Shown here one piece after another: positions 1-64,000 of a DNA stretch of 64,000 nucleotides. The DNA is taken from NCBI RefSeq assembly GCF_006345805.1, contig NC_043003.1, positions 105,338,001-105,402,000 of the forward strand, read 5' to 3'. Positions within the stretch are counted from its first letter, which is position 1; each line of letters opens with the position of its first letter. The translations under genes and the position numbers were made by a program. The DNA is from Octopus sinensis (lineage: Eukaryota). Below the pieces are notes generated by a model. That model ran no database searches. It saw nothing but the letters and a program-made list of their open reading frames with translations, and was not told where the DNA came from.

Positions 1-152
1 GGATTTAGAGCAAAAACTGGGGGGCTTTCTATAATAAAATTAACGTTACATTAGTTAATAATTAACTGGTTAACGGTTATCGAAGTTAACATTTTGGCTA
101 GCGGATTAACGGTTAACGAAATTAAATTTTCGGTTAACGGTGCCCACCTTTG
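1..152. mobile_element. End of a non-autonomous DNA transposon (hAT-like) with subterminal GTTAAC(G) repeats
   Basis: Multiple GTTAAC/TTAACG motifs ending in a TIR-like GTGCCCACCTTTG. Confidence 0.45.
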
Positions 153-1206
153 ATTGTACGTTGGAACAGTGTAATCCAGCTGCTATTTCTGAAATTCTTA
201 ACAAATCACTGGAATATGCTCATTATGTGGCATAATGAGGGAGTTCTTGTACTTTTCATGAAATTTTGGCATGTTAACAATTCAGTGCAAATTTGACAAC
301 TTTGCTATAGTAAATTAACTAAAACGTACTACAGAGATATAAAAACAATTGTAATAATAATAATAAATAACCTATTTGAAGCGTTTGCGTATTCATTTCG
401 ATCATTCAGGATAGCCAAGCCATTTTTGGATATTCTCTATTGTTGTTGGTAACGTTTTAACGTCGCTTTAGTTTTCAAAAATTTTCCTTTTCTTCTATGA
501 TTGTTTTTGGCTTGAACTTCCTGTGGACAAACTAGGTGATAACTAGCGAATATGGTCTGGAATGTATATTTAAAATTTCTACAGATGCGGATATGAAAAT
601 TAAAAAAAATTTTTTTTAAACCCTAACTAAAAGGAGATAATTTACCGTTTTCATATTCAGAAACTTGGTTTGTTCGTTTGTTTTTTCTTATTAATTTCAC
701 AACTTTCCAAATGAATAATATCAACATATTTCAAGCGTGTCATTAGAAATTATCTATCAATTAACTTTGTCCTGTAATATGCAAAAGTGAAAATGGTACG
801 CTATACTTCAAGATCGCTGGTGTTCATTTTACGATTACAACAAGTAAAATCACACGAACGACGTCTTTTCCATACTTTATTGTCTAGAAAACATGATAAA
901 TATAATGTGATTACCGTAATTAATCCAGAATCTAATTTTATTATTATATTCAATATTTACATTATATTATTGAGCAGCTAAGAAAAAAATTGAAACTTTT
1001 GCAAAAATATGAAAAACGAAGCAAAAAAAATAAAAAACAAAATGCGAACGTGAGAAATAATTTACATTGTAGACTACTCTTTCCTAACTTTCACATTTTA
1101 GGAATCTCTGGAATACATTACGCCCCAAGATAATTGCTATTTATATCTTCATTAATCTTTCTTTCTCTTTCTTGAAGTTTAATTTCATTAGAAATCAACA
1201 AATATA

Positions 1207-1371
1207 GGCGCAGGAGTGGCTGTGTGGTAAGTAGCTTGTTTGTCAACCACATGGTTCCGGGTTCAGTCCCACTGCATGGCACCTTGGGCAAGTGTCTTCT
1301 TCTATAACCTCGGGCCGACCGAAGCCTTGTGAATGGATTTGGTAGACGGAAACTGAAAGAAGCCCGTCGTA
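1207..1371 (+). mobile_element. SINE family A, 5' half
   Basis: Same head as the 5443 copy. Confidence 0.85.
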
Positions 1372-3679
1372 TGTATGTATATATGTGTGTGTGTGTGCGT
1401 GTATTTTTGTTGTGAAAGGTGAATATTTTCTGATGATATTTCAGGGGTAGAGATTACGAATGTGCTAATAAAATTAAATAAGATTTTAAAATTTGGGAGG
1501 AGTTTCGAATCATTCATCCTTCACACTCACAGGGTGCTCATGGAATTAACGTGCAAGTGGCTGAGCACTCCACAGATACGCACACACTGAACGCAGTTCT
1601 CAGGAAGATTCAACGCGACACAGAATGTGTCAAGGCTGGCCCTTTCAACTCATTTTTGCCAGCTGAATAGACTAGAAGTCAAAGATACAACGCGCTGTCA
1701 GGAATCGAACGTACGACCTTTACAACTGTGAGCCGAGCACCCTAACCACTAAGCCATGCAGAAACCTCAACATTACGTAATCTAGATTTTCGAAAACCTC
1801 TTTCCGTAAAATATTTTTAAATTTGCGTTTTTAAGAGATTCCTGAAGAACAAAGTCGGGAAAGTTGGGGGGGGGGAGATTGGTCAGAAACTCATTCAAAA
1901 AATTTACACAAGTTTTTTTTTCTTTTCAAAGTTAGCAACATAATCTACCAACCCGAAAACAGGCATTCCTATAGAACAAAGTCGGAAATAATTTTAGTAA
2001 GCCAAAAACCGTAATTTCTTTGCGTCTATACGTTTTAAGCATCAAAGATTACTAATCTAAAAAAAAAAAGGAAAGAAAGAGGGGATGGACTTGCGCCCAA
2101 CGATTTTCCATAAATTTTTAGTCTTATTATTTTCCCGTTTTTTGTGTTGTTTTTTTTGTTAGGATTTGTGTAAAGCATAAGGGATCTCAGACGTTTAAAA
2201 CATAAATCTGAAAAGAGAGACATCAAAACTAAAACTTTAGGGGAAAGGAAAGACATGCAAACGCACGCGCACACATACACACCCCACTTCAATTAAATTA
2301 ATGATCTACGATGCTTAAGGCATACAGACAAGAAGAAATAACTTTTTTTTTCTTCCCTTGCCCTCTAAATAATTTCCGGCTCTATTCTACAGGAATGCCC
2401 AGAGACTTATCCCTGCTATTTCATTAGAAAATACATATTTTACAGAAAGTTACGCAGAAACAAAATCGGAGGTAGTCACCATAATGTAATTATTCCGAAA
2501 TACCATGAGATAGATTTATTAACAAAAAAATAATAGACTTGAAATTATCATAATTTATTCTGAAAAAGAAACTTAGGTGATCCAGAAAGTTTAGCGTACG
2601 GTAATTATAAATGTAGGATTTTAATTTCCAGGGAGATTTTTCATCAGTAGTATCATTAGCTTTTACTTTTGCTGATCTTTTCTCCGTTGTATAGCATTTA
2701 TTTAAAATTATTTTTGCTATATTTATTTATAATTATAAAAACAATTGCAGCGTGGAAGGTGTTCATAAGCTATTTAAAAACACACAAGGACCGTTAGATT
2801 CACTTCAACATTACTATAATAAACAGTGACTTCGTTTGCTTCACATATAAAGACGGCAATGTGGTTGAACATTGTTCCTTCAGCCAAAATTATTTTAATA
2901 GTGTGTTTATAGTTGTTGTTCGAAAGTTAAAGATCGGCAAAATACTATGTAATTGGTTGTCGTAAATAATTTGATACGCTATAATTTAAAGATCACTTTT
3001 ATTGGCCGGGAAAATTATTTTGTTTAGAAAATCGAAGAAATTGGATTTTAAATCAATTTTTATTTTCAAGTCTACAGGAAAATTTCACACAGTTTACTTC
3101 CCTTCCGTCGACCTCAGTTGAGAGAAACTTTCATCTTTCAACTTCGTTTTTTTCCTTCGTTAGCAAAGTTGCCCTTCTGACTTTCTGCTGTTACAGATAC
3201 GGAAATACAAACGAGGAGGGGCATCTTAAGCAATTCACTTCACCGACAAGTAGTTTATCTCCATTGACCACTAAGAATGTGTTATATGCCAATAATTTTA
3301 CCTTCAAATTAGCTGTGACCTCTCCTAATGGTACATCCTCAATATCATATCACCTTGCAAAAAAAACTTATATTTAGCTGCTGAGAGTGAAAACACGAAT
3401 GCTCTCGTGCAGGCAAACTAGGCTATAAATAACCCCCAGCCACCCCCCACCCGCCAACAGCTTCTTATTCTACAGATTTAAGCAAAAACAGTGTTTCCCT
3501 TTAGCATACATACTCCCTGTTTTTCATAAGTAAAAGAAACAAAATTTCTAATACCAAAATCAATAATCCATAAATATGAATATGAAAATGTAATCATTGT
3601 CATTTAACGCCTGTTTTTCATGCTGGCATGGGTCGGACGGTTTAACTGAAATTGGCAAACTGGAAGAAGCTCAGCTGTC

Positions 3680-3711
<32 letters not shown>

Positions 3712-3854
3712 GTTACAAATTTTGGCAGAAGGCCAAGAATTTCTTGAGAAGGAGTGAGTTGGTTACATCAACCCCAGTGCTCAGTTGGTACCTTGCATCC
3801 GCTAAGCACTCTGTCAGCTTGTCTCCTTAACAATAACAACAAGCAATAATAGTA

Positions 3855-4095
3855 ATGTACACCTGTAGTTATGGATGCCTGAGGAATTATCCCTAAAGAT
3901 TTGAACGGAAGGATAGAGGAAATATGCATAAAACCTAGTTTGGTGCAGCTCCAGAAAACAGTGTTGTTAGGAACAGCCAGGAATACTTAGGAGGGACCTT
4001 GGCATCGAAGGTTATTTGTTGTTGCCTGATGTTAGGAATTTTTCCTTTCTAACTGTTCAATCTGTTGTTCAAATATGAAATAAATAATAATAATG
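3855..4095 (+). mobile_element. Shorter 3' tail of the same RLE family
   Basis: Colinear with about 36700-36940 (aaacctagtttggtgcagctccagaaaacagtgttgttaggaacagc). Confidence 0.75.
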
Positions 4096-4644
4096 TCTGA
4101 GGTCCTTGTGACTTGACAAACTCCCAGTAGATACAATATCTTAAATCAACAGCTTCACGACATTGTATACTGTGTGATGTCTATAATAATAATAACAATA
4201 ATAATGATGATGATGATGATAATAATGATAATAATGTACTGAGAAGAGCATTATTGCTGTGAAAACAACATCCATTCATGAATTTATTTATTTATTAATT
4301 TTCTTTAAATACATATTTTACCTGTGAATTTTTTTTTTGTTTTTTTTTTTATTTTAATTTTAAAAATTAAAAAAAAATTTTTTTTTTTATGTATTAGACA
4401 TTCACTAGTACAACACCAAAAAAAAAAAAAAACCCCAAATATATGGCACAGAACTTCCAACCTGTTGTCTCTTAAGGTCTCTGGGTGAGACTTGGAGCCA
4501 ACTTGTACAGACATAAAGCAAAAGTCAAACATAGAATAATAATAATAATGTTAATAATGTACTGAGAAGAGCATTATTGCTGTGAAAACAACATCCATTC
4601 ATGAATTTATTTATTTATTAATTTTCTTTAAATACATATTTTAC

Positions 4645-4701
4645 CTGTGAATTTGTATGTGTAATCTGTGAATGCATACAATGAGCTTCTCTGCCCTGGG
4701 T
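4645..4701 (-). CDS. Candidate 57-nt exon of a left-hand minus-strand gene
   Basis: Long polypyrimidine tract with ttttccgtag| acceptor and CAG|gtaaaa donor. All three frames are open. Confidence 0.3.
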
Positions 4702-4817
4702 CTACGGAAAACACTCGCCAAGAAATGGAAGAAAATTTTAAGAAAGAAGGAAAAAAAAAACAACAATAATAATAATACCCCAGTGTCACTTTGATGGCAT
4801 GCACTGCTCTCTCATTC

Positions 4818-4848
<31 letters not shown>

Positions 4849-5442
4849 GTTTCAAACTTTGGCACAAGTCCGGCAAATTTGGTGGAGGGCTTAAGTCGAT
4901 TGCATTGACCCCAGTGTTCAACTGGTACTTATTGACCCTGAAAGGTTAAAAGGCAAAGTTCACCTTGGCAGAAGATAAGGACAGGCAAAATGAATGTTAA
5001 GCATTTTGCCTGGTGTGTTAATGATTCTGCCAGTTTACTGCCTTAACAACAACAACCACAACAACAACAACAATACTAATAATAATAATAATAATCCTAT
5101 GTACTTTAGGCTTAAGGCCTGAAAGCTTGATGAGCAGAGGTTGCTGAATTACATCGACCTTCTGTAACTTGCTTTCTTTCACTGACCTTGGAGAGAAGAA
5201 AGGCAAAGGTGACTCAGGATGTAAAGAACCAAAATATGTTTGTTTTTAGTTTAGACACAAGACCAGCACTTTTGAGGGGAAATGATTAATCAATCACACT
5301 GACCCCCATGACTTTAGTTTATCAACCTCAAAACAATGAAAAGTATGGTTAACCCATGCAAGACAATTACCACAAGGCATTTTGTGAGGTGCTCGACTGA
5401 ATCTGCCAATCCATCAGCATTTTGATAATTATTTTTAACATA

Positions 5443-5824
5443 GGCGCAGGAGTGGCTGTGTGGTAAGTAGCTTGCTTACCAACCACATGGTTCCGGGTTC
5501 AGTCCCACTGCGTGGCACCTTGGGCAAGTGTCTTCTGCTATAGCCTCGGGCCGACCAATGCCTTGTGAGTGGATTTGGTAGACGGAAACTGAAAGAAGCC
5601 TGTCGTATATATATATGTATTATTGTGTATGTTTGTGTTCTGTGTTTGTCCCCCTAGCATGGTGTGTTTACGTCCCCGTCACTTAGCGGTTCGGCAAAAG
5701 AGACCGATAGAATAAGTACTGGGCTTACAAAGAATAAGTCCCGGGGTCGATTTGCTCGACTAAAGGCGGTGCTCCAGCATGGCCGCAGTCAAAATGACTG
5801 AAACAAGTAAAAGAGTAAAGAGAG
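5443..5824 (+). mobile_element. tRNA-derived SINE family A, full length
   Basis: A box TGGCTGTGTGG, B box GGTTCAGTCCC, core ccttgggcaagtg, internal (TA)/(TG) microsatellite and (aagagt)n tail. Confidence 0.9.
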
Positions 5825-5827
5825 ATA

Positions 5828-6198
5828 GGTCCTGAGTGTGATCATTACCAGCATCGCCCTACTGGCACTTGTGCTGGTGGCACGTGAAAAGAACATTCGA
5901 GCAAGGTCGTTGCCAGTGCCGCTGGACTGACTCCTGTGCAGGTGGCACATAAAAAGCACCATTGAGCACAACTATTGATAGTACCGCCTGACTGGACCTC
6001 GTGCCGGTGGCACAGAAAAGCACCCACTATAATCTCGGAGTGGTTGGCATTGGGAAGGGCATCCAGCCGTAGAAACTTTGCCAGATCAAGATTGGAGCCT
6101 GGTGCAGCCATCTGGTTCGCCAGTCCTCAGTCAAATTGTCCAACCTATGCTAGCATGGAAAGCAGGCATTAAATGATGATGATGATGATGATGATGAT
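5828..6198 (+). mobile_element. RTE 3' UTR copy (VNTR plus GAT tail)
   Basis: Matches about 13500-13872. Confidence 0.8.
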
Positions 6199-6352
6199 AG
6201 GTCCCAAGGCCTGAAATTTAGGGTGAGGTGATTATACTGGCCCAAGTAGTTGTTGGTACTCTATTTTATCAAATCCAGAAGGATAAAAGAGAAACTTAAA
6301 GAGGTGATATTTATGAACTGTTTTCTCCTGCGTCGTGGTAACGCCACGATAT

Positions 6353-6609
6353 TGTGACGGATGGTTTAGATACACCGTACCAGTGTAAACAAGATAACAG
6401 TGCAGTTGCAATAACATCGTAACAATCCAACAATCACTTCACGAACCAACAATTAATATTCCAAATGAACTAATCAACCGACAACTTCCAACTTCTCTGC
6501 AAACTCAACTGGTACTAACACACAAATTTCTCTCTGACCGCTACAATTTATAATCACTCGGTCCAATCTATTTTTCGCAAGGGGATGTTCTATTCCACTT
6601 GTCATCACA
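6353..6609 (-). mobile_element. Solo LTR candidate
   Basis: TGTGA...TCACA termini, near-match 4-bp TSD (ATAT/ATAA) and a TATAAA box on the minus strand. Confidence 0.5.
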
Positions 6610-6651
6610 ATAATGAACCATGGGTTAAATGATGACATAGAAACTTCTTCA

Positions 6652-7146
6652 TCAATATCTATAAAGCTGAAATGCGAAAAAGTTGTTTGATTTCTTGGTT
6701 ATTTGTCTCATTTTGGGATGGGGATGGTTTAAGGAGCGGTAGATAGGGTCGGATTGGCGCCAAAATTTACACTGGGGGGGAGTTAAATGGGGTGGGCAAT
6801 GGTGTGAGGAGGGTTGCAAGTCGCTCAGGGCTACCGTTTGGTTACCATGGTGAGGAATATGGGAAAGGCAAAGGGAAAAGAGACAACACACACAAAACAA
6901 AACCATCACCAAAACCCAAGTGAAGCACAGGTCAAAATAGCTAGTCTATATATAAAAGAGCATGTGTGTGTTTCTTATGCATTTGAAAACTGATTTGCCG
7001 ATTTTGATTCATGGGGTATCAAAAGATTCAGTAATCTTTTGGCTACCAAATGAACCTTATTTTTTTTTTGCATATTTTCTCTGTTATCTCAACAACCAGC
7101 TTCAGTTTATGAAACACTCTGCTCTACAACGACCAGGTTTCATTAG
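6652..7146 (+). mobile_element. Two head-to-tail non-autonomous Helitron-like elements
   Basis: 5' TC(TATAAAG) start and 3' ...GAAGCACAGGTCAAAATAG-CTAG end at 6944. This is followed at once by a new TCTATATATAAAAG start at 6945. Confidence 0.55.
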
Positions 7147-7271
7147 AAAGTGAAAATACTTTCACTTTCAGTTTGAACCAAAATTACCAAGTGACGATTT
7201 GTGAATAATGAAAGTAATGTTTCTCTGAATTAGTCACATCTGTACTATAAGAAAGTACCTATCTATATATA

Positions 7272-7643
7272 TTGGGTTATCCCATAAGTAATGCAGTTTT
7301 TCAATTGATCCAAAAGCTGGAGCAGTTTGAATGGGAAACGATGCCCCACCCACCATATTCGCCAGACAATGCCCCAATGCCCCATATTTATTCCACAGTC
7401 TTCAAAATCATTTGATTGGAAAAAATATGAATTATATAGATGAGCTCAGAACAGTAGTGGAGGGCTATTTTTTGTCACAGACAAATGAATTTTGGAAGAG
7501 GGGCCTTGCAAGTCTACCAGATAGATGGAAGAGCATTGTAGAAAATGAAGGAGAGTACATTTTAGATTAAAAATGAACTTTATCTTAATTTTGAGAAATA
7601 AAAATAGCGTAAAACAAAACACATTATTTATAAGATGACCCAA
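7272..7643 (+). mobile_element. Short mariner deletion derivative (different family)
   Basis: TA-flanked TIRs TTGGGTTATC.../...GATGACCCAA. Encodes a transposase C-terminus ending ...WKSIVENEGEYILD*. Confidence 0.85.
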
Positions 7644-8369
7644 TAAATAGTTTTAAGTTATCACTCTCTCATCCTCTTCCACCTCATCATCATTTATTTC
7701 CCTTTTTCCATGCTGATATGGGCTGAACAATATGACAGGATCTGAGGGTCCCACAGACTGCACCATGCTCCAGTGTCTACTTCAGTATGGCTTCTACAAC
7801 TGGATGCCCTGACTAACACCAATCCCCTTACAATGAGTACAGGGTGCTTTGTTCATGGCACCAGCACTAGTGAGGTCACCGTGCATCTTTCAAGACTATA
7901 ATCCCCAAAGGAGTTGAGGGAAAATATGGGGATTTGTCTTCTGAGGAGTTTCCAAGAAGGACATGAAGAAGAATTATTCTGTCCATAGAGAGATGTAAAA
8001 GTATATTAGATTCAAATTTTAGCACAAGGCCAGCAATTTCAAAGAAAGAGGTTAAATCAATTACATCGACCCCAGTACATAACTGGTACTTATTTTATCA
8101 ACCCTGAAAAGATGAAAGGTAAAAATCAACCCCAGTGGAATTTGAACTCAGAATATAGAGACGGACAAAATACTGCTAAACATTTTGCCCAGCATAACGA
8201 CAAATCTGCATGACCACCACCCAAGAGAGAGATAAAAATATATTGACATTTTTTGCATTCCAAAGTGAAGATTATAATTTCAAACTTTTAGGTAAACTTG
8301 TAAAGGAAAGGTTTCCTGTTTATCCAATATACACTGTTCGTACATTAATTCATTGTATGCCTGTTTGTA

Positions 8370-8912
8370 TTGGGTTGTCCAGAAAGTTTGTGCCGATTTT
8401 TAAAGGAAAGAAAATGGTCAATAAATACTTGCCATTACATTTTTAATCAACCATTTTGTTGCACAATGTGTCTCCATCTTTCCTTTAAATTGAAAATACC
8501 TTCTTCCCAGAATTGAGGTGGTTTCATGGCAAGGTATCTTTTTACATCATCCAAGGAATTGAAATTTTTACCATTAAGATTATTCTGCAGAGACCTGAAT
8601 AAGTGGAAATCCGAAGGAGCAATATCTGGTGAATATGGAGGGTGGGGTAACACATCCCAGCCGAGCTGCAGCAATTTTTGTCTGGTTCCCAAAGCACCAA
8701 GTGCCGAAAATGAACTTTCTTATCTTCCATTTTAAAGGGTTACAGAATTAACACAGGTTATAGGAACATAAACTTTCTTCCACGAAAAGAGAGCTTAGAC
8801 TGTGCTCTAAATGGAGGTGTAGTCAAATCCTATTTTATGGACTCAACCATGTTCTAAAATAAGTCGAAAGATAAGCTACTATGAATCAGCACAAACTTTT
8901 CGGACAACCCAA
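8370..8912 (-). mobile_element. Internally deleted mariner (non-autonomous)
   Basis: TA-flanked TIRs TTGGGTTGTCC... Retains the transposase C-terminus (PHPPYSPDIAPSDFHLFRSLQN). Confidence 0.9.
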
Positions 8913-8982
8913 TATATTCATTCATTGTATGCCAGTTTTTCAATGCTAGCATTATTGAGGCATTGCCTTGTCACCAACTCAC

Positions 8983-9090
8983 AACTGTTCTTCAAATAAG
9001 AGATGTTCTATTCCACTTGTCATTGAAAGTGCCAAGCTACAGGATGAGTTTTGCAGAATGTCAATAAGTGGCACTGTTTTCCGCTCGGCA
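8983..9090 (-). CDS. Candidate 108-nt exon of a left-hand minus-strand gene (AERKTVPLIDILQNSSCSLALSMTSGIEHLLFEEQ)
   Basis: Pyrimidine-rich acceptor and TT|gtgagt donor placed immediately before an in-frame stop. A single frame is open, in non-repeat sequence. Confidence 0.3.
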
Positions 9091-9284
9091 CTTTCATGTG
9101 AAGACAAGGGATGTAGACATTCTTATACACCCATGCACATAAATACATACATACAAGCAAACACACCCTGTTGTTGATGTTGAAATTCCTTGGTTCTATG
9201 TTAGAAACCAGCTCTTTCTTTATTGACAAAAAAATCTTGAAATAAAACTGAACAATGACACATACATACATCCACACACATATA

Positions 9285-9504
9285 TACTCTTTTACTTGTT
9301 TCAGTCATTTGACTGCGGCCATGCTGGAGCACCGCCTTTAATCGAGCAACTCGACCCCGGGACTTATTCTTTTGTAAGCCCAGTACTTATTCTATCGGTC
9401 TCTTTTGCCGAACCGCTAAGTAACGGGGACATAAACACACCAGCATCGGTTGTCAAGCAATACTAGGAGGACAAACACACTCACACAAACACACACACAC
9501 ACGC

Positions 9505-9570
<66 letters not shown>

Positions 9571-9732
9571 ACGGGCTTCTTTCAGTTTCCGTCTACCAAA
9601 TCCACTCACAAGGCTTTGGTCGGCCCGAGGCTATAGTAGAAGACACTTGCCCAATGTGCCATGCAGTTGGGACTGAACCCGGAACCATGTGGTTGGTTAG
9701 CAAGCTACTTACCACACAGCCACTCCTGCGCC
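9285..9732 (-). mobile_element. SINE family A
   Basis: Reverse complement of the family consensus. Confidence 0.9.
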
Positions 9733-10233
9733 TATGTATGCGCATACTCTCACACACACATGCACATTCACTCACACACTCATACGCAAACATATGCATG
9801 TAGGAATTATCCTAGGTTATAAATAGTATCCTTGAAAATCTTGCTGTATTATGGAGTTCCAAAATGTGAAACACATTTTCCTTCTGAATTCCATCCACGT
9901 TCATTGATTTCCACATAGCATGGAATCCAATAGTGAAACAGGTTTCGCATTACAACACTCTGTGTTGCAGCAATGCTTCCATAACATGGCAGCAGCCTGC
10001 TCACAGGAGTGCGTATGCACACACATGCACACACACATACATACATATGCACATGTACACACATACATATACATGACCTGTTATGATTTTTTTGTTGAAA
10101 AGAAAACACTCAATGAAAAAATAGACAAAAGCAGTGATTGTGTATAATACAGTTGGTGATTTTGTTTCATATAAAAACTATAATACAAGACCACACAGCA
10201 TTGGCAGTCAGGTCTATGCTAATATATATAATA

Positions 10234-10278
<45 letters not shown>

Positions 10279-10314
10279 GTATATTATATATATATATAAT
10301 ATATATATATATAT

Positions 10315-10510
10315 CATCATCATCATCATCATCGTTTAACGTCCGCTTTCCATGCTAGCATGGGTTGGACGGTTCAACTGGGGTCTGGCAAGCCCGAAGG
10401 CTGCACCAGCCAGTCAGATCTGGCAGTGTTTCTACAGCTGGATGCCCTTCCTAACGCCAACCACTCCGAGAGTGTAGTGGATGATTTTATGTGCCACCGA
10501 CACAGGTGCC
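10315..10510 (-). mobile_element. Short RTE 3' UTR copy (another at 11197-11390)
   Basis: (CAT)n followed by gtttaacgtccgctttccatgctagcatggg... Confidence 0.8.
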
Positions 10511-10635
10511 AATATATATATATATAATTAATCAATATAGGGTGGCAAAAAAAAAAAAAATTTTGTAGAATTTTTCTGCCACCAGCGGCCTAGTGGGAAA
10601 AAATTAAATAGTCATAGACCATTTTTAAGTTCAAC

Positions 10636-10937
10636 ATCAACAATCAAGGAACGGCCATAATAGGCCATTGACCCACTAGAAATAACAGCCAAAGCTTCAA
10701 CCGCAAATAAAAATTAATTCCGTAAACCAGGAGAAAATTTAAAAAACATTTACCCTGTAATTTCTTATACGATGCACCGTTTCATCTGATGAAACGGTGC
10801 ATCGTATAAGAATTACAGGGTAAATGTTTTTTAAATTTTCTCCTGGTTTACGGAATTAATTTTTATTTGCGGTTGAAGCTTTGGCTGTTATTTCTAGTGG
10901 GTCAATGGCCTATTATGGCCGTTCCTTGATTGTTGAT
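10636..10937. repeat. Near-perfect 302-bp palindrome
   Basis: Arms 10636-10786 and 10788-10937, 1-nt spacer, one 1-bp indel. Confidence 0.95.
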
Positions 10938-11118
10938 ATATATATATATATATATATATAACGGGAAGCTTTATGAAAATAAACAAAAGACGAAGGCAGG
11001 TGGAATACAAACAAACAATTGTATTAGTATGGCGCTCAGGAATATAAATAAAACAAGTCTTTTAAGTTTCGAGCCTACGCTCTTCAACAGAAAGATACAC
11101 AGAAAGAAACACGGAGAG

Positions 11119-11160
<42 letters not shown>

Positions 11161-12035
11161 CATACATATATATACACATACATACATATTTATCACCATC
11201 ATCATCATCGTTTAATGCCCACTGTCTATGATGGCATGAGTTGGACGGTTTGACTGAGGTCTATAGAGCCAGCGGCTGCACCAGGCTCCAATCTGATCTG
11301 GCAAGGTGTCTACAGCTGGATGCCCTTCCTAATGCCAACCACTCTGAAAGTGTTGTGGGTGCTTTTTATATGTCATTGGCATGGGGGCTAGGGTTAAAAT
11401 AGGTTTGAATAAAATTTTCTTCTATTCCAGTCTCGGTCACAACTAACTGCCTGACAATGTTGTGATATTTCTGCAGCTTTAATAAAAAAAAAAAAGCATA
11501 TTACTCTCATTCGGTATTTGAGTACAAAACTTATGTGCTTATTTCTGTATATTAGTACAATATATATATATATATATACACATATATATATATACATACG
11601 CAAACACACACACACACACACATACAGACTTTGAGGAAGTTATATCCACATAAGAGATTGTTAAAAACAATCCTGATACCACCTGGGTTTGACAAATATA
11701 TTGATAAGAAGATCATTAATATACATGTGTATAAACAGTCTCATAAAGTTAGAAAGTCAATGATAGAAAATGGAGAAGAAAAGTTAAAAAGATGCTTGGT
11801 TCATTTTATTTGTATTACAATTGGAAAAGTAATTCAAATTAAAAGATGAATAGACACACCTGTTAGAGTAGGTGGACTATTTGGTTGGTTGAGGCAGTTT
11901 CTTTTATACTCTTATTGGTAAGTTTGTTCATCTTCCAATTTGAATTACTTTCCCAATTGTAATACAAATAAAACAAACCAAGCATCTTTTTAATTTTTCT
12001 TCTCCGTTTTCTTTTATTAACTTTTTAATTATATA

Positions 12036-12280
12036 TCTATTGTATAAAATCCGTTCTGTCTGTGTGTGTGTTTGTGTGTGTATCTTCTAGGATCTCGGGT
12101 ATCCTCCATCCAATTGCACTCAAATTTGATATGTAGATACCTACGGTATCAAGGTGTGTATTATAAGTCTTGAAAAAATTACAAAAATCGATTCCAGGTG
12201 AGAATGCGATTGATAAAGGAACGTGCATTTGTACGCGCAAGTACATCAGCAATGTGGTTTACAAGGCTGCACTCTGCTAG
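12036..12280 (+). mobile_element. Non-autonomous Helitron-like element
   Basis: A|TCTATTGTATAAAATCCGTTCTGTCTGTGTG start and CTAG end at 12280. Confidence 0.45.
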
Positions 12281-12999
12281 CTTTTCCATGCCCTTGAACA
12301 TCCCATAAAGTAAGTTAGCTTAAAATTAGTTAATTAGTTCCCTAGGTTGTTGCTTTTCATCAAAAATCGCCCCAAGTTGATTTCCTACATGTTTTATTGG
12401 ATAAACTTATTATTGTTCCAGGTACTTTCTCATAAATTCCCCATGCTTTTCCATCTAGATTTACCTCCAGCTAACCCATTTGCATGCATCATTTTTCTCT
12501 TGCTTTTCTTCCGTCAACCTGTACATAACTGCACCTTCCATTTTTTGTTGTTTCTGCACTGCTTTAAGGCACGTTTCTTTCCTGCCAAGCTTACTGTTTA
12601 ACCCGTGTTTGTGTTCTCCCAGTCAACAGCTTTTATCATTAGTGCTACTTTAAACTCTTCGGTTGCATATTTGTGTGAATAAAATCGTTTTTCTTTGGAA
12701 TAGAAAAAAAATCCATCTTTATTTCTTCTTTTGCTGGTGTTTCAAATTTAGGTTAAGTCAGTGGTTCTCAAAGGGGAGGCCCTATGGGACAGTCGGACAA
12801 GTTGTTTTGAGAAAATTTGCTTTAAATGTTTGACAACTCAGCACCGTTCATTGGAGGGGGGGGGACTTTTGCTCGTGATCAGATCTTCTGTTGTTAGGCT
12901 TTACTTGTTTTTCCGTACCTGTAAGTAATAACTATACAGAGTAGGACAATACTCCACTTATCTCTGTCTTCCTTGACATATATGTATATATATATATAC

Positions 13000-13035
<36 letters not shown>

Positions 13036-13094
13036 TAAATTAGAGATAAGTTTGGATTTAATCCCTAATATTATATATATATATATATATATTA

Positions 13095-13872
13095 GCAGCT
13101 GAGGGAACCTGTGGAAAAAGTAGACCCACGAAGACCTGGGATGAGGTGGTGAAGCATGACCTTCGAACATTGGGCCTCACCAAGGCAATGACTAGTGACC
13201 AGGACCTCTGGAAATATGCTGTGCTTGAGAAGACTCGGCAAGCACAAGTGTGACCATAACCTGTGGCCTATGCCAGGGGTGTAACCAGTCCACTTATGCA
13301 TGCCTTTTCTTCATTGGACACTAAACTCTGCTTGCAAAGACCAGTTGAGGCAAGTGAAATCAAAGTCGGAATCAAACTCGATTGCAAAGACCTATTGAGG
13401 CAAGTGAAATCGAAATCAAACTTGGTGATTGGCATCCGTTGCTAGTGGAGCGCTAAGATTACCATACAAGTGAGATCGTTGCCAGAGCAACAAGCTGGCC
13501 TTCGTGCCGATGGCATGTTAAAAACACCATTCGAGCGTGATCGTTACTTGCGTCGCCGTACTAGCACTTGTGCTGGTGGCACGTGAAAAAACATTTGAGC
13601 GAGGTCGTTGCCTGTGCCACTGGACTGGCTCCTGTGCAGGTGGCACATAAAAAGTACCATTTGAGCATGGAAATTGCCAGTACCACCAAACTGACCCTCA
13701 TGCCGGTGGCATGTAAAAGCACCCACTACACTCTCATAGTAGTTGGCGTTAGGAAGGGCATCCAGCTGTAGAAACTCTGCCAGATCAGATTGGAGTCTGG
13801 TTCGCCAGACCTCAGTCAAATCATCCAACCCATGCTAGCATGGAAAGCGGACGTTAAATAATGATGATGATG
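13095..13872 (+). mobile_element. 5'-truncated RTE-clade LINE: ORF2 C-terminus, long 3' UTR with VNTR, (GAT)n tail
   Basis: Translates to GTCGKSRPTKTWDEVVKHDLRTLGLTKAMTSDQDLWKYAVLEKTRQ. This is followed by tandem units of about 64 nt, then ggcgttaggaagggcatccagctg and (gat)n. Confidence 0.85.
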
Positions 13873-14496
13873 ATATATAGTTAATCCAAACATGAACAAA
13901 GAGAAAACACAACAATGCGAGGACATGGAACAAGTATAGTGTTATTGGACGCTCAGGAAAGGAAAGAAAGATTGAGGATTTAACGTTTCGAGTGGAGCTC
14001 TTCATTAGAAACATAGAAAAAGGAAAGATCCAAGGAAGGGAAGACGGAGAGGAAAAATCGCCAATGATACACATATTGAAATGACTGGAAGGGAATGGGT
14101 GAAGAAAAAGTTCTTTCAAAGACAGGAGAGTCCAAGAGAAGGAGGTATGTGTGCGTATGTGCATATATATATGGACTGGCAGGTTGGCAGCTTGCCTGAT
14201 GGCAAGTGGTCCCCTGCACCATTAGAATCCATACATGGGGGCCCCTTTTAGTATCTAAGAGGCCCATCCCCTCATGTTTGAGAATTTTTTTATTCACTCC
14301 TGGAAGAATACATTAATTATTTCAGCCTGACTGTGTTTGTAGACAATTGAAAAGAATACTTTTAGCAAAAACAAAAAAAACTAAATGATAGCATTGTAGT
14401 TGCGAGTGGGCCCCCTTAGTCTCCTGGCAACCAATATTTTTTAGACCCAGTCTGACACTGTATATACATATATATATATGTGTGTGTGTGTATATA

Positions 14497-15968
14497 CAGG
14501 GGGTGGACAAAATAATGGAAACACCTTAAAATTTCAAACAAATTTATTTTAATATGGAGTATGACTGCTTTTGGCAGTAATTACTGCTTGAATTCTATGA
14601 GGCATGGTCTTGTACAAAGTTTGAATTGTTTCCAAAGAGTTTTTGTCCGTCTTCCCTTCCTTGGATCTTTCCTTTTTCTATGTTTCTAATGAAGAGCTCC
14701 ACTCGAAACGTTAAATCCTCAATCTTTCTTTCCTTTCCTGAGCGTCCAATAACACTATACTTGTTCCATGTCCTCGCATTGTTGTGTTTTCTCTTTGTTC
14801 ATGTTTGGATTAACTATATATCATCATCATCATCATTTAACGTCCGCTTTCCATGCTAGCATGGGTTGGACGATTTGACTGAGGTCTGGCGAACACAAAT
14901 ACGGTTCTTCAGCTAAAACAGTCTCCAGTTCTTGTAGTGATGATGGTGGAGGATATCAAATCCTTACTTGTTTTTCTAAAACGCACCATAAATGTTCAAT
15001 AATATTGAGATCTAGGGACTGTGGTGGCCAGATAAGATGTTCAACTTCATTAGAATGTTCTTCGTGCCATTCAGTAACAACTTTAGCTGCATGCATTATC
15101 ATCCTAAAAGATTGTGTTTCCCTCTGGAAACACTTTTACAACCATAGGAGGAATTTGGTCACATAAAATGCTTAAATAGTCTTGACTATTAATTCTGCCA
15201 TGAAGGGAAACCATTGGGCCGGTAGATTTCCAAGATATAGCTCCCGCCCCCAGGTCATCACAGAGCCTCCTCCGTGTTTAACAATTGGAAAAAGGCAGTC
15301 TGGGTCAAATGTTTCTTTTGGCTGTCTCCACACTTATACTCTGCCAGTGATCAGAAATAAGGTAAAGGATGACTTGTCCAAGAAAATAACATTCCCCCAC
15401 TGCTCTAGGGATCAATTCTTTAGGTTTTTACTCCACTCTAAACGCTTTGCAGCATTTGTTTTTGAAAGTATTGGTTTTCTGATTGCAGCCTTCCCATGAA
15501 ATCCGGCTTTATGCAGGTTCCCGGGGTGGTCATTAAGCTCTGCAGTAATTTTGGGAGCTGTATATTTGTGACCTTTTCTAACAATTCCTACAAGAGATTT
15601 GGTTTTCTTCTGGAGTTTTGTTTTAATGAGGAGGTTTTTCCCTCTTTCTCAAAGGCTGTCATTACTTTCGAGACAGTACTTCTTGATACACCAAACATTT
15701 CAGCTGTTTTCGTTATGCTAGCACCTGCCATACGAGCACCAACAATTTGACCTCTTTGAAAGTCTGACAGATCTGTCATTTTAATGAATTTTAATTACCT
15801 ATTTCTGATGATATCTGAAAAGAAACAGCAAATTTAGCTAAACATATTAAGCAACATTAATAATAAATCAAAAAACATAAAAATAAACAAGCTTTTGACG
15901 GTTTTAAAGATATTTCCAGATTATGATGCTATGATGCTAGGTGTTTCCATTATTTTGTCCAACACCTG
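14497..15968 (-). mobile_element. Tc1-family transposon, decayed transposase at about 15779-14549
   Basis: 30-bp TIRs CAGG(G/T)G(G/T)TGGACAAAATAATGGAAACACCT. Paired-like N-terminus MTDLSDFQRGQIVGARMAGASITKTAEMFGVSRSTV and the KHGGGSVM motif are present. Interrupted by frameshifts and a 249-bp insert. Confidence 0.92.
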
Positions 15969-16368
15969 TGTATATATATTATTGTATCTTGGGAGATTCA
16001 TTCTATTTTAATGCCTTATTAGTTGACACACTCACTGGTTCAATTTCCACTCATTTACTTATATATTTTTACTAAAGTTTTTGCTACGTCTTGCAACCGC
16101 TTCAATGGTTGTTGACTCTGTTTGTTATCAGTGTTGTGTGTCAGTATGCATGTGGGTACACATTTGTATGTATGTATGTGTGTCTGTATGTATGTATGTG
16201 TGTGTATGTGTGTGTATGCATGTGTGTATGTATGCATACATATATGTATGCATGTGTGTGTGTGTGTGTGTGTGCACTTGTCTGTTCGTATTATCTATGT
16301 ACATATCTATCTAACTTATTTATCTGTTTACTTACATATCCATTTATCTACTTATATATATGTTTATA

Positions 16369-16488
16369 CGAGGGTGAGTCAAAAAGTAATGCCATTTTGT
16401 TTAGGACAGGTATAATTACCAACACAGGAACATGTATCCTACATCAAAATGAAGCTGGTCCTCTGTGGATCACATCCCCACTTCTCAA
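16369..16488. mobile_element. Truncated single arm of the same mariner MITE family
   Basis: Near-identical to 55774-55890. Confidence 0.8.
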
Positions 16489-17045
16489 CTATGATTGTGA
16501 GACCATGGTTTTGATTCCCCGACCAGCTGCATGTTATGTTCTTGATCAAAAAACTTCATTTCACATCATCCGAGTCCACTTGGCTGTAAATAAGTAACCC
16601 TGCGCTGGACTAGCCTTCCTATCAGAGGCCTACATGCCTAGCCAGTGAGGTGGAATCATTCAAAAGCTAAAACCAAGCAAAGCACATTGTGACCATCAAT
16701 GTAGGACAACATCTGATCGTCTGATCTGTCACATGATGTATTTTGACAGATGGGTGACAAGATCAATGATGGGGATGGATACACATGTTCCCTTTATTAG
16801 ATTTAATTTTAAATAAAACCAAAAATAGTAGAATGTTGTTGTGCATAAGTTTGGGGTGGGGGTTATTGGAAGAATGACCTTTCCAGAATACAATATCTGT
16901 CTACAGAACTAGTCTGGGAACATTTTGATGCCACCTCATAAATCTCCTTCAGTAGCCTCATTAAGTGTGAATTTGTAGACCAACTCATGTAGCCCTGACC
17001 AGAACTAGTCAACTTGAACTCTATATTTAATCCTCCTATAAACAT

Positions 17046-17350
17046 ATCATCATCATCATTATTTAATGTCTGTTGTCCATGCTGGCATGGGTTGGACGGT
17101 TTGACTGGACTGGCATGCTGTAAGGCTGTGCCAGACTCCAGCCTTATTTGGCATGGTTGTCTATGGCTGGATGCTCTTCCTAACGCCAACCACTCCAAGA
17201 GTGTAATGGGAGCTTTTACTTGCTACCGACACAGGTGCCATTTGCATGACACCAATATCTGCCACAACATAATGCCAGAGGTTTTGGTCATTGCCTCCGT
17301 GAGGCCCAACACTCAAAAGGAACTCAGTCACTTTGCTCCCATCAGGCCCA
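17046..17350 (-). mobile_element. RTE 3' UTR copy
   Basis: Same diagnostic tail. Confidence 0.75.
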
Positions 17351-18007
17351 ACGTTCAATGGTTGATTTTTACATGCCACCAGCACAAAATATATTCTGCA
17401 CCTCACTGTCATCCTCATCATCATTGCCACTGCCTTTGCCATTGATGTCATTGTTGCTTAACATCCATACTCCATGCTGGCAAGGGTTGGATGGTTTCAT
17501 AAGATCCCGGGGACTCAAAGACTGCATCATGCCCCAGTATGTGTTTAGCATAGTCTCTACAGTTAGATTCCTACTCTAACACCAACCAGGGGAATTTCAA
17601 CCATGTTTCGTGGTCTGCTACCACAACAGCTCCTTTATAGGATCCAGTTAGCTCAAGATATCATCAGGAGGAACCACGTCTGGTTTCAGCTCCTACTCCT
17701 CTACCATTTTGATGTGGTGGGGCCCACCACTTTCGGATGTGTCTTCAGCTCTGGTGTTGGGTGCATGTCTTCTTTCTTCTTCTTTCTTCTGTTCCCTGGC
17801 CTCTACAATGTATCGTCAGCGAGTGTCAGCCGGTGACTGACTGACTTGTCAAATTTTTCCATTCAAATACCTGCCGCTAGGCTCCAGCAGGCAGCCCCAG
17901 CAAGTTGTCACGTGATACTGTCTCAACTTTAACTGACCAATGAAGGCGCGTAGTCTCAGCCCACGCATTCCCTAAACAATACCGTCATCTGTCAATCAGC
18001 GAAGCTA

Positions 18008-19297
18008 CGAGGGGCGTTCAATAAGTAATGCCCCTGACCCACTTCCCATAGCAGTAGAGCAACGAAACTTGGCACAGTTATTAGTCTTTTTCTACATAGG
18101 AACCACCCGGAGTTACGCATTTCTCCCATTGTTTGATGCAGGTCTGGAGACCGTTTTTGTAGAAGACCCCAGCTTGGTCCTCCAACCTGAACGTGACTTC
18201 AGAAATCAAGGCTGCATCATCTGGGAAACGCTTTCCTTTCAAAAACAACTTCATGACTGGGAAGAGGTGAAAATCAGAGGGTGCAAGGTCAGGAAAGTAG
18301 GGGGATGGGGGAGGAGTTCATAGCCATACGCCTGTGCTTCTGATCTGGCGACAAGCGAGTTGTGGACCGGAGCGTTGTCCTGCAGGAGGAGGATGCCTTT
18401 GCTGGTCTTGCCCCGCCTCTTGATTTTGATAACTTCTCTTAATTTCCTCAAAAGTGAAGCATAATAAGCTCCTGCAATTGTGGTACCCTTTGCCAGGAAA
18501 TCTGTCATCACTACTCCGTCCTGGTCCCAGAAGACTGTGAGCATGACCTTGCCAGCGGAGGGCTGCACCCTTGCCTTCTTTGGAGGAGGTGAGTCACGGT
18601 GCTTCCACTGCATTGACTGGGCTTTGGTCTCTGGATCATCGTGATGGACCCAGGTTTCATCCTGTGTAATCAGTCTTTTGAAAAATTTTGACTCATCTTC
18701 TTGGCACATCTCCAAATTCACCCTCGAGCACTCGACGTGTTCTTGCTTCTGGAAAGGCGTGAGCAACCTGGGAATCCATCTGGCAGACACCTTTTGCATA
18801 TGCAAATGGTCATGAATGATAGTTTCCACAGACCCGGTACTAATCTTGACCTCATGGGCTATTTGGCGAATAATTATGCGTTGATCTTCCAAAATGGCAG
18901 CCTCAACTTGACGGACAGATGCCTCATCAATGGCAGAAGGGGCGACCAGATCTGGGAGCTGTTTCCACAGAGTTCCGACCATGTTTGAATTCACGATGCC
19001 AGCGTTTTACAAGGTCATATGATGGGGCATCATCACCATAAGTTACTTTCATTCCATCAAAAGTCTCCCGTGGTGTGCGTCCTTTCAAATACAAAAACCA
19101 GATCACTGCTCGACACTCAACAGGCTCCATTTCACACTTGACTCGGTTCAAACACCCTTAAATCAGAAACCACAATTAATTCAGAGCTGTAATTTGCCAC
19201 TTACTCTATAGAGATATAAATGATTGCACATGCAAAATTTCAGCTAGATCAAACAACTGCAAGTGGGTCAGAGGCATTACTTATTGAACGTCCCTCG
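18008..19297 (-). mobile_element. Full-length mariner transposon (DD34D, irritans/Hsmar2-like), frameshifted transposase at about 19130-18081
   Basis: TA target-site duplications on both sides and 37-bp TIRs CGAGGGGCGTTCAATAAGTAATGCC... with 2 mismatches. Motifs WIPRLL, ITQDETW, QDNAPVH and YFPDLAPSDF are present, with two frameshifts. Confidence 0.95.
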
Positions 19298-19602
19298 TAA
19301 TTCAGTGTCAGCTTGTCTCACCTAGTGATGTTATATTCAAGCCATTTTTGGTCTTCCCGCTTCAACCATATATAGAAGCTGGTTTTTTCGACACAATGTT
19401 TATTGAAAAATCACATTTTTATGATAAAAATGTTGTTTCAAAGGTATTTTCACTAAAGGTTCTTACTTAAAGCTAAGTAAGTCTTCACTTTAATAAGGAT
19501 ACATTGGCATTAGAGATGTTATAACCCCAGAAACGGTCTCAGGTGCATTGGTATCAAAAGCCAAAAAGCTTTTCAAAGTAAAACTCTCTTTTAGATATTA
19601 TT

Positions 19603-19827
19603 TCTTTATTGCCCATAAGGGGCTAAACATAGAGGGGACAAACAAGGACAAACGGATTAACTCGATTACATCGACCCCAGTGCGAAACTGGTATTTTATT
19701 TATCGACCCCGAAAGGATGAAAGGCAAAGTCAACCTCAGCGAAATTTGAACTCAGAACGTAGCAGCAGAAGAAATACTACTAAGTATTTCACCCGGTGTG
19801 CTAACGGTTCTGCCAGCTTGCCACCTT
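19603..19827 (-). mobile_element. SINE family C
   Basis: Reverse complement of the 25657 copy. Confidence 0.85.
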
Positions 19828-20285
19828 TTAGATATAATGGTAATGATGTTAAAGAACTAGAATTACTACAAGTCTAATAACTGGAACCATGCAGTTAATA
19901 TAAAGAAACCAGAATAAATTTAGAATCATAATAAAGCCATTGTGTTCGGTTTTTGAGTAAACATGACACTCTGCCTGACTGACAGAAAACAGGCTTCATT
20001 GGCAACATGAAGTTTGAGTGGTTGGTCGGAGAAAGAGCACCTGCTTAGGATAAAAGCAATTATTGAAAAATATCATTTCAAAACTATCACAATTGGTTAT
20101 GAATCAAAACTAGTTTCTATACCAACATGAGGACTGTTGGTGCAATTTCTTTCTTGTCAGCTCAGCTAACTGGTTCATGTGCAGTTGTTTGGTGCACAGG
20201 AGAATATATTTTGAGTGTACAGTGTGGTCCGAAAGTCTTGTCACTACCTGTAAATATTATTTTAATTTTTTGTTATCAAGTATAA

Positions 20286-20680
20286 GGACAGGAGTGGCTG
20301 TGTGGTAAGTAGCTTGCTTACCAACCACATGGCTCTGGGTTCATTCCCACTGCCTGGCATCAGGGGTAAGTGTCTTCTACTATAGCCTCGGGCTGACCAA
20401 AGCCTTGTGAATGGATTTGGTAGACGGAAACTCAAAGAAGCCTGTCGTATATATGTATATGTGTGTGTGTGTGTATTTGTGTGTCTGTGTTTGTCCCCCT
20501 AGCATTGCTTGACAACTGATGCTGGTGTGTTTATGTCCCTGTCACTTAGCGGTTCGGCAAGATAGATTGATAGAATAAGTACTGGGCTTACAAAGAATAA
20601 GTCCTGGGGTCGATTTGCTCGACTAAAGGCGGTGCTCCAGCATGGCCACAGTCAAATGGCTGAAACAAGTAAAGAGTAAG
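20286..20680 (+). mobile_element. SINE family A
   Basis: Family consensus match. Confidence 0.9.
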
Positions 20681-20877
20681 GAGAAAGTTTCACAAGAGAG
20701 ATACCAGTAATACCCAACAGTTGAAGGATGATGATTCAGCAGCCTTTGTAACAATCATTAAAGCACGGCTTCATAAGATTATATCCCCCAGGACATGATG
20801 CTGCATGATTTTGTGCCATGAAAATGATGGTGTTGATAGAAACCTTCAGTGTCAGTATCAATGAAAGGGAATATACT

Positions 20878-21190
20878 GGCACTTAAAAGGCACCATTCGA
20901 GTGTGATCGTTACCAGCATCGCCTTACTGGCACCCGCACCAGTGGCATGTGTAAAAGATTCTAGCAAGGTCGTTGCCAGTACTGCCTGACTGGCCCCATG
21001 CCGGTGGCACGTAAAAGCACCCACTACACTCTCAGAGTGGTTGGCGTTAGGAAGGGCATCCAGCTGTAGAAACTCTGCCAGATCAAGATTGAATCCTGGT
21101 GCAGCCATCTGGTTCACCAGCCCTCAGTCATACGCCCAACCCATGCTAGCATAGAAAATGGACGTTAAATGATGATGATGATGATGATGA
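20878..21190 (+). mobile_element. RTE 3' UTR copy
   Basis: VNTR units plus (GAT)n tail. Confidence 0.8.
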
Positions 21191-22410
21191 CTACATGGGT
21201 TTGATATTATTATATTGTTCTTATTACTTTTCGGCAGAAGGCAACAAGACTTTAGGACCACCCTATACTAGGTAAAAGCCATATATTTTGGATGTGCCAG
21301 GTTAGGGTTGTAAATTTTTGGCATGCTTGGTAAGGGCTATATATTTTGGACATTCTAAGCGTTATATATTGTGGGTGTGCTAGGTAAATGCCAAATATAT
21401 AAAGATGGGAAATTTTCTTTATGATAATTTTCTTCTTGATATAATCTTCTTGATTTGTTATTTTCTTATCTAATAATACTCACCCAAGAACAGAAACCAA
21501 GTTCAGTTGAGGGTGTTTTGCACATTGAAATAACTCAAAATTTGCATGTTTATACTTACACTTGAGTGGCTGGTTTAGGTAGTGGGTAGCGATTTTCTTC
21601 ACTACTTGGGGAGTGATGACCCTGCCTGACACGAGTCCCGGGCTCAACTGGCTCCGGCTGACAGTACCCAGTATGGGCCCCTATCCAGGGTTACAGAAAG
21701 GAGACAACCTTCAAAGAATTCTGGAGCGGAGCCCCATAGGCAGTCTAGTGTCTGACTCGACACTCTTCTGGCAGCTCCTGCAACCAAGCTGGTGCCAAAC
21801 ATAATGCTCTGCACTCCTTTGGACTATGTCAGCAAGGTCGAGAGAGGAATCCTGACGATTGGACTAGCCAGGATTTTCTTACATCAAGCCCAGTCCTGCG
21901 CAAATCTGGAGAGGACATGAAATGGAAAAACCAGACTGGATTATTTTATGTGCAACTCCATTGTCTCCTGAGACAAAAGGATGCCAACAATGAGTAGCTG
22001 GTACATCATGATAATACGGCTTGTGACAACAGCAACAACAACAATGATTATATACCCCTAGTTTATCAAAGTACAAAAACTGAATGGTTGTAAGTAGTTA
22101 AGTCTGAACCAATGACCATTCGTTTGTAATCTAGTCAAATCTACTAAACACTCAACGAATAAATTATCTGTTTGTTATCCTGTTGAACCAAAAAGATAAA
22201 TTCCATTACAAATGTAACGATTAATTGTCAACATAATTAGCAATCAAGTCTAATTGTCAATGTAGAAATGTCAATAAATGGGTGCATGCATGTAATTAGC
22301 TGTTGTATGATTGATAAAAAGGTAAGGAGTTAACTTATTATACTGTGGCTAATGAAAGAGTGGAATACAGAATATTAGGACACTGCTTAATGGGAATATA
22401 TAATACTGTA

Positions 22411-22780
22411 GGTGCAGGAGTGGCTGGGTAGTAAGTAGTTTGCTTACCAACCACATGGTTCTGGGTTCAGTCACACTGTGTGACACCTTATGCAAGTGTC
22501 TTCTACTATAGCCTCGGACCAACCAAAGCCTTATGAGTGGATTTGGTAGACGGAAACTGAAAGAAGCCCATCATATATATATGAGTTTGTCCCCTCCAAC
22601 ATCACTTGACAACCGATGCTGGTGTGTTTACGTTCCCGTAACTTAGCAGTTCAGCAAAAGAGACCGATAGAATGAGTACTAGGCTTACAAAGAATAAGTG
22701 CTGGGGTCGATTTGCTCAACTAAAGGCGGTGCTCCAGCATGGCCACAGTCAAAAGACTGAAACAAGTAAATAGAGTAAAG
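22411..22780 (+). mobile_element. SINE family A (a 3' half copy follows at 23160-23400)
   Basis: Family consensus match. Confidence 0.88.
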
Positions 22781-22873
22781 GAATACTAATATTTATTAAA
22801 ACAGGAGACTGGAGACAGTTTTTAGCATTTTATCTATTCACCATTACATGTGTTTAATTTGCTAATAGGAATA

Positions 22874-22904
<31 letters not shown>

Positions 22905-23095
22905 CCAAACAGATACAAGCAAGAAAAAAACAATGTGAGGACGTGGAACAAGTACTGTGTTATTGGATGCTCAGGAAAGGAAAGAAAAGAAAGAGGATTT
23001 CATGTTTTGAGCGGAGCTCTTCATCAGAAATATAGAAAAAGTCCAAAGAAGGGAAAACAGAGAAAGAAAATCGCCAACGATACACACATGGTCAC

Positions 23096-23142
<47 letters not shown>

Positions 23143-23729
23143 TGTGTGTGTGTGTGTGTGTTTATGTACGTGTGTGTGTTTGTGTGTCTATGTTTGTCCT
23201 CCACCCCACCCATCCACTACCATTGCCTGACAACTAATGCTGGTGTGTTTACATTCCAGTAACTTAGCGGTTCGGCAAAAGAGACCGATCGAATAAGTAC
23301 TGGGCTTACAAAGAGTAAGTCCTGGTTGTCGTTGTGCTCAACTAAAGGCAGTGCTCCAGCATGGCCGCAGTCAAATGACTGAAACAAGTAAAAAGACTAA
23401 AAGGAAGAATCCATACAACACCTCTGCAGTTCTTGTGAACACATAAATGAAATCGGTAAACCAAGCAGAATGGCAGACACGCTTAAGAAAGCATTCAATT
23501 TTAACCAGCAAAACAACAACAACAGCTATACTTTACAAGCAACACATTTCATGCATAATGCAAGACAATCCACCCTAAATTATGTTACCCCTACCTGAGC
23601 CCTAATCTCTCCATGATTAGCCATAAAATACAATATAAAGCACAGTAAACAGCAATACACTGTTCACCATGATAGATCGCTAGGCACTAAACCTTTTTCT
23701 ATTTTCTCTCCCTGTTTATTTCTGTATTC

Positions 23730-23765
23730 CTTTCTGTTGAAGAGCATAGGCTCGAAACGTAAAAG
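23730..23765 (+). ncRNA. Minimal type-I hammerhead-ribozyme-like motif (core variant CUGUUGA)
   Basis: CTTT-CTGTTGA-A-GAGC[ATAG]GCTC-GAAAC-GTA-AAAG. Stem I, stem II, GAAA, palindromic ACGT stem III and a GUA triplet are all in place. Confidence 0.55.
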
Positions 23766-23801
23766 ACTTTCTCACTTTCCAAGTGTTAGACTAATACATC
23801 T

Positions 23802-24025
23802 CTTTTATTCTTTTACTTGTTTCAGTCAATTTTGACTGCAGCCATGCTGGAGCCCCGCCTTTAGTTGAGCAAATCGATCCCAGGACTTATTCTTTGTAAG
23901 CCTAGTACTTATTCTATTGGTCTCTTTTGCCAAACCACTAAGTTACGGGGACATAAACACTCCAGCATCGGTTGTCAAGCGATGTTGGGGGACACACACA
24001 CACAAACATATTCACACACATACAC

Positions 24026-24074
<49 letters not shown>

Positions 24075-24232
24075 ATGGGCTTCTTTCAGTTTCCATCTCC
24101 CAAATCCATCACAAGGCTTTGGTCGGGCCGAGGCTACTGTAGAATACACTTGCCCAATGTACCGCACAATGGGACTGAGACCAGAACCATGTGGTTGGTA
24201 AGCAAGCTACTTACCACACAGCCACTCCTGTG
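23802..24232 (-). mobile_element. SINE family A inserted into a hammerhead-bearing repeat
   Basis: Family consensus with a ctaa(ta)catct-like TSD. Confidence 0.88.
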
Positions 24233-24329
24233 CCTAACATCTGTTTGTAGTTTACACACCTGTCTTCGTCTTTTGTTTTTTTTTTTGTAAATTCTCACTA
24301 CATCGATTAATACTTTCTTCTTTAGGTGC

Positions 24330-24545
24330 CACGTCCAGGATGTAGGACATAGGGGAATCGTGTCCTGTCACTATTCTCTGTTCTTGGTTTTCTGTAACAG
24401 TTCCTCTTCCTGATGTTTCATGTTCCTTTCTTCTAACCAATTCCTCCAGCTTCACATCCAGATCATCCCTTCCATTTCCTCTGCTTTTCCCAGCTTCTAT
24501 CTCTCCAATCATTGCTAAATTCTCCAAACCCTTTTCCCTTGTAGA
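24330..24545 (-). mobile_element. 3' fragment of another RTE-like LINE
   Basis: REKGLENLAMIGEIEAGKSRG resembles the RTE C-terminal GKIEGxRxRGR motif. Confidence 0.5.
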
Positions 24546-24824
24546 TAGATTTATACAGTAAAACCAAAACACTGATAAAGAAGGCCCAACTGGACACATG
24601 AAGCACAGTTTCTTTCACAGTAAATTTTCAACCCTCACAGCTCCTCCAACTACATAAAATATCTCTGCAAATCACCCAGATACAACACCCAGAACACTAT
24701 TCTAAAAACACCACCTCCTCCATTCATTTCAAACGTAAAAAGCACATTCACATAAAAATATCTCAAAAAGCCACCCTGGGTTCTTTATTCAAAAATGTGC
24801 TTCTCATAAGCTTTAATGCACTCC

Positions 24825-25060
24825 TTACTCTTTTACTTGTTTCAGTCATTTGATAGTGGTCATGCTGGAGCACCACTTTTATTCGAGCAAATCAACCCCA
24901 GAACTTATTCTTTGTAAGCCTAGTACTCATTCTATCGGTCTCTTTTGCCGAACCGCTAAGTTACGGTGACATAAACACACCAGCATCAGTTGTCAAGAGA
25001 TGTTGGGGGGACAAACACTGACACACAAACATATACACGCACATATACATATATATATGC

Positions 25061-25121
<61 letters not shown>

Positions 25122-25135
25122 ATATATAGATATAT

Positions 25136-25179
<44 letters not shown>

Positions 25180-25368
25180 TATATATATATACACACACAT
25201 ATATACGACGGGCTTCTTTCAGTTTCCGTCTACCAAATCCACTCACAAGGCTTTGGTCGGCCCAAGGCTATAGTAGAAGAAACTTGTCCAAGGTGCCATA
25301 CAGTGGGACTGAATCCGGAACCATGTGGTTCGTAAGCAAACTACTTACCACACAGTCACTCCTGCGCC
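24825..25368 (-). mobile_element. SINE family A with expanded (TA)n
   Basis: Family consensus match. Confidence 0.9.
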
Positions 25369-25656
25369 TAAAAAGTTTTTCCTAAATTTGTGTTGCTGAA
25401 ATTGGAGCATGTCTAATTGTGCTTGTGAGTCTTTTATGCCATAAATATGATATTCGCAGAAATATCTGCTGCCTCTCGGTTTCAATACATTACTAAGATG
25501 CTCCACACTACCGAAAACAAAGTCTGGAGTGCAGCAGAGAGATTCCCTCTGCAGTCTTTTAGAAGTAACATCCCAATAGCCCTCAAATTACACGGCACCA
25601 CAAAATGTAGTCCGGGACAGACAAAAGTATACGCAAGAAATGGAGCAGTCGCAAGA

Positions 25657-26063
25657 AAGGCGGCAAGCTGGCAGAACCGTTAGCACGCCGGGCGAAATGC
25701 TTAGCAGTGTTTTGTCTGTCTTTACGTTCTGAGTTCAAATTCCGCCGAGGTCGACTTTGCCTTTCATCCTCTCGGGGTCGATAAATTAAGTACCAGTTAC
25801 GCACTGGGGTCGATGTAATTGACTTAATCCCTTTGTCTGTCCTTGTTTGTCCCCTCTATGTTTAGCCCCTCGTGGGCAGTAAAGAAATAGGTATCTCGTC
25901 TGCCACTACGTTCTGAGTTCAAATTCCACCAAGGTCAACTTTGCCTTTCATCCTTTCAGGGTTAATAAATTAAGTACCAGTTACGCACTGTGGTCGATAT
26001 AATCTCTTAATCCCTTTGTCTGTCCTTGTTTGTCCCCTCTATGTTTAGCCCCTTGTGGGTAAT
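25657..26063 (+). mobile_element. tRNA-derived SINE family C with internal tandem duplication and 19-bp TSD
   Basis: Head aaggcggc(g/a)agctggcaga...gagttcaaattcc. TSD aagaaatggagcagtc(g/a)ca at 25635-25653 and 26100-26118. Confidence 0.85.
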
Positions 26064-27234
26064 AAAAAAAAAATAATTAAAAAAATAAATAAATAAAATA
26101 AGAAATGGAGCAGTCACAGCTTTCATGTCCCTTAATTGTATGATTGCTTGATCATGACTAACCCGAGATTAAGCAAAAGCAACAAGACATAGAGAGGTAG
26201 AGTGGACAGGGGAGAGAATGCAATATCCCCCGTTGCAATTCATGCTGCACTCCATACAATTCAATGACAGCCTGTTGGAATGTCTACACGATGACCTTCA
26301 ATGAGGTGAATTTATTACATAACTGGGCAAAACAGATATGTGGGTCAGCCCTTGATATTCGCTTGACTAACTGCATCTTATAAAACTACTCACAGCTGAC
26401 CTAGATATCCATTGATACAACAATGGCCTAGGCTGTTATTTCTGCTTGTAATTTTCGTTTTGTACATTATTGCATTAGTTGTTGTTTAAAATGTTCAATA
26501 TTTGCTGTTTCAGTCTAAATATTTCACCATTAACTTTTTAATGGGTTAATCAGAAGAAGAGCAACATCTACAATCTTTACCGGAACATTCAAGACTGGTG
26601 GGAATATCATAATCATCATCGTCATCATCACACCACCACCAACACAAACACGACTACCATCACCATTACCATCATCATCATAACACCCACATTTCTATGC
26701 TTGCATGGGTTGGATGCAATTTGTTGAGGTGAATTTTCTGTGGCTGGGTGCCCTTCCTGTCACCAACCCCTCCCCTGTTTCCAAGCAAAGTAATAGTCCC
26801 TCATGGTTGGACATGTTCTTCACAGAAGACTGGATATGAAGGACACTTCTCGCATTTTGGTGACATTTGTTTGCACCTATCACATGAAGTCAAAGCAACG
26901 AGACAGTAACACACACACACACACACACAGGTATATAAAATGGGAATTTTTCTGCCGACTAAATCCTCTGGTTGGCTCTGAGCAATAGCAGAAGACACTT
27001 GTCCAAGGCATCACATGCAGTGGGAATTGAACCTGGAACCATGTAGTTGGGAAGCAAGCTTCTTACCACACAGCATTGCCAGGATCTGTGGCTGTGCGGT
27101 TCTTGTAGGAAACAGCAGATCAAGATAACAAGATGTCCACAGATTGGAAACCAGGATCTCAAAATGCAACAGAGTGGAATCTACTGAATGAACCCAAGAG
27201 TCAAGAGTTAGATTTAGTCAACTACTAAAGAACT

Positions 27235-27900
27235 GTACATTATTTACATTCGACGGATATTTGTCCTCATCTTGTTTGTTGTTAACATGTTTTGGCTGAT
27301 ATACCCTCCAGCCTTCATCAGGTGTCTTGGGGAAATTTTGACATTACCAATTTACTTCGAGTTGGCGAAGAAGAAATTAATAGGGGAAATACTGTGTCAA
27401 TATGATGAGGTAGAACTGGTCATGTTTTGTGTCTGTGTGTGCATTGGTCATTCAGTGGTGTCTGTTTATGTTCTGTGGCTGCTACTGTATTGGGTCATTC
27501 AAGTTGAATATGTGGTTCTCTGTTGGCTGCTGGCGCAAGGTTGTCTCTGGACAGTTTGCTTGGTGATGGCTCTCTTGCCTCTGGCTATCTCTCCTGCCGT
27601 CCCTTGATGGATTGCTGTATTTATAATGGTCCTGACAGCTAGAAGGACAGACATACCACAGGAGAAATTCCTACATATGTAGGTCACCTCCTGTCCACTT
27701 GAACCTTAAATGACACGGCTGAGGTCGTAGGTCAAAGGGAAAAACCAGCCATCACTTTTTGACAGGATAAAGAAATTTCTTTCACACCTGTTTAGCCAGT
27801 GGTGGATCAGACGAGCGAGAATACTTAAATTTGGTTTCGAATCTCAGCTCAGAAAAAGGATGTGTTAGTTTTTACAGCCTGTTTAATAAACTTCCAAACA
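27235..27900 (-). mobile_element. Penelope-like pseudo-LTR remnant with TATA box and degenerate hammerhead core
   Basis: Minus strand has TTATAAATA upstream and CTGATGA-aGGCTG...CAGCC-(A)AAAC near the 3' end. The same tail occurs at 53996-54095 and 54172-54272. Confidence 0.45.
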
Positions 27901-28605
27901 GGTTGTTTACCGAACCTCGTGAGTAGGTCTTGGTTTGACATGAGGCTGTGGCAGTAATGTAGGTAGTGGGTAACAAGGGGAGCACAGGGGCAGGGATCCT
28001 TACTCTGGCAATGATTTTATAGCGGCTGCAATTTTAGATCTGCTGTATAATCCTATTTAGGCTCGCAGGCCTGGAGGTAGGGTGGAAAACTGAAGAAGTA
28101 CCCAGGGTGGAATACACTCTTGCTACACCATTGGGCTGTAGTAGATAACATAGCAGATCCACTCAGAGCTTACGTGCACTAAGAATGTACATTAACTGGA
28201 AACTTATGTTCACAAAGTGCATGTGTTTGGTGAGAAATTATATGAATAATTTGGAAATAACAATGTTGAATGTGATAGTAGTACTAATAGTAGTAGAGGC
28301 AGTGGAAGTGACTGATGGGGGTGGAGGTGGTTAATGGGGGTAGCAGTGGGAGTTGTGAGATGTAATGGTGTAGAGAATAACAGGGAAGAAGATAAGTGTA
28401 AGAATAACAGTGGGGACTGGGGTGGGGGCAAATGGAAATTATGATGATTATAAGCATCATCATCATCAAATCATAGTGTTTATCATGGTAACTTTCATGC
28501 TGATAGTCATGATGATTATAGCATTTTTTTATACCAAATAACTCTGTAACCTAGTATTACACAGTGATACAATGTACTTGGTGTTAAGCCACCTCTTATC
28601 TAACC

Positions 28606-28653
<48 letters not shown>

Positions 28654-28714
28654 ATATTATATATATATATATATATTGCTTAAGTATCAGTTTCTCTTTC
28701 AAAGAAATATTATT

Positions 28715-29180
28715 AAATTTTTGCCGACTGACTGGCTACCGTGCCGGTGGCACGTAAAAAGTACCATTTGAGCGTAGTTGTTGCCAGTGCCCCCTGACTG
28801 ACTCCTGTGCCAGTGAGATGTAAAAACCACCATTTGAGTGTGGTTGTTGCCAGTGCCGCCTGACCAGCTTCAGTGCCGGTGGCACATAAAAAGCACCATT
28901 CGGGTGTGGTCAATGCCAGTGCTGCCTAACTCCCATGCCAGTGATACGTAAAAAGCACCATCCAAACATGGTCGATGCCAGTGCCACTTGACTGGCTCCC
29001 TTGTCAGTGGCACGTCAAAAGTACCTACTATACTCTCGGAGTGGTTGGCATTAGGAAGGGCATCCATCTGTAGATACATTATTAGATTGGATTGGAGCCT
29101 GGTGCTGTCTTCTGGCTTGCCAGCCCTCAGTCAAACCAGAATGGAAAGCAGATGCTAACGACAACGACGATGATGATGAT
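28715..29180 (+). mobile_element. RTE 3' UTR copy with about 5 VNTR units
   Basis: Repeated gtgccggtggcacgtaaaaagcaccatt units followed by the (GAT)n tail. Confidence 0.8.
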
Positions 29181-29639
29181 GTCTGTAATATAAAATGTTC
29201 ATTGTATGTAGATATGGATTAATTATCTCCACCTTATAAAAGAATACAAAATAAAACATACCATTGTTGTTGTTGTTGCTACTGCAGTCGGTAAATACAG
29301 CGCAATCAACATAGGCATGGTCATCATTCCCATTGCCACCACCACCACCACTGCTGCCACTTGTGTGTGTGTGTGTGTTTTCTCTCTTTTATAAATATGT
29401 GATAGTCTTCTGCACAGTTTCTTCCAACCAAATCTCTCTCACAGTTTATTGATTGACCTGAGATGACAGTAAAAGATGCCCTACAATGGGATCAGGTTCA
29501 GAACCATGTGGTTGTGAAGGGAACTTTTTAACCCTTCAGTTATGGTCACATCTAAATATAATTGCTTGGTTGTTTTTGTTCTTTTTTTAAAGCATTGCCT
29601 CTAGCATGGTTGTGTGGCTTAGAAATTCACTTTGTCAGC

Positions 29640-30021
29640 ATGAGTGGCTGTGTGATAAGTAGCTTGCTTACCAACCACATGGTTCCGGGTTCAGTCCCAC
29701 TGTGTGGCACCTTGGGCAAGTGTCTTCTACTATAGCCTGAGGCCGACCAAAGCTTTGTGAGTGGATTTGGTAGATGGAAACTGAAAGAAGCCCATTGTAT
29801 ATATGTATATATATGTATGTGTGTCTGTGTTTGTCCTCCCAACATCGCTTGACAGCCAATGCTGGTGTCTTTATATCCCTATCCCTATAACTTAGCAGTT
29901 CGGCAAAAGAGACCGATAGAATAAGTACTAGGCTTACAAAGAATAAGTCCTGGGGTCGATTTGCTTGACTAAAGGCGATGCTCCAGCATGGCTGCAGTCA
30001 AATGAGTGAAACAAGTAAAAG
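29640..30021 (+). mobile_element. SINE family A
   Basis: Family consensus match. Confidence 0.88.
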
Positions 30022-31107
30022 ATGATATGGATTTGAACTCAATGCCACTGTCTTCTGCCTTTGGCCAATCACTTCTGCTCTTGGTGGTAGACTTGATTTG
30101 ATGGCCCAGCTTAAGTCCAAAATCCAGTCTTTGGATGCGTTTGGCTGGATACAGTATGATGCAAGCACTTAAGTTATGTCTGTGGTTTGAAGAAAAAAAT
30201 ACCTGAAAAGGCTCAAGGGACTGAAACCAGTTATGAAGATAGACATGCCAAGCTGACCCCACTGAGGGCATTTAATTGATTTGAATTGATCAGACCCCAT
30301 CAAAGCCAGGTTTAATTACCATCTTCTTTATAATGTACTGTCATGAATAGAGCTGTCACAGTCTCAAAGGATATTCTTTCTCTGCTGACCTTTTGACCAT
30401 TTGCCATCTCATCTTACTGATTTGGCCACTCATATTCATCATCACTTTCATCATTCATGTACACCGTTGATTTGGTCACTCAAGTTCTGAGTTTAAGCCC
30501 TGCCAAGGTCAATTTTACCCTTCATCTGTTCAGTGTCAATAAGATAAAGTACCAGTTATGAACTGAGAACATTTCTCTTCCTCCTCTTCTTCTTCTGCTG
30601 CTTCTCCTCCCCTTCCTCCCATCTTCTTCTTTGTCTTTCACTTCCATCTCTCTCTTTCTTGCAGCAGGTCTAAAAATGTCCCAAACACATTGTATGCTAC
30701 AATGGTACCTGTATAAGTCCATCAAGAAGTTGAAGGCCCAGGGCAAGTTCAGCTGATTCCAACAGCGTCAAAATGGTGCTGGACAGAATGCTAATATGAC
30801 AGTTCTTTCTGCAAAACCCAATCAACCAACTTAACAAGGACAGTCAAGAGTTAATTATTGTGTCCAAACTAACGAACCCTCAGCTGGTTGCCTGATAGAC
30901 CATAGGTAACAAGAGGACAAAGGAGGGGTGCAAGTGAGCAAAGAAGGAAGGAAGAAAAAAAGGAGAGAGAAAGATGGAGGGAGAAGAAATTGATAAAGAG
31001 ATGACAAGAAGGCGGGAGGAGGAGAAACCCTTAAGGTAAAGTGATAGATATTGGAGTTACATAAAAATGAGGTTGCTGTCTTTAGAATGAGATCACCAAC
31101 CTTGGAA

Positions 31108-31500
31108 TGTTGTGTCTGGGGAGAGTCCTTCTCTTTTAGTGCTTTATTATTTAACACACTCACTGGCAAAGTTTCCACTCATTTATTTTTCTAAAATTTT
31201 CGTTGTGTCTTGCAAACTTTTCAATAGTCGTTGACTCTGTCTGTTATCCAAGCTGCATCCTTTTTGTTTGTTTGTGTGCATGTATGGGAGTCAGGGTGCA
31301 CAAACAAAAAGAACGCAGTTCCGATAACGGTTAGAGTCAACAACTATTGAAAATAAATGTGTAAATAAGGGGAAATTTTATCGGTGAGTGTGTTAAATTA
31401 TAAGGCACTAAAAGAGGATGACTCTCCCCAGACACAACAGAATATGCTTCAACACACAAACTCACATAAAGAATCTTGCAAACCAAATCCCAAAACGAAA
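31108..31500. repeat. Unclassified repeat with a ~60-bp internal inverted repeat and a fixed one-sided extension (copies at 33511-33700 and 41042-41360)
   Basis: tgtgtctggggagagtca...aacacactcac / gtgagtgtg...tgactctccccagacaca, always followed by atgcttcaacacac...cccaaaacgaaa. Confidence 0.7.
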
Positions 31501-31659
31501 CAACCTTAGAATATTTTATGATTATGTGAAAGTTGTAAAAGGATTTGAGGTTGTTCTTAAATGTCTGCAACAACATTTTAATTCTGTAATATCAAATGGA
31601 AATTTTCAATATTTTCAATAAATAAATTTTTTCAACAATTGTTAAAAATTATTTCCTGG

Positions 31660-32063
31660 CTGTTGTTTTGCAAACATTTTGTAACCATGTGACTTTGGGT
31701 TCAAACCAATTGCATGGCACCTTGGGCAAGTGTTTTCTAGTATGGCCTGGGCTAACCAATCCTTGTGAAGGGATTTGGTACATGAAAACTGTGTGGAAGT
31801 CCATTGTACGTGCATGTGTGTGTGTGTATGTAAGTATCTGTATGTAAGTGTGTGTCCGTATTTGCTTCACCACTATTGCTTCATAACCTGTGTTGGTTTG
31901 TTTACATTCCTGTAACTGAGCAGTTCAATGAAACAGACCAAAAGAATGTGTACCAAACTTTAAAAAAATAACTACTGGAATCAATTTGTTCAAGTAAAAC
32001 CCTTTCAGAGCAGTGTTCCAGCATGGCCACAGTCCATTGACTGAAACAAATAAAGGATAAAAG
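31660..32063 (+). mobile_element. Old, diverged SINE A-related copy (another at 33130-33495)
   Basis: Degenerate head, core and tail in the correct order. Confidence 0.65.
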
Positions 32064-32489
32064 AATCAACTTATTTTTCAGTCATTTCAATTTATCAAAA
32101 TGTCTCCAACCCATTCCCCCCCCCCCATTATTTTGTATCCATTATTTGATGCAAGGACCAGTAAAATGGCTTCTGTGGGTTTCTGTTTTCCTTTTTACAG
32201 TTTGATGCTCATCTTACTATTAAGGTGCCATTTCGAACATATCAAGCAACCATTTAGAGCTCCCCCTCATTTGCTGGCTTACAATGCATCTGTTGCTATC
32301 ATCATCGTTTAACGTCTGCTTTTTTGAGTTTTGCAGAAGCATAACCAAATTATTACACGTAAATTTTAGCAACATGGACTCCCAAGGACCATATGGGCCA
32401 TGATTGAGGACCACTGATCTTATATGGGACTTGGGGTCAGTAAACTTAGTAGTACATTGGGATTTTCAACAGTGAAAATGCCAGGATAC

Positions 32490-32852
32490 CATTTTCTCCA
32501 CCCATCTAACACCCGTGGACATATTTACAAAGTCAGAAAACAGCACAGCTCCCATGACTTCAGGAAACATTTTTTCAGGCTGAGAGTTGCTGAAGCATGG
32601 AACAAACTGCCGGCATCAGTTGTTAGTTGTTGGAGCACTGCATCCTTCAAGACTTCCATGCTTTCTGAGATTCACCAACACTACACCTGATTTTCTCCCC
32701 TCCATACACACACAAGCATGTATCTGACTCATACATTGTTCGCTTTCCAGACATTTTTACATTACTGCATGTACTTTATATGCATTTTCTGACAAGTTGT
32801 GGTGCACCTGAGCACTGTATACAATAATTCCATTATTATTATTATTATTATA
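32490..32852 (+). mobile_element. CR1/L2-type LINE 3' end with (ATT)n tail (second tail at 32895-33096)
   Basis: TRGHIYKVRK...RKHFFRLRVAEAWNKLPASVV...FK is the canonical CR1/L2 ORF2 C-terminus. Confidence 0.8.
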
Positions 32853-33794
32853 TATTATTATTTTTTTTTTATATATGTAAAATCAATCCTTTATAACTTC
32901 CATGCTTCCTGAAATTCGCCAACACTACACCTGACATCCCCCACTCCATAGGCATGTACACATGTCTATTAGGACTCACTGTTCACTTACCTGACTTTTG
33001 TACATAATTCTATGCACCATACATACACCTTTAATGAGTTGTAGTGCACCTGAGCACTGTACACAATAATTTCATTATTATTATTATTATTATTTTAAAA
33101 TACACACACGTGTGCATGTGTATTAGTAAGACTGTGTGGTTAAGAAGTTCGCAACTACGTGGTTTCAAGTTCCCTGGCTAGTGTCTTCCACCAGAGTTCC
33201 TGGCCGGCCGGTTCTTTGAGAGTGAATCTGGCAAACGGAAACTGTGTGCAAACGGAAGCTTATCGCGCGTGTGTATATATTATTATTTCTATGTATATGT
33301 CCTGTGATTTTGTGTTTGACAACGTCTCTCCTCGCTACCGCTTAACAGCCGGTGCTGGTTTGTTTACGTATCGTAGTGGTTCGGCGAAAAAGACCAACAG
33401 AATAAGTACTGAGGTCGATTCATTCAACTGAAATCCACAAAGGCGGTGCTACAGCATGGCAGTAGTACAATCTCTGAAACAAGCAAAAAATAAAAGTATA
33501 TATATATATAGTGTCTAGGGAGAGTCATTCTCTTTTAGCGCCTTATCTAACACACTCACCGGTTCGATTTCCACTCATTTACTTATTTTTTCTAAAATCG
33601 AACCTGTGTTTTAAATAATAAGACACTAAAAGAGACTGACTCTCACCAGACACGATAAAATATGCTTCAACACACGAATTCACATAAAGAATCTTACAAA
33701 GCAACAAAAAAAAAAAAACTATGTATGTATATATATATATATGGCGATCCCGTTTCCGTTCGTCGGACAGTTTTTGCTAGAATTCTAGCAAAAA

Positions 33795-33832
33795 CTGTCC
33801 GATGAACGGCAACGGGAAACTCAGAGTAACAG
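33795..33832 (+). ncRNA. Minimal type-I hammerhead-ribozyme-like motif (core variant CCGAUGA)
   Basis: CTGT-CCGATGA-ACG[GCAA]CGG-GAA-ACTC-A-GAGT-A-ACAG. Confidence 0.5.
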
Positions 33833-33934
33833 GTTTTGTTGAATTTTCTGCTGCTTTAAATAAAGCATATTACTCTACCACTGGTATTTGAGTACTCTTT
33901 TTTCCACCTTGTTTCACATTTATGTGTTTACTCC

Positions 33935-33996
<62 letters not shown>

Positions 33997-35388
33997 CGTC
34001 TCTGCGGGCTTACATTTGTAACATGAGGAAGTATTTGTTCTACATAAAGCTGAAAATATTTTTTTCATCTAAAAAAAGACCCTACTGGTTCTGATACCTG
34101 TGCGTGCTACAACTAACAGAAGACAAAATACCTGTATACTACGTGCGTATTTTAGTTGTTAAACATCTATCATGCTGCTGCTTCACGCAATAAAAGACAG
34201 CTTGATGGGGGCAACGTGGAAGGCACTGTAGTCTATAGAGATGCTAGAAATAGCTGTCAAACAATACCCTTGCGACGTAAGATAGGACACACCGAACAAT
34301 GAGGGCCTAAGCGAACTGTTCGCCGCAAAAACTGGAAAAATCACATTTGTAATGCTTTTGGTCATAGGTTCTGCTCAATCGGAGTTGATATGGGGACAGA
34401 TCTCTTTAATGTAGATTGACAGAATGTATAAAATGACAAAATTAAAAATTAACATTTTCGTGGTGATAATAATCTGAGTGTCCATATAAAAATATATACA
34501 GTCGACTACAATTATAATCACATCGATTGTTATTATTATAAATAATTATTATTATTATAGTGTGACTAAGCATAATGATTTTGGTGGAGGGGAAATAATA
34601 GGGGACTAGACAAGGTTGTGGCTTGAAATAGTATGACAGTCTTATATAAATGTGAACTCTAAATATACCCACAACCTTACTTCGAACACACAAATATATT
34701 GACTCAATTTCCGCAAAATTTAAACGCATTTTTAAATACCAACATATATTTCAAATATTAAAATATAACAAAGGAATTAGAATAATAAAGCAGAATATAT
34801 GTTCCACTATACGATGATCAAATGCGTAAAAGAAAATCCGGTTTCAATTCCGGACTGAAGATATTTGTAGTTTTCTTACTCCTCGAATATACTAGAGGAA
34901 AAGTGTGAACAACAGAAATGCCCATTTGTCCCGGTTCTTAAAACTAAACGACCTTTCGTCCAAGTAACCAAATATTTCAATATATTGTTGAAAGCGTGAA
35001 CCAAAATCGCGATACGGTTTCGATTCTCAAATGAAATAAAATTCATTTTATTTCAAGCATTTCTAAAATCCTTCAGAAAGGTGTGAACATCACAACACAA
35101 TTTTAATTTCCTCATCACTTAATAATCAGACACCTGTCTACGTGAGACAAAAAAAAATCAATTATACTACTATACACGGCCAGATACAACATTTTGATAT
35201 TAAATATGTTTTCATTACTCTGACGATGATAAAGGTCGCACAAACGATATCCTTGTGTTTTATGCTAAGTGTAACATTTCTTTAAATAATTCGCCCGATC
35301 AGTGATATAGGTTAGACATAAGAATGACTTTGAGGTGTAGGAGCAAACAACCAGGCAATGTCATGACCTCAGAAGTTAAAAGTACCGG

Positions 35389-35414
35389 CCAATATCAACG
35401 TCACGCCTACGTCA
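35389..35414. promoter_or_regulatory. Candidate promoter (CCAAT box plus two CRE half sites) in a CpG-retaining, repeat-poor island
   Basis: CCAAT at 35389-35393 and ACGTCA at 35398-35403 and 35409-35414. The surrounding 34.2-35.5 kb retains CpG, and a minus-strand donor GAA|gtaagg lies at 34681/34680. Confidence 0.35.
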
Positions 35415-35614
35415 CATATTCTACTACAATAGCGCAAACACAAACCAAAAAACAAACAAAAAAAAGATAAAGAAAATGTTCTTACGGAAGACTCTACATG
35501 TCTAAATTGCAGAATCAGACTAAGAACTATTTTTGCCCTGCAACACAATAAATGAATAAATAAATAAAATGATGATAGTAATAACTAATTCTCGCTTATT
35601 GGCCACAAGGGCTA

Positions 35615-36450
35615 ACATCATCATTTAGCATCCATTGTCTATGCTGGCATGGGTTGGATGGTTTAACCAGGGCTGGTAAGCTTGAAGGCTGCACCAGACC
35701 CCAGTCTGATTTGGTATGGTTTTCTATGGCTGGCTGCCCTTCCTAACGCCAATGACTCCAAGAGTGTAATGGCTGCTTTCACATGCCACCAGCATGGGTC
35801 CCATTTGCATGACGCCCGTTTCTGCCACAACTGCGGTTTTACTTGGCTTGAGTGGTCTTCTCAAGCACAATATAATGCCAAAGATCTCGGTTATTTCCAA
35901 CACTCAAAAGGAGCTCAACCACATTGCCTCTGTGTGGTTCAGCACTCAAAAGGCGCTTTTTAATGTGCCACCGGCACATGGCACCAGCATCAGTCACAAT
36001 TGTGATTTCACTTGGCTTGAAGGGTCTTCTCAAGCACAGCATATCGCAAAGGTCTCAGTCACTAGTCATTGCTTCTTTGAGGCCCAAAGTTCACAGATAA
36101 TGCTTCACCACCTCATCTCATATCTTCCTGGGTCCGTATTCCATGCTGGCATGGGTTGGATAGTTTGACTGGGGACTAACAAGCCAGGAGGCTGCACCAG
36201 GCTCCAATCTGACCTGGCATTGTTTCTACAGCTGGATGCCCTTCCTAATGCCAACCACTTTGAGAGTGTAGTGGGTGCTGTTTACGTTCCACTGGCACGG
36301 GAGCCAGTCAGGCGGCCCTGGCATCGGCCACATTCGGATAGTGCTTTTTATGTGCCACTGGCACAGGAGCCTGTCAGAGCATGGGGGCTGGCATCGACCA
36401 CATTAGGATGGTGTCTTTTTACGTGCTGCTGGCACATAGAGCCAGTCAGG
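35615..36450 (-). mobile_element. Two adjacent 5'-truncated RTE copies
   Basis: Two occurrences of the catgctggcatgggttggat...gatgcccttcctaatgccaac tail region, with ORF2-end and VNTR sequence. Confidence 0.75.
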
Positions 36451-36477
36451 TGGCATTGGTAAAGTACTGGAAAGTAA

Positions 36478-36965
36478 GAAATACAAGATGTTGTGTGATT
36501 TTAACTTTCAGACTGACAGACTAATAGAAGCTAGAAGGTCTGATTTGGTAGTAGTAGATAAAGAGAATAGAAAGTGCCAAATAATTGACTTTACAGTTTC
36601 AAATGATGAAAAAATTAATATGAGAGGTATAGAAAAAACAGTGAAGTACCAGGACCTAGCTATTGAATTACAGAGACTATGGAAAGTGCAGGTAAAATGT
36701 ATCCCAGTAGTTATAGGTGCATCGGGAACTGTCCCAAAATATCTGAACAGATGGATAGAGGAAATAGGGATAAAACCCAGTTTAGTACAGCTGCAGAACA
36801 CAGTGTTATTAGGGACAGCTAGGATACTTAGGAGGGTTCTCGGCTTTTTAAGGTTACTTGTTGTAGCCTGATGTTAGGATTTGTTTCTTTTCCAAAAGTC
36901 TAATCTGTTGAGGGTATATGAAAATAACAACAACAACAATAATAATAATAATTATTATTATTATT
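36478..36965 (+). mobile_element. 3' end of an R4/Dong-like non-LTR retrotransposon with a restriction-like endonuclease (RLE) domain and (AAT)n tail
   Basis: R(S)DLVVVDK...IIDF...EK..KYQDL...IPVVIGA.GT...TARILRRVL matches the RLE PD-(D/E)xK domain. Confidence 0.85.
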
Positions 36966-37373
36966 ATAATCTGTCCTGTTGGGGTACAGTGGCATCCCAT
37001 CAGTTGCCAGTATTTTGGTCAGGTCCCTTGTCTGGGAATAACTTCCTCCCTTCCTTCCATCTGTCTTGGATGCCCTGGGATAGGTTATACGTACTAGCCT
37101 TTCTCTTCTAAGTCGGGTGAGATGGAGTGTTATAGATTGAGATTAAGTTCAGAAAACAATAATGATAATAAAGATAACAGCTAACAGAGGCGACATATAA
37201 CTGTCGATTGTTGATATAACATTTTTGACAACATTGTTAAAATCAAAAGAAAGGTCACCTATCACTCTATTTCTAACAAGTTAATCATTTAAGTTTAACA
37301 CACATATCTAATACAGAAGTTGTGTGATATAATATAGTATCTTGTTAATCTGATCAAAGAGGAGAACCAGGTA

Positions 37374-37890
37374 CATCATCATCATCATCATCGTTTAGTG
37401 TCCATTTTCCATGCCAGCATGGGTTGGACGGTGCAACTGGGGTCTGGGAAGCCAGAAGGCTGCACCAGGCCCAGTCTGATCTGGCAATGTTTCTACGGCT
37501 GGATGCCCTTCCTAACGCCAACCACTCCATGAGTGTAGTGGGTGCTTTTTACGTGCCACCGGCACAGGTGCCAGACGAGGCTGGCAAACAGCCATGATCG
37601 GATGGTGCTTTTTACGTGCCACCGGCACGGAAGCCAGTCATGGCGGCGCTGGCAACGACCACGTTTGGATGGTTCTCTTATGTGCCACCGGCACTGGTAT
37701 CACAGCTACAATTTCCATTCATGTTCATCGATTTTGATTTTGATTTTTGATTTTCACTTGCCTCAATAGGTCTTCACAAGTAGAGTTTTGTGTCCCAAGA
37801 AGGAAAGGTATGCATAAGTGGACTGAGGCCATGGGTTATGGTCTCACTTGTCCTGTCGGGTCTTCTCAAGCACAGAATACTTCCAAAGGT
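37374..37890 (-). mobile_element. 5'-truncated RTE LINE copy
   Basis: Same ORF2 end, VNTR and (CAT)n tail on the plus strand. Confidence 0.8.
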
Positions 37891-38627
37891 CACTTCCAGA
37901 TATTTTCAATTTATTAGTTAAACCAGAGGAGGTGTGGTTACAACCACGGTCTTTGCTGTTCTTCCTATATTTATGAGATTATTGCCATTGATGGCTTTAT
38001 TTAAATTTCTGTCAGTGACATGGGAATTTCAGAGGGTTCCATTCAGGTGAGGAAGGATTGGTTACTGTTTTAGTTAAATAGTGACACATAGAATGGAGGA
38101 TGAGATGAGGAGAGACAGGTGGGTCAGAGTAGAAGCTGTATGTTGTTTGCTAGTTTAGGTCTAATAAGATCTAATGTTGTAGTGTTGGAACTAGCAAATG
38201 GACATAACAGTATGTTTGTGCAATGGTCATGGATGGGATGTAGTGTAATGGAGAATGATTATGTTCTTGTTTGGTGGGGTGGGGGAGTAGAAATTTCTAC
38301 CAAGATCCACATAGCTGTTGTTTCACTGTAGATCAGCCCTGATTGAGCAGACTACATGTTACCCCACCACCCTTTTTTTTCTTATAGAAATGAAAAAAAG
38401 GGCTATATTCAGGAACTTTTGCAGAACCTCCAAGACAAACGGGAGAAAGGGAAAAATCATTATCATATTGGCGATCTGGCTTGAATGCTTACCAAAAACT
38501 GGAGTTCATTGACTGTATCAAGTTATGTGTTCTTCTCAGGTTGTTCAAAAGTTAGGAAGTTTTTGTGTGTAGACATTGACCACACTCATCATCATCATCG
38601 CCACCACCACCACCACCACCACCACTA

Positions 38628-39590
38628 TCATCATTTAACGTCCGTTTTCCATGCTGGCATGGGTTGGACAGTTCAACTGGGGCTGCCAAGCTGGAAGGCT
38701 GCACCAGACTCCAGTCTTATTTAGCATGGTTTTCTGTGGTTGGATGCCCTTCCTAATGCCAACAACTCCATGAGTCTAATGGGTGCATTTTACATTCCAT
38801 TGGCACAGGTGCCATTTTTGTGACACCAGTATCTGCCATGACTGTGGTTTTGGTCAGCTTGATGGGTCTTCTTCTCAAGCACAACATAATGCTAAAGGTG
38901 CCGGTCATTCATCAGTGCCCCTTTGAGGCTCAACACTCAAAAGGTGCTTTCATGTGCCACCGGCATCGACCACCTTACCTCTGTGAGGCTCAATGCTCAA
39001 AAGGTGCATTTTATGTGCCACCAGCACATGTGCCAGTTACCTGACACCAGCACATGTGCCATGAGTACTATTTCACATGGCTTGACCGGTCTTCCCAAAC
39101 ACAACATATCACCAAAGTTCTTGGTCACCAGTCATTGCCTCCAAAAGGCCCAGAGTTTAAAGATTATGATTCACTACCTCATTCCATGTCTTCCTTGGGT
39201 CTACCTCTATCATAGCTTCCCTCCATAGTTAGAAATCAGTCCTTCTTCATAAAGCTGTCCTCATCCATACACATCACATGACCATACAGTGCAGTCATCT
39301 CTCTTGCATACCACATCTGATGCTTCTTATGCTCAACTTTTCTCTCAAGATGGTTACACTCTATCTTACATGTACACTGACATTGCACATCCAGCAAAGC
39401 ATACCGGCTTCATTTCTTTCAAGCCTACGCATGTCCTTGGCTGACACAGCCCATGTTTCACTGCCATGTAGCATGGCTGTTCACACGCAGGCATCATACA
39501 GTTTGCCTTTAACTCTGAGGGAGAGGCCCTTTGTTGCCAGCAGAGGTAAGAGCTTACTAAACTTTGCCTAGCCTATTCTTATTCTCCACT
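38628..39590 (-). mobile_element. RTE LINE fragment (RT C-terminal region plus 3' UTR)
   Basis: Minus frame gives KLLPLLATKGLSLRVKGKLYDACV*TAMLHGSETWAVSAKDMRRLERNE. The 3' UTR resembles that of 13095-13872. Confidence 0.85.
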
Positions 39591-41428
39591 ACTGACTTGG
39601 TTACCGAGATAATGGAAGCTATCTACTACCTCTAGCTTACCCCACTGGCAGTTGATAGAGAAAAAAAGAGGTGGCAGACATCAACAACTGTTGATGTTCT
39701 GTTAAGGCCCACAGTAGAGATAGTAGATGAAAGAAATAACTGGTATGTGTTACTGGACACTACAAATAACGGTCTATTGCCTTTTATTGACTACTTCAGC
39801 ATGTCACTTGAAAGTGAAACGAAAGGGAGGGAAAACAATACACTGAAACAAGCAACATAGATTCCCCTCAATGGCTGAGCAGCTCTCTGGCCTGATGTAA
39901 AATTTGTCAGAAGAGTAAGTGAGAGACTACCAGAGAGGGGAAAAGCAGCATGATCTGTATAAACTTGGGATATCTCTGCCCAAAGCTGAATTCACTCAAG
40001 TTTTATTAATGTTGATTTAAAAATTCTAGAATTTTTGTCCAGACTGTTTGGTACAAAAACTTGCTTAGTTCTTTCAAAGATTGCTGCTACAACCATAATA
40101 GTCTGCCAGTGCTGATTGGTTGAGCCATATTTTCATAGGTGTTAATAGCTTTTATGGCAATACTGTTCCTTTTATGGAAATATATTAGCTTGTGGTTCTA
40201 GACTAGGAAAATTCAAGAGCTATGGTTGAAGAGGGTCTCACTATGGATTTATCTTGGAGAAAGTACTTTCTTGACTTAAGTAGGATCATGTCCAAACAAC
40301 CAGTCCTTCTCTTCAGAGCTAGGGGATACTTCAGCCCCTATCAATGACTATTGACATTCTGCTAAGCTCAGGTCAGGTCCACATTGGAGTGCTCTCCCCA
40401 CAGCTGTGATGGTAATCCTGCAACTGTTGCATGCACAAACATGCTTGACTGCACCCAGAAAAGTTCTGGGTGACTTGTACTCTGGATGCAAATACTCTTT
40501 GGCTTCTGGTCTAAAGGCGCACTGCCCCTCTACCTTTTCAACTGCTACAATAATGGCCTTTGTCCTTAAGAATTAAACAGATTCATTACACCCTCATTCA
40601 GGCATCCCCATTTACTTCTTCTTTCATCATCTGTATCATGTCCAACACCCCAATTCCCTACTAGTTCCGTTCTCCCTTCCTAGAATGTCGTCCCTCTGGA
40701 CCCCCCCCCCGCCTCCCACTGTTCATGTTGTTTCTACAAGAGTTGTCATACAGAGGTTCAAGAGGAATATTAATGATATCGATCTCACCAGTCCAGGAGT
40801 CACTGAGAAGCCTTGGGTATTGCACATTTCTCCAGTAATAAAAAGACTAATAGTGGCTGCTGTTGTTATTTAGGATCAGATCAACTTAATTGTGCAGACT
40901 TGTGATCAAAGACACTCCAGCCATAAATATCCAGTTGTTTTAGAACTATCTTGGACCATATTACCTTAAAGCATTCTTCCTTTATTACATTAATTATTGT
41001 TTTATTTGATGGTGGTTTAACTGCTCTTTTTAGCAGGGTATTCTGTTGTGTCTGGGGAGAGTCATTTTCTTTTTTGTGCCTTATAATATAACACACTCAC
41101 CGATAAAATTTCTACATTTTTCTTATTTAAAAAAATTTTTCTTATTTAAAAAAATTTTTCTTATTTTTTATATTTATAAAAATTTTACTGGTGAGTGTGT
41201 TATATTATAAGGCACAAAAAGAAAATGACTCTCCCCAGATACAACAGAACATGCTTCAACACACGAAGTCATATAAAGAATCTTTGCGCCCCAGCATGGC
41301 CACAGCTCGTGAGCTGAAACTAGATAAAATAAAAAAAAAAACAAATCCCAAAACGAAATTCCGCTATGAAATTAAAAACCAGTTTTTGTGAGCCTGTTTG
41401 GCCATCCGTAGTTCGATAGTTTTACTGA

Positions 41429-41497
41429 CATGCGCAGTGGGCCTATCCGGGTTTCGATGACGTCAGCCACGTGACTGCATTAATCAGTCTTTCAGTT
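41429..41497 (+). promoter_or_regulatory. ANT core promoter: NRF-1-like half site, CRE, E-box, Inr
   Basis: CATGCGCA at 41429-41436, perfect TGACGTCA at 41458-41465, CACGTG at 41468-41473 (GCCACGTGAC), then TCAGTC/TCAGTT. Locally CpG-rich in otherwise CpG-poor DNA. Confidence 0.7.
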
Positions 41498-41583
41498 GAG
41501 GTTGACACGAAAGCCAAGATCGGGGAAATCTAGCGGCTCGTCTTCACCTACGTCTACAATTCATTGCCGAATAAGAACTGAAC
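41486..41583 (+). other. ANT: Non-coding first exon of ANT (intron 41584-44446)
   Basis: Starts at Inr-like TCAGTC/TCAGTT (41484-41497), contains no ATG and ends at a consensus donor AAC|GTAAGT (41584). This pairs naturally with the acceptor directly before the ATG. Confidence 0.7.
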
Positions 41584-41869
41584 GTAAGTCAGCAACCCCT
41601 TTTTTTTTTTCTATCAACGCTTTTATTTTCACACAGCAAATATATATCTATTAGCATCGATCACTGAAGACGCATAGACTCTGACACACGGACAGATTTA
41701 TTAGAAAAAAAAAAAGAAAAAGAAAAAGAAGAAAAAGATGTAGGATTTTTCATTTCCAAGAAATTCTCAAATCTTTAATTTATGATTTCTACATAATTTT
41801 TCTTTTTTTCTAATTTTAATCCTTCAGAGATTAATTAACTGCACAGACACAAATCAGTAATTGTACTAG

Positions 41870-41907
41870 GATATATATACTCTCTCTTTATGTATATATA
41901 TAGAGAG

Positions 41908-41940
<33 letters not shown>

Positions 41941-41963
41941 TATATATATATGTACTCTCACTT

Positions 41964-42000
<37 letters not shown>

Positions 42001-42070
42001 TATATATATGTACTCTCTTTATATATGTATATAAAGACAGTATATATATGTACTCTCTCTTTATATATAT
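41870..42070. repeat. Compound (TA)n/(GA)n/(CT)n minisatellite in ANT intron 1
   Basis: About 3-4 units of tactctc..(ta)n..gagagag. Confidence 0.8.
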
Positions 42071-42399
42071 AAAATATGTATTAGAGATAAAACCACTATT
42101 ATGCTACTCAAACAGTGATAGTCATAAAACAATACCTAAGTAACATAATATATATATAATTATAATTTTTTTTAAATATATAACTTATAACTAGATCTCA
42201 AAAAGTATAAAATGAATGATAAATATATAATATAATAAGTAAAAACACTGCGTACGTTTCAATGCTGCAATTAAATTCGAATTACAATTAATTAATATAT
42301 ATATATATATCTTGGAACAAGGAATCGGTCTTCATTGTCTGAGCATTGTTAATGTGGGAGGCAGGGGTGGAATGGCAACGATGGAGGAATAATTGCAGC

Positions 42400-42433
<34 letters not shown>

Positions 42434-42862
42434 GTATATACGCTATATTTGTGGTTTTGATGTGTGAAATTGTAAAATGCAAAGAGTAGGTTAATAAAGG
42501 TTACAAGAGGCCTAACCTCATCTTTTGACGCCCATAACTAGGCCAGTGCCCTCTAATCACGCATTTATTGCATTTTATCTTGTAATATTTCTGCCCCATT
42601 ATCGGAGTAAATGGAATTGTTACATAATATTCTTAATCTTGACCTTTAATTCAACATGTTTTATATTTATTGATATATGTTTTTCATTCTGGGTGGGTTT
42701 TTAAGCGACGGCTGTAGATAATTATGTAATATGTTGCCGGTGAAAATATTTGTCCTTGAGAGAGAGAAATGTTAAATTTGTGGCATTGGTTGGAAGTCAA
42801 CTTGAATTATTTGTGTCGTGTCATGAATGGCTTATTTCTTTATTATTATTATTATTATTTTA

Positions 42863-43148
42863 TAGGCGATCTTTCGTCTCTAGTAGACCTTTCCGTCGAT
42901 TTCCGTAAAAAACTTCTTTTTTTTTTACGTATGGGCTTGCGGTCTCCCACACTCCATCAAACACACACACATGTACATCAATGCTTCCCATGCACGCTAA
43001 CTTCATAAGAACTTCCCTCGTCATACAATCGCTTTCTCTTAGTCTCTTTCGCTCTCATTACTTCAAAAGTTCCCGCAAGCCCATATGTAAAAAAAAATTT
43101 TTTTACGGAAATCGACGGAAAGGTCTACTCGAGACGAAAGATTGCCTA
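42863..43148. mobile_element. MITE with about 80-bp TIRs in ANT intron 1
   Basis: 42863-42942 is the reverse complement of 43073-43148 (TAGGCGATCTTTCGTCTC... / ...GAGACGAAAGATTGCCTA). Confidence 0.75.
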
Positions 43149-44446
43149 TTTCTTTAATATTATTATTATTTAATTATTTAATTATTTCTGGCTGAATAAA
43201 AGTTTGATGTTGAAAGTCACGGTGTTGGCCACGCGACTCCACTCTTCCTTGTTTAATGGAATCTGGTGAGAGAAGAGAGACAGGAAAATGTCGATCGGTC
43301 GCCGCCAAATTGTTGACCTCGTGGCTTGCTTCAGAACGAATAACACATAAATTCCACCATGGATATCCATCTGTCTTTTAATATGCGAATGCTTGTCTTT
43401 ATTATATAAAAATGGACATTTCTCTTATCAGTGGGAGACGGGTTCACGCGTACTTGTAGATATTTTTTAGTATGGAAGTATTTTAATTTCTAATTAAATT
43501 TCTTTTTCTTTCCTTTTGCTGCTATCCTGAATAAATCGTTTAACATTGTCAAAGTCTTAATAATTAATGTATGTCAGTGTTATACACTTAAGCTGTTTCG
43601 TTTAGTCTCGATGTTCTTTTTAACCTTTGTCAAAGTCACTATCTTCAACTAAAGTTGTATCATCGCCATTTCTTCTTCAAAAATCCAAAACCCTTCCCCG
43701 AATTTTTAAACTTCTATCATCGTCAATTTATTTATTACAAGTGAGTGACAATCCCATATTTCTTAAGGGAACTTGTTTCGTGTCTAATGTACAAAGCGAA
43801 GCAGATTTATGGCAAAATTCATTACCTGAATTTCGAAATTAGGTCACGCTTATTACACAAACTCAACATTAACTTTGTTCTCCCAAATGATACGATTTGG
43901 AAAGTTCATATTCCTATCTAGGTATTTCCACAAATAATGGATTTCATCTGCTTCAAAGTGACAGAAACGCTTTCTCACAAGTCGTCCTCCATTCACCCAA
44001 CACTTGAGTGCTTTCATATCTTCTCTAATTATCTTCGCATTCACTTGTAGGACCATCTCTTTATAACATAATTCTTAACGTTTAAAGTTTTTCTGAATCC
44101 TTAATGCTTTACAAATTTATATTCAGTTATCTGGGGTTTTTTTTTAAATAGTTTCTTCCTCCGATCGATCGTCAATAGCATTCACTTTCAGCATAAATTT
44201 TCTATTGATAAAATCTTACCTTGATGAATGTCATTTGACGAATTACCGACCGCTTAATAATTATTTGAAAGTCAAACATTTTTATCGACTATTGACAAAT
44301 TAAAATATATATTTATACATATTCCGAAATTCACAATTATATTTATTGGTATTGCATTTTTGTTTATTCGAATTATGATAGAAACGATATTTTTTTTTTT
44401 TTTTTAGTTCTACAAACTAATACTTTTTTTTTTCTTTAAATTTCAG

Positions 44447-45355
44447 ATGGCAAAACTTGGATTTGCTGAGAATTTCGCTCTTAGTGGAGCAGCTGCTATC
44501 ATATCCAAGACAGCCGCAGCTCCAATTGAACGAGTAAAGCTGCTGGTTCAAAATCAAGATGAAATGTTGAAGAGTGGTAGGCTGAAGGAGCCTTACAAGG
44601 GTGTGATTGACTGCACAATGAAGACCTTCAAGTCCGAGGGTGTCTTACCATTCTGGCGTGGCAACTTGGCTAACTGCATCAGATATTTCCCAACCCAGGC
44701 TCTCAACTTTGCTTTCAAAGATCAGATCAAAATCATGTTTAAATCTAGTAAGGCAGATAGTTACACTTTGAAGTTTACCAAGAATGTGGCATCAGGCGGT
44801 GTTGCTGGAGCTTTGTCCCTGTGCTTTGTCTATTCCCTCGATTATTGCCGAACCCGTTTAGCTAATGATGCCAAGAGCAGCAAAAAGGGTGGTGAGCGCC
44901 AGTTCAACGGTATGGTCGACGTCTACCGCAAAACAATAGCATCTGATGGTGTTGCCGGACTTTACAGAGGTTTTGTGATCTCTTGTGTTGGAATCGTTGT
45001 CTACAGAGGGTGCTATTTCGGTTTCTATGACACCTTGAAACCAATCGTCATTGGTGACGATGCCAGTCTCTTAATGTCCTTCGCACTTGGATATATTGTA
45101 ACCATCAGTGCTGGTCTTGTCTCTTATCCTATTGATACAATCAGGAGAAGAATGATGATGACATCCGGTGAAGCAGTCAAATATAGTGGATCCATTGACT
45201 GTACGATGAAGATCGTCAAATCAGAAGGATTTATGTCATTGATGAAGGGTGCTGGTGCTAACATCCTCAGAGGTGTTGCTGGAGCTGGTGTCTTGTCAGG
45301 GTTTGATAAATTCAAAGAACTGTATGTGGCTTTCCGTTTGGGCAGATCATCCTAA
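44447..45355 (+). CDS. ANT: Mitochondrial ADP/ATP translocase (SLC25 carrier), plant/fungal-type sequence, intronless CDS
   Basis: Intact 302-aa ORF. It has three carrier repeats (PIERVK, SLDYCR, PIDTIR), the motif [14 protein letters not shown] and the ANT-specific RRRMMM signature. The ATG follows a polypyrimidine tract and acceptor (tttcag|ATG) with a CTAAT branch point at 44417-44421. Confidence 0.97.
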
Positions 45356-45582
45356 TATAATCTGTTGGTTAGGAGGCAAAGTGAAATAAGAATTTGGTAG
45401 ATAAAATTTTTCAAAGTTTTAGACAGTAATGCTGTGACTTTCAAAAGAACCTGGTTTGACTGTATGGAAATTGACCAGCCTGGGGCTCAGTTGTTAAGAC
45501 CAAGTTATTGAGCACAAACTTCACCTATTACCTGTATTTTAAAGTACCTTTTGAAGATGGACCCGACTTGTCGCAGTTAATT

Positions 45583-45588
45583 AATAAA
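45583..45588 (+). terminator. Candidate proximal polyadenylation signal of ANT
   Basis: AATAAA about 230 nt after the stop codon, followed by T/GT-rich sequence. Another AATAAA lies at 46803-46808. Confidence 0.45.
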
Positions 45589-46297
45589 CAAAATTAACTC
45601 GTTACTCTTGTTCTAAAGTTGTGCTTTTTCTTTACTGTAATTTCCTGGTTCCACTGTTAAATTTTGTTAATGAGTTTTGGAATTTTTATTTTACTGTGCC
45701 CAATGCCTAGGTAAAATAAGGGAAAAAAAACAGCCTATAATTTAATTTTTTTTTCAACAGGATCACAGCATTCTTGGCTTATATCTTGTATTCTCTTATT
45801 TCCATGAATTTTTATTGTAAATGCAATAGCTCTTAGTTCTTGATTGGGTGTCCATTCTGTGGATATATTTAGCCTGTAAGTTTGTTACTCCACCTCTGTT
45901 TTCAGATAGGTTGATAAAAAAAAAATGTTTGGGAAGTTAGGCTTTTTGTTTTCATTAATTTTCTATTAATAGGGTGTGGTATTCCTAAGAAAATGAAAAG
46001 AATTTTGGTGGGAGATTGTAATACTTGGTGTCACCAAAATATTCTAGTGTTAATGTGATTGGAAAAGTTTATCACATATCATTGTTAACCTCATGTCCTG
46101 TCCGTATTTTTTTCCCTGGCTTGCAATTGTCAGGTCTTCAACTGATTTATTGACCCATTGCAAGAATGACCAAGGAGTTTAAAGACCTATTCAGTTTATC
46201 CAAGTTTAAATTGTCATGATTTAAATGTGCATGGAACAGCTTACACTAAAACGTAAAACAAAACTAACCTGGACATGCAGCTGAATGTAACTCTGAA

Positions 46298-46506
46298 CCC
46301 ATTCACATTTAAATCGGGCCATGTCTGGCCAAAATATTCCAGGTGTTTTATGTTAAAATGGTCAGATCAGGTCTCTCCCACTAACTGTACAATATCATCC
46401 TAAAAATTTACCTTATCAAAATCTCAAGGCTACAAGATAATCCATAATTAATTCAAAGCAATGTGAATAAAAAGCATTACTTTTGACAATAATCTGTGTT
46501 AAAGGG
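46298..46506. mobile_element. Second TTAA-type MITE family (related copy at 48135-48323)
   Basis: Shared core tctggccaaaatattc...caagct and end ...AAAGGG|TTAA. The 48135 copy is TTAA-flanked on both sides. Confidence 0.55.
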
Positions 46507-47774
46507 TTAACTAACCAGCATTATATTATAAATTTGCATCTTTATCTCGGTATTATTGCAAGGTGCTAATGATGAGTTAAACTTTGGTTCGAAGTTTCTC
46601 AAAACAGTAAAATTTAATATGTACGCTGTTTTTGGGTTTATAAATTTTATTGGGGCTAAATATTAGTAGGTTTTGTACCTTTATGTAATTTATTGATCTT
46701 TAGCATAATTTGGGCTGGTTAGCTTGACGTTCAGGTTGATTCTCTCACTTTTAACAATATTTCTTTGGGAGATGTCAACTATATATTTCACTTTATTCTA
46801 TGAATAAAATGAAAAGAGCAGACACTTATAGTAATTGGAATTATTCTGTATTAGGTCCTCTAAACCAGCACTTCTTAAACTATGGGTCAGGACCCCATTG
46901 GGGGTTGCAAAAATTAAATTCAAACACTTGAATTTCAGTTTATTTCACAAACACATTTAATACCTGGGGTCACAATGTTGAAATAATGACCTGTACCAGA
47001 AAAAAAACAAAGAAATATTTAACTCACTAAACTTTCGAAACTTAAAATTGAACAAAGAAGCACTTAAATATGATCAAGTCTTTATATCCATGACAACTGC
47101 ACTATTGTTTTATACAGTGTTTATTGCCATAAATATAGTGACTTTTGTGGAAATAAATGAAGAAATAAGTGATTGTGTTTTGTTATTTACCATCTACAAA
47201 TCCGATTTATAGTGGACATAGCTATCACTTTTATTTTGTGAAATAAGTGTTCTTGATTAATAGAAAATTTTTGCAAATCAGAAATTGTGTTTACATTTTC
47301 AAAGATTACCAATATTTGGTAGCTTAATTGGAAACTAGTATCAGTTAAGTTTGTTCAGATTAGCAAGGAATTATATTGATAACCTTTTAACACCTTGCTA
47401 ACAATTTGTGATACTTCAAATGCTATCATAGTTCCATAGGAAGGGAAACGAACGCTTGGGTGAATCTGAATGATTCCATGCTTTTGGACACATGAAAATA
47501 AACTTTATTTTTCTACATCAAACATACCTCTTTAATTTGAAAAAGACCAAATGCTAGTTTGAGCATTTATCAGGTGAATAAATCCTGTTTGTTTCCAGAT
47601 ATGAAACTGCATATCACATGCACTGACACGCTGCGATTAACACAGAATGACCTTTGACCTGTTAACTAAAAATCAGATTAACTTGAAGGTCAAGTCTTAA
47701 TATTAAAAGCTGAATATCTCCTCTACTGCTCTTGTGTGATCAGCAAGTTTGCTGCTATAAACCATTGAGGTCTA

Positions 47775-48090
47775 CTCTCTCTTTTGCTCTTTTACTTGTT
47801 TCAGTCATTTGACTGGCCATGCTGGAGCACCACCGTCAAGCAAATCGACCCCAGGACTTATTTTTTGTAAGACTAGTCCTTATTCTATCAGTCTCTTGCC
47901 AAACTGCTAAGTTACGGGGACATAAACACACACACACACACACACACACAAATATTCATATATATATATGATGGGCTTTCAATTTCTGTCTATCAAATCC
48001 ACTTACAAGGGTTTTTGTCGGCCCAAGGTGCCATGCAGTGGGACTGAACCCAGAACCATGTGGTTCGTAAGCAAGTTGCCACTCCTACAC
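47775..48090 (-). mobile_element. SINE family A
   Basis: Family consensus match. Confidence 0.85.
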
Positions 48091-48452
48091 CTAGGTCTGG
48101 ATTTTTTTTTTTTTTTTTTTTTCCCCAATTTTAACCTTTAAGCATTTAAACCAGCCATATCTGGCCAAAATATTCTTGATTTTCAAACTGGCCAGTTCTG
48201 GACTCACACCTTTTTCTAAAAGTAAACAATCACATTTGAAATCTTCAAGCTACCAGATGATGTGATTAATTCATAACAATCAATAAGCATTACATTTGAC
48301 TGCATAACCTGAATGCTGAGCTGTTAAAGTCTCTTCCCCTTGAATACCAGTGTTGGCCACTTGGTGCTTTGACGGTCATTTCCTGTTTATCTCTTTCAAG
48401 CAGTCATCACAGATTATCTGTCAACTATGGAGTTAATATTGGCACATCTTAC

Positions 48453-48614
48453 CAAACCCGCAGCAGCTTTGAAATGCACTTTACAAAAGTACAATGGAAG
48501 GGAAAACAGAAATCTTGAAATCAAAGACACGTACACCCATATGACCTACCTCTGTGCTTTAGATAATTCCAGATGCTGCAGAAACTCGACATGAATGAAA
48601 ATACTTGCGGATAC
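48453..48614 (-). CDS. Two candidate small exons (48614-48550 and 48478-48453) of the minus-strand gene
   Basis: AG acceptors and GAG|gtaggt / TTG|gtaaga donors around a 71-nt pyrimidine-rich intron. The frames join without stops to the 54-nt exon. Confidence 0.3.
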
Positions 48615-48626
48615 CTGTTAAATACA

Positions 48627-48842
48627 TATTTCTTTACTACCCACAAGAGGCTAAGGACAGACAAACGGATTAAGTTGATTACATCGACCCCAGTGCGCAA
48701 CTGGTACTTAATTTATCGACCCCGAATGGATGAAAGGCAAAGTCGACCTCGGCGGAATTTGAACTCAGAACGTAGCGGCAGACGAAGTACCGCTAAGTAT
48801 TTTGCCTGGTGTGCTAACGATTCTGCCAGCTCACCGCCTTCT
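48627..48842 (-). mobile_element. SINE family C
   Basis: Family match. Confidence 0.85.
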
Positions 48843-48945
48843 TAAGTACAGTTAAGTCCTACAGATGATGTGTTGAAGGGGAATATGTTAGTGATTCAAA
48901 GGACTAAATTTGGAGAGAAACATAATTGAATTCCAGTAACTTTTA

Positions 48946-49150
48946 CCCTTTCATTACTGTATTTATTTTGGGATGCTCTGTGTTTCTCTCAATTATTTTA
49001 GATATAACGAAGAATTTTGTAAAATAACTTAGCTATAATTTAGCTGGTGTTAGGAACAGTAATTATGACTAAAGTTTGGTGGAAGATTTTAATTCGCAAC
49101 TTATGAAAACAAGACATTTGTACTACAGAGCCGGGTTGGTATCAAAAGCG
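48946..49150 (+). mobile_element. piggyBac-type MITE (same family, diverged ends)
   Basis: Body matches the 55249-55471 copy and ends ...AAAAGCG|TTAA. Confidence 0.75.
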
Positions 49151-50105
49151 TTAAGTGATACCAAAAGTAGGGATTTGTAGGGATTTGAAAACTGAAGAGG
49201 GATGAATATGTTTGATAAGGCTTTAGACACCAACTTAGGTTTATGTCCTGCTAATCCATCTGTCACTCAAGTACTGGGTCAAAGTAATTACCTGCTTGTC
49301 TATGTAGAACAAGTTGGAACAAGTACACCTGGCTAGGGTACACAAGCACTTTCATATACATGATGGATTTTAAGTTTCTGCCTATGCAATTCACTCTGGG
49401 TTTTGGTTGACCCAAGGTGTAGTAGAAGACACACAAGGTGTCATGGAAGCATTTAATAGGATACAAAATCACTGGATATTCCAAATGTAGGTATGTTCTG
49501 AATTTGGAGCAACAAACGTGATTGTGTAGATGGTGAAAATGCATAGTTTCTCAAATTATGTGATTATGCTGTGTAGAGACTATGAGTTCAAATCTGCTCC
49601 TGGTATTTTATTATGCCTTGGGTCTTCATCCCTTCAGTCAATTATCAATTTCATCCCATGTTTGGGATGAAATTTTTTTTTTTTGGTACAGTTCATCTAA
49701 GATATTGTATAGCTTGTTTTTTAAGCCACTAGAGATTTAACTGCTATTTCTAGCAGGTCAAGCAGCTACATAGAGGGTCTCTTTATATGTCTTGTTCATT
49801 TTGTTGGTGGTTTATAGACACCAGATGATCTGAGAATGTTTCCTTCTATGAATTGATGTCCCTATCTCGTCTGCTTCATAATATGAAACCACAGCTAAGT
49901 ACCTTTCTAGGCCGTGCAACCTTTTTATTTTTTATCTATACACATATTGCATAGATTTAAATAACATACAAAGGTATATCGAATCATGCAATTAACATAG
50001 TTTGACGTGCTTTTCCATGTTAGCATCATAATCTCTTCCACCCACGGCAGGATACGTGCAAGAATTTCGAATTCAGCTTTAAAAACAAACACATCAATTA
50101 TTTAA

Positions 50106-50635
50106 CCCTTTCGTTACTGCATTTATTTTGAGATGCTCTGTGTTTCTTTCAATTAATTTAAAATATAACAAAGAATTTAGTAAAATAACTTAGTTATCAT
50201 TCAGCTAGTGTTAGGAACATAAATTGTGACTAAAGCTTGGTGGAAGATTTTAATTACTCTCTTACTCTTTACTCTTACTTGTTTCATTCATTTGACTGTG
50301 GCTATGGACTTATTCTTTGGAAGCCTAGTACTTATTCTATCGGTCTCTTGCCAAACTGCTAAGTTACAGGGATATAAACACACCACCATTGATTGTCAAG
50401 CAATGTTGCGGGGACAAACATATGACGGGCTTCTTTCAGTTTCCGTCTACCAAATCCACTCACAAAGCATTGGTCGGCCCGAGGCTATAGCAGAAGACAC
50501 TTGCCCAAGGTGCCATGTAGTGGGAATGAACCCAGTACCACGTGGTTGGTAAGCAAGCTACTTACCACACAGCCACTCCTATGAAAAGATGTTTGTACTA
50601 CAGAGGCAGTTTCAGCCGGGTTGGTAATGAAAGGG
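50106..50635 (+). mobile_element. piggyBac-type MITE carrying a nested SINE (50256-50580, minus strand)
   Basis: TTAA flanks and the same TIRs and body as the 55249 copy, interrupted by a family-A SINE. Confidence 0.85.
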
Positions 50636-50828
50636 TTAACAAACATTTAGATATTTATCATCATCATCATTTAATGTCTATTTTCTCTGCTGGCATGTGT
50701 TGGACAGTTTGATAGGAGCTCAGAGCTGCAGCGGATTCCCATTTGTTTTGGCATAGTTTATATATTACTGGATGCATTTTACACGGCACCAGCACCTAAT
50801 GTCTATATAAGAAATCTGAACATAACAT

Positions 50829-51161
50829 GGGCGCAGGAGTGGCTGTGTGGTAAGTAGCTTGCTAACCAACCACATGGTTCCGGGTTCAGTCCCACTGCGT
50901 GGCATCTTGGGCAAGTGTCTTCTGCTATAGCCCCAGGCCAACCAATGCCTTATGAGTGGATTTGGTAGATGGAAACTGAAAGAAGCCTGTCGTATGTATG
51001 TGTGTGTGTGCCTGTCACTTAGCGTCCCCGTCATTTAGCGGTTCGGCAAAAGAGACCGATAGAATAAGTACTGGGCTTACAAAGAATAAGTCCCGGGGTC
51101 AATTTGCTCGACTAAAGGCAGTGCCGCAGTCAAATGACTGAAACAAGTAAAAGAGTAAAGA
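50829..51161 (+). mobile_element. SINE family A
   Basis: Family consensus match, inverted relative to the copy at 50256-50580. Confidence 0.9.
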
Positions 51162-51361
51162 GTATAACTCAAGAATTAGAAACTGTTTTATTAGCTGCTA
51201 CATCTATATAGACAGAACTGTAGCTCATAACCGATGGTTCTAGTGTGAAACATGTCCTAGAAGTCTGAGTTGAAGGGAAACCTAAAGTTTTATTAGTTCT
51301 TGGTTTAGCAAAATCTATAACTGGAACATTAGGAGGTCTAAAGCTCTGCTTTACTGCTCAC

Positions 51362-51415
51362 CTGGTCCTGTTGTGTAATGGTCTTCTTTTTCCTTTTACA
51401 TCCCAAACCTCTAAA
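51362..51415 (-). CDS. Candidate 54-nt exon of the minus-strand gene
   Basis: Strong cattattttccccag| acceptor and CAG|gtgagc donor. Two frames are open, so the reading frame is uncertain. Confidence 0.4.
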
Positions 51416-51804
51416 CTGGGGAAAATAATGAAGTTACTATGACTTTTCAGTTTAACTCCTGTCAAAAACTTCATCCCTTTACAGGTATACAATGATTAAA
51501 TCATCCTAACAAGATTCACTTCTCTCTTTTTTTCCATAAATGCTATTAACTCTAGCTCAAAATCATATATATATATATATATATATATACAGGAAAGTAG
51601 AGGGAAACAGTTTAACACATTGAGGGCCATTTGTACAATATATGTATACACCACACTTTACAAATGTGCCACATATATTGAAAAATGAACTGCATACAAC
51701 TGAAATACTATGTGAATTTGAAAGAAAACAGGTATGGCACATGGGACCGATCTACGTATTTGCCCTTGGCACTCAATGTGTTCACAGAACCAACTCTACT
51801 TACC

Positions 51805-52177
51805 TATTTCTTTACTACCCACAATGGGCTAAACACAGGACAGACAAACGGATTAAGTCGATTATATCGACCCTAGTGCATAACTGGTAATTAATTTATC
51901 GACCCTGAAAGGATGAAAGGCAAAGTTGAACTCAGAACGTAACGGCAGACGAAATACCTAATTCTTTACTGCCCACAAGGGGCTAAACACAGAGAGGATA
52001 AACAAGGACAGACAAACGGATTTAAGTCGATTATATTGACCCCAGTGCGTAACTGGTACTTAATTTATTGACCCTGAAAGGATGAAAGGCAAAGTTGAAC
52101 TCAGAACGTAACAGCAGACGGAATACAGCTACGCACTTCGCCTGGCGTGCTAACGGTTCTGCCAGCTCGCCGCCTTC
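51805..52177 (-). mobile_element. SINE family C (internally duplicated) with 16-bp TSD
   Basis: ACCAACTCTACTTACC at 51789-51804 and 52178-52193. Confidence 0.88.
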
Positions 52178-52192
52178 ACCAACTCTACTTAC

Positions 52193-52283
52193 CATTTCTC
52201 TGCTGTATTTGTATTAGTACTGGTTGCAAACGTTTGATAGATTGAATAATTTCCAGAAATAATGCCCAATTATTTATTTCAAA
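52193..52283 (-). CDS. Candidate internal exon of the minus-strand gene (FEINNWALFLEIIQSIKRLQPVLIQIQQRN)
   Basis: tttacttcag| acceptor and strong ATG|gtaagt donor. 91 nt, only frame 0 is open. Confidence 0.4.
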
Positions 52284-53393
52284 CTGAAGTAAAGTCATCA
52301 ATACAAAATTATTTTTAAAAGTGTTTCAAACAAAGTTTATGAGCATTCATTAAATTCTTAGATAGTATTTGGGCCACAACATAAGCATTTGTGCGTTTGT
52401 GTGCTGAAGACAAATATGGGATTATTTGATCCATGATGTGAACAAAAAATTTTTTAAGTGTCAATATAGTTTCTAATGTAAGACAACTGGAGAGTCAAAT
52501 TTTAAAACTTCAGATATATTGGTGCAAAGGAGAATTGTATGTTTTGGTTTATTTTCTTTTTCTTTTTTTTCCATAAATTTTAATCCTTTTCCAATGTTAT
52601 TCAAATTAACATGTAAAATATTTTTATTATAGTTGTTTATGGTTTTTTTTTTTTTTTCATTTTTGTAGTTCTGTTTTTCCTTTATAACTTTCTGTTGTTT
52701 TTCTTGAAATTTGAATAATATAATTTTTGCTTCTTTTCCAATATATGACAATGGGGTGTCAAATAGAAAAAAGTGAAGGAATTTATCTGACGACCCCAAA
52801 ATTCACAAATTTTGTGGACATGGTGTCTTTTAAACACTAATTACTATGACATTTAGATGTAATTAATTTTTACCTGCTGAATTTATGTTAAATTTTGTAA
52901 TTGTTTGTATTTTATTATATTAGGTGAATTAATAAAGATTATATATTTTGGGGTTTTTAACTTTATTTTCATAGTGGCAGGTTTGCAAAAACATTAGCAC
53001 ATCGGACAAAATGCTTAGTGACAATTCTTCTGGCTCTTTATGCACTGAGTTCAAATCCTGTTAGCAGTCTACTTTGCCTTTTATTTTTTCGGGGTTGTTA
53101 AAATAAGGTCCCACTCAAGTACTGGGAGTCGATGTAACTAATTTGTCCCCTCCATTCACAATTGCAGGCTTTGAACCCTGTGCTGGATCAGCATCCCATT
53201 CAAGGGCCATGTTGGGATCTCTGTCATTTATACACCATGGAAACCTGGTAACTGGTGTAATGAGTCCTGGGGCACAAAAAATAAAAATGATCCCCACAAG
53301 CAAACATCTGTTTTCCATGCTGGCATGAGTTGGACAGTTTGGTAGGGCTGGCAGGCCAGACGACTGCACCAGAATTTATTTGTTTAGGCAATA

Positions 53394-53567
53394 CAATAAT
53401 CCCTTATGTCCCCAGACCTCCCACAGAAATAATTAAAATCTAAAACAATATAAATACCCATTGGCTGCAGAAACCCATGAAATACTGAGGAGTCCACAAT
53501 AAAAATTTACATATATTAGCCAGAAAAATCTGCGATAGGTGAACCGCGATATGGCAAGGGATTACTA
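53394..53567. mobile_element. Tigger/pogo-like MITE remnant
   Basis: TA-flanked ends CAATAATCCCT... / ...GAACCGCGATATGGCAAGGGATTACTA. Confidence 0.45.
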
Positions 53568-54359
53568 TATATAAATATATATTTCCATCTACGTATGTGT
53601 TTGTCTCCCACTACAGCTTGACAACCAAAGTTGATGTGTTTACATCCCTGTAACTTAGCAGTTCAGTGAAAAAGCCTGATAGAATAAGTACCAGGCTTAA
53701 AAAAATGACTAGGGAAGAAATTCATTCAGGTAAAATTCCCCAAGGTAGCACCCCAGCATGACCACACTGCCAGATCAGATTGGAGCCTGGTGCAGCCTTC
53801 TGGCTCACCAGTCCTCAGTCAAACCATCCAACCCATGCCAGCATGGAAAGCATGGAAACAACGATGATGATGAGGAAAATACATTTTCTATCCATTGATT
53901 ATCATTTATCATCATGTGTCTTACTTGTGAATGTATGAATAGAACCGAAATACAGTTCTATATTTAAGAGATGAGGAATTATTTACATTATTAAAATTTG
54001 ACGGATATTTGTCCTCATCTTGTTTGTTGTCAACACAATGTTTCGTCTGATATACCCTCCAGCTTTCATCAGGTGTCTCGGGGGAATTTCGAACCTAACC
54101 CCAAGCTTCCGAGTTCAATTCCAGGCAGTGACCTGAATAATAATAATAATAACAGGAATGAGAACCCAGTTTTGAAATTTACCCCAAGATACCTGATGAA
54201 GGCTGGAGGGTATATCATCCGAAACGTGTTAATAACAAACAAGATGAGGACAAATATCTGTCAAATGTAAATAGTACTGGAATGGATTCAAACCAGAAAC
54301 CTTTATTTCTAAACTTCATAAGAATAACAACATTATCATCTTCCCGATACTATTTTTAC

Positions 54360-54450
54360 CCCCTTCTAAATTTTTCTTAAGCCCTAGTAAGGGCTCATAT
54401 GGTTGGTTTATCCATTTTCCATAACATTTTCCGATATCACAATATTCTCC
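54360..54450 (-). CDS. Candidate internal exon of the minus-strand gene (GEYCDIGKCYGKWINQPYEPLLGLKKNLEG)
   Basis: cccattcag| acceptor and G|gtaaaa donor. 91 nt, only frame 0 is open, and it is phase-compatible with the 56884 donor. Confidence 0.35.
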
Positions 54451-54882
54451 CTGAATGGGATATCAGTCTGTTGCAGGGTTCCAGGCCAGCAATTTTTGAG
54501 AGGAGAGGCAAGTTGCTTAACATTGACTGGTACTTTATCCTGAGGGATGAAAGACAAGTTGACCTTACTGGAGTTTGAACTCAGAATGTAAAGAGCTAAA
54601 AGAAATGTTGCTAAGCATTTTGTCAGACTTGGAAATGATTCTGCTAATTCCATTCACCACTACACATTTAGTGAAGGCCCATAGCTTAGCGGTCCTGGTG
54701 CTCAGCTTACGATCACAAGGCTGGGATTTCAATTCCTAGCAACACCTGGTGCCCTTGAGCAAGATGTTTTATTTCATGTTGCTGCTGTCCACTCAATGGC
54801 AAAAATAAGTAGTACCTGTATTTCAAAGGGCCTGTCTTGTTACATTCTGTCTCATGCTGAATCTCCTTTAAAACTACATTAA

Positions 54883-55103
54883 CCCTTTCGTTACCAACCC
54901 GGCTGAAACCAGCTCTGGCTCTGAGTACAAATGCCTTGTTTTCTAAAGTTCTGAATTAAAATCTTCCATCAAACCTTAATCACAATTTCTGTTCCTAACA
55001 CTAGCTGAATGATAACTAAGTTATTTTACTAAATTCTTTGTTATATTTAAAATTAATTGAAAGAAACACAGAACACCACAATAGAAATACGGTAATGAAA
55101 GGG
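54883..55103 (-). mobile_element. piggyBac-type MITE (TTAA target)
   Basis: TTAA|CCCTTTCGTTACC ... GGTAATGAAAGGG|TTAA. Confidence 0.85.
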
Positions 55104-55248
55104 TTAAGGGTACACATGTCTGTGGAGTGCTCAGCCACTTGCACATTCATTTTCCAAGCAGTCTGTTCCATCACTTGGATTAATTGGAACCCTTGCCATA
55201 AATGATGGAATGTCATTTTATATGCACATTGATGTACCACATGATTAA

Positions 55249-55471
55249 CCCTTTTGTTACCATATTTATCTGTTGAGATGCTCTGTGTTTCTTTCAATTA
55301 CTTTAAACATAACAAAGAATTTAGTAAAATAACTTAGTTATCATTCAGCTAGTGTTAGGAACATAAATTGTGACTAAGGTTTGATGGAAGATTTTAATTC
55401 AAAACTTATGAAAACAAGACATTTGTACTACAAAGCCAGAGGTGGTTTCAGCCGGGTTGGTAACAAAAGGG
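55249..55471 (+). mobile_element. piggyBac-type MITE, inverted relative to 54883-55103
   Basis: TTAA|CCCTTTTGTTACC ... GGTAACAAAAGGG|TTAA. Confidence 0.85.
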
Positions 55472-55773
55472 TTAAGGACCAGTTCTGATATGATTACATT
55501 AACACGATTAAAATGAACCCTGTACTCAACTGGTATTTCACTTTACCCGGGATAAATGGAAGTTAAAGTTATTCTTAATAGATTTGGAACCCTGTACGCA
55601 AGTGTAGCTACGTGGTATGAAGTTTGCTTTCCAACCACATGGTTCCAGGTTCAGTCCCACTGCATGGCAAATTGAGCTAGTGCCTTCTTCTACAGCCTTG
55701 AGCCAATCAAAACCTTGTGAGTGGATTTGATAGATAGAAACTGAAAGAAGCCCATTATATATATACACATATA

Positions 55774-56313
55774 CGAGGGTGAGTCAAAAAGTAATGCCAC
55801 TTTGTTTAGGACAGGTATAATTACCAACACAGGAACATGTATCATACATCAAAATGAAGCTGGTCCTCTGTGGATCACATCCCTACTTCTCAACATTGTC
55901 ACCGTTTCTCTCAATAGCAATGTTCCACCTTCGAATGAGAGCATGTATCCCTGCCCGGTAAAATTCTGTTGACTGTTCTTTGAGCCACTTCTTCACTACA
56001 GTTTCACTTCCTCGTCACTGCTTGCCTCTCAAACCCTCTTTCATGAGGCCGAAGAGATGTTAGTCCAGTGACAAGGAAGTGAAAACTGTAGTGAAGAAGT
56101 GGCTCAAAGAACAGTCAACAGAATTTTCCGGGGCAGGGATACATGCTTTCATTCAAAGGTGAAACATTGTTATTGAAAGAAATGGTGACTATGTTGAGAA
56201 GTAGGGATGTGATCCACAGAGGATCAGCTTCACTTTGATGTATGATACACGTTCCTGTGTTGGGAATTATACCTGTCCTAAACAAAATGGCATTACTTTT
56301 TGACTCACCCTCA
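55774..56313. mobile_element. Palindromic mariner MITE built from two inverted 3' ends
   Basis: Arms of about 247 bp (55774-56020 and 56066-56313) with a 45-nt spacer and TA flanks. The arms encode the mariner C-terminus (...NGDYVEK*). Confidence 0.88.
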
Positions 56314-56856
56314 TACACACATATATATATCATTGTTTAAACATCCGTTTTCCATACTGGCATGGATTGGATGGTTTGACTGAGGACTGGCAAGCCAGTA
56401 GGCTGCACCAGACTCCAATCTGATCTTGTATATATTTATGTGTGTACGCCTTTGTTTGTTCCCCCGACAAAGACATACATACACATGACAACCTTCTTTC
56501 CATTTACCAAATCCACTCACAAGGCTTTGGTTGGCCCAGAGATATAGTAGAAGACATTTGCCCAAGGTGCCACACAGTGCAATTGAACCTGGAACTATGG
56601 GGTTGGGAAATAAACTTCTTGCCACACAACCACACCTGTACCTGTATGATGATGAATATATATATTTTTTTATTTCTTGCATCAACACCTTGGAATATTT
56701 TCAGTGGTGTGCCAATTTAGTACAGATCTAAATATTAATAAAGAATTTATTCAAACAGAATAGCAACCTAAAAGACTTCTAAGGCCTGTGCTAAGGACCA
56801 AATCCTCAATGTGTGGATCGAATCCTGATATTTGATTTACAATTCAAAGTTTGAAC

Positions 56857-57519
56857 TCATTCAACTTTAGTTTGATCGGTTACCGTTTCTTCCATAGTTT
56901 CTCTCTCTTCCTCTTCATTTCCATTGGAAAGATTCTTCAATTTACGCATCTTTTGAATCTGCAGTTGTTTCTTTTTCTTAATCTCTTTCCATTTTTCTAT
57001 GGCAACATTCCTTCTTGCAGAAAAATTATTCTTCCAAATCGTGTGTTGTTCTTCTGTTTCACTGATTTCTTTCCTCAGCTGCTTCACACGATTTTCCCAC
57101 TCATCATCTTGGAATAGTGGGCTTTTTTTCCCACTCTTGTCATTTTTGTTGTTATTGCCGATTGTGTCATAAAGGTAGGACAAATCATCATCCTCTTCCT
57201 CTGTTCTCACTTTATCATCAGGTGTATCTTCCAAAAGGGTTTTAATGTCATTGCCATTGTTGATATTGCTGTTGTGGTTATTATTATTTATGCTGTTATT
57301 ACCATTGTTATTGTTGTTATTGTCACTGTTAGTTAAATTACCTTCATCCTCCTGTTGAATTTCATCTCCATCCTCTGTTCTTCCACCACCTTCAACACCC
57401 AAGTCTTTTCCCTTGACATCACTGCTGTCATCATCATCATCCTCATCTTGAATTAATCCATTATCTTTATGGTCCATATTTGACCCTGACTCTGGAGATA
57501 CATCATTCATTTCTGCCAT
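56857..57519 (-). CDS. First coding exon (or short gene) of an uncharacterised protein: acidic/Asn-rich disordered N-terminus plus predicted coiled coil
   Basis: 220-aa non-repeat ORF with poly-D/poly-N tracts, then helical WENRVKQLRKEISETEEQH...KWKEIKKKKQLQIQKMRKLK. There is a possible phase-0 donor ACG|gtaacc at 56884/56883 and a possible upstream acceptor near 57655. Confidence 0.6.
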   Translation of the reverse strand: MAEMNDVSPESGSNMDHKDNGLIQDEDDDDDSSDVKGKDLGVEGGGRTEDGDEIQQEDEGNLTNSDNNNNNNGNNSINNNNHNSNINNGNDIKTLLEDTPDDKVRTEEEDDDLSYLYDTIGNNNKNDKSGKKSPLFQDDEWENRVKQLRKEISETEEQHTIWKNNFSARRNVAIEKWKEIKKKKQLQIQKMRKLKNLSNGNEEEERETMEETVTDQTKVE

Positions 57520-57947
57520 AATTGAAATTAAATCTGTTTTATTCTATTTCTGTTATGAATCATACATATATGTGTGTGTGTGTTGCTTTGTGTTGGGCAA
57601 ACGAGAGAGAGTGCTTGGCAAATGTTGCAGAGGATATGTTTGTCTTATTGAAACTGGAAATGAAAGTATTCTTGTGATTTGAGTGTCAGACTGCTTTGGT
57701 TTTCAGACAAAATATTATATATATATATACCTGCTCACTTGATATATTTCAAATAGCAATAAAAAAATATAAAAAGGTTTTTGTAGACATCAAGTATTTT
57801 ATAGTGTTTGTTTTAAATGGATGATGACCTGGCAAAACCTGAAATTAAAAAGAAAGAAAAACCTTATTAGCAAGGAATGTATATAGGGATTAATTTAATT
57901 TATTGGTAGTCTTGAGAAAAAGGATGAATGATTTATGAAAGAAAATA

Positions 57948-58483
57948 TTGACTTGTCCGAAAAGTTCATGCCGATTTTTAAAGGAAAGAAAAAGGTCAAT
58001 AAATACTTGCCGTTCCATTTTTAATCAACCAAATATGAAACGTTTTGTTGCACAATGCGTCTCCATCTTTCCTTTAACTTGAAAATACCCTCTTCCCAGA
58101 AATGAGGTGGTTTTATGGCAAAGAATTCATCAAGGGATTGAATTTTTTACCATTAAGAATATTCTGCAGAGACCTGAATAAGTGGAAATCCGAAGGAGCA
58201 ATATCTGGTGAATATAGAGGGTGGGTAACACATCCCAAATGAGCTGCAGCAATTTTTGCCTAAAACATCAAGTGCTGAAAATGAACTTTCTTATTTTCCA
58301 TTTTAAAGGGTTACAGAATTAACACAGGTTATAGGAACATAAACCTTCTTCCACGAAAAGATAGCTTAAACTGTGCTCTAAATGGAGGTGTAGTCAAATC
58401 CTATTTTATGGACTCAACCATGTTCTAAAATAAGTCGAAAGGTAAGCTACTATAAATCGGCACAAACTTTCCTGACAACCCAA
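57948..58483 (-). mobile_element. Second copy of the same internally deleted mariner
   Basis: Colinear with 8370-8912, with the same deletion junction and TA flanks. Confidence 0.9.
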
Positions 58484-58523
58484 TATTAAACAGTAATGAA
58501 ATAATGTTTCAAAATAGGTATAG

Positions 58524-58880
58524 ACATGGCTGTGTGGTTAAGAAGCTAGCTTTGCAACCACATTGATTCAGGTTCAGTCCTACTGTGTGGCACTTTGGCC
58601 AAGTGTCTTCTATTATAGCCCCAAGCTGACCAATGTCTTGCAAGTAAATTTGGCAGATGGAGATTGTGTGAAAATCTTTCATATATATATGTGTGTGTGT
58701 GTGTGTGTGTTTGTCCACTATGGCTTGATAGCCAGTATTGGTTTGTTCATGTCCCCAGTTTGGCTAAAGGGACCGATAAAATAAGTACCAAACTAATAAA
58801 ACAAGTACTGGGGTAAATTTGTCTGATTAAAACTAAAAAAGGTAGTGCCCCAGCATGGCCACAATCCAATAACAGATAAA
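58524..58880 (+). mobile_element. Diverged SINE family A
   Basis: Degenerate consensus match. Confidence 0.7.
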
Positions 58881-58994
58881 AGGTAATATTTCTTGTTCTT
58901 GTGCCATTGAACAACTTCTGGTGACTTCCTTCGCAAACCCTGTGTCCAGACGATGGAATCCTTGCGAGAGGATGCAAAGATGGTTTCATGTTAT

Positions 58995-59460
58995 CATCAT
59001 CACCATTGTTTAATGTCCGTTTTCCATGCTGGCATGGGTTGGACAGTTTGACTGGGGTCTGGGAAGCCAGAAGGCTGTACCAGGCTCCAGTCTGATCTGG
59101 CAGAGTTTCTACAGCTGGATGCCCTTCCTAACGCTAACCACTCCAAGAGTGTAGTGGGTGCTTTTACGTACCACCAGCACAGGGGCCAGAGGGGGCTGGC
59201 ATCGACCATGATTGGATGGTATTTTTACATGCCGCCGGCACGGAAGCCAGTCAAGGCGGCGCTGGCATCGGCCATGTTCAGATGGTGCTTTTTACGTGCC
59301 ACCAGCACAGGGGCCGGAGGAGACTGGCATCGACCATGATTGGATAGTGTTTTTACGTGCCACCGGCACGGAAGCCAGTCAAGGCAGCACTGGCATCGGC
59401 CATGTTCAGATGGTGCTTTTTACGTGCCACCAGCATGGGGTTCACAACTACAATTTGCAT
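58995..59460 (-). mobile_element. RTE 3' UTR copy with about 5 VNTR units
   Basis: Repeated gatggtgcttttacgtgccaccggcac units. Confidence 0.8.
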
Positions 59461-59624
59461 TTCTATTTACAAAACGCTATGTTGTTGGTTCATTACCGAC
59501 AAGATCACCACATGTGTCTAGTAATTCAGAATTTAAAGAAGCAGGACAAACCAACAATGCATTTTGTCCTATTCTCTAGCAACATTCACTACATGTTCCT
59601 TTTTATCAATGTTACAAGCTTGTT

Positions 59625-59858
59625 TTAGCCTTCAAATGATGCCACCCTGCTGGCTAAGCGAGCTGGCCAACAGAAGAGTGAGTGAGAGAAAGTTGTGGCG
59701 AAAGAGTACAGCAGGGATTGCCACCACTCCCTGCCGGAGCCTCATGGAGGTTTAGGTGTTTTTGCTCAATAAACACGCCCAACACCCAGCCTGGTAATCG
59801 AAACCGCGATCCTACGACCGCGACTCCGCTGCCCTAACCACTGGGCCATTGCGCCTCC
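59625..59858 (-). mobile_element. SINE family D (related copies at 60870-61150 and 1545-1760)
   Basis: Reverse complement of the 61587 copy. Confidence 0.85.
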
Positions 59859-60151
59859 ACACATATTGTTACAATGTTACAAGCACCAACAGGACTGCTA
59901 TAAACAGCAGCCAAATCTTCAAATCATATCCTGTTGTATTTAAAAAAGACAACAGGATATGAGTGGATAATGCAGGTTTAATTATATTGTTTGGGACAGG
60001 AAGAGTCATGGCTGGAATTCATTTGATCAGAGACCTGCTCATTCATTGCTGAACTGAGGTTAAATAACTAAGGCCCCATTCGAGGAGAGGGGGCCAATCT
60101 AATTAATTGTTTCATCTCATTATTTATGGTCTTGTGCTTAATTTAGGAATA

Positions 60152-60530
60152 TACTCTTTTACTTGTTTCAGTCATTTGACTGCGGCCATGCTGGAGCACC
60201 GCCTTTAGTCGAGCAACTAGACCCAAGGACTTATTCTTTGTAAGCCCAGTACTTATTCTACCAGTCTCTTTTGCCGAACCGCTAAGTGACGGGGACATAA
60301 ACACACCAGCATCGGTTGTCAAGCAATGCTAGGGGGACAAACACATGCACACATATATATATATACATATATACGACGGGCTTCTTTCAGTTTCCGTCTA
60401 CCAAATCCACTCACAAGGCATTGGTCGGCCTGGGGCTATAGTAGAAGACACTTGCCCAAGATGCCACGCAGTGGGACTGAACCTTGAACCATGTGGTTGG
60501 TTAGCAAGCTACTTACCACACAGCCACTCC
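60152..60530 (-). mobile_element. SINE family A
   Basis: Family consensus match. Confidence 0.9.
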
Positions 60531-61482
60531 ACTGTTCATCTTGTATCTTTTTCTCGGCTACCCTTGCCCACCCTTGTTTAATGAGGGGTTGACCTCCAGT
60601 TTTTTATACCCTGTTGAACCACACAATCCATTGTAGCATGGAAAGTAGACATAGTGGGATGATGATGATGTGTGTGTGTGTCATCATCATTGTCTGCTTT
60701 CTTGCTGGCATGGGGTGGACGGTTTGACTGAGGAGTGGCGAGCTAGAAGGCTGCACCAGGCTCCAGTCTTGATCTGGCAAAGTTTCTACAGCTGGATATC
60801 CTCCCTAACACCAACCACTCCATCGGTTACAACGATGATGGTTCCAGTTGATCCGATCAATGGAACAGCCTACTCGTGAAATTAACATGCAAGTGGCTGA
60901 GTACTCCTCAGACACATGTACCCTTAACATATTTCTCAGGGAGATTCAGTGTGACAAGGCCGGCCCCTTTTGAATTACAGGTACAGCAGAAAAAGGGAGA
61001 AGGAGTGAGAGAAAGTTGTGTTGAAAGAATACAGCAGGGTTTGCCACCAGCCCCTGCCGGTGTTAAAAACTGACAACACCCAGTCTGGGAATTGAAGCCA
61101 CGATCCCATGACTGCGAGTCCACTGCCCTAACTACTGGTCCATTGTGCCTCTACAAAAGAATATATATATATATGTGTGTGTGTGTGTATTGTATAAAGG
61201 GTTGTGGGTAAGGCCAAAATAATGCAAAGTAAATGCAATGTAAATCACAAGAAAACAAATATGTGAATTAACATAGATTTACCTTGTATTCAATATTTCG
61301 GGGTTATGACCCCATTTTCAAGAAATAGATGATATATTGAAAACAAGGTAAATCTACATTAATTCACATAATTGCTTTCTTGTGATCTACCTTGTATTTA
61401 CTTCACATTGTTTTGGCCTTACCCACAATCCTTTATACAATATATTCTACACAATGCTTCATAGTAATTATTCCATTATACA

Positions 61483-61890
<408 letters not shown>

Positions 61891-62305
61891 TCACATGATA
61901 TATATATATATATAAATACACACACACTACTGTACAGATGTTTTCATAATGGACACATTATAAGCTCATGCAATAAGCAGCCATCACTTTCTTAGCAGTT
62001 GAAATTTAAATAAATGTTGCTTATTGCTTGAACTTACAATAAGCACATTATAGAAACGTTTGAACAGTTGTAGTAGTATCAATAGATCTTTTACAGCAAG
62101 ATATTGCTCAGTAGATATTTCTAAATTAAGTAAATAGCTTTTTCATAATTCACATTAAAAAAAAAAATGTTGAAACACATTATTCATTAAAATTGTAATA
62201 TATAATACAGACAGAGTCAACGACTATTATTTCTAGCAATGTAGGGGATCTCCAGCCAACCAGGAGGGACAGCAGTTCTGAGAAGGGAAAAAATGACTTG
62301 GAATG

Positions 62306-62342
<37 letters not shown>

Positions 62343-62589
62343 CAACAATTGAGGGCAAAATTAATTAATTATTAATCAATTTCACCAAGTGTTCAGTATG
62401 CAAAGGGACCATTCAAGGCGAATTCAAATTATTACATTATATAAAAGGGCTTAGTAAAATAAATTAAGCAAACACTATATATGAGAGAGATTTTCTTTAA
62501 GTATTAGAAATAGCTTTAAAAAAGTTTTTTAGCTGCTATTTCTAATGAGTTCAGTATGCGGCAAAGTAATTTATTTTACTAAGCCCTTT

Positions 62590-62635
<46 letters not shown>

Positions 62636-62637
<2 letters not shown>

Positions 62638-63040
62638 TCCTTACTCTTTTATTCTTTTACTTGTTTCAGTCATTTGCTGGAGCACTGCCTTTAGTCGAGC
62701 AGATCGACCTCAGGACATATTCTTTGTAAGCCTAGTACTTATTCTATCGGTCTCTTTTGCTGAACTGCTAAGTTACGGGGTCGGAAACACACCAGCATCG
62801 GTTGTCAAGCAATGCTAGGGAGACAAACACAGACACACACACATATACACTCACACACACATATATATATACATATATACAACGGGCTTCTTTCAGTTTC
62901 CGTCTACCAAATCCACTCACAAAGCTTTGGTCAGCCCGAGGCTATAGCAGAAGACACTTGCCCAAGGTGCCACACAGTGGGACTGAACCCGGAACCATGT
63001 GGTTGGTAAGCAAGCTACTTACCACACAACCACTCCTACG

Positions 63041-63042
<2 letters not shown>
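62636..63042 (-). mobile_element. SINE family A
   Basis: Family consensus match. Confidence 0.9.
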
Positions 63043-63073
<31 letters not shown>

Positions 63074-63556
63074 TCATCATCATTTAATGTACTGGTCCCA
63101 TAGAGGCATACATTGAATGGTTAAGGAGTCTGAGGACTATGTTGGCCTCGAGTGTCTGTTTTGAAATGGTTCCTACAGCTGGATAGCCTTCCTTTTTGTA
63201 GCACTGGAACTAATGAGGCCACCAAATAACTCACAAGACAAGACCCCATTCACAAAGTGGTGGAGCAGTAACGGTGGCTTTGTGCCAGGTGTAGTGAAAG
63301 AGGGACAAGTGTAAGGGTCTTGCTGTGAAGGAGATACAGATATACCCCCAGCAGGAAAGGGTGGGGGAATGGTGCAAATGGGTTATTAAGGCATGCCCTT
63401 AATGTACAAGTAGAGGGACAGAAAAAGAATGGGGGCACAGAACCAAGAATTCCACTCACAATGCTTTGGTTGGCTTGAGGCTAGAGGCTAGAGTGGGACT
63501 GAACCTAGAACCATGTGGTTGGTAAGCAAGCTATTTACAACACAGCTACTCCTGTG

Positions 63557-63557
<1 letters not shown>

Positions 63558-63650
<93 letters not shown>

Positions 63651-63740
63651 TATATATATATATATATAATATATATATATATTATATATATATATATATA
63701 TACTTATATATATATATACTTACATATATATATATAATAT
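63558..63740. repeat. Long (TA)n microsatellite; others include 24990-25200, 61480-61585 and 33930-33993
   Basis: Directly visible. Confidence 0.95.
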
Positions 63741-64000
63741 ATTGTGTCTGGGGAGAGTCATTCTGTTTTAATGTCTTATTAATTAACACACTCACCAGTT
63801 CAGTTTCCATTCATTTATTATTTGTTCACCTACATTGCTAGAAATAAGAGTTAAAATACTCTTAATCCTAAAAGAAGAGCATAAATATGTATATATATAG
63901 ATATACTGACAGCAGAGGTAACCATGCCATGATCATCCCAAGGATCAATGAGACTTAGCCTAGTTTTGCTCACACCATAGGCATCGTCTGTGCTGACTGC

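Follow-up and report, generated by a model that had tools for sequence, protein, structure and literature searches.

The analysed window comprised 64,000 nucleotides of Octopus sinensis DNA, and all positions given here refer to it. It contained four open reading frames (ORFs) of at least 150 amino acids, one of which encoded an ADP/ATP carrier. This ORF extended from an ATG to a stop codon at positions 44447–45355 on the forward strand, as did all the features described below, and encoded 302 amino acids uninterrupted in one exon; its status as a complete coding sequence (CDS) was supported by the ORF itself, by Pfam, and by matches to solved structures. The gene is already annotated by NCBI in the public octopus genomes.

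The exon structure of the gene was delimited with a transcript contig from O. bimaculoides (L005; 1208 nt), of which nucleotides 1–87 aligned to positions 41508–41583 and nucleotides 88 onward to positions 44447–45565. This split alignment and the GTAAGT donor at position 41584 together define a non-coding first exon (5′ UTR; 41500–41583, with an approximate 5′ end), an intron of 2863 bp within the 5′ UTR (41584–44446), and a second exon containing the CDS in full. The intron ends in a pyrimidine tract followed by cag, and the acceptor (tttcag) terminates at position 44446, directly abutting the start codon. Upstream of the first exon, a CRE-like element (TGACGTCA) and an E-box (CACGTG) at positions 41455–41480 are candidate promoter-proximal motifs. 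The 3′ UTR is approximately 250 nt long (45356–45610, with an approximate end), as judged from the transcript alignment and a signal scan, and the AATAAA at positions 45583–45588 was the only AATAAA or ATTAAA signal within 1 kb of the stop codon.

Alternative 5′ exons are also possible. The NCBI model of a 323-amino-acid isoform in O. vulgaris (P0003) uses exons at around positions 9920 and 19443, and tblastn with its N-terminal extension placed one possible far-upstream exon (MESNSET…) at positions 9920–9941, followed by a gt donor at position 9942, and a possible second one (GIFTKGSYLKL) at positions 19443–19475. However, the extension was not conserved in other species, and the residues that precede the methionine in the isoform (KLN) did not match those encoded immediately 5′ of position 44447 in the window (KFQ).

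In terms of gene structure, the orthologous CDSs of O. bimaculoides, the bivalves Magallana gigas and Mya arenaria, and one ENA contig also consisted of a single exon, and the pyrimidine tract and cag|ATG junction were common to all of them. An earlier interpretation of this DNA, made from the sequence alone (hereafter, the sequence-only reading), described an intronless CDS with its own spliced 5′ exon, which agrees with the single coding exon and the transcript-supported first exon. It also regarded the intronless CDS as fitting a transfer; the CDS is indeed intronless, but this layout is not specific to the octopus, and is identical in an oyster, a clam, and a second octopus. Because the single-coding-exon layout is found in both octopus and bivalves, any retroposition would predate the cephalopod–bivalve split. 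The intronless CDS is thus at least as old as that split and is uninformative about recent transfer.

Very old retroposition may account for the exon structure, and for that structure only. In such a scenario, the insertion of a processed mRNA would predate the cephalopod–bivalve split, and the copy would have acquired an upstream promoter exon and taken the place of a parent gene with introns. A single coding exon with a sole intron in the 5′ UTR that ends at the ATG is a frequent layout of retrogenes that have captured a 5′ exon, and other intronless Ant genes have been described in tunicates by Lim et al. (PMC3155547). Nevertheless, intron loss alone would account for the structure just as well, and a poly(A) remnant or a target-site duplication would have been erased over more than 500 million years. 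We consider an ancient retrocopy unlikely. The question concerns the exon structure only, and a retrocopy of this age would be compatible with vertical inheritance of the gene.

The sequence-only reading considered the gene to be endogenous and embedded among host-type repeats, and the locus bears this out. Approximately 20 kb around the gene is collinear with O. bimaculoides at 80–92% identity, including a conserved ORF downstream, and the same 64 kb contains microsatellites and the remnant of a mariner-type transposase. The nucleotide composition is host-like, and the gene for the protein lies on chromosome-scale contigs in three octopus assemblies. A comparison of the CDS in O. sinensis with that in O. 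bimaculoides revealed 21 differences over 906 sites and a dN/dS of 0.086. The locus is therefore host DNA under purifying selection and not a contaminant. The suggestion that the segment is a chimera or an assembly contaminant of non-octopus DNA has nothing in its favor except the unusual similarity of the protein; it is already refuted by the synteny with O. bimaculoides, and the three chromosome-scale assemblies, the spliced host transcript, and the surrounding host repeats reduce its probability to a negligible level. The genes that neighbor the oyster orthologue (NPRL3, MPG, and RPL34) had no tblastx match within the window.

Carrier fold, functional residues, and signature blocks

The protein belongs to the mitochondrial carrier family (SLC25). 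Pfam identified three Mito_carr repeats (PF00153; E = 1.9e-67; score, 223.5 bits; cut-off, 22.3), which correspond to the three tandem repeats of approximately 100 residues that characterize the family. The first repeat (amino acids 4–100; positions 44456–44746) comprises helix H1, a matrix helix, and helix H2, with PIERVK in the matrix gate and FKDQIK in the cytoplasmic gate. The second (approximately amino acids 106–203; 44762–45055) comprises H3, a matrix helix, and H4, with SLDYCR, in which serine replaces the signature proline, and YDTLK. The third (approximately amino acids 208–300; 45068–45346) comprises H5, a matrix helix, and H6, with PIDTIR and FDKFK. The borders of the second and third repeats are approximate and were taken from the structural model. 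The hexapeptide RRRMMM, the signature of ADP/ATP carriers, occupies amino acids 233–238 in H5 (positions 45143–45160) and aligns with R234–M239 of the bovine protein.

Full-length matches to solved AAC structures had E values of 1e-119 to 1e-123, and among all solved structures the highest scores were 412.7 bits for yeast Aac3, 407 for Aac2, and 400 for the Thermothelomyces AAC; bovine ANT1 scored only 289 bits. The structure predicted with AlphaFold was of moderate confidence (mean pLDDT, 74; pTM, 0.68) and contained six long helices (residues 6–35, 73–98, 106–140, 176–202, 208–237, and 269–300) and three short matrix helices (residues 53–64, 156–167, and 249–260), in keeping with the six transmembrane helices and the threefold pseudo-symmetry of the carrier family. 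When this model was used as a query in Foldseek, the best matches were the carboxyatractyloside-bound yeast Aac3 and Aac2 (TM scores, 0.79–0.86), followed by the Thermothelomyces AAC (6gci) and bovine ANT1 (1okc).

The substrate-site and gate residues were fully retained. All eight residues of the substrate site (K21, R79, G182, I183, Y186, R187, S226, and R275) were identical to those in the solved carriers, in which they are K22, R79, G182, I183, Y186, R187, S227, and R279 in bovine numbering. The matrix network (E28/K31, D132/R135, and D230/R233) with its glutamine brace (Q35) and the cytoplasmic network (D92/K95, D195/K198, and D287/K290) were complete, and all three repeats carried the salt-bridge motifs [PS]x[DE]xx[KR], in the form of PIERVK, SLDYCR, and PIDTIR, and [FY][DE]xx[KR]. 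Seven cysteines (positions 56, 77, 126, 134, 180, 189, and 252) were counted in the alignment, as the sequence-only reading had stated, against four in bovine ANT1, three of which (C56, C128, and C256) are conserved in the octopus protein.

An alternating-access mechanism is established for AACs (Pebay-Peyroula 2003; Ruprecht 2014, 2019, as cited in PMC10027655). If it operates in the octopus protein as it does in yeast Aac2 and Aac3, the Thermothelomyces AAC, and bovine ANT1, this six-helix SLC25 carrier would exchange cytosolic ADP for matrix ATP at a central substrate site, while the matrix and cytoplasmic salt-bridge gates open in turn. By analogy with these carriers, we infer that ADP/ATP exchange and the inhibitor profile are probably both ordinary. 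The sequence-only reading had raised the idea that inhibitor sensitivity or permeability-transition behavior might differ from that of the canonical animal carrier. Because the substrate and gate residues are all conserved, this idea has no support in the sequence, which gives no ground for expecting an altered transport mechanism or inhibitor profile.

The signature blocks of the protein are closer to those of yeast than to those of the adenine nucleotide translocases (ANTs) familiar from vertebrates and insects. Every yeast- or plant-type block quoted in the sequence-only reading was present in the translated ORF, and the proline-to-serine change in the second carrier signature (YSLDY), which it had noted as yeast-like, was visible in the structure alignments. 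Yeast Aac2 and Aac3 (PDB 4c9g/4c9h and 4c9j/4c9q) and the Thermothelomyces AAC (6gci), which are approximately 65% identical to the octopus protein over their full lengths and are its closest structural matches, share with it the serine in the H3 signature, the QNQDEM and MMMTSG blocks, the absence of a cleavable presequence, and all of the substrate and gate residues. Unlike these fungal carriers, the octopus protein has holozoan or animal states that also occur in bovine ANT1 (I19, C126 in SLCF, T196, and D204) and additional cysteines at positions 77, 134, 180, and 189, and it is not nested among the fungi. The canonical ANTs (bovine ANT1, human SLC25A4/5/6/31, Drosophila sesB, and Caenorhabditis elegans ant-1.1) share the family, the fold, the RRRMMM hexapeptide, the substrate site, and the gate networks, together with the three bovine cysteines mentioned above, but are only approximately 51% identical. 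The octopus protein lacks their LQVQHASKQ, YPLDF, ADVGKG, and GAWSN blocks and MMMQSG with the three-residue insertion that follows it; the contrasting blocks of bovine ANT1 in the alignments were LQVQHASKQ, YPLDFARTRLAADVGKG, MMMQSGRKGADIMY, and GAWSNVLRG. At diagnostic positions, it has N36, S130, and T239 and no insertion, whereas the core ANTs have V36, P130, and Q239.

The AAC of the choanoflagellate Monosiga brevicollis (MONBR in Lim et al.), which is 75% identical to the octopus protein, already has NLAN and SLCF but lacks the marks of the animal clade (C77, T196, and K112). The block hallmarks of the octopus protein are shared by the non-core Ant homologues in the data set of Lim et al. 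(2011), namely LOTGI1/2 of Lottia, CAPTE1 of Capitella, HELRO of Helobdella, and NEMVE1/2 of Nematostella (75–85% identity) and OIKDI1/2 of Oikopleura (67–68%). Cys134 (in YSLDYCRTR) was found in cephalopods and bivalves and also in NEMVE2 and HELRO, but was absent in Lottia and Capitella. The sequence-only reading called the signatures of this protein plant- or fungal-type. The motifs are present, but they are retained ancestral states rather than marks of plants or fungi, because Monosiga, fungi, and plants all share them.

Relatives and phylogenetic placement

Among the matches listed, the named relatives with 84–97% identity were all molluscs (Octopus, Argonauta, Mya, Mactra, Dreissena, Magallana, Crassostrea, Ostrea, Saccostrea, and Pinctada). 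Most of the other database matches were marine transcripts from Tara Oceans, JGI, and Logan, some of which are annelid-like because they are 95% identical to CAPTE1 of Capitella. Identity to the octopus protein was 85% in Capitella and Helobdella, 81–82% in Nematostella, and 75–79% in Lottia, compared with 60–70% in fungi and plants and 48–53% in the core ANTs. Among the sampled matches, a gap separated the ancestral-type clade (at least 80%) from everything else (at most 66–70%). A divergent plankton relative (P0142) had at least 120 matches of its own, and their cDNAs appear metazoan, with AT-rich UTRs and AATAAA signals and without the dinoflagellate spliced leader.

Two groups of records were set aside. 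A sequence labelled Tetranychus truncatus (P0094), which would be an ecdysozoan member of the clade, is probably mislabelled: it was 89% identical to the Mya protein and was placed beside Mactra in the tree, and no other mite relative of it was found among the matches listed. The ANT entries in a study of O. vulgaris paralarvae (PMC6635378), which might be taken for a canonical ANT of the octopus, probably represent prey RNA; their best matches were to Anopheles and Drosophila proteins, and they occurred beside cuticle proteins and showed extreme fold changes with diet.

All of our trees were constructed with the neighbor-joining method from approximately 285 alignment columns. In a tree of 155 taxa, which combined the database matches with representatives at 50% identity, the animal AAC-type clade and the ANT clade had bootstrap values of 90% and 96%, respectively, but the backbone was not resolved (support near 0). 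Smaller sets of named sequences with fungal and plant anchors were used in its place. In these, conserved-site patterns united the mollusc type with the canonical ANTs at four sites, with plants at one site, and with fungi at none, and four-group bootstraps placed the animal sequences together in 54–89% of replicates and the mollusc type with fungi in at most 3%. Changes unique to one lineage at otherwise invariant sites numbered 25 in the ANTs versus 5 in the mollusc type in the set with fungal and plant anchors, and 18–20 in the core ANTs versus 3–6 in the AAC type after the sequences of Lim et al. were added.

The decisive tree combined our own sequences with the aligned sequences of Lim et al. 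2011 (PMC3155547). In this tree, the octopus protein grouped with the mollusc, annelid, and cnidarian sequences and those of the appendicularian Oikopleura (87–94%), with Monosiga as the sister of the animal AAC-type clade (95–99% when included). The core ANTs, including P0173, formed a separate clade with 100% support, and the octopus protein was located outside it; the grouping with vertebrate and insect ANTs that the sequence-only reading had named as evidence against its proposal was thus not observed. All holozoan sequences, that is, both animal lineages as opposed to fungi and plants, clustered together in only 48–62% of replicates, whereas the AAC type clustered with the fungi in at most 1%. 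The long-branched core ANTs had no fixed position relative to Monosiga in the neighbor-joining trees.

These results bear directly on the proposal that the gene was acquired horizontally from a fungal or plant donor, an origin that would account for both the motifs and the intronless CDS. The higher scores against the yeast AACs than against bovine ANT1, the identities to fungi and plants that exceed those to the canonical ANTs, and the absence of introns from the CDS are all in line with such a transfer. However, identity was higher still to Monosiga (75%) and to Nematostella, Capitella, and Helobdella (80–85%), and the octopus protein clustered with these sequences with 87–99% bootstrap support. 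It was not nested within the fungi or the plants, the conserved-site patterns favored the animals together by 4:0:1, and the motifs, being common to fungi, plants, and choanoflagellates, are ancestral states. The host-like composition and a host-type gene structure conserved between mollusc classes also argue against a foreign origin. Moreover, cephalopods, bivalves, gastropods, annelids, cnidarians, and appendicularians all carry the gene. The sequence-only reading had stated that broad orthology across molluscs and cnidarians would count against transfer and not against a model of two ancient lineages. This orthology was found, and a horizontal acquisition is accordingly very improbable, whereas the two-lineage model stands.

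We consider it very probable that this nuclear gene is functional and was inherited vertically, and that it encodes a mitochondrial ADP/ATP carrier of the ancestral holozoan AAC lineage.

Two carrier lineages in animals

The division between the two lineages is already visible in published work. The supplementary maximum-likelihood tree of Lim et al. 2011 (PMC3155547, Appendix S2/S4) contains two Ant groups: a long-stemmed "core group" composed of vertebrate ANT1–4 and the sequences of amphioxus, sea urchin, Ciona, Drosophila, Daphnia, and nematodes, and a short-branched group composed of Lottia, Capitella, Helobdella, Nematostella, Oikopleura, and Monosiga, which adjoins yeast. The core group includes no sequence from Lottia, Capitella, Helobdella, or Nematostella, although whole-genome protein sets were used, and Lottia and Nematostella have two AAC-type copies each. 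The text of that study mentions ancient duplications and losses, as well as the intronless Ant genes of tunicates, but the non-core group is displayed in the tree without discussion, and the octopus is absent from the data set. Our literature search found no paper that discusses the ANT type of molluscs. The gene was already annotated publicly, and its lineage was already present, without comment, in a published tree.

The sequence-only reading had proposed an ancient second ANT lineage that was kept in some animals, and the grouping of the octopus protein with Lottia, annelids, Nematostella, Oikopleura, and Monosiga (87–99%) supports this. The loss in ecdysozoans that it further suggested is in keeping with the 2011 data set, given that the lone Tetranychus record is probably mislabelled. 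Because the core type occurs in deuterostomes and ecdysozoans, whereas cnidarians, lophotrochozoans, and an appendicularian have the ancestral type, the bilaterian ancestor must have had both. The octopus gene belongs to a slowly evolving ancestral holozoan AAC lineage, retained in molluscs, annelids, cnidarians, and appendicularians, and the two lineages, which must date back at least to the bilaterian ancestor, were later sorted among the phyla. The octopus carrier resembles those of yeast and plants because molluscs, annelids, and sea anemones have kept this slowly evolving form. Judged from the sequence comparisons, the canonical ANT found in vertebrates, insects, and nematodes is a separate, strongly diverged, and derived lineage.

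How complete this sorting was can be stated with less confidence. That octopus and molluscs generally lack a canonical ANT, two paralogues of the bilaterian ancestor or an earlier one having been sorted reciprocally, has roughly an even chance of being correct. It is somewhat more probable that the ancestral lineage provides octopus mitochondria with their principal ADP/ATP carrier rather than with a minor additional isoform, because the Lottia and annelid sequences of the 2011 data set and expression in bivalves both point in this direction. For the oyster orthologue, 828 data blocks contained an assembled copy, almost always on a short contig (<10 kb); we take these to be mostly RNA-seq assemblies. 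Proteins with the NCBI name given to this lineage have been detected by proteomics in the gill of Mytilus californianus and in Perna viridis. The absence of core-type sequences of Lottia, the two annelids, and Nematostella from the 2011 data set suggests, short of proof, that the ancestral lineage is the sole ADP/ATP carrier type in molluscs.

A division of labor is also conceivable, in which the octopus has a canonical ANT that performs the bulk of the exchange and the gene described here encodes a specialized second isoform restricted to particular tissues or to stress. The long coexistence of two ancient lineages implies that some genomes may keep both, and the two AAC-type copies in Lottia and Nematostella show that there is room for specialization. 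On the other hand, Lottia, Capitella, Helobdella, and Nematostella had no core ANT sequence in the 2011 data set, the oyster orthologue and the mussel proteins were detected as described above, and the ANT entries from O. vulgaris paralarvae match insects and appear to be derived from prey. We therefore regard a second-isoform role as doubtful, and prefer the reading in which the ancestral-type gene serves as the principal carrier.

In summary, the gene is real, functional, and ordinary, and its evolutionary interest is modest. For annotation, it is properly named as the octopus mitochondrial ADP/ATP carrier, and is neither a plant-like nor a transferred gene. What textbooks present as the animal ANT is the derived form, and much of the animal kingdom keeps a carrier that is nearer to that of yeast; the apparently either/or distribution of the two lineages among phyla is present in a published tree but has hardly been discussed. 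If the sorting of the paralogues was indeed reciprocal, the mitochondria of lophotrochozoans, cnidarians, and appendicularians would depend on a conservative, yeast-like carrier, which in cephalopods has seven cysteines, whereas those of vertebrates, echinoderms, amphioxus, Ciona, arthropods, and nematodes would rely on the diverged carrier only. In that case, the permeability transition, the fatty-acid-dependent proton leak, and the cysteine redox sensitivity, as defined in mammals, would need separate study in cephalopods. In any case, results obtained with the ANTs of mammals and flies need to be checked before they are applied to the mitochondria of cephalopods or bivalves.

Upstream exons and neighbouring ORFs in the octopus window

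The 323-aa isoform that NCBI models for O. vulgaris (P0003) has two 5' exons, which lie at 9920–9941 and 19443–19475 on the forward strand of the window. In this model, the residues KLN directly precede the Met, and this does not match the window, which reads KFQ immediately upstream of the ATG at 44447. The N-terminal extension is not conserved in other species. Either the model is perhaps an annotation artefact, or the isoform might include a micro-exon that was not found. Between the upstream exons at about 9920 and 19443 sits a 247-aa ORF (18251–18994, reverse strand) that matches the Pfam family Transposase_1 with a partial, mariner-type DDE domain (E = 1.1e-23), and is a transposon remnant.

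A single-exon ORF of 220 aa at 56857–57519 (reverse strand) has a high content of Asp/Glu and Asn; Lys is frequent in its C-terminal part, and a Pfam search gave no match. Its counterpart in O. bimaculoides (L004, 18897–19511) occupies the same relative position and is 82% conserved; judging from this sequence conservation at the equivalent site, the ORF is probably a real, lineage-restricted gene.

Carrier loci in bivalves

In Magallana gigas (OY970751.1), the carrier orthologue is flanked by NPRL3/MPG and RPL34. The NPRL3–MPG pair also adjoins the vertebrate alpha-globin cluster. No trace of NPRL3, MPG, or RPL34 was found within the octopus window. In Mya arenaria (CP111013.1, locus L003), a second Mito_carr gene of 307 aa, at position 1–26 of this locus on the reverse strand, is located approximately 10 kb upstream of the orthologue of the octopus carrier and may be a tandem paralogue.

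Doubtful records and the spread of the AAC-type lineage

The ADP/ATP translocase P0094 (UniProt A0A3G5AP62), despite its spider mite label (Tetranychus truncatus), is 89% identical to the sequence of the clam Mya arenaria and was placed next to the bivalve Mactra in the phylogenetic tree, and no other mite relative occurred among the best 120 matches. This record is probably mislabelled or a contaminant. In a diet and temperature transcriptome of O. vulgaris paralarvae, the best matches of the ANT entries are Anopheles and Drosophila proteins; these entries are listed alongside matches to insect cuticle proteins and crab metallothionein and show log2 fold changes of 7–11 (PMC6635378, supplementary file 1), which together suggest that they represent prey RNA rather than octopus genes.

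A very abundant family of approximately 299-aa carriers in the Tara Oceans/JGI plankton metatranscriptomes (P0437–P0555; loci L007–L010) shares 72–77% identity with the mollusc clade and contains the motif YSLDYCRTR. These transcripts look metazoan, and in the tree the family clusters with Oikopleura, within the animal AAC-type clade. In the tree of Lim et al. 2011 (PMC3155547), the two tunicates differ: all the Oikopleura sequences included are of the AAC type or diverged from it, and all those from Ciona are of the core type. This implies that the two lineages coexisted at least until the tunicate ancestor.
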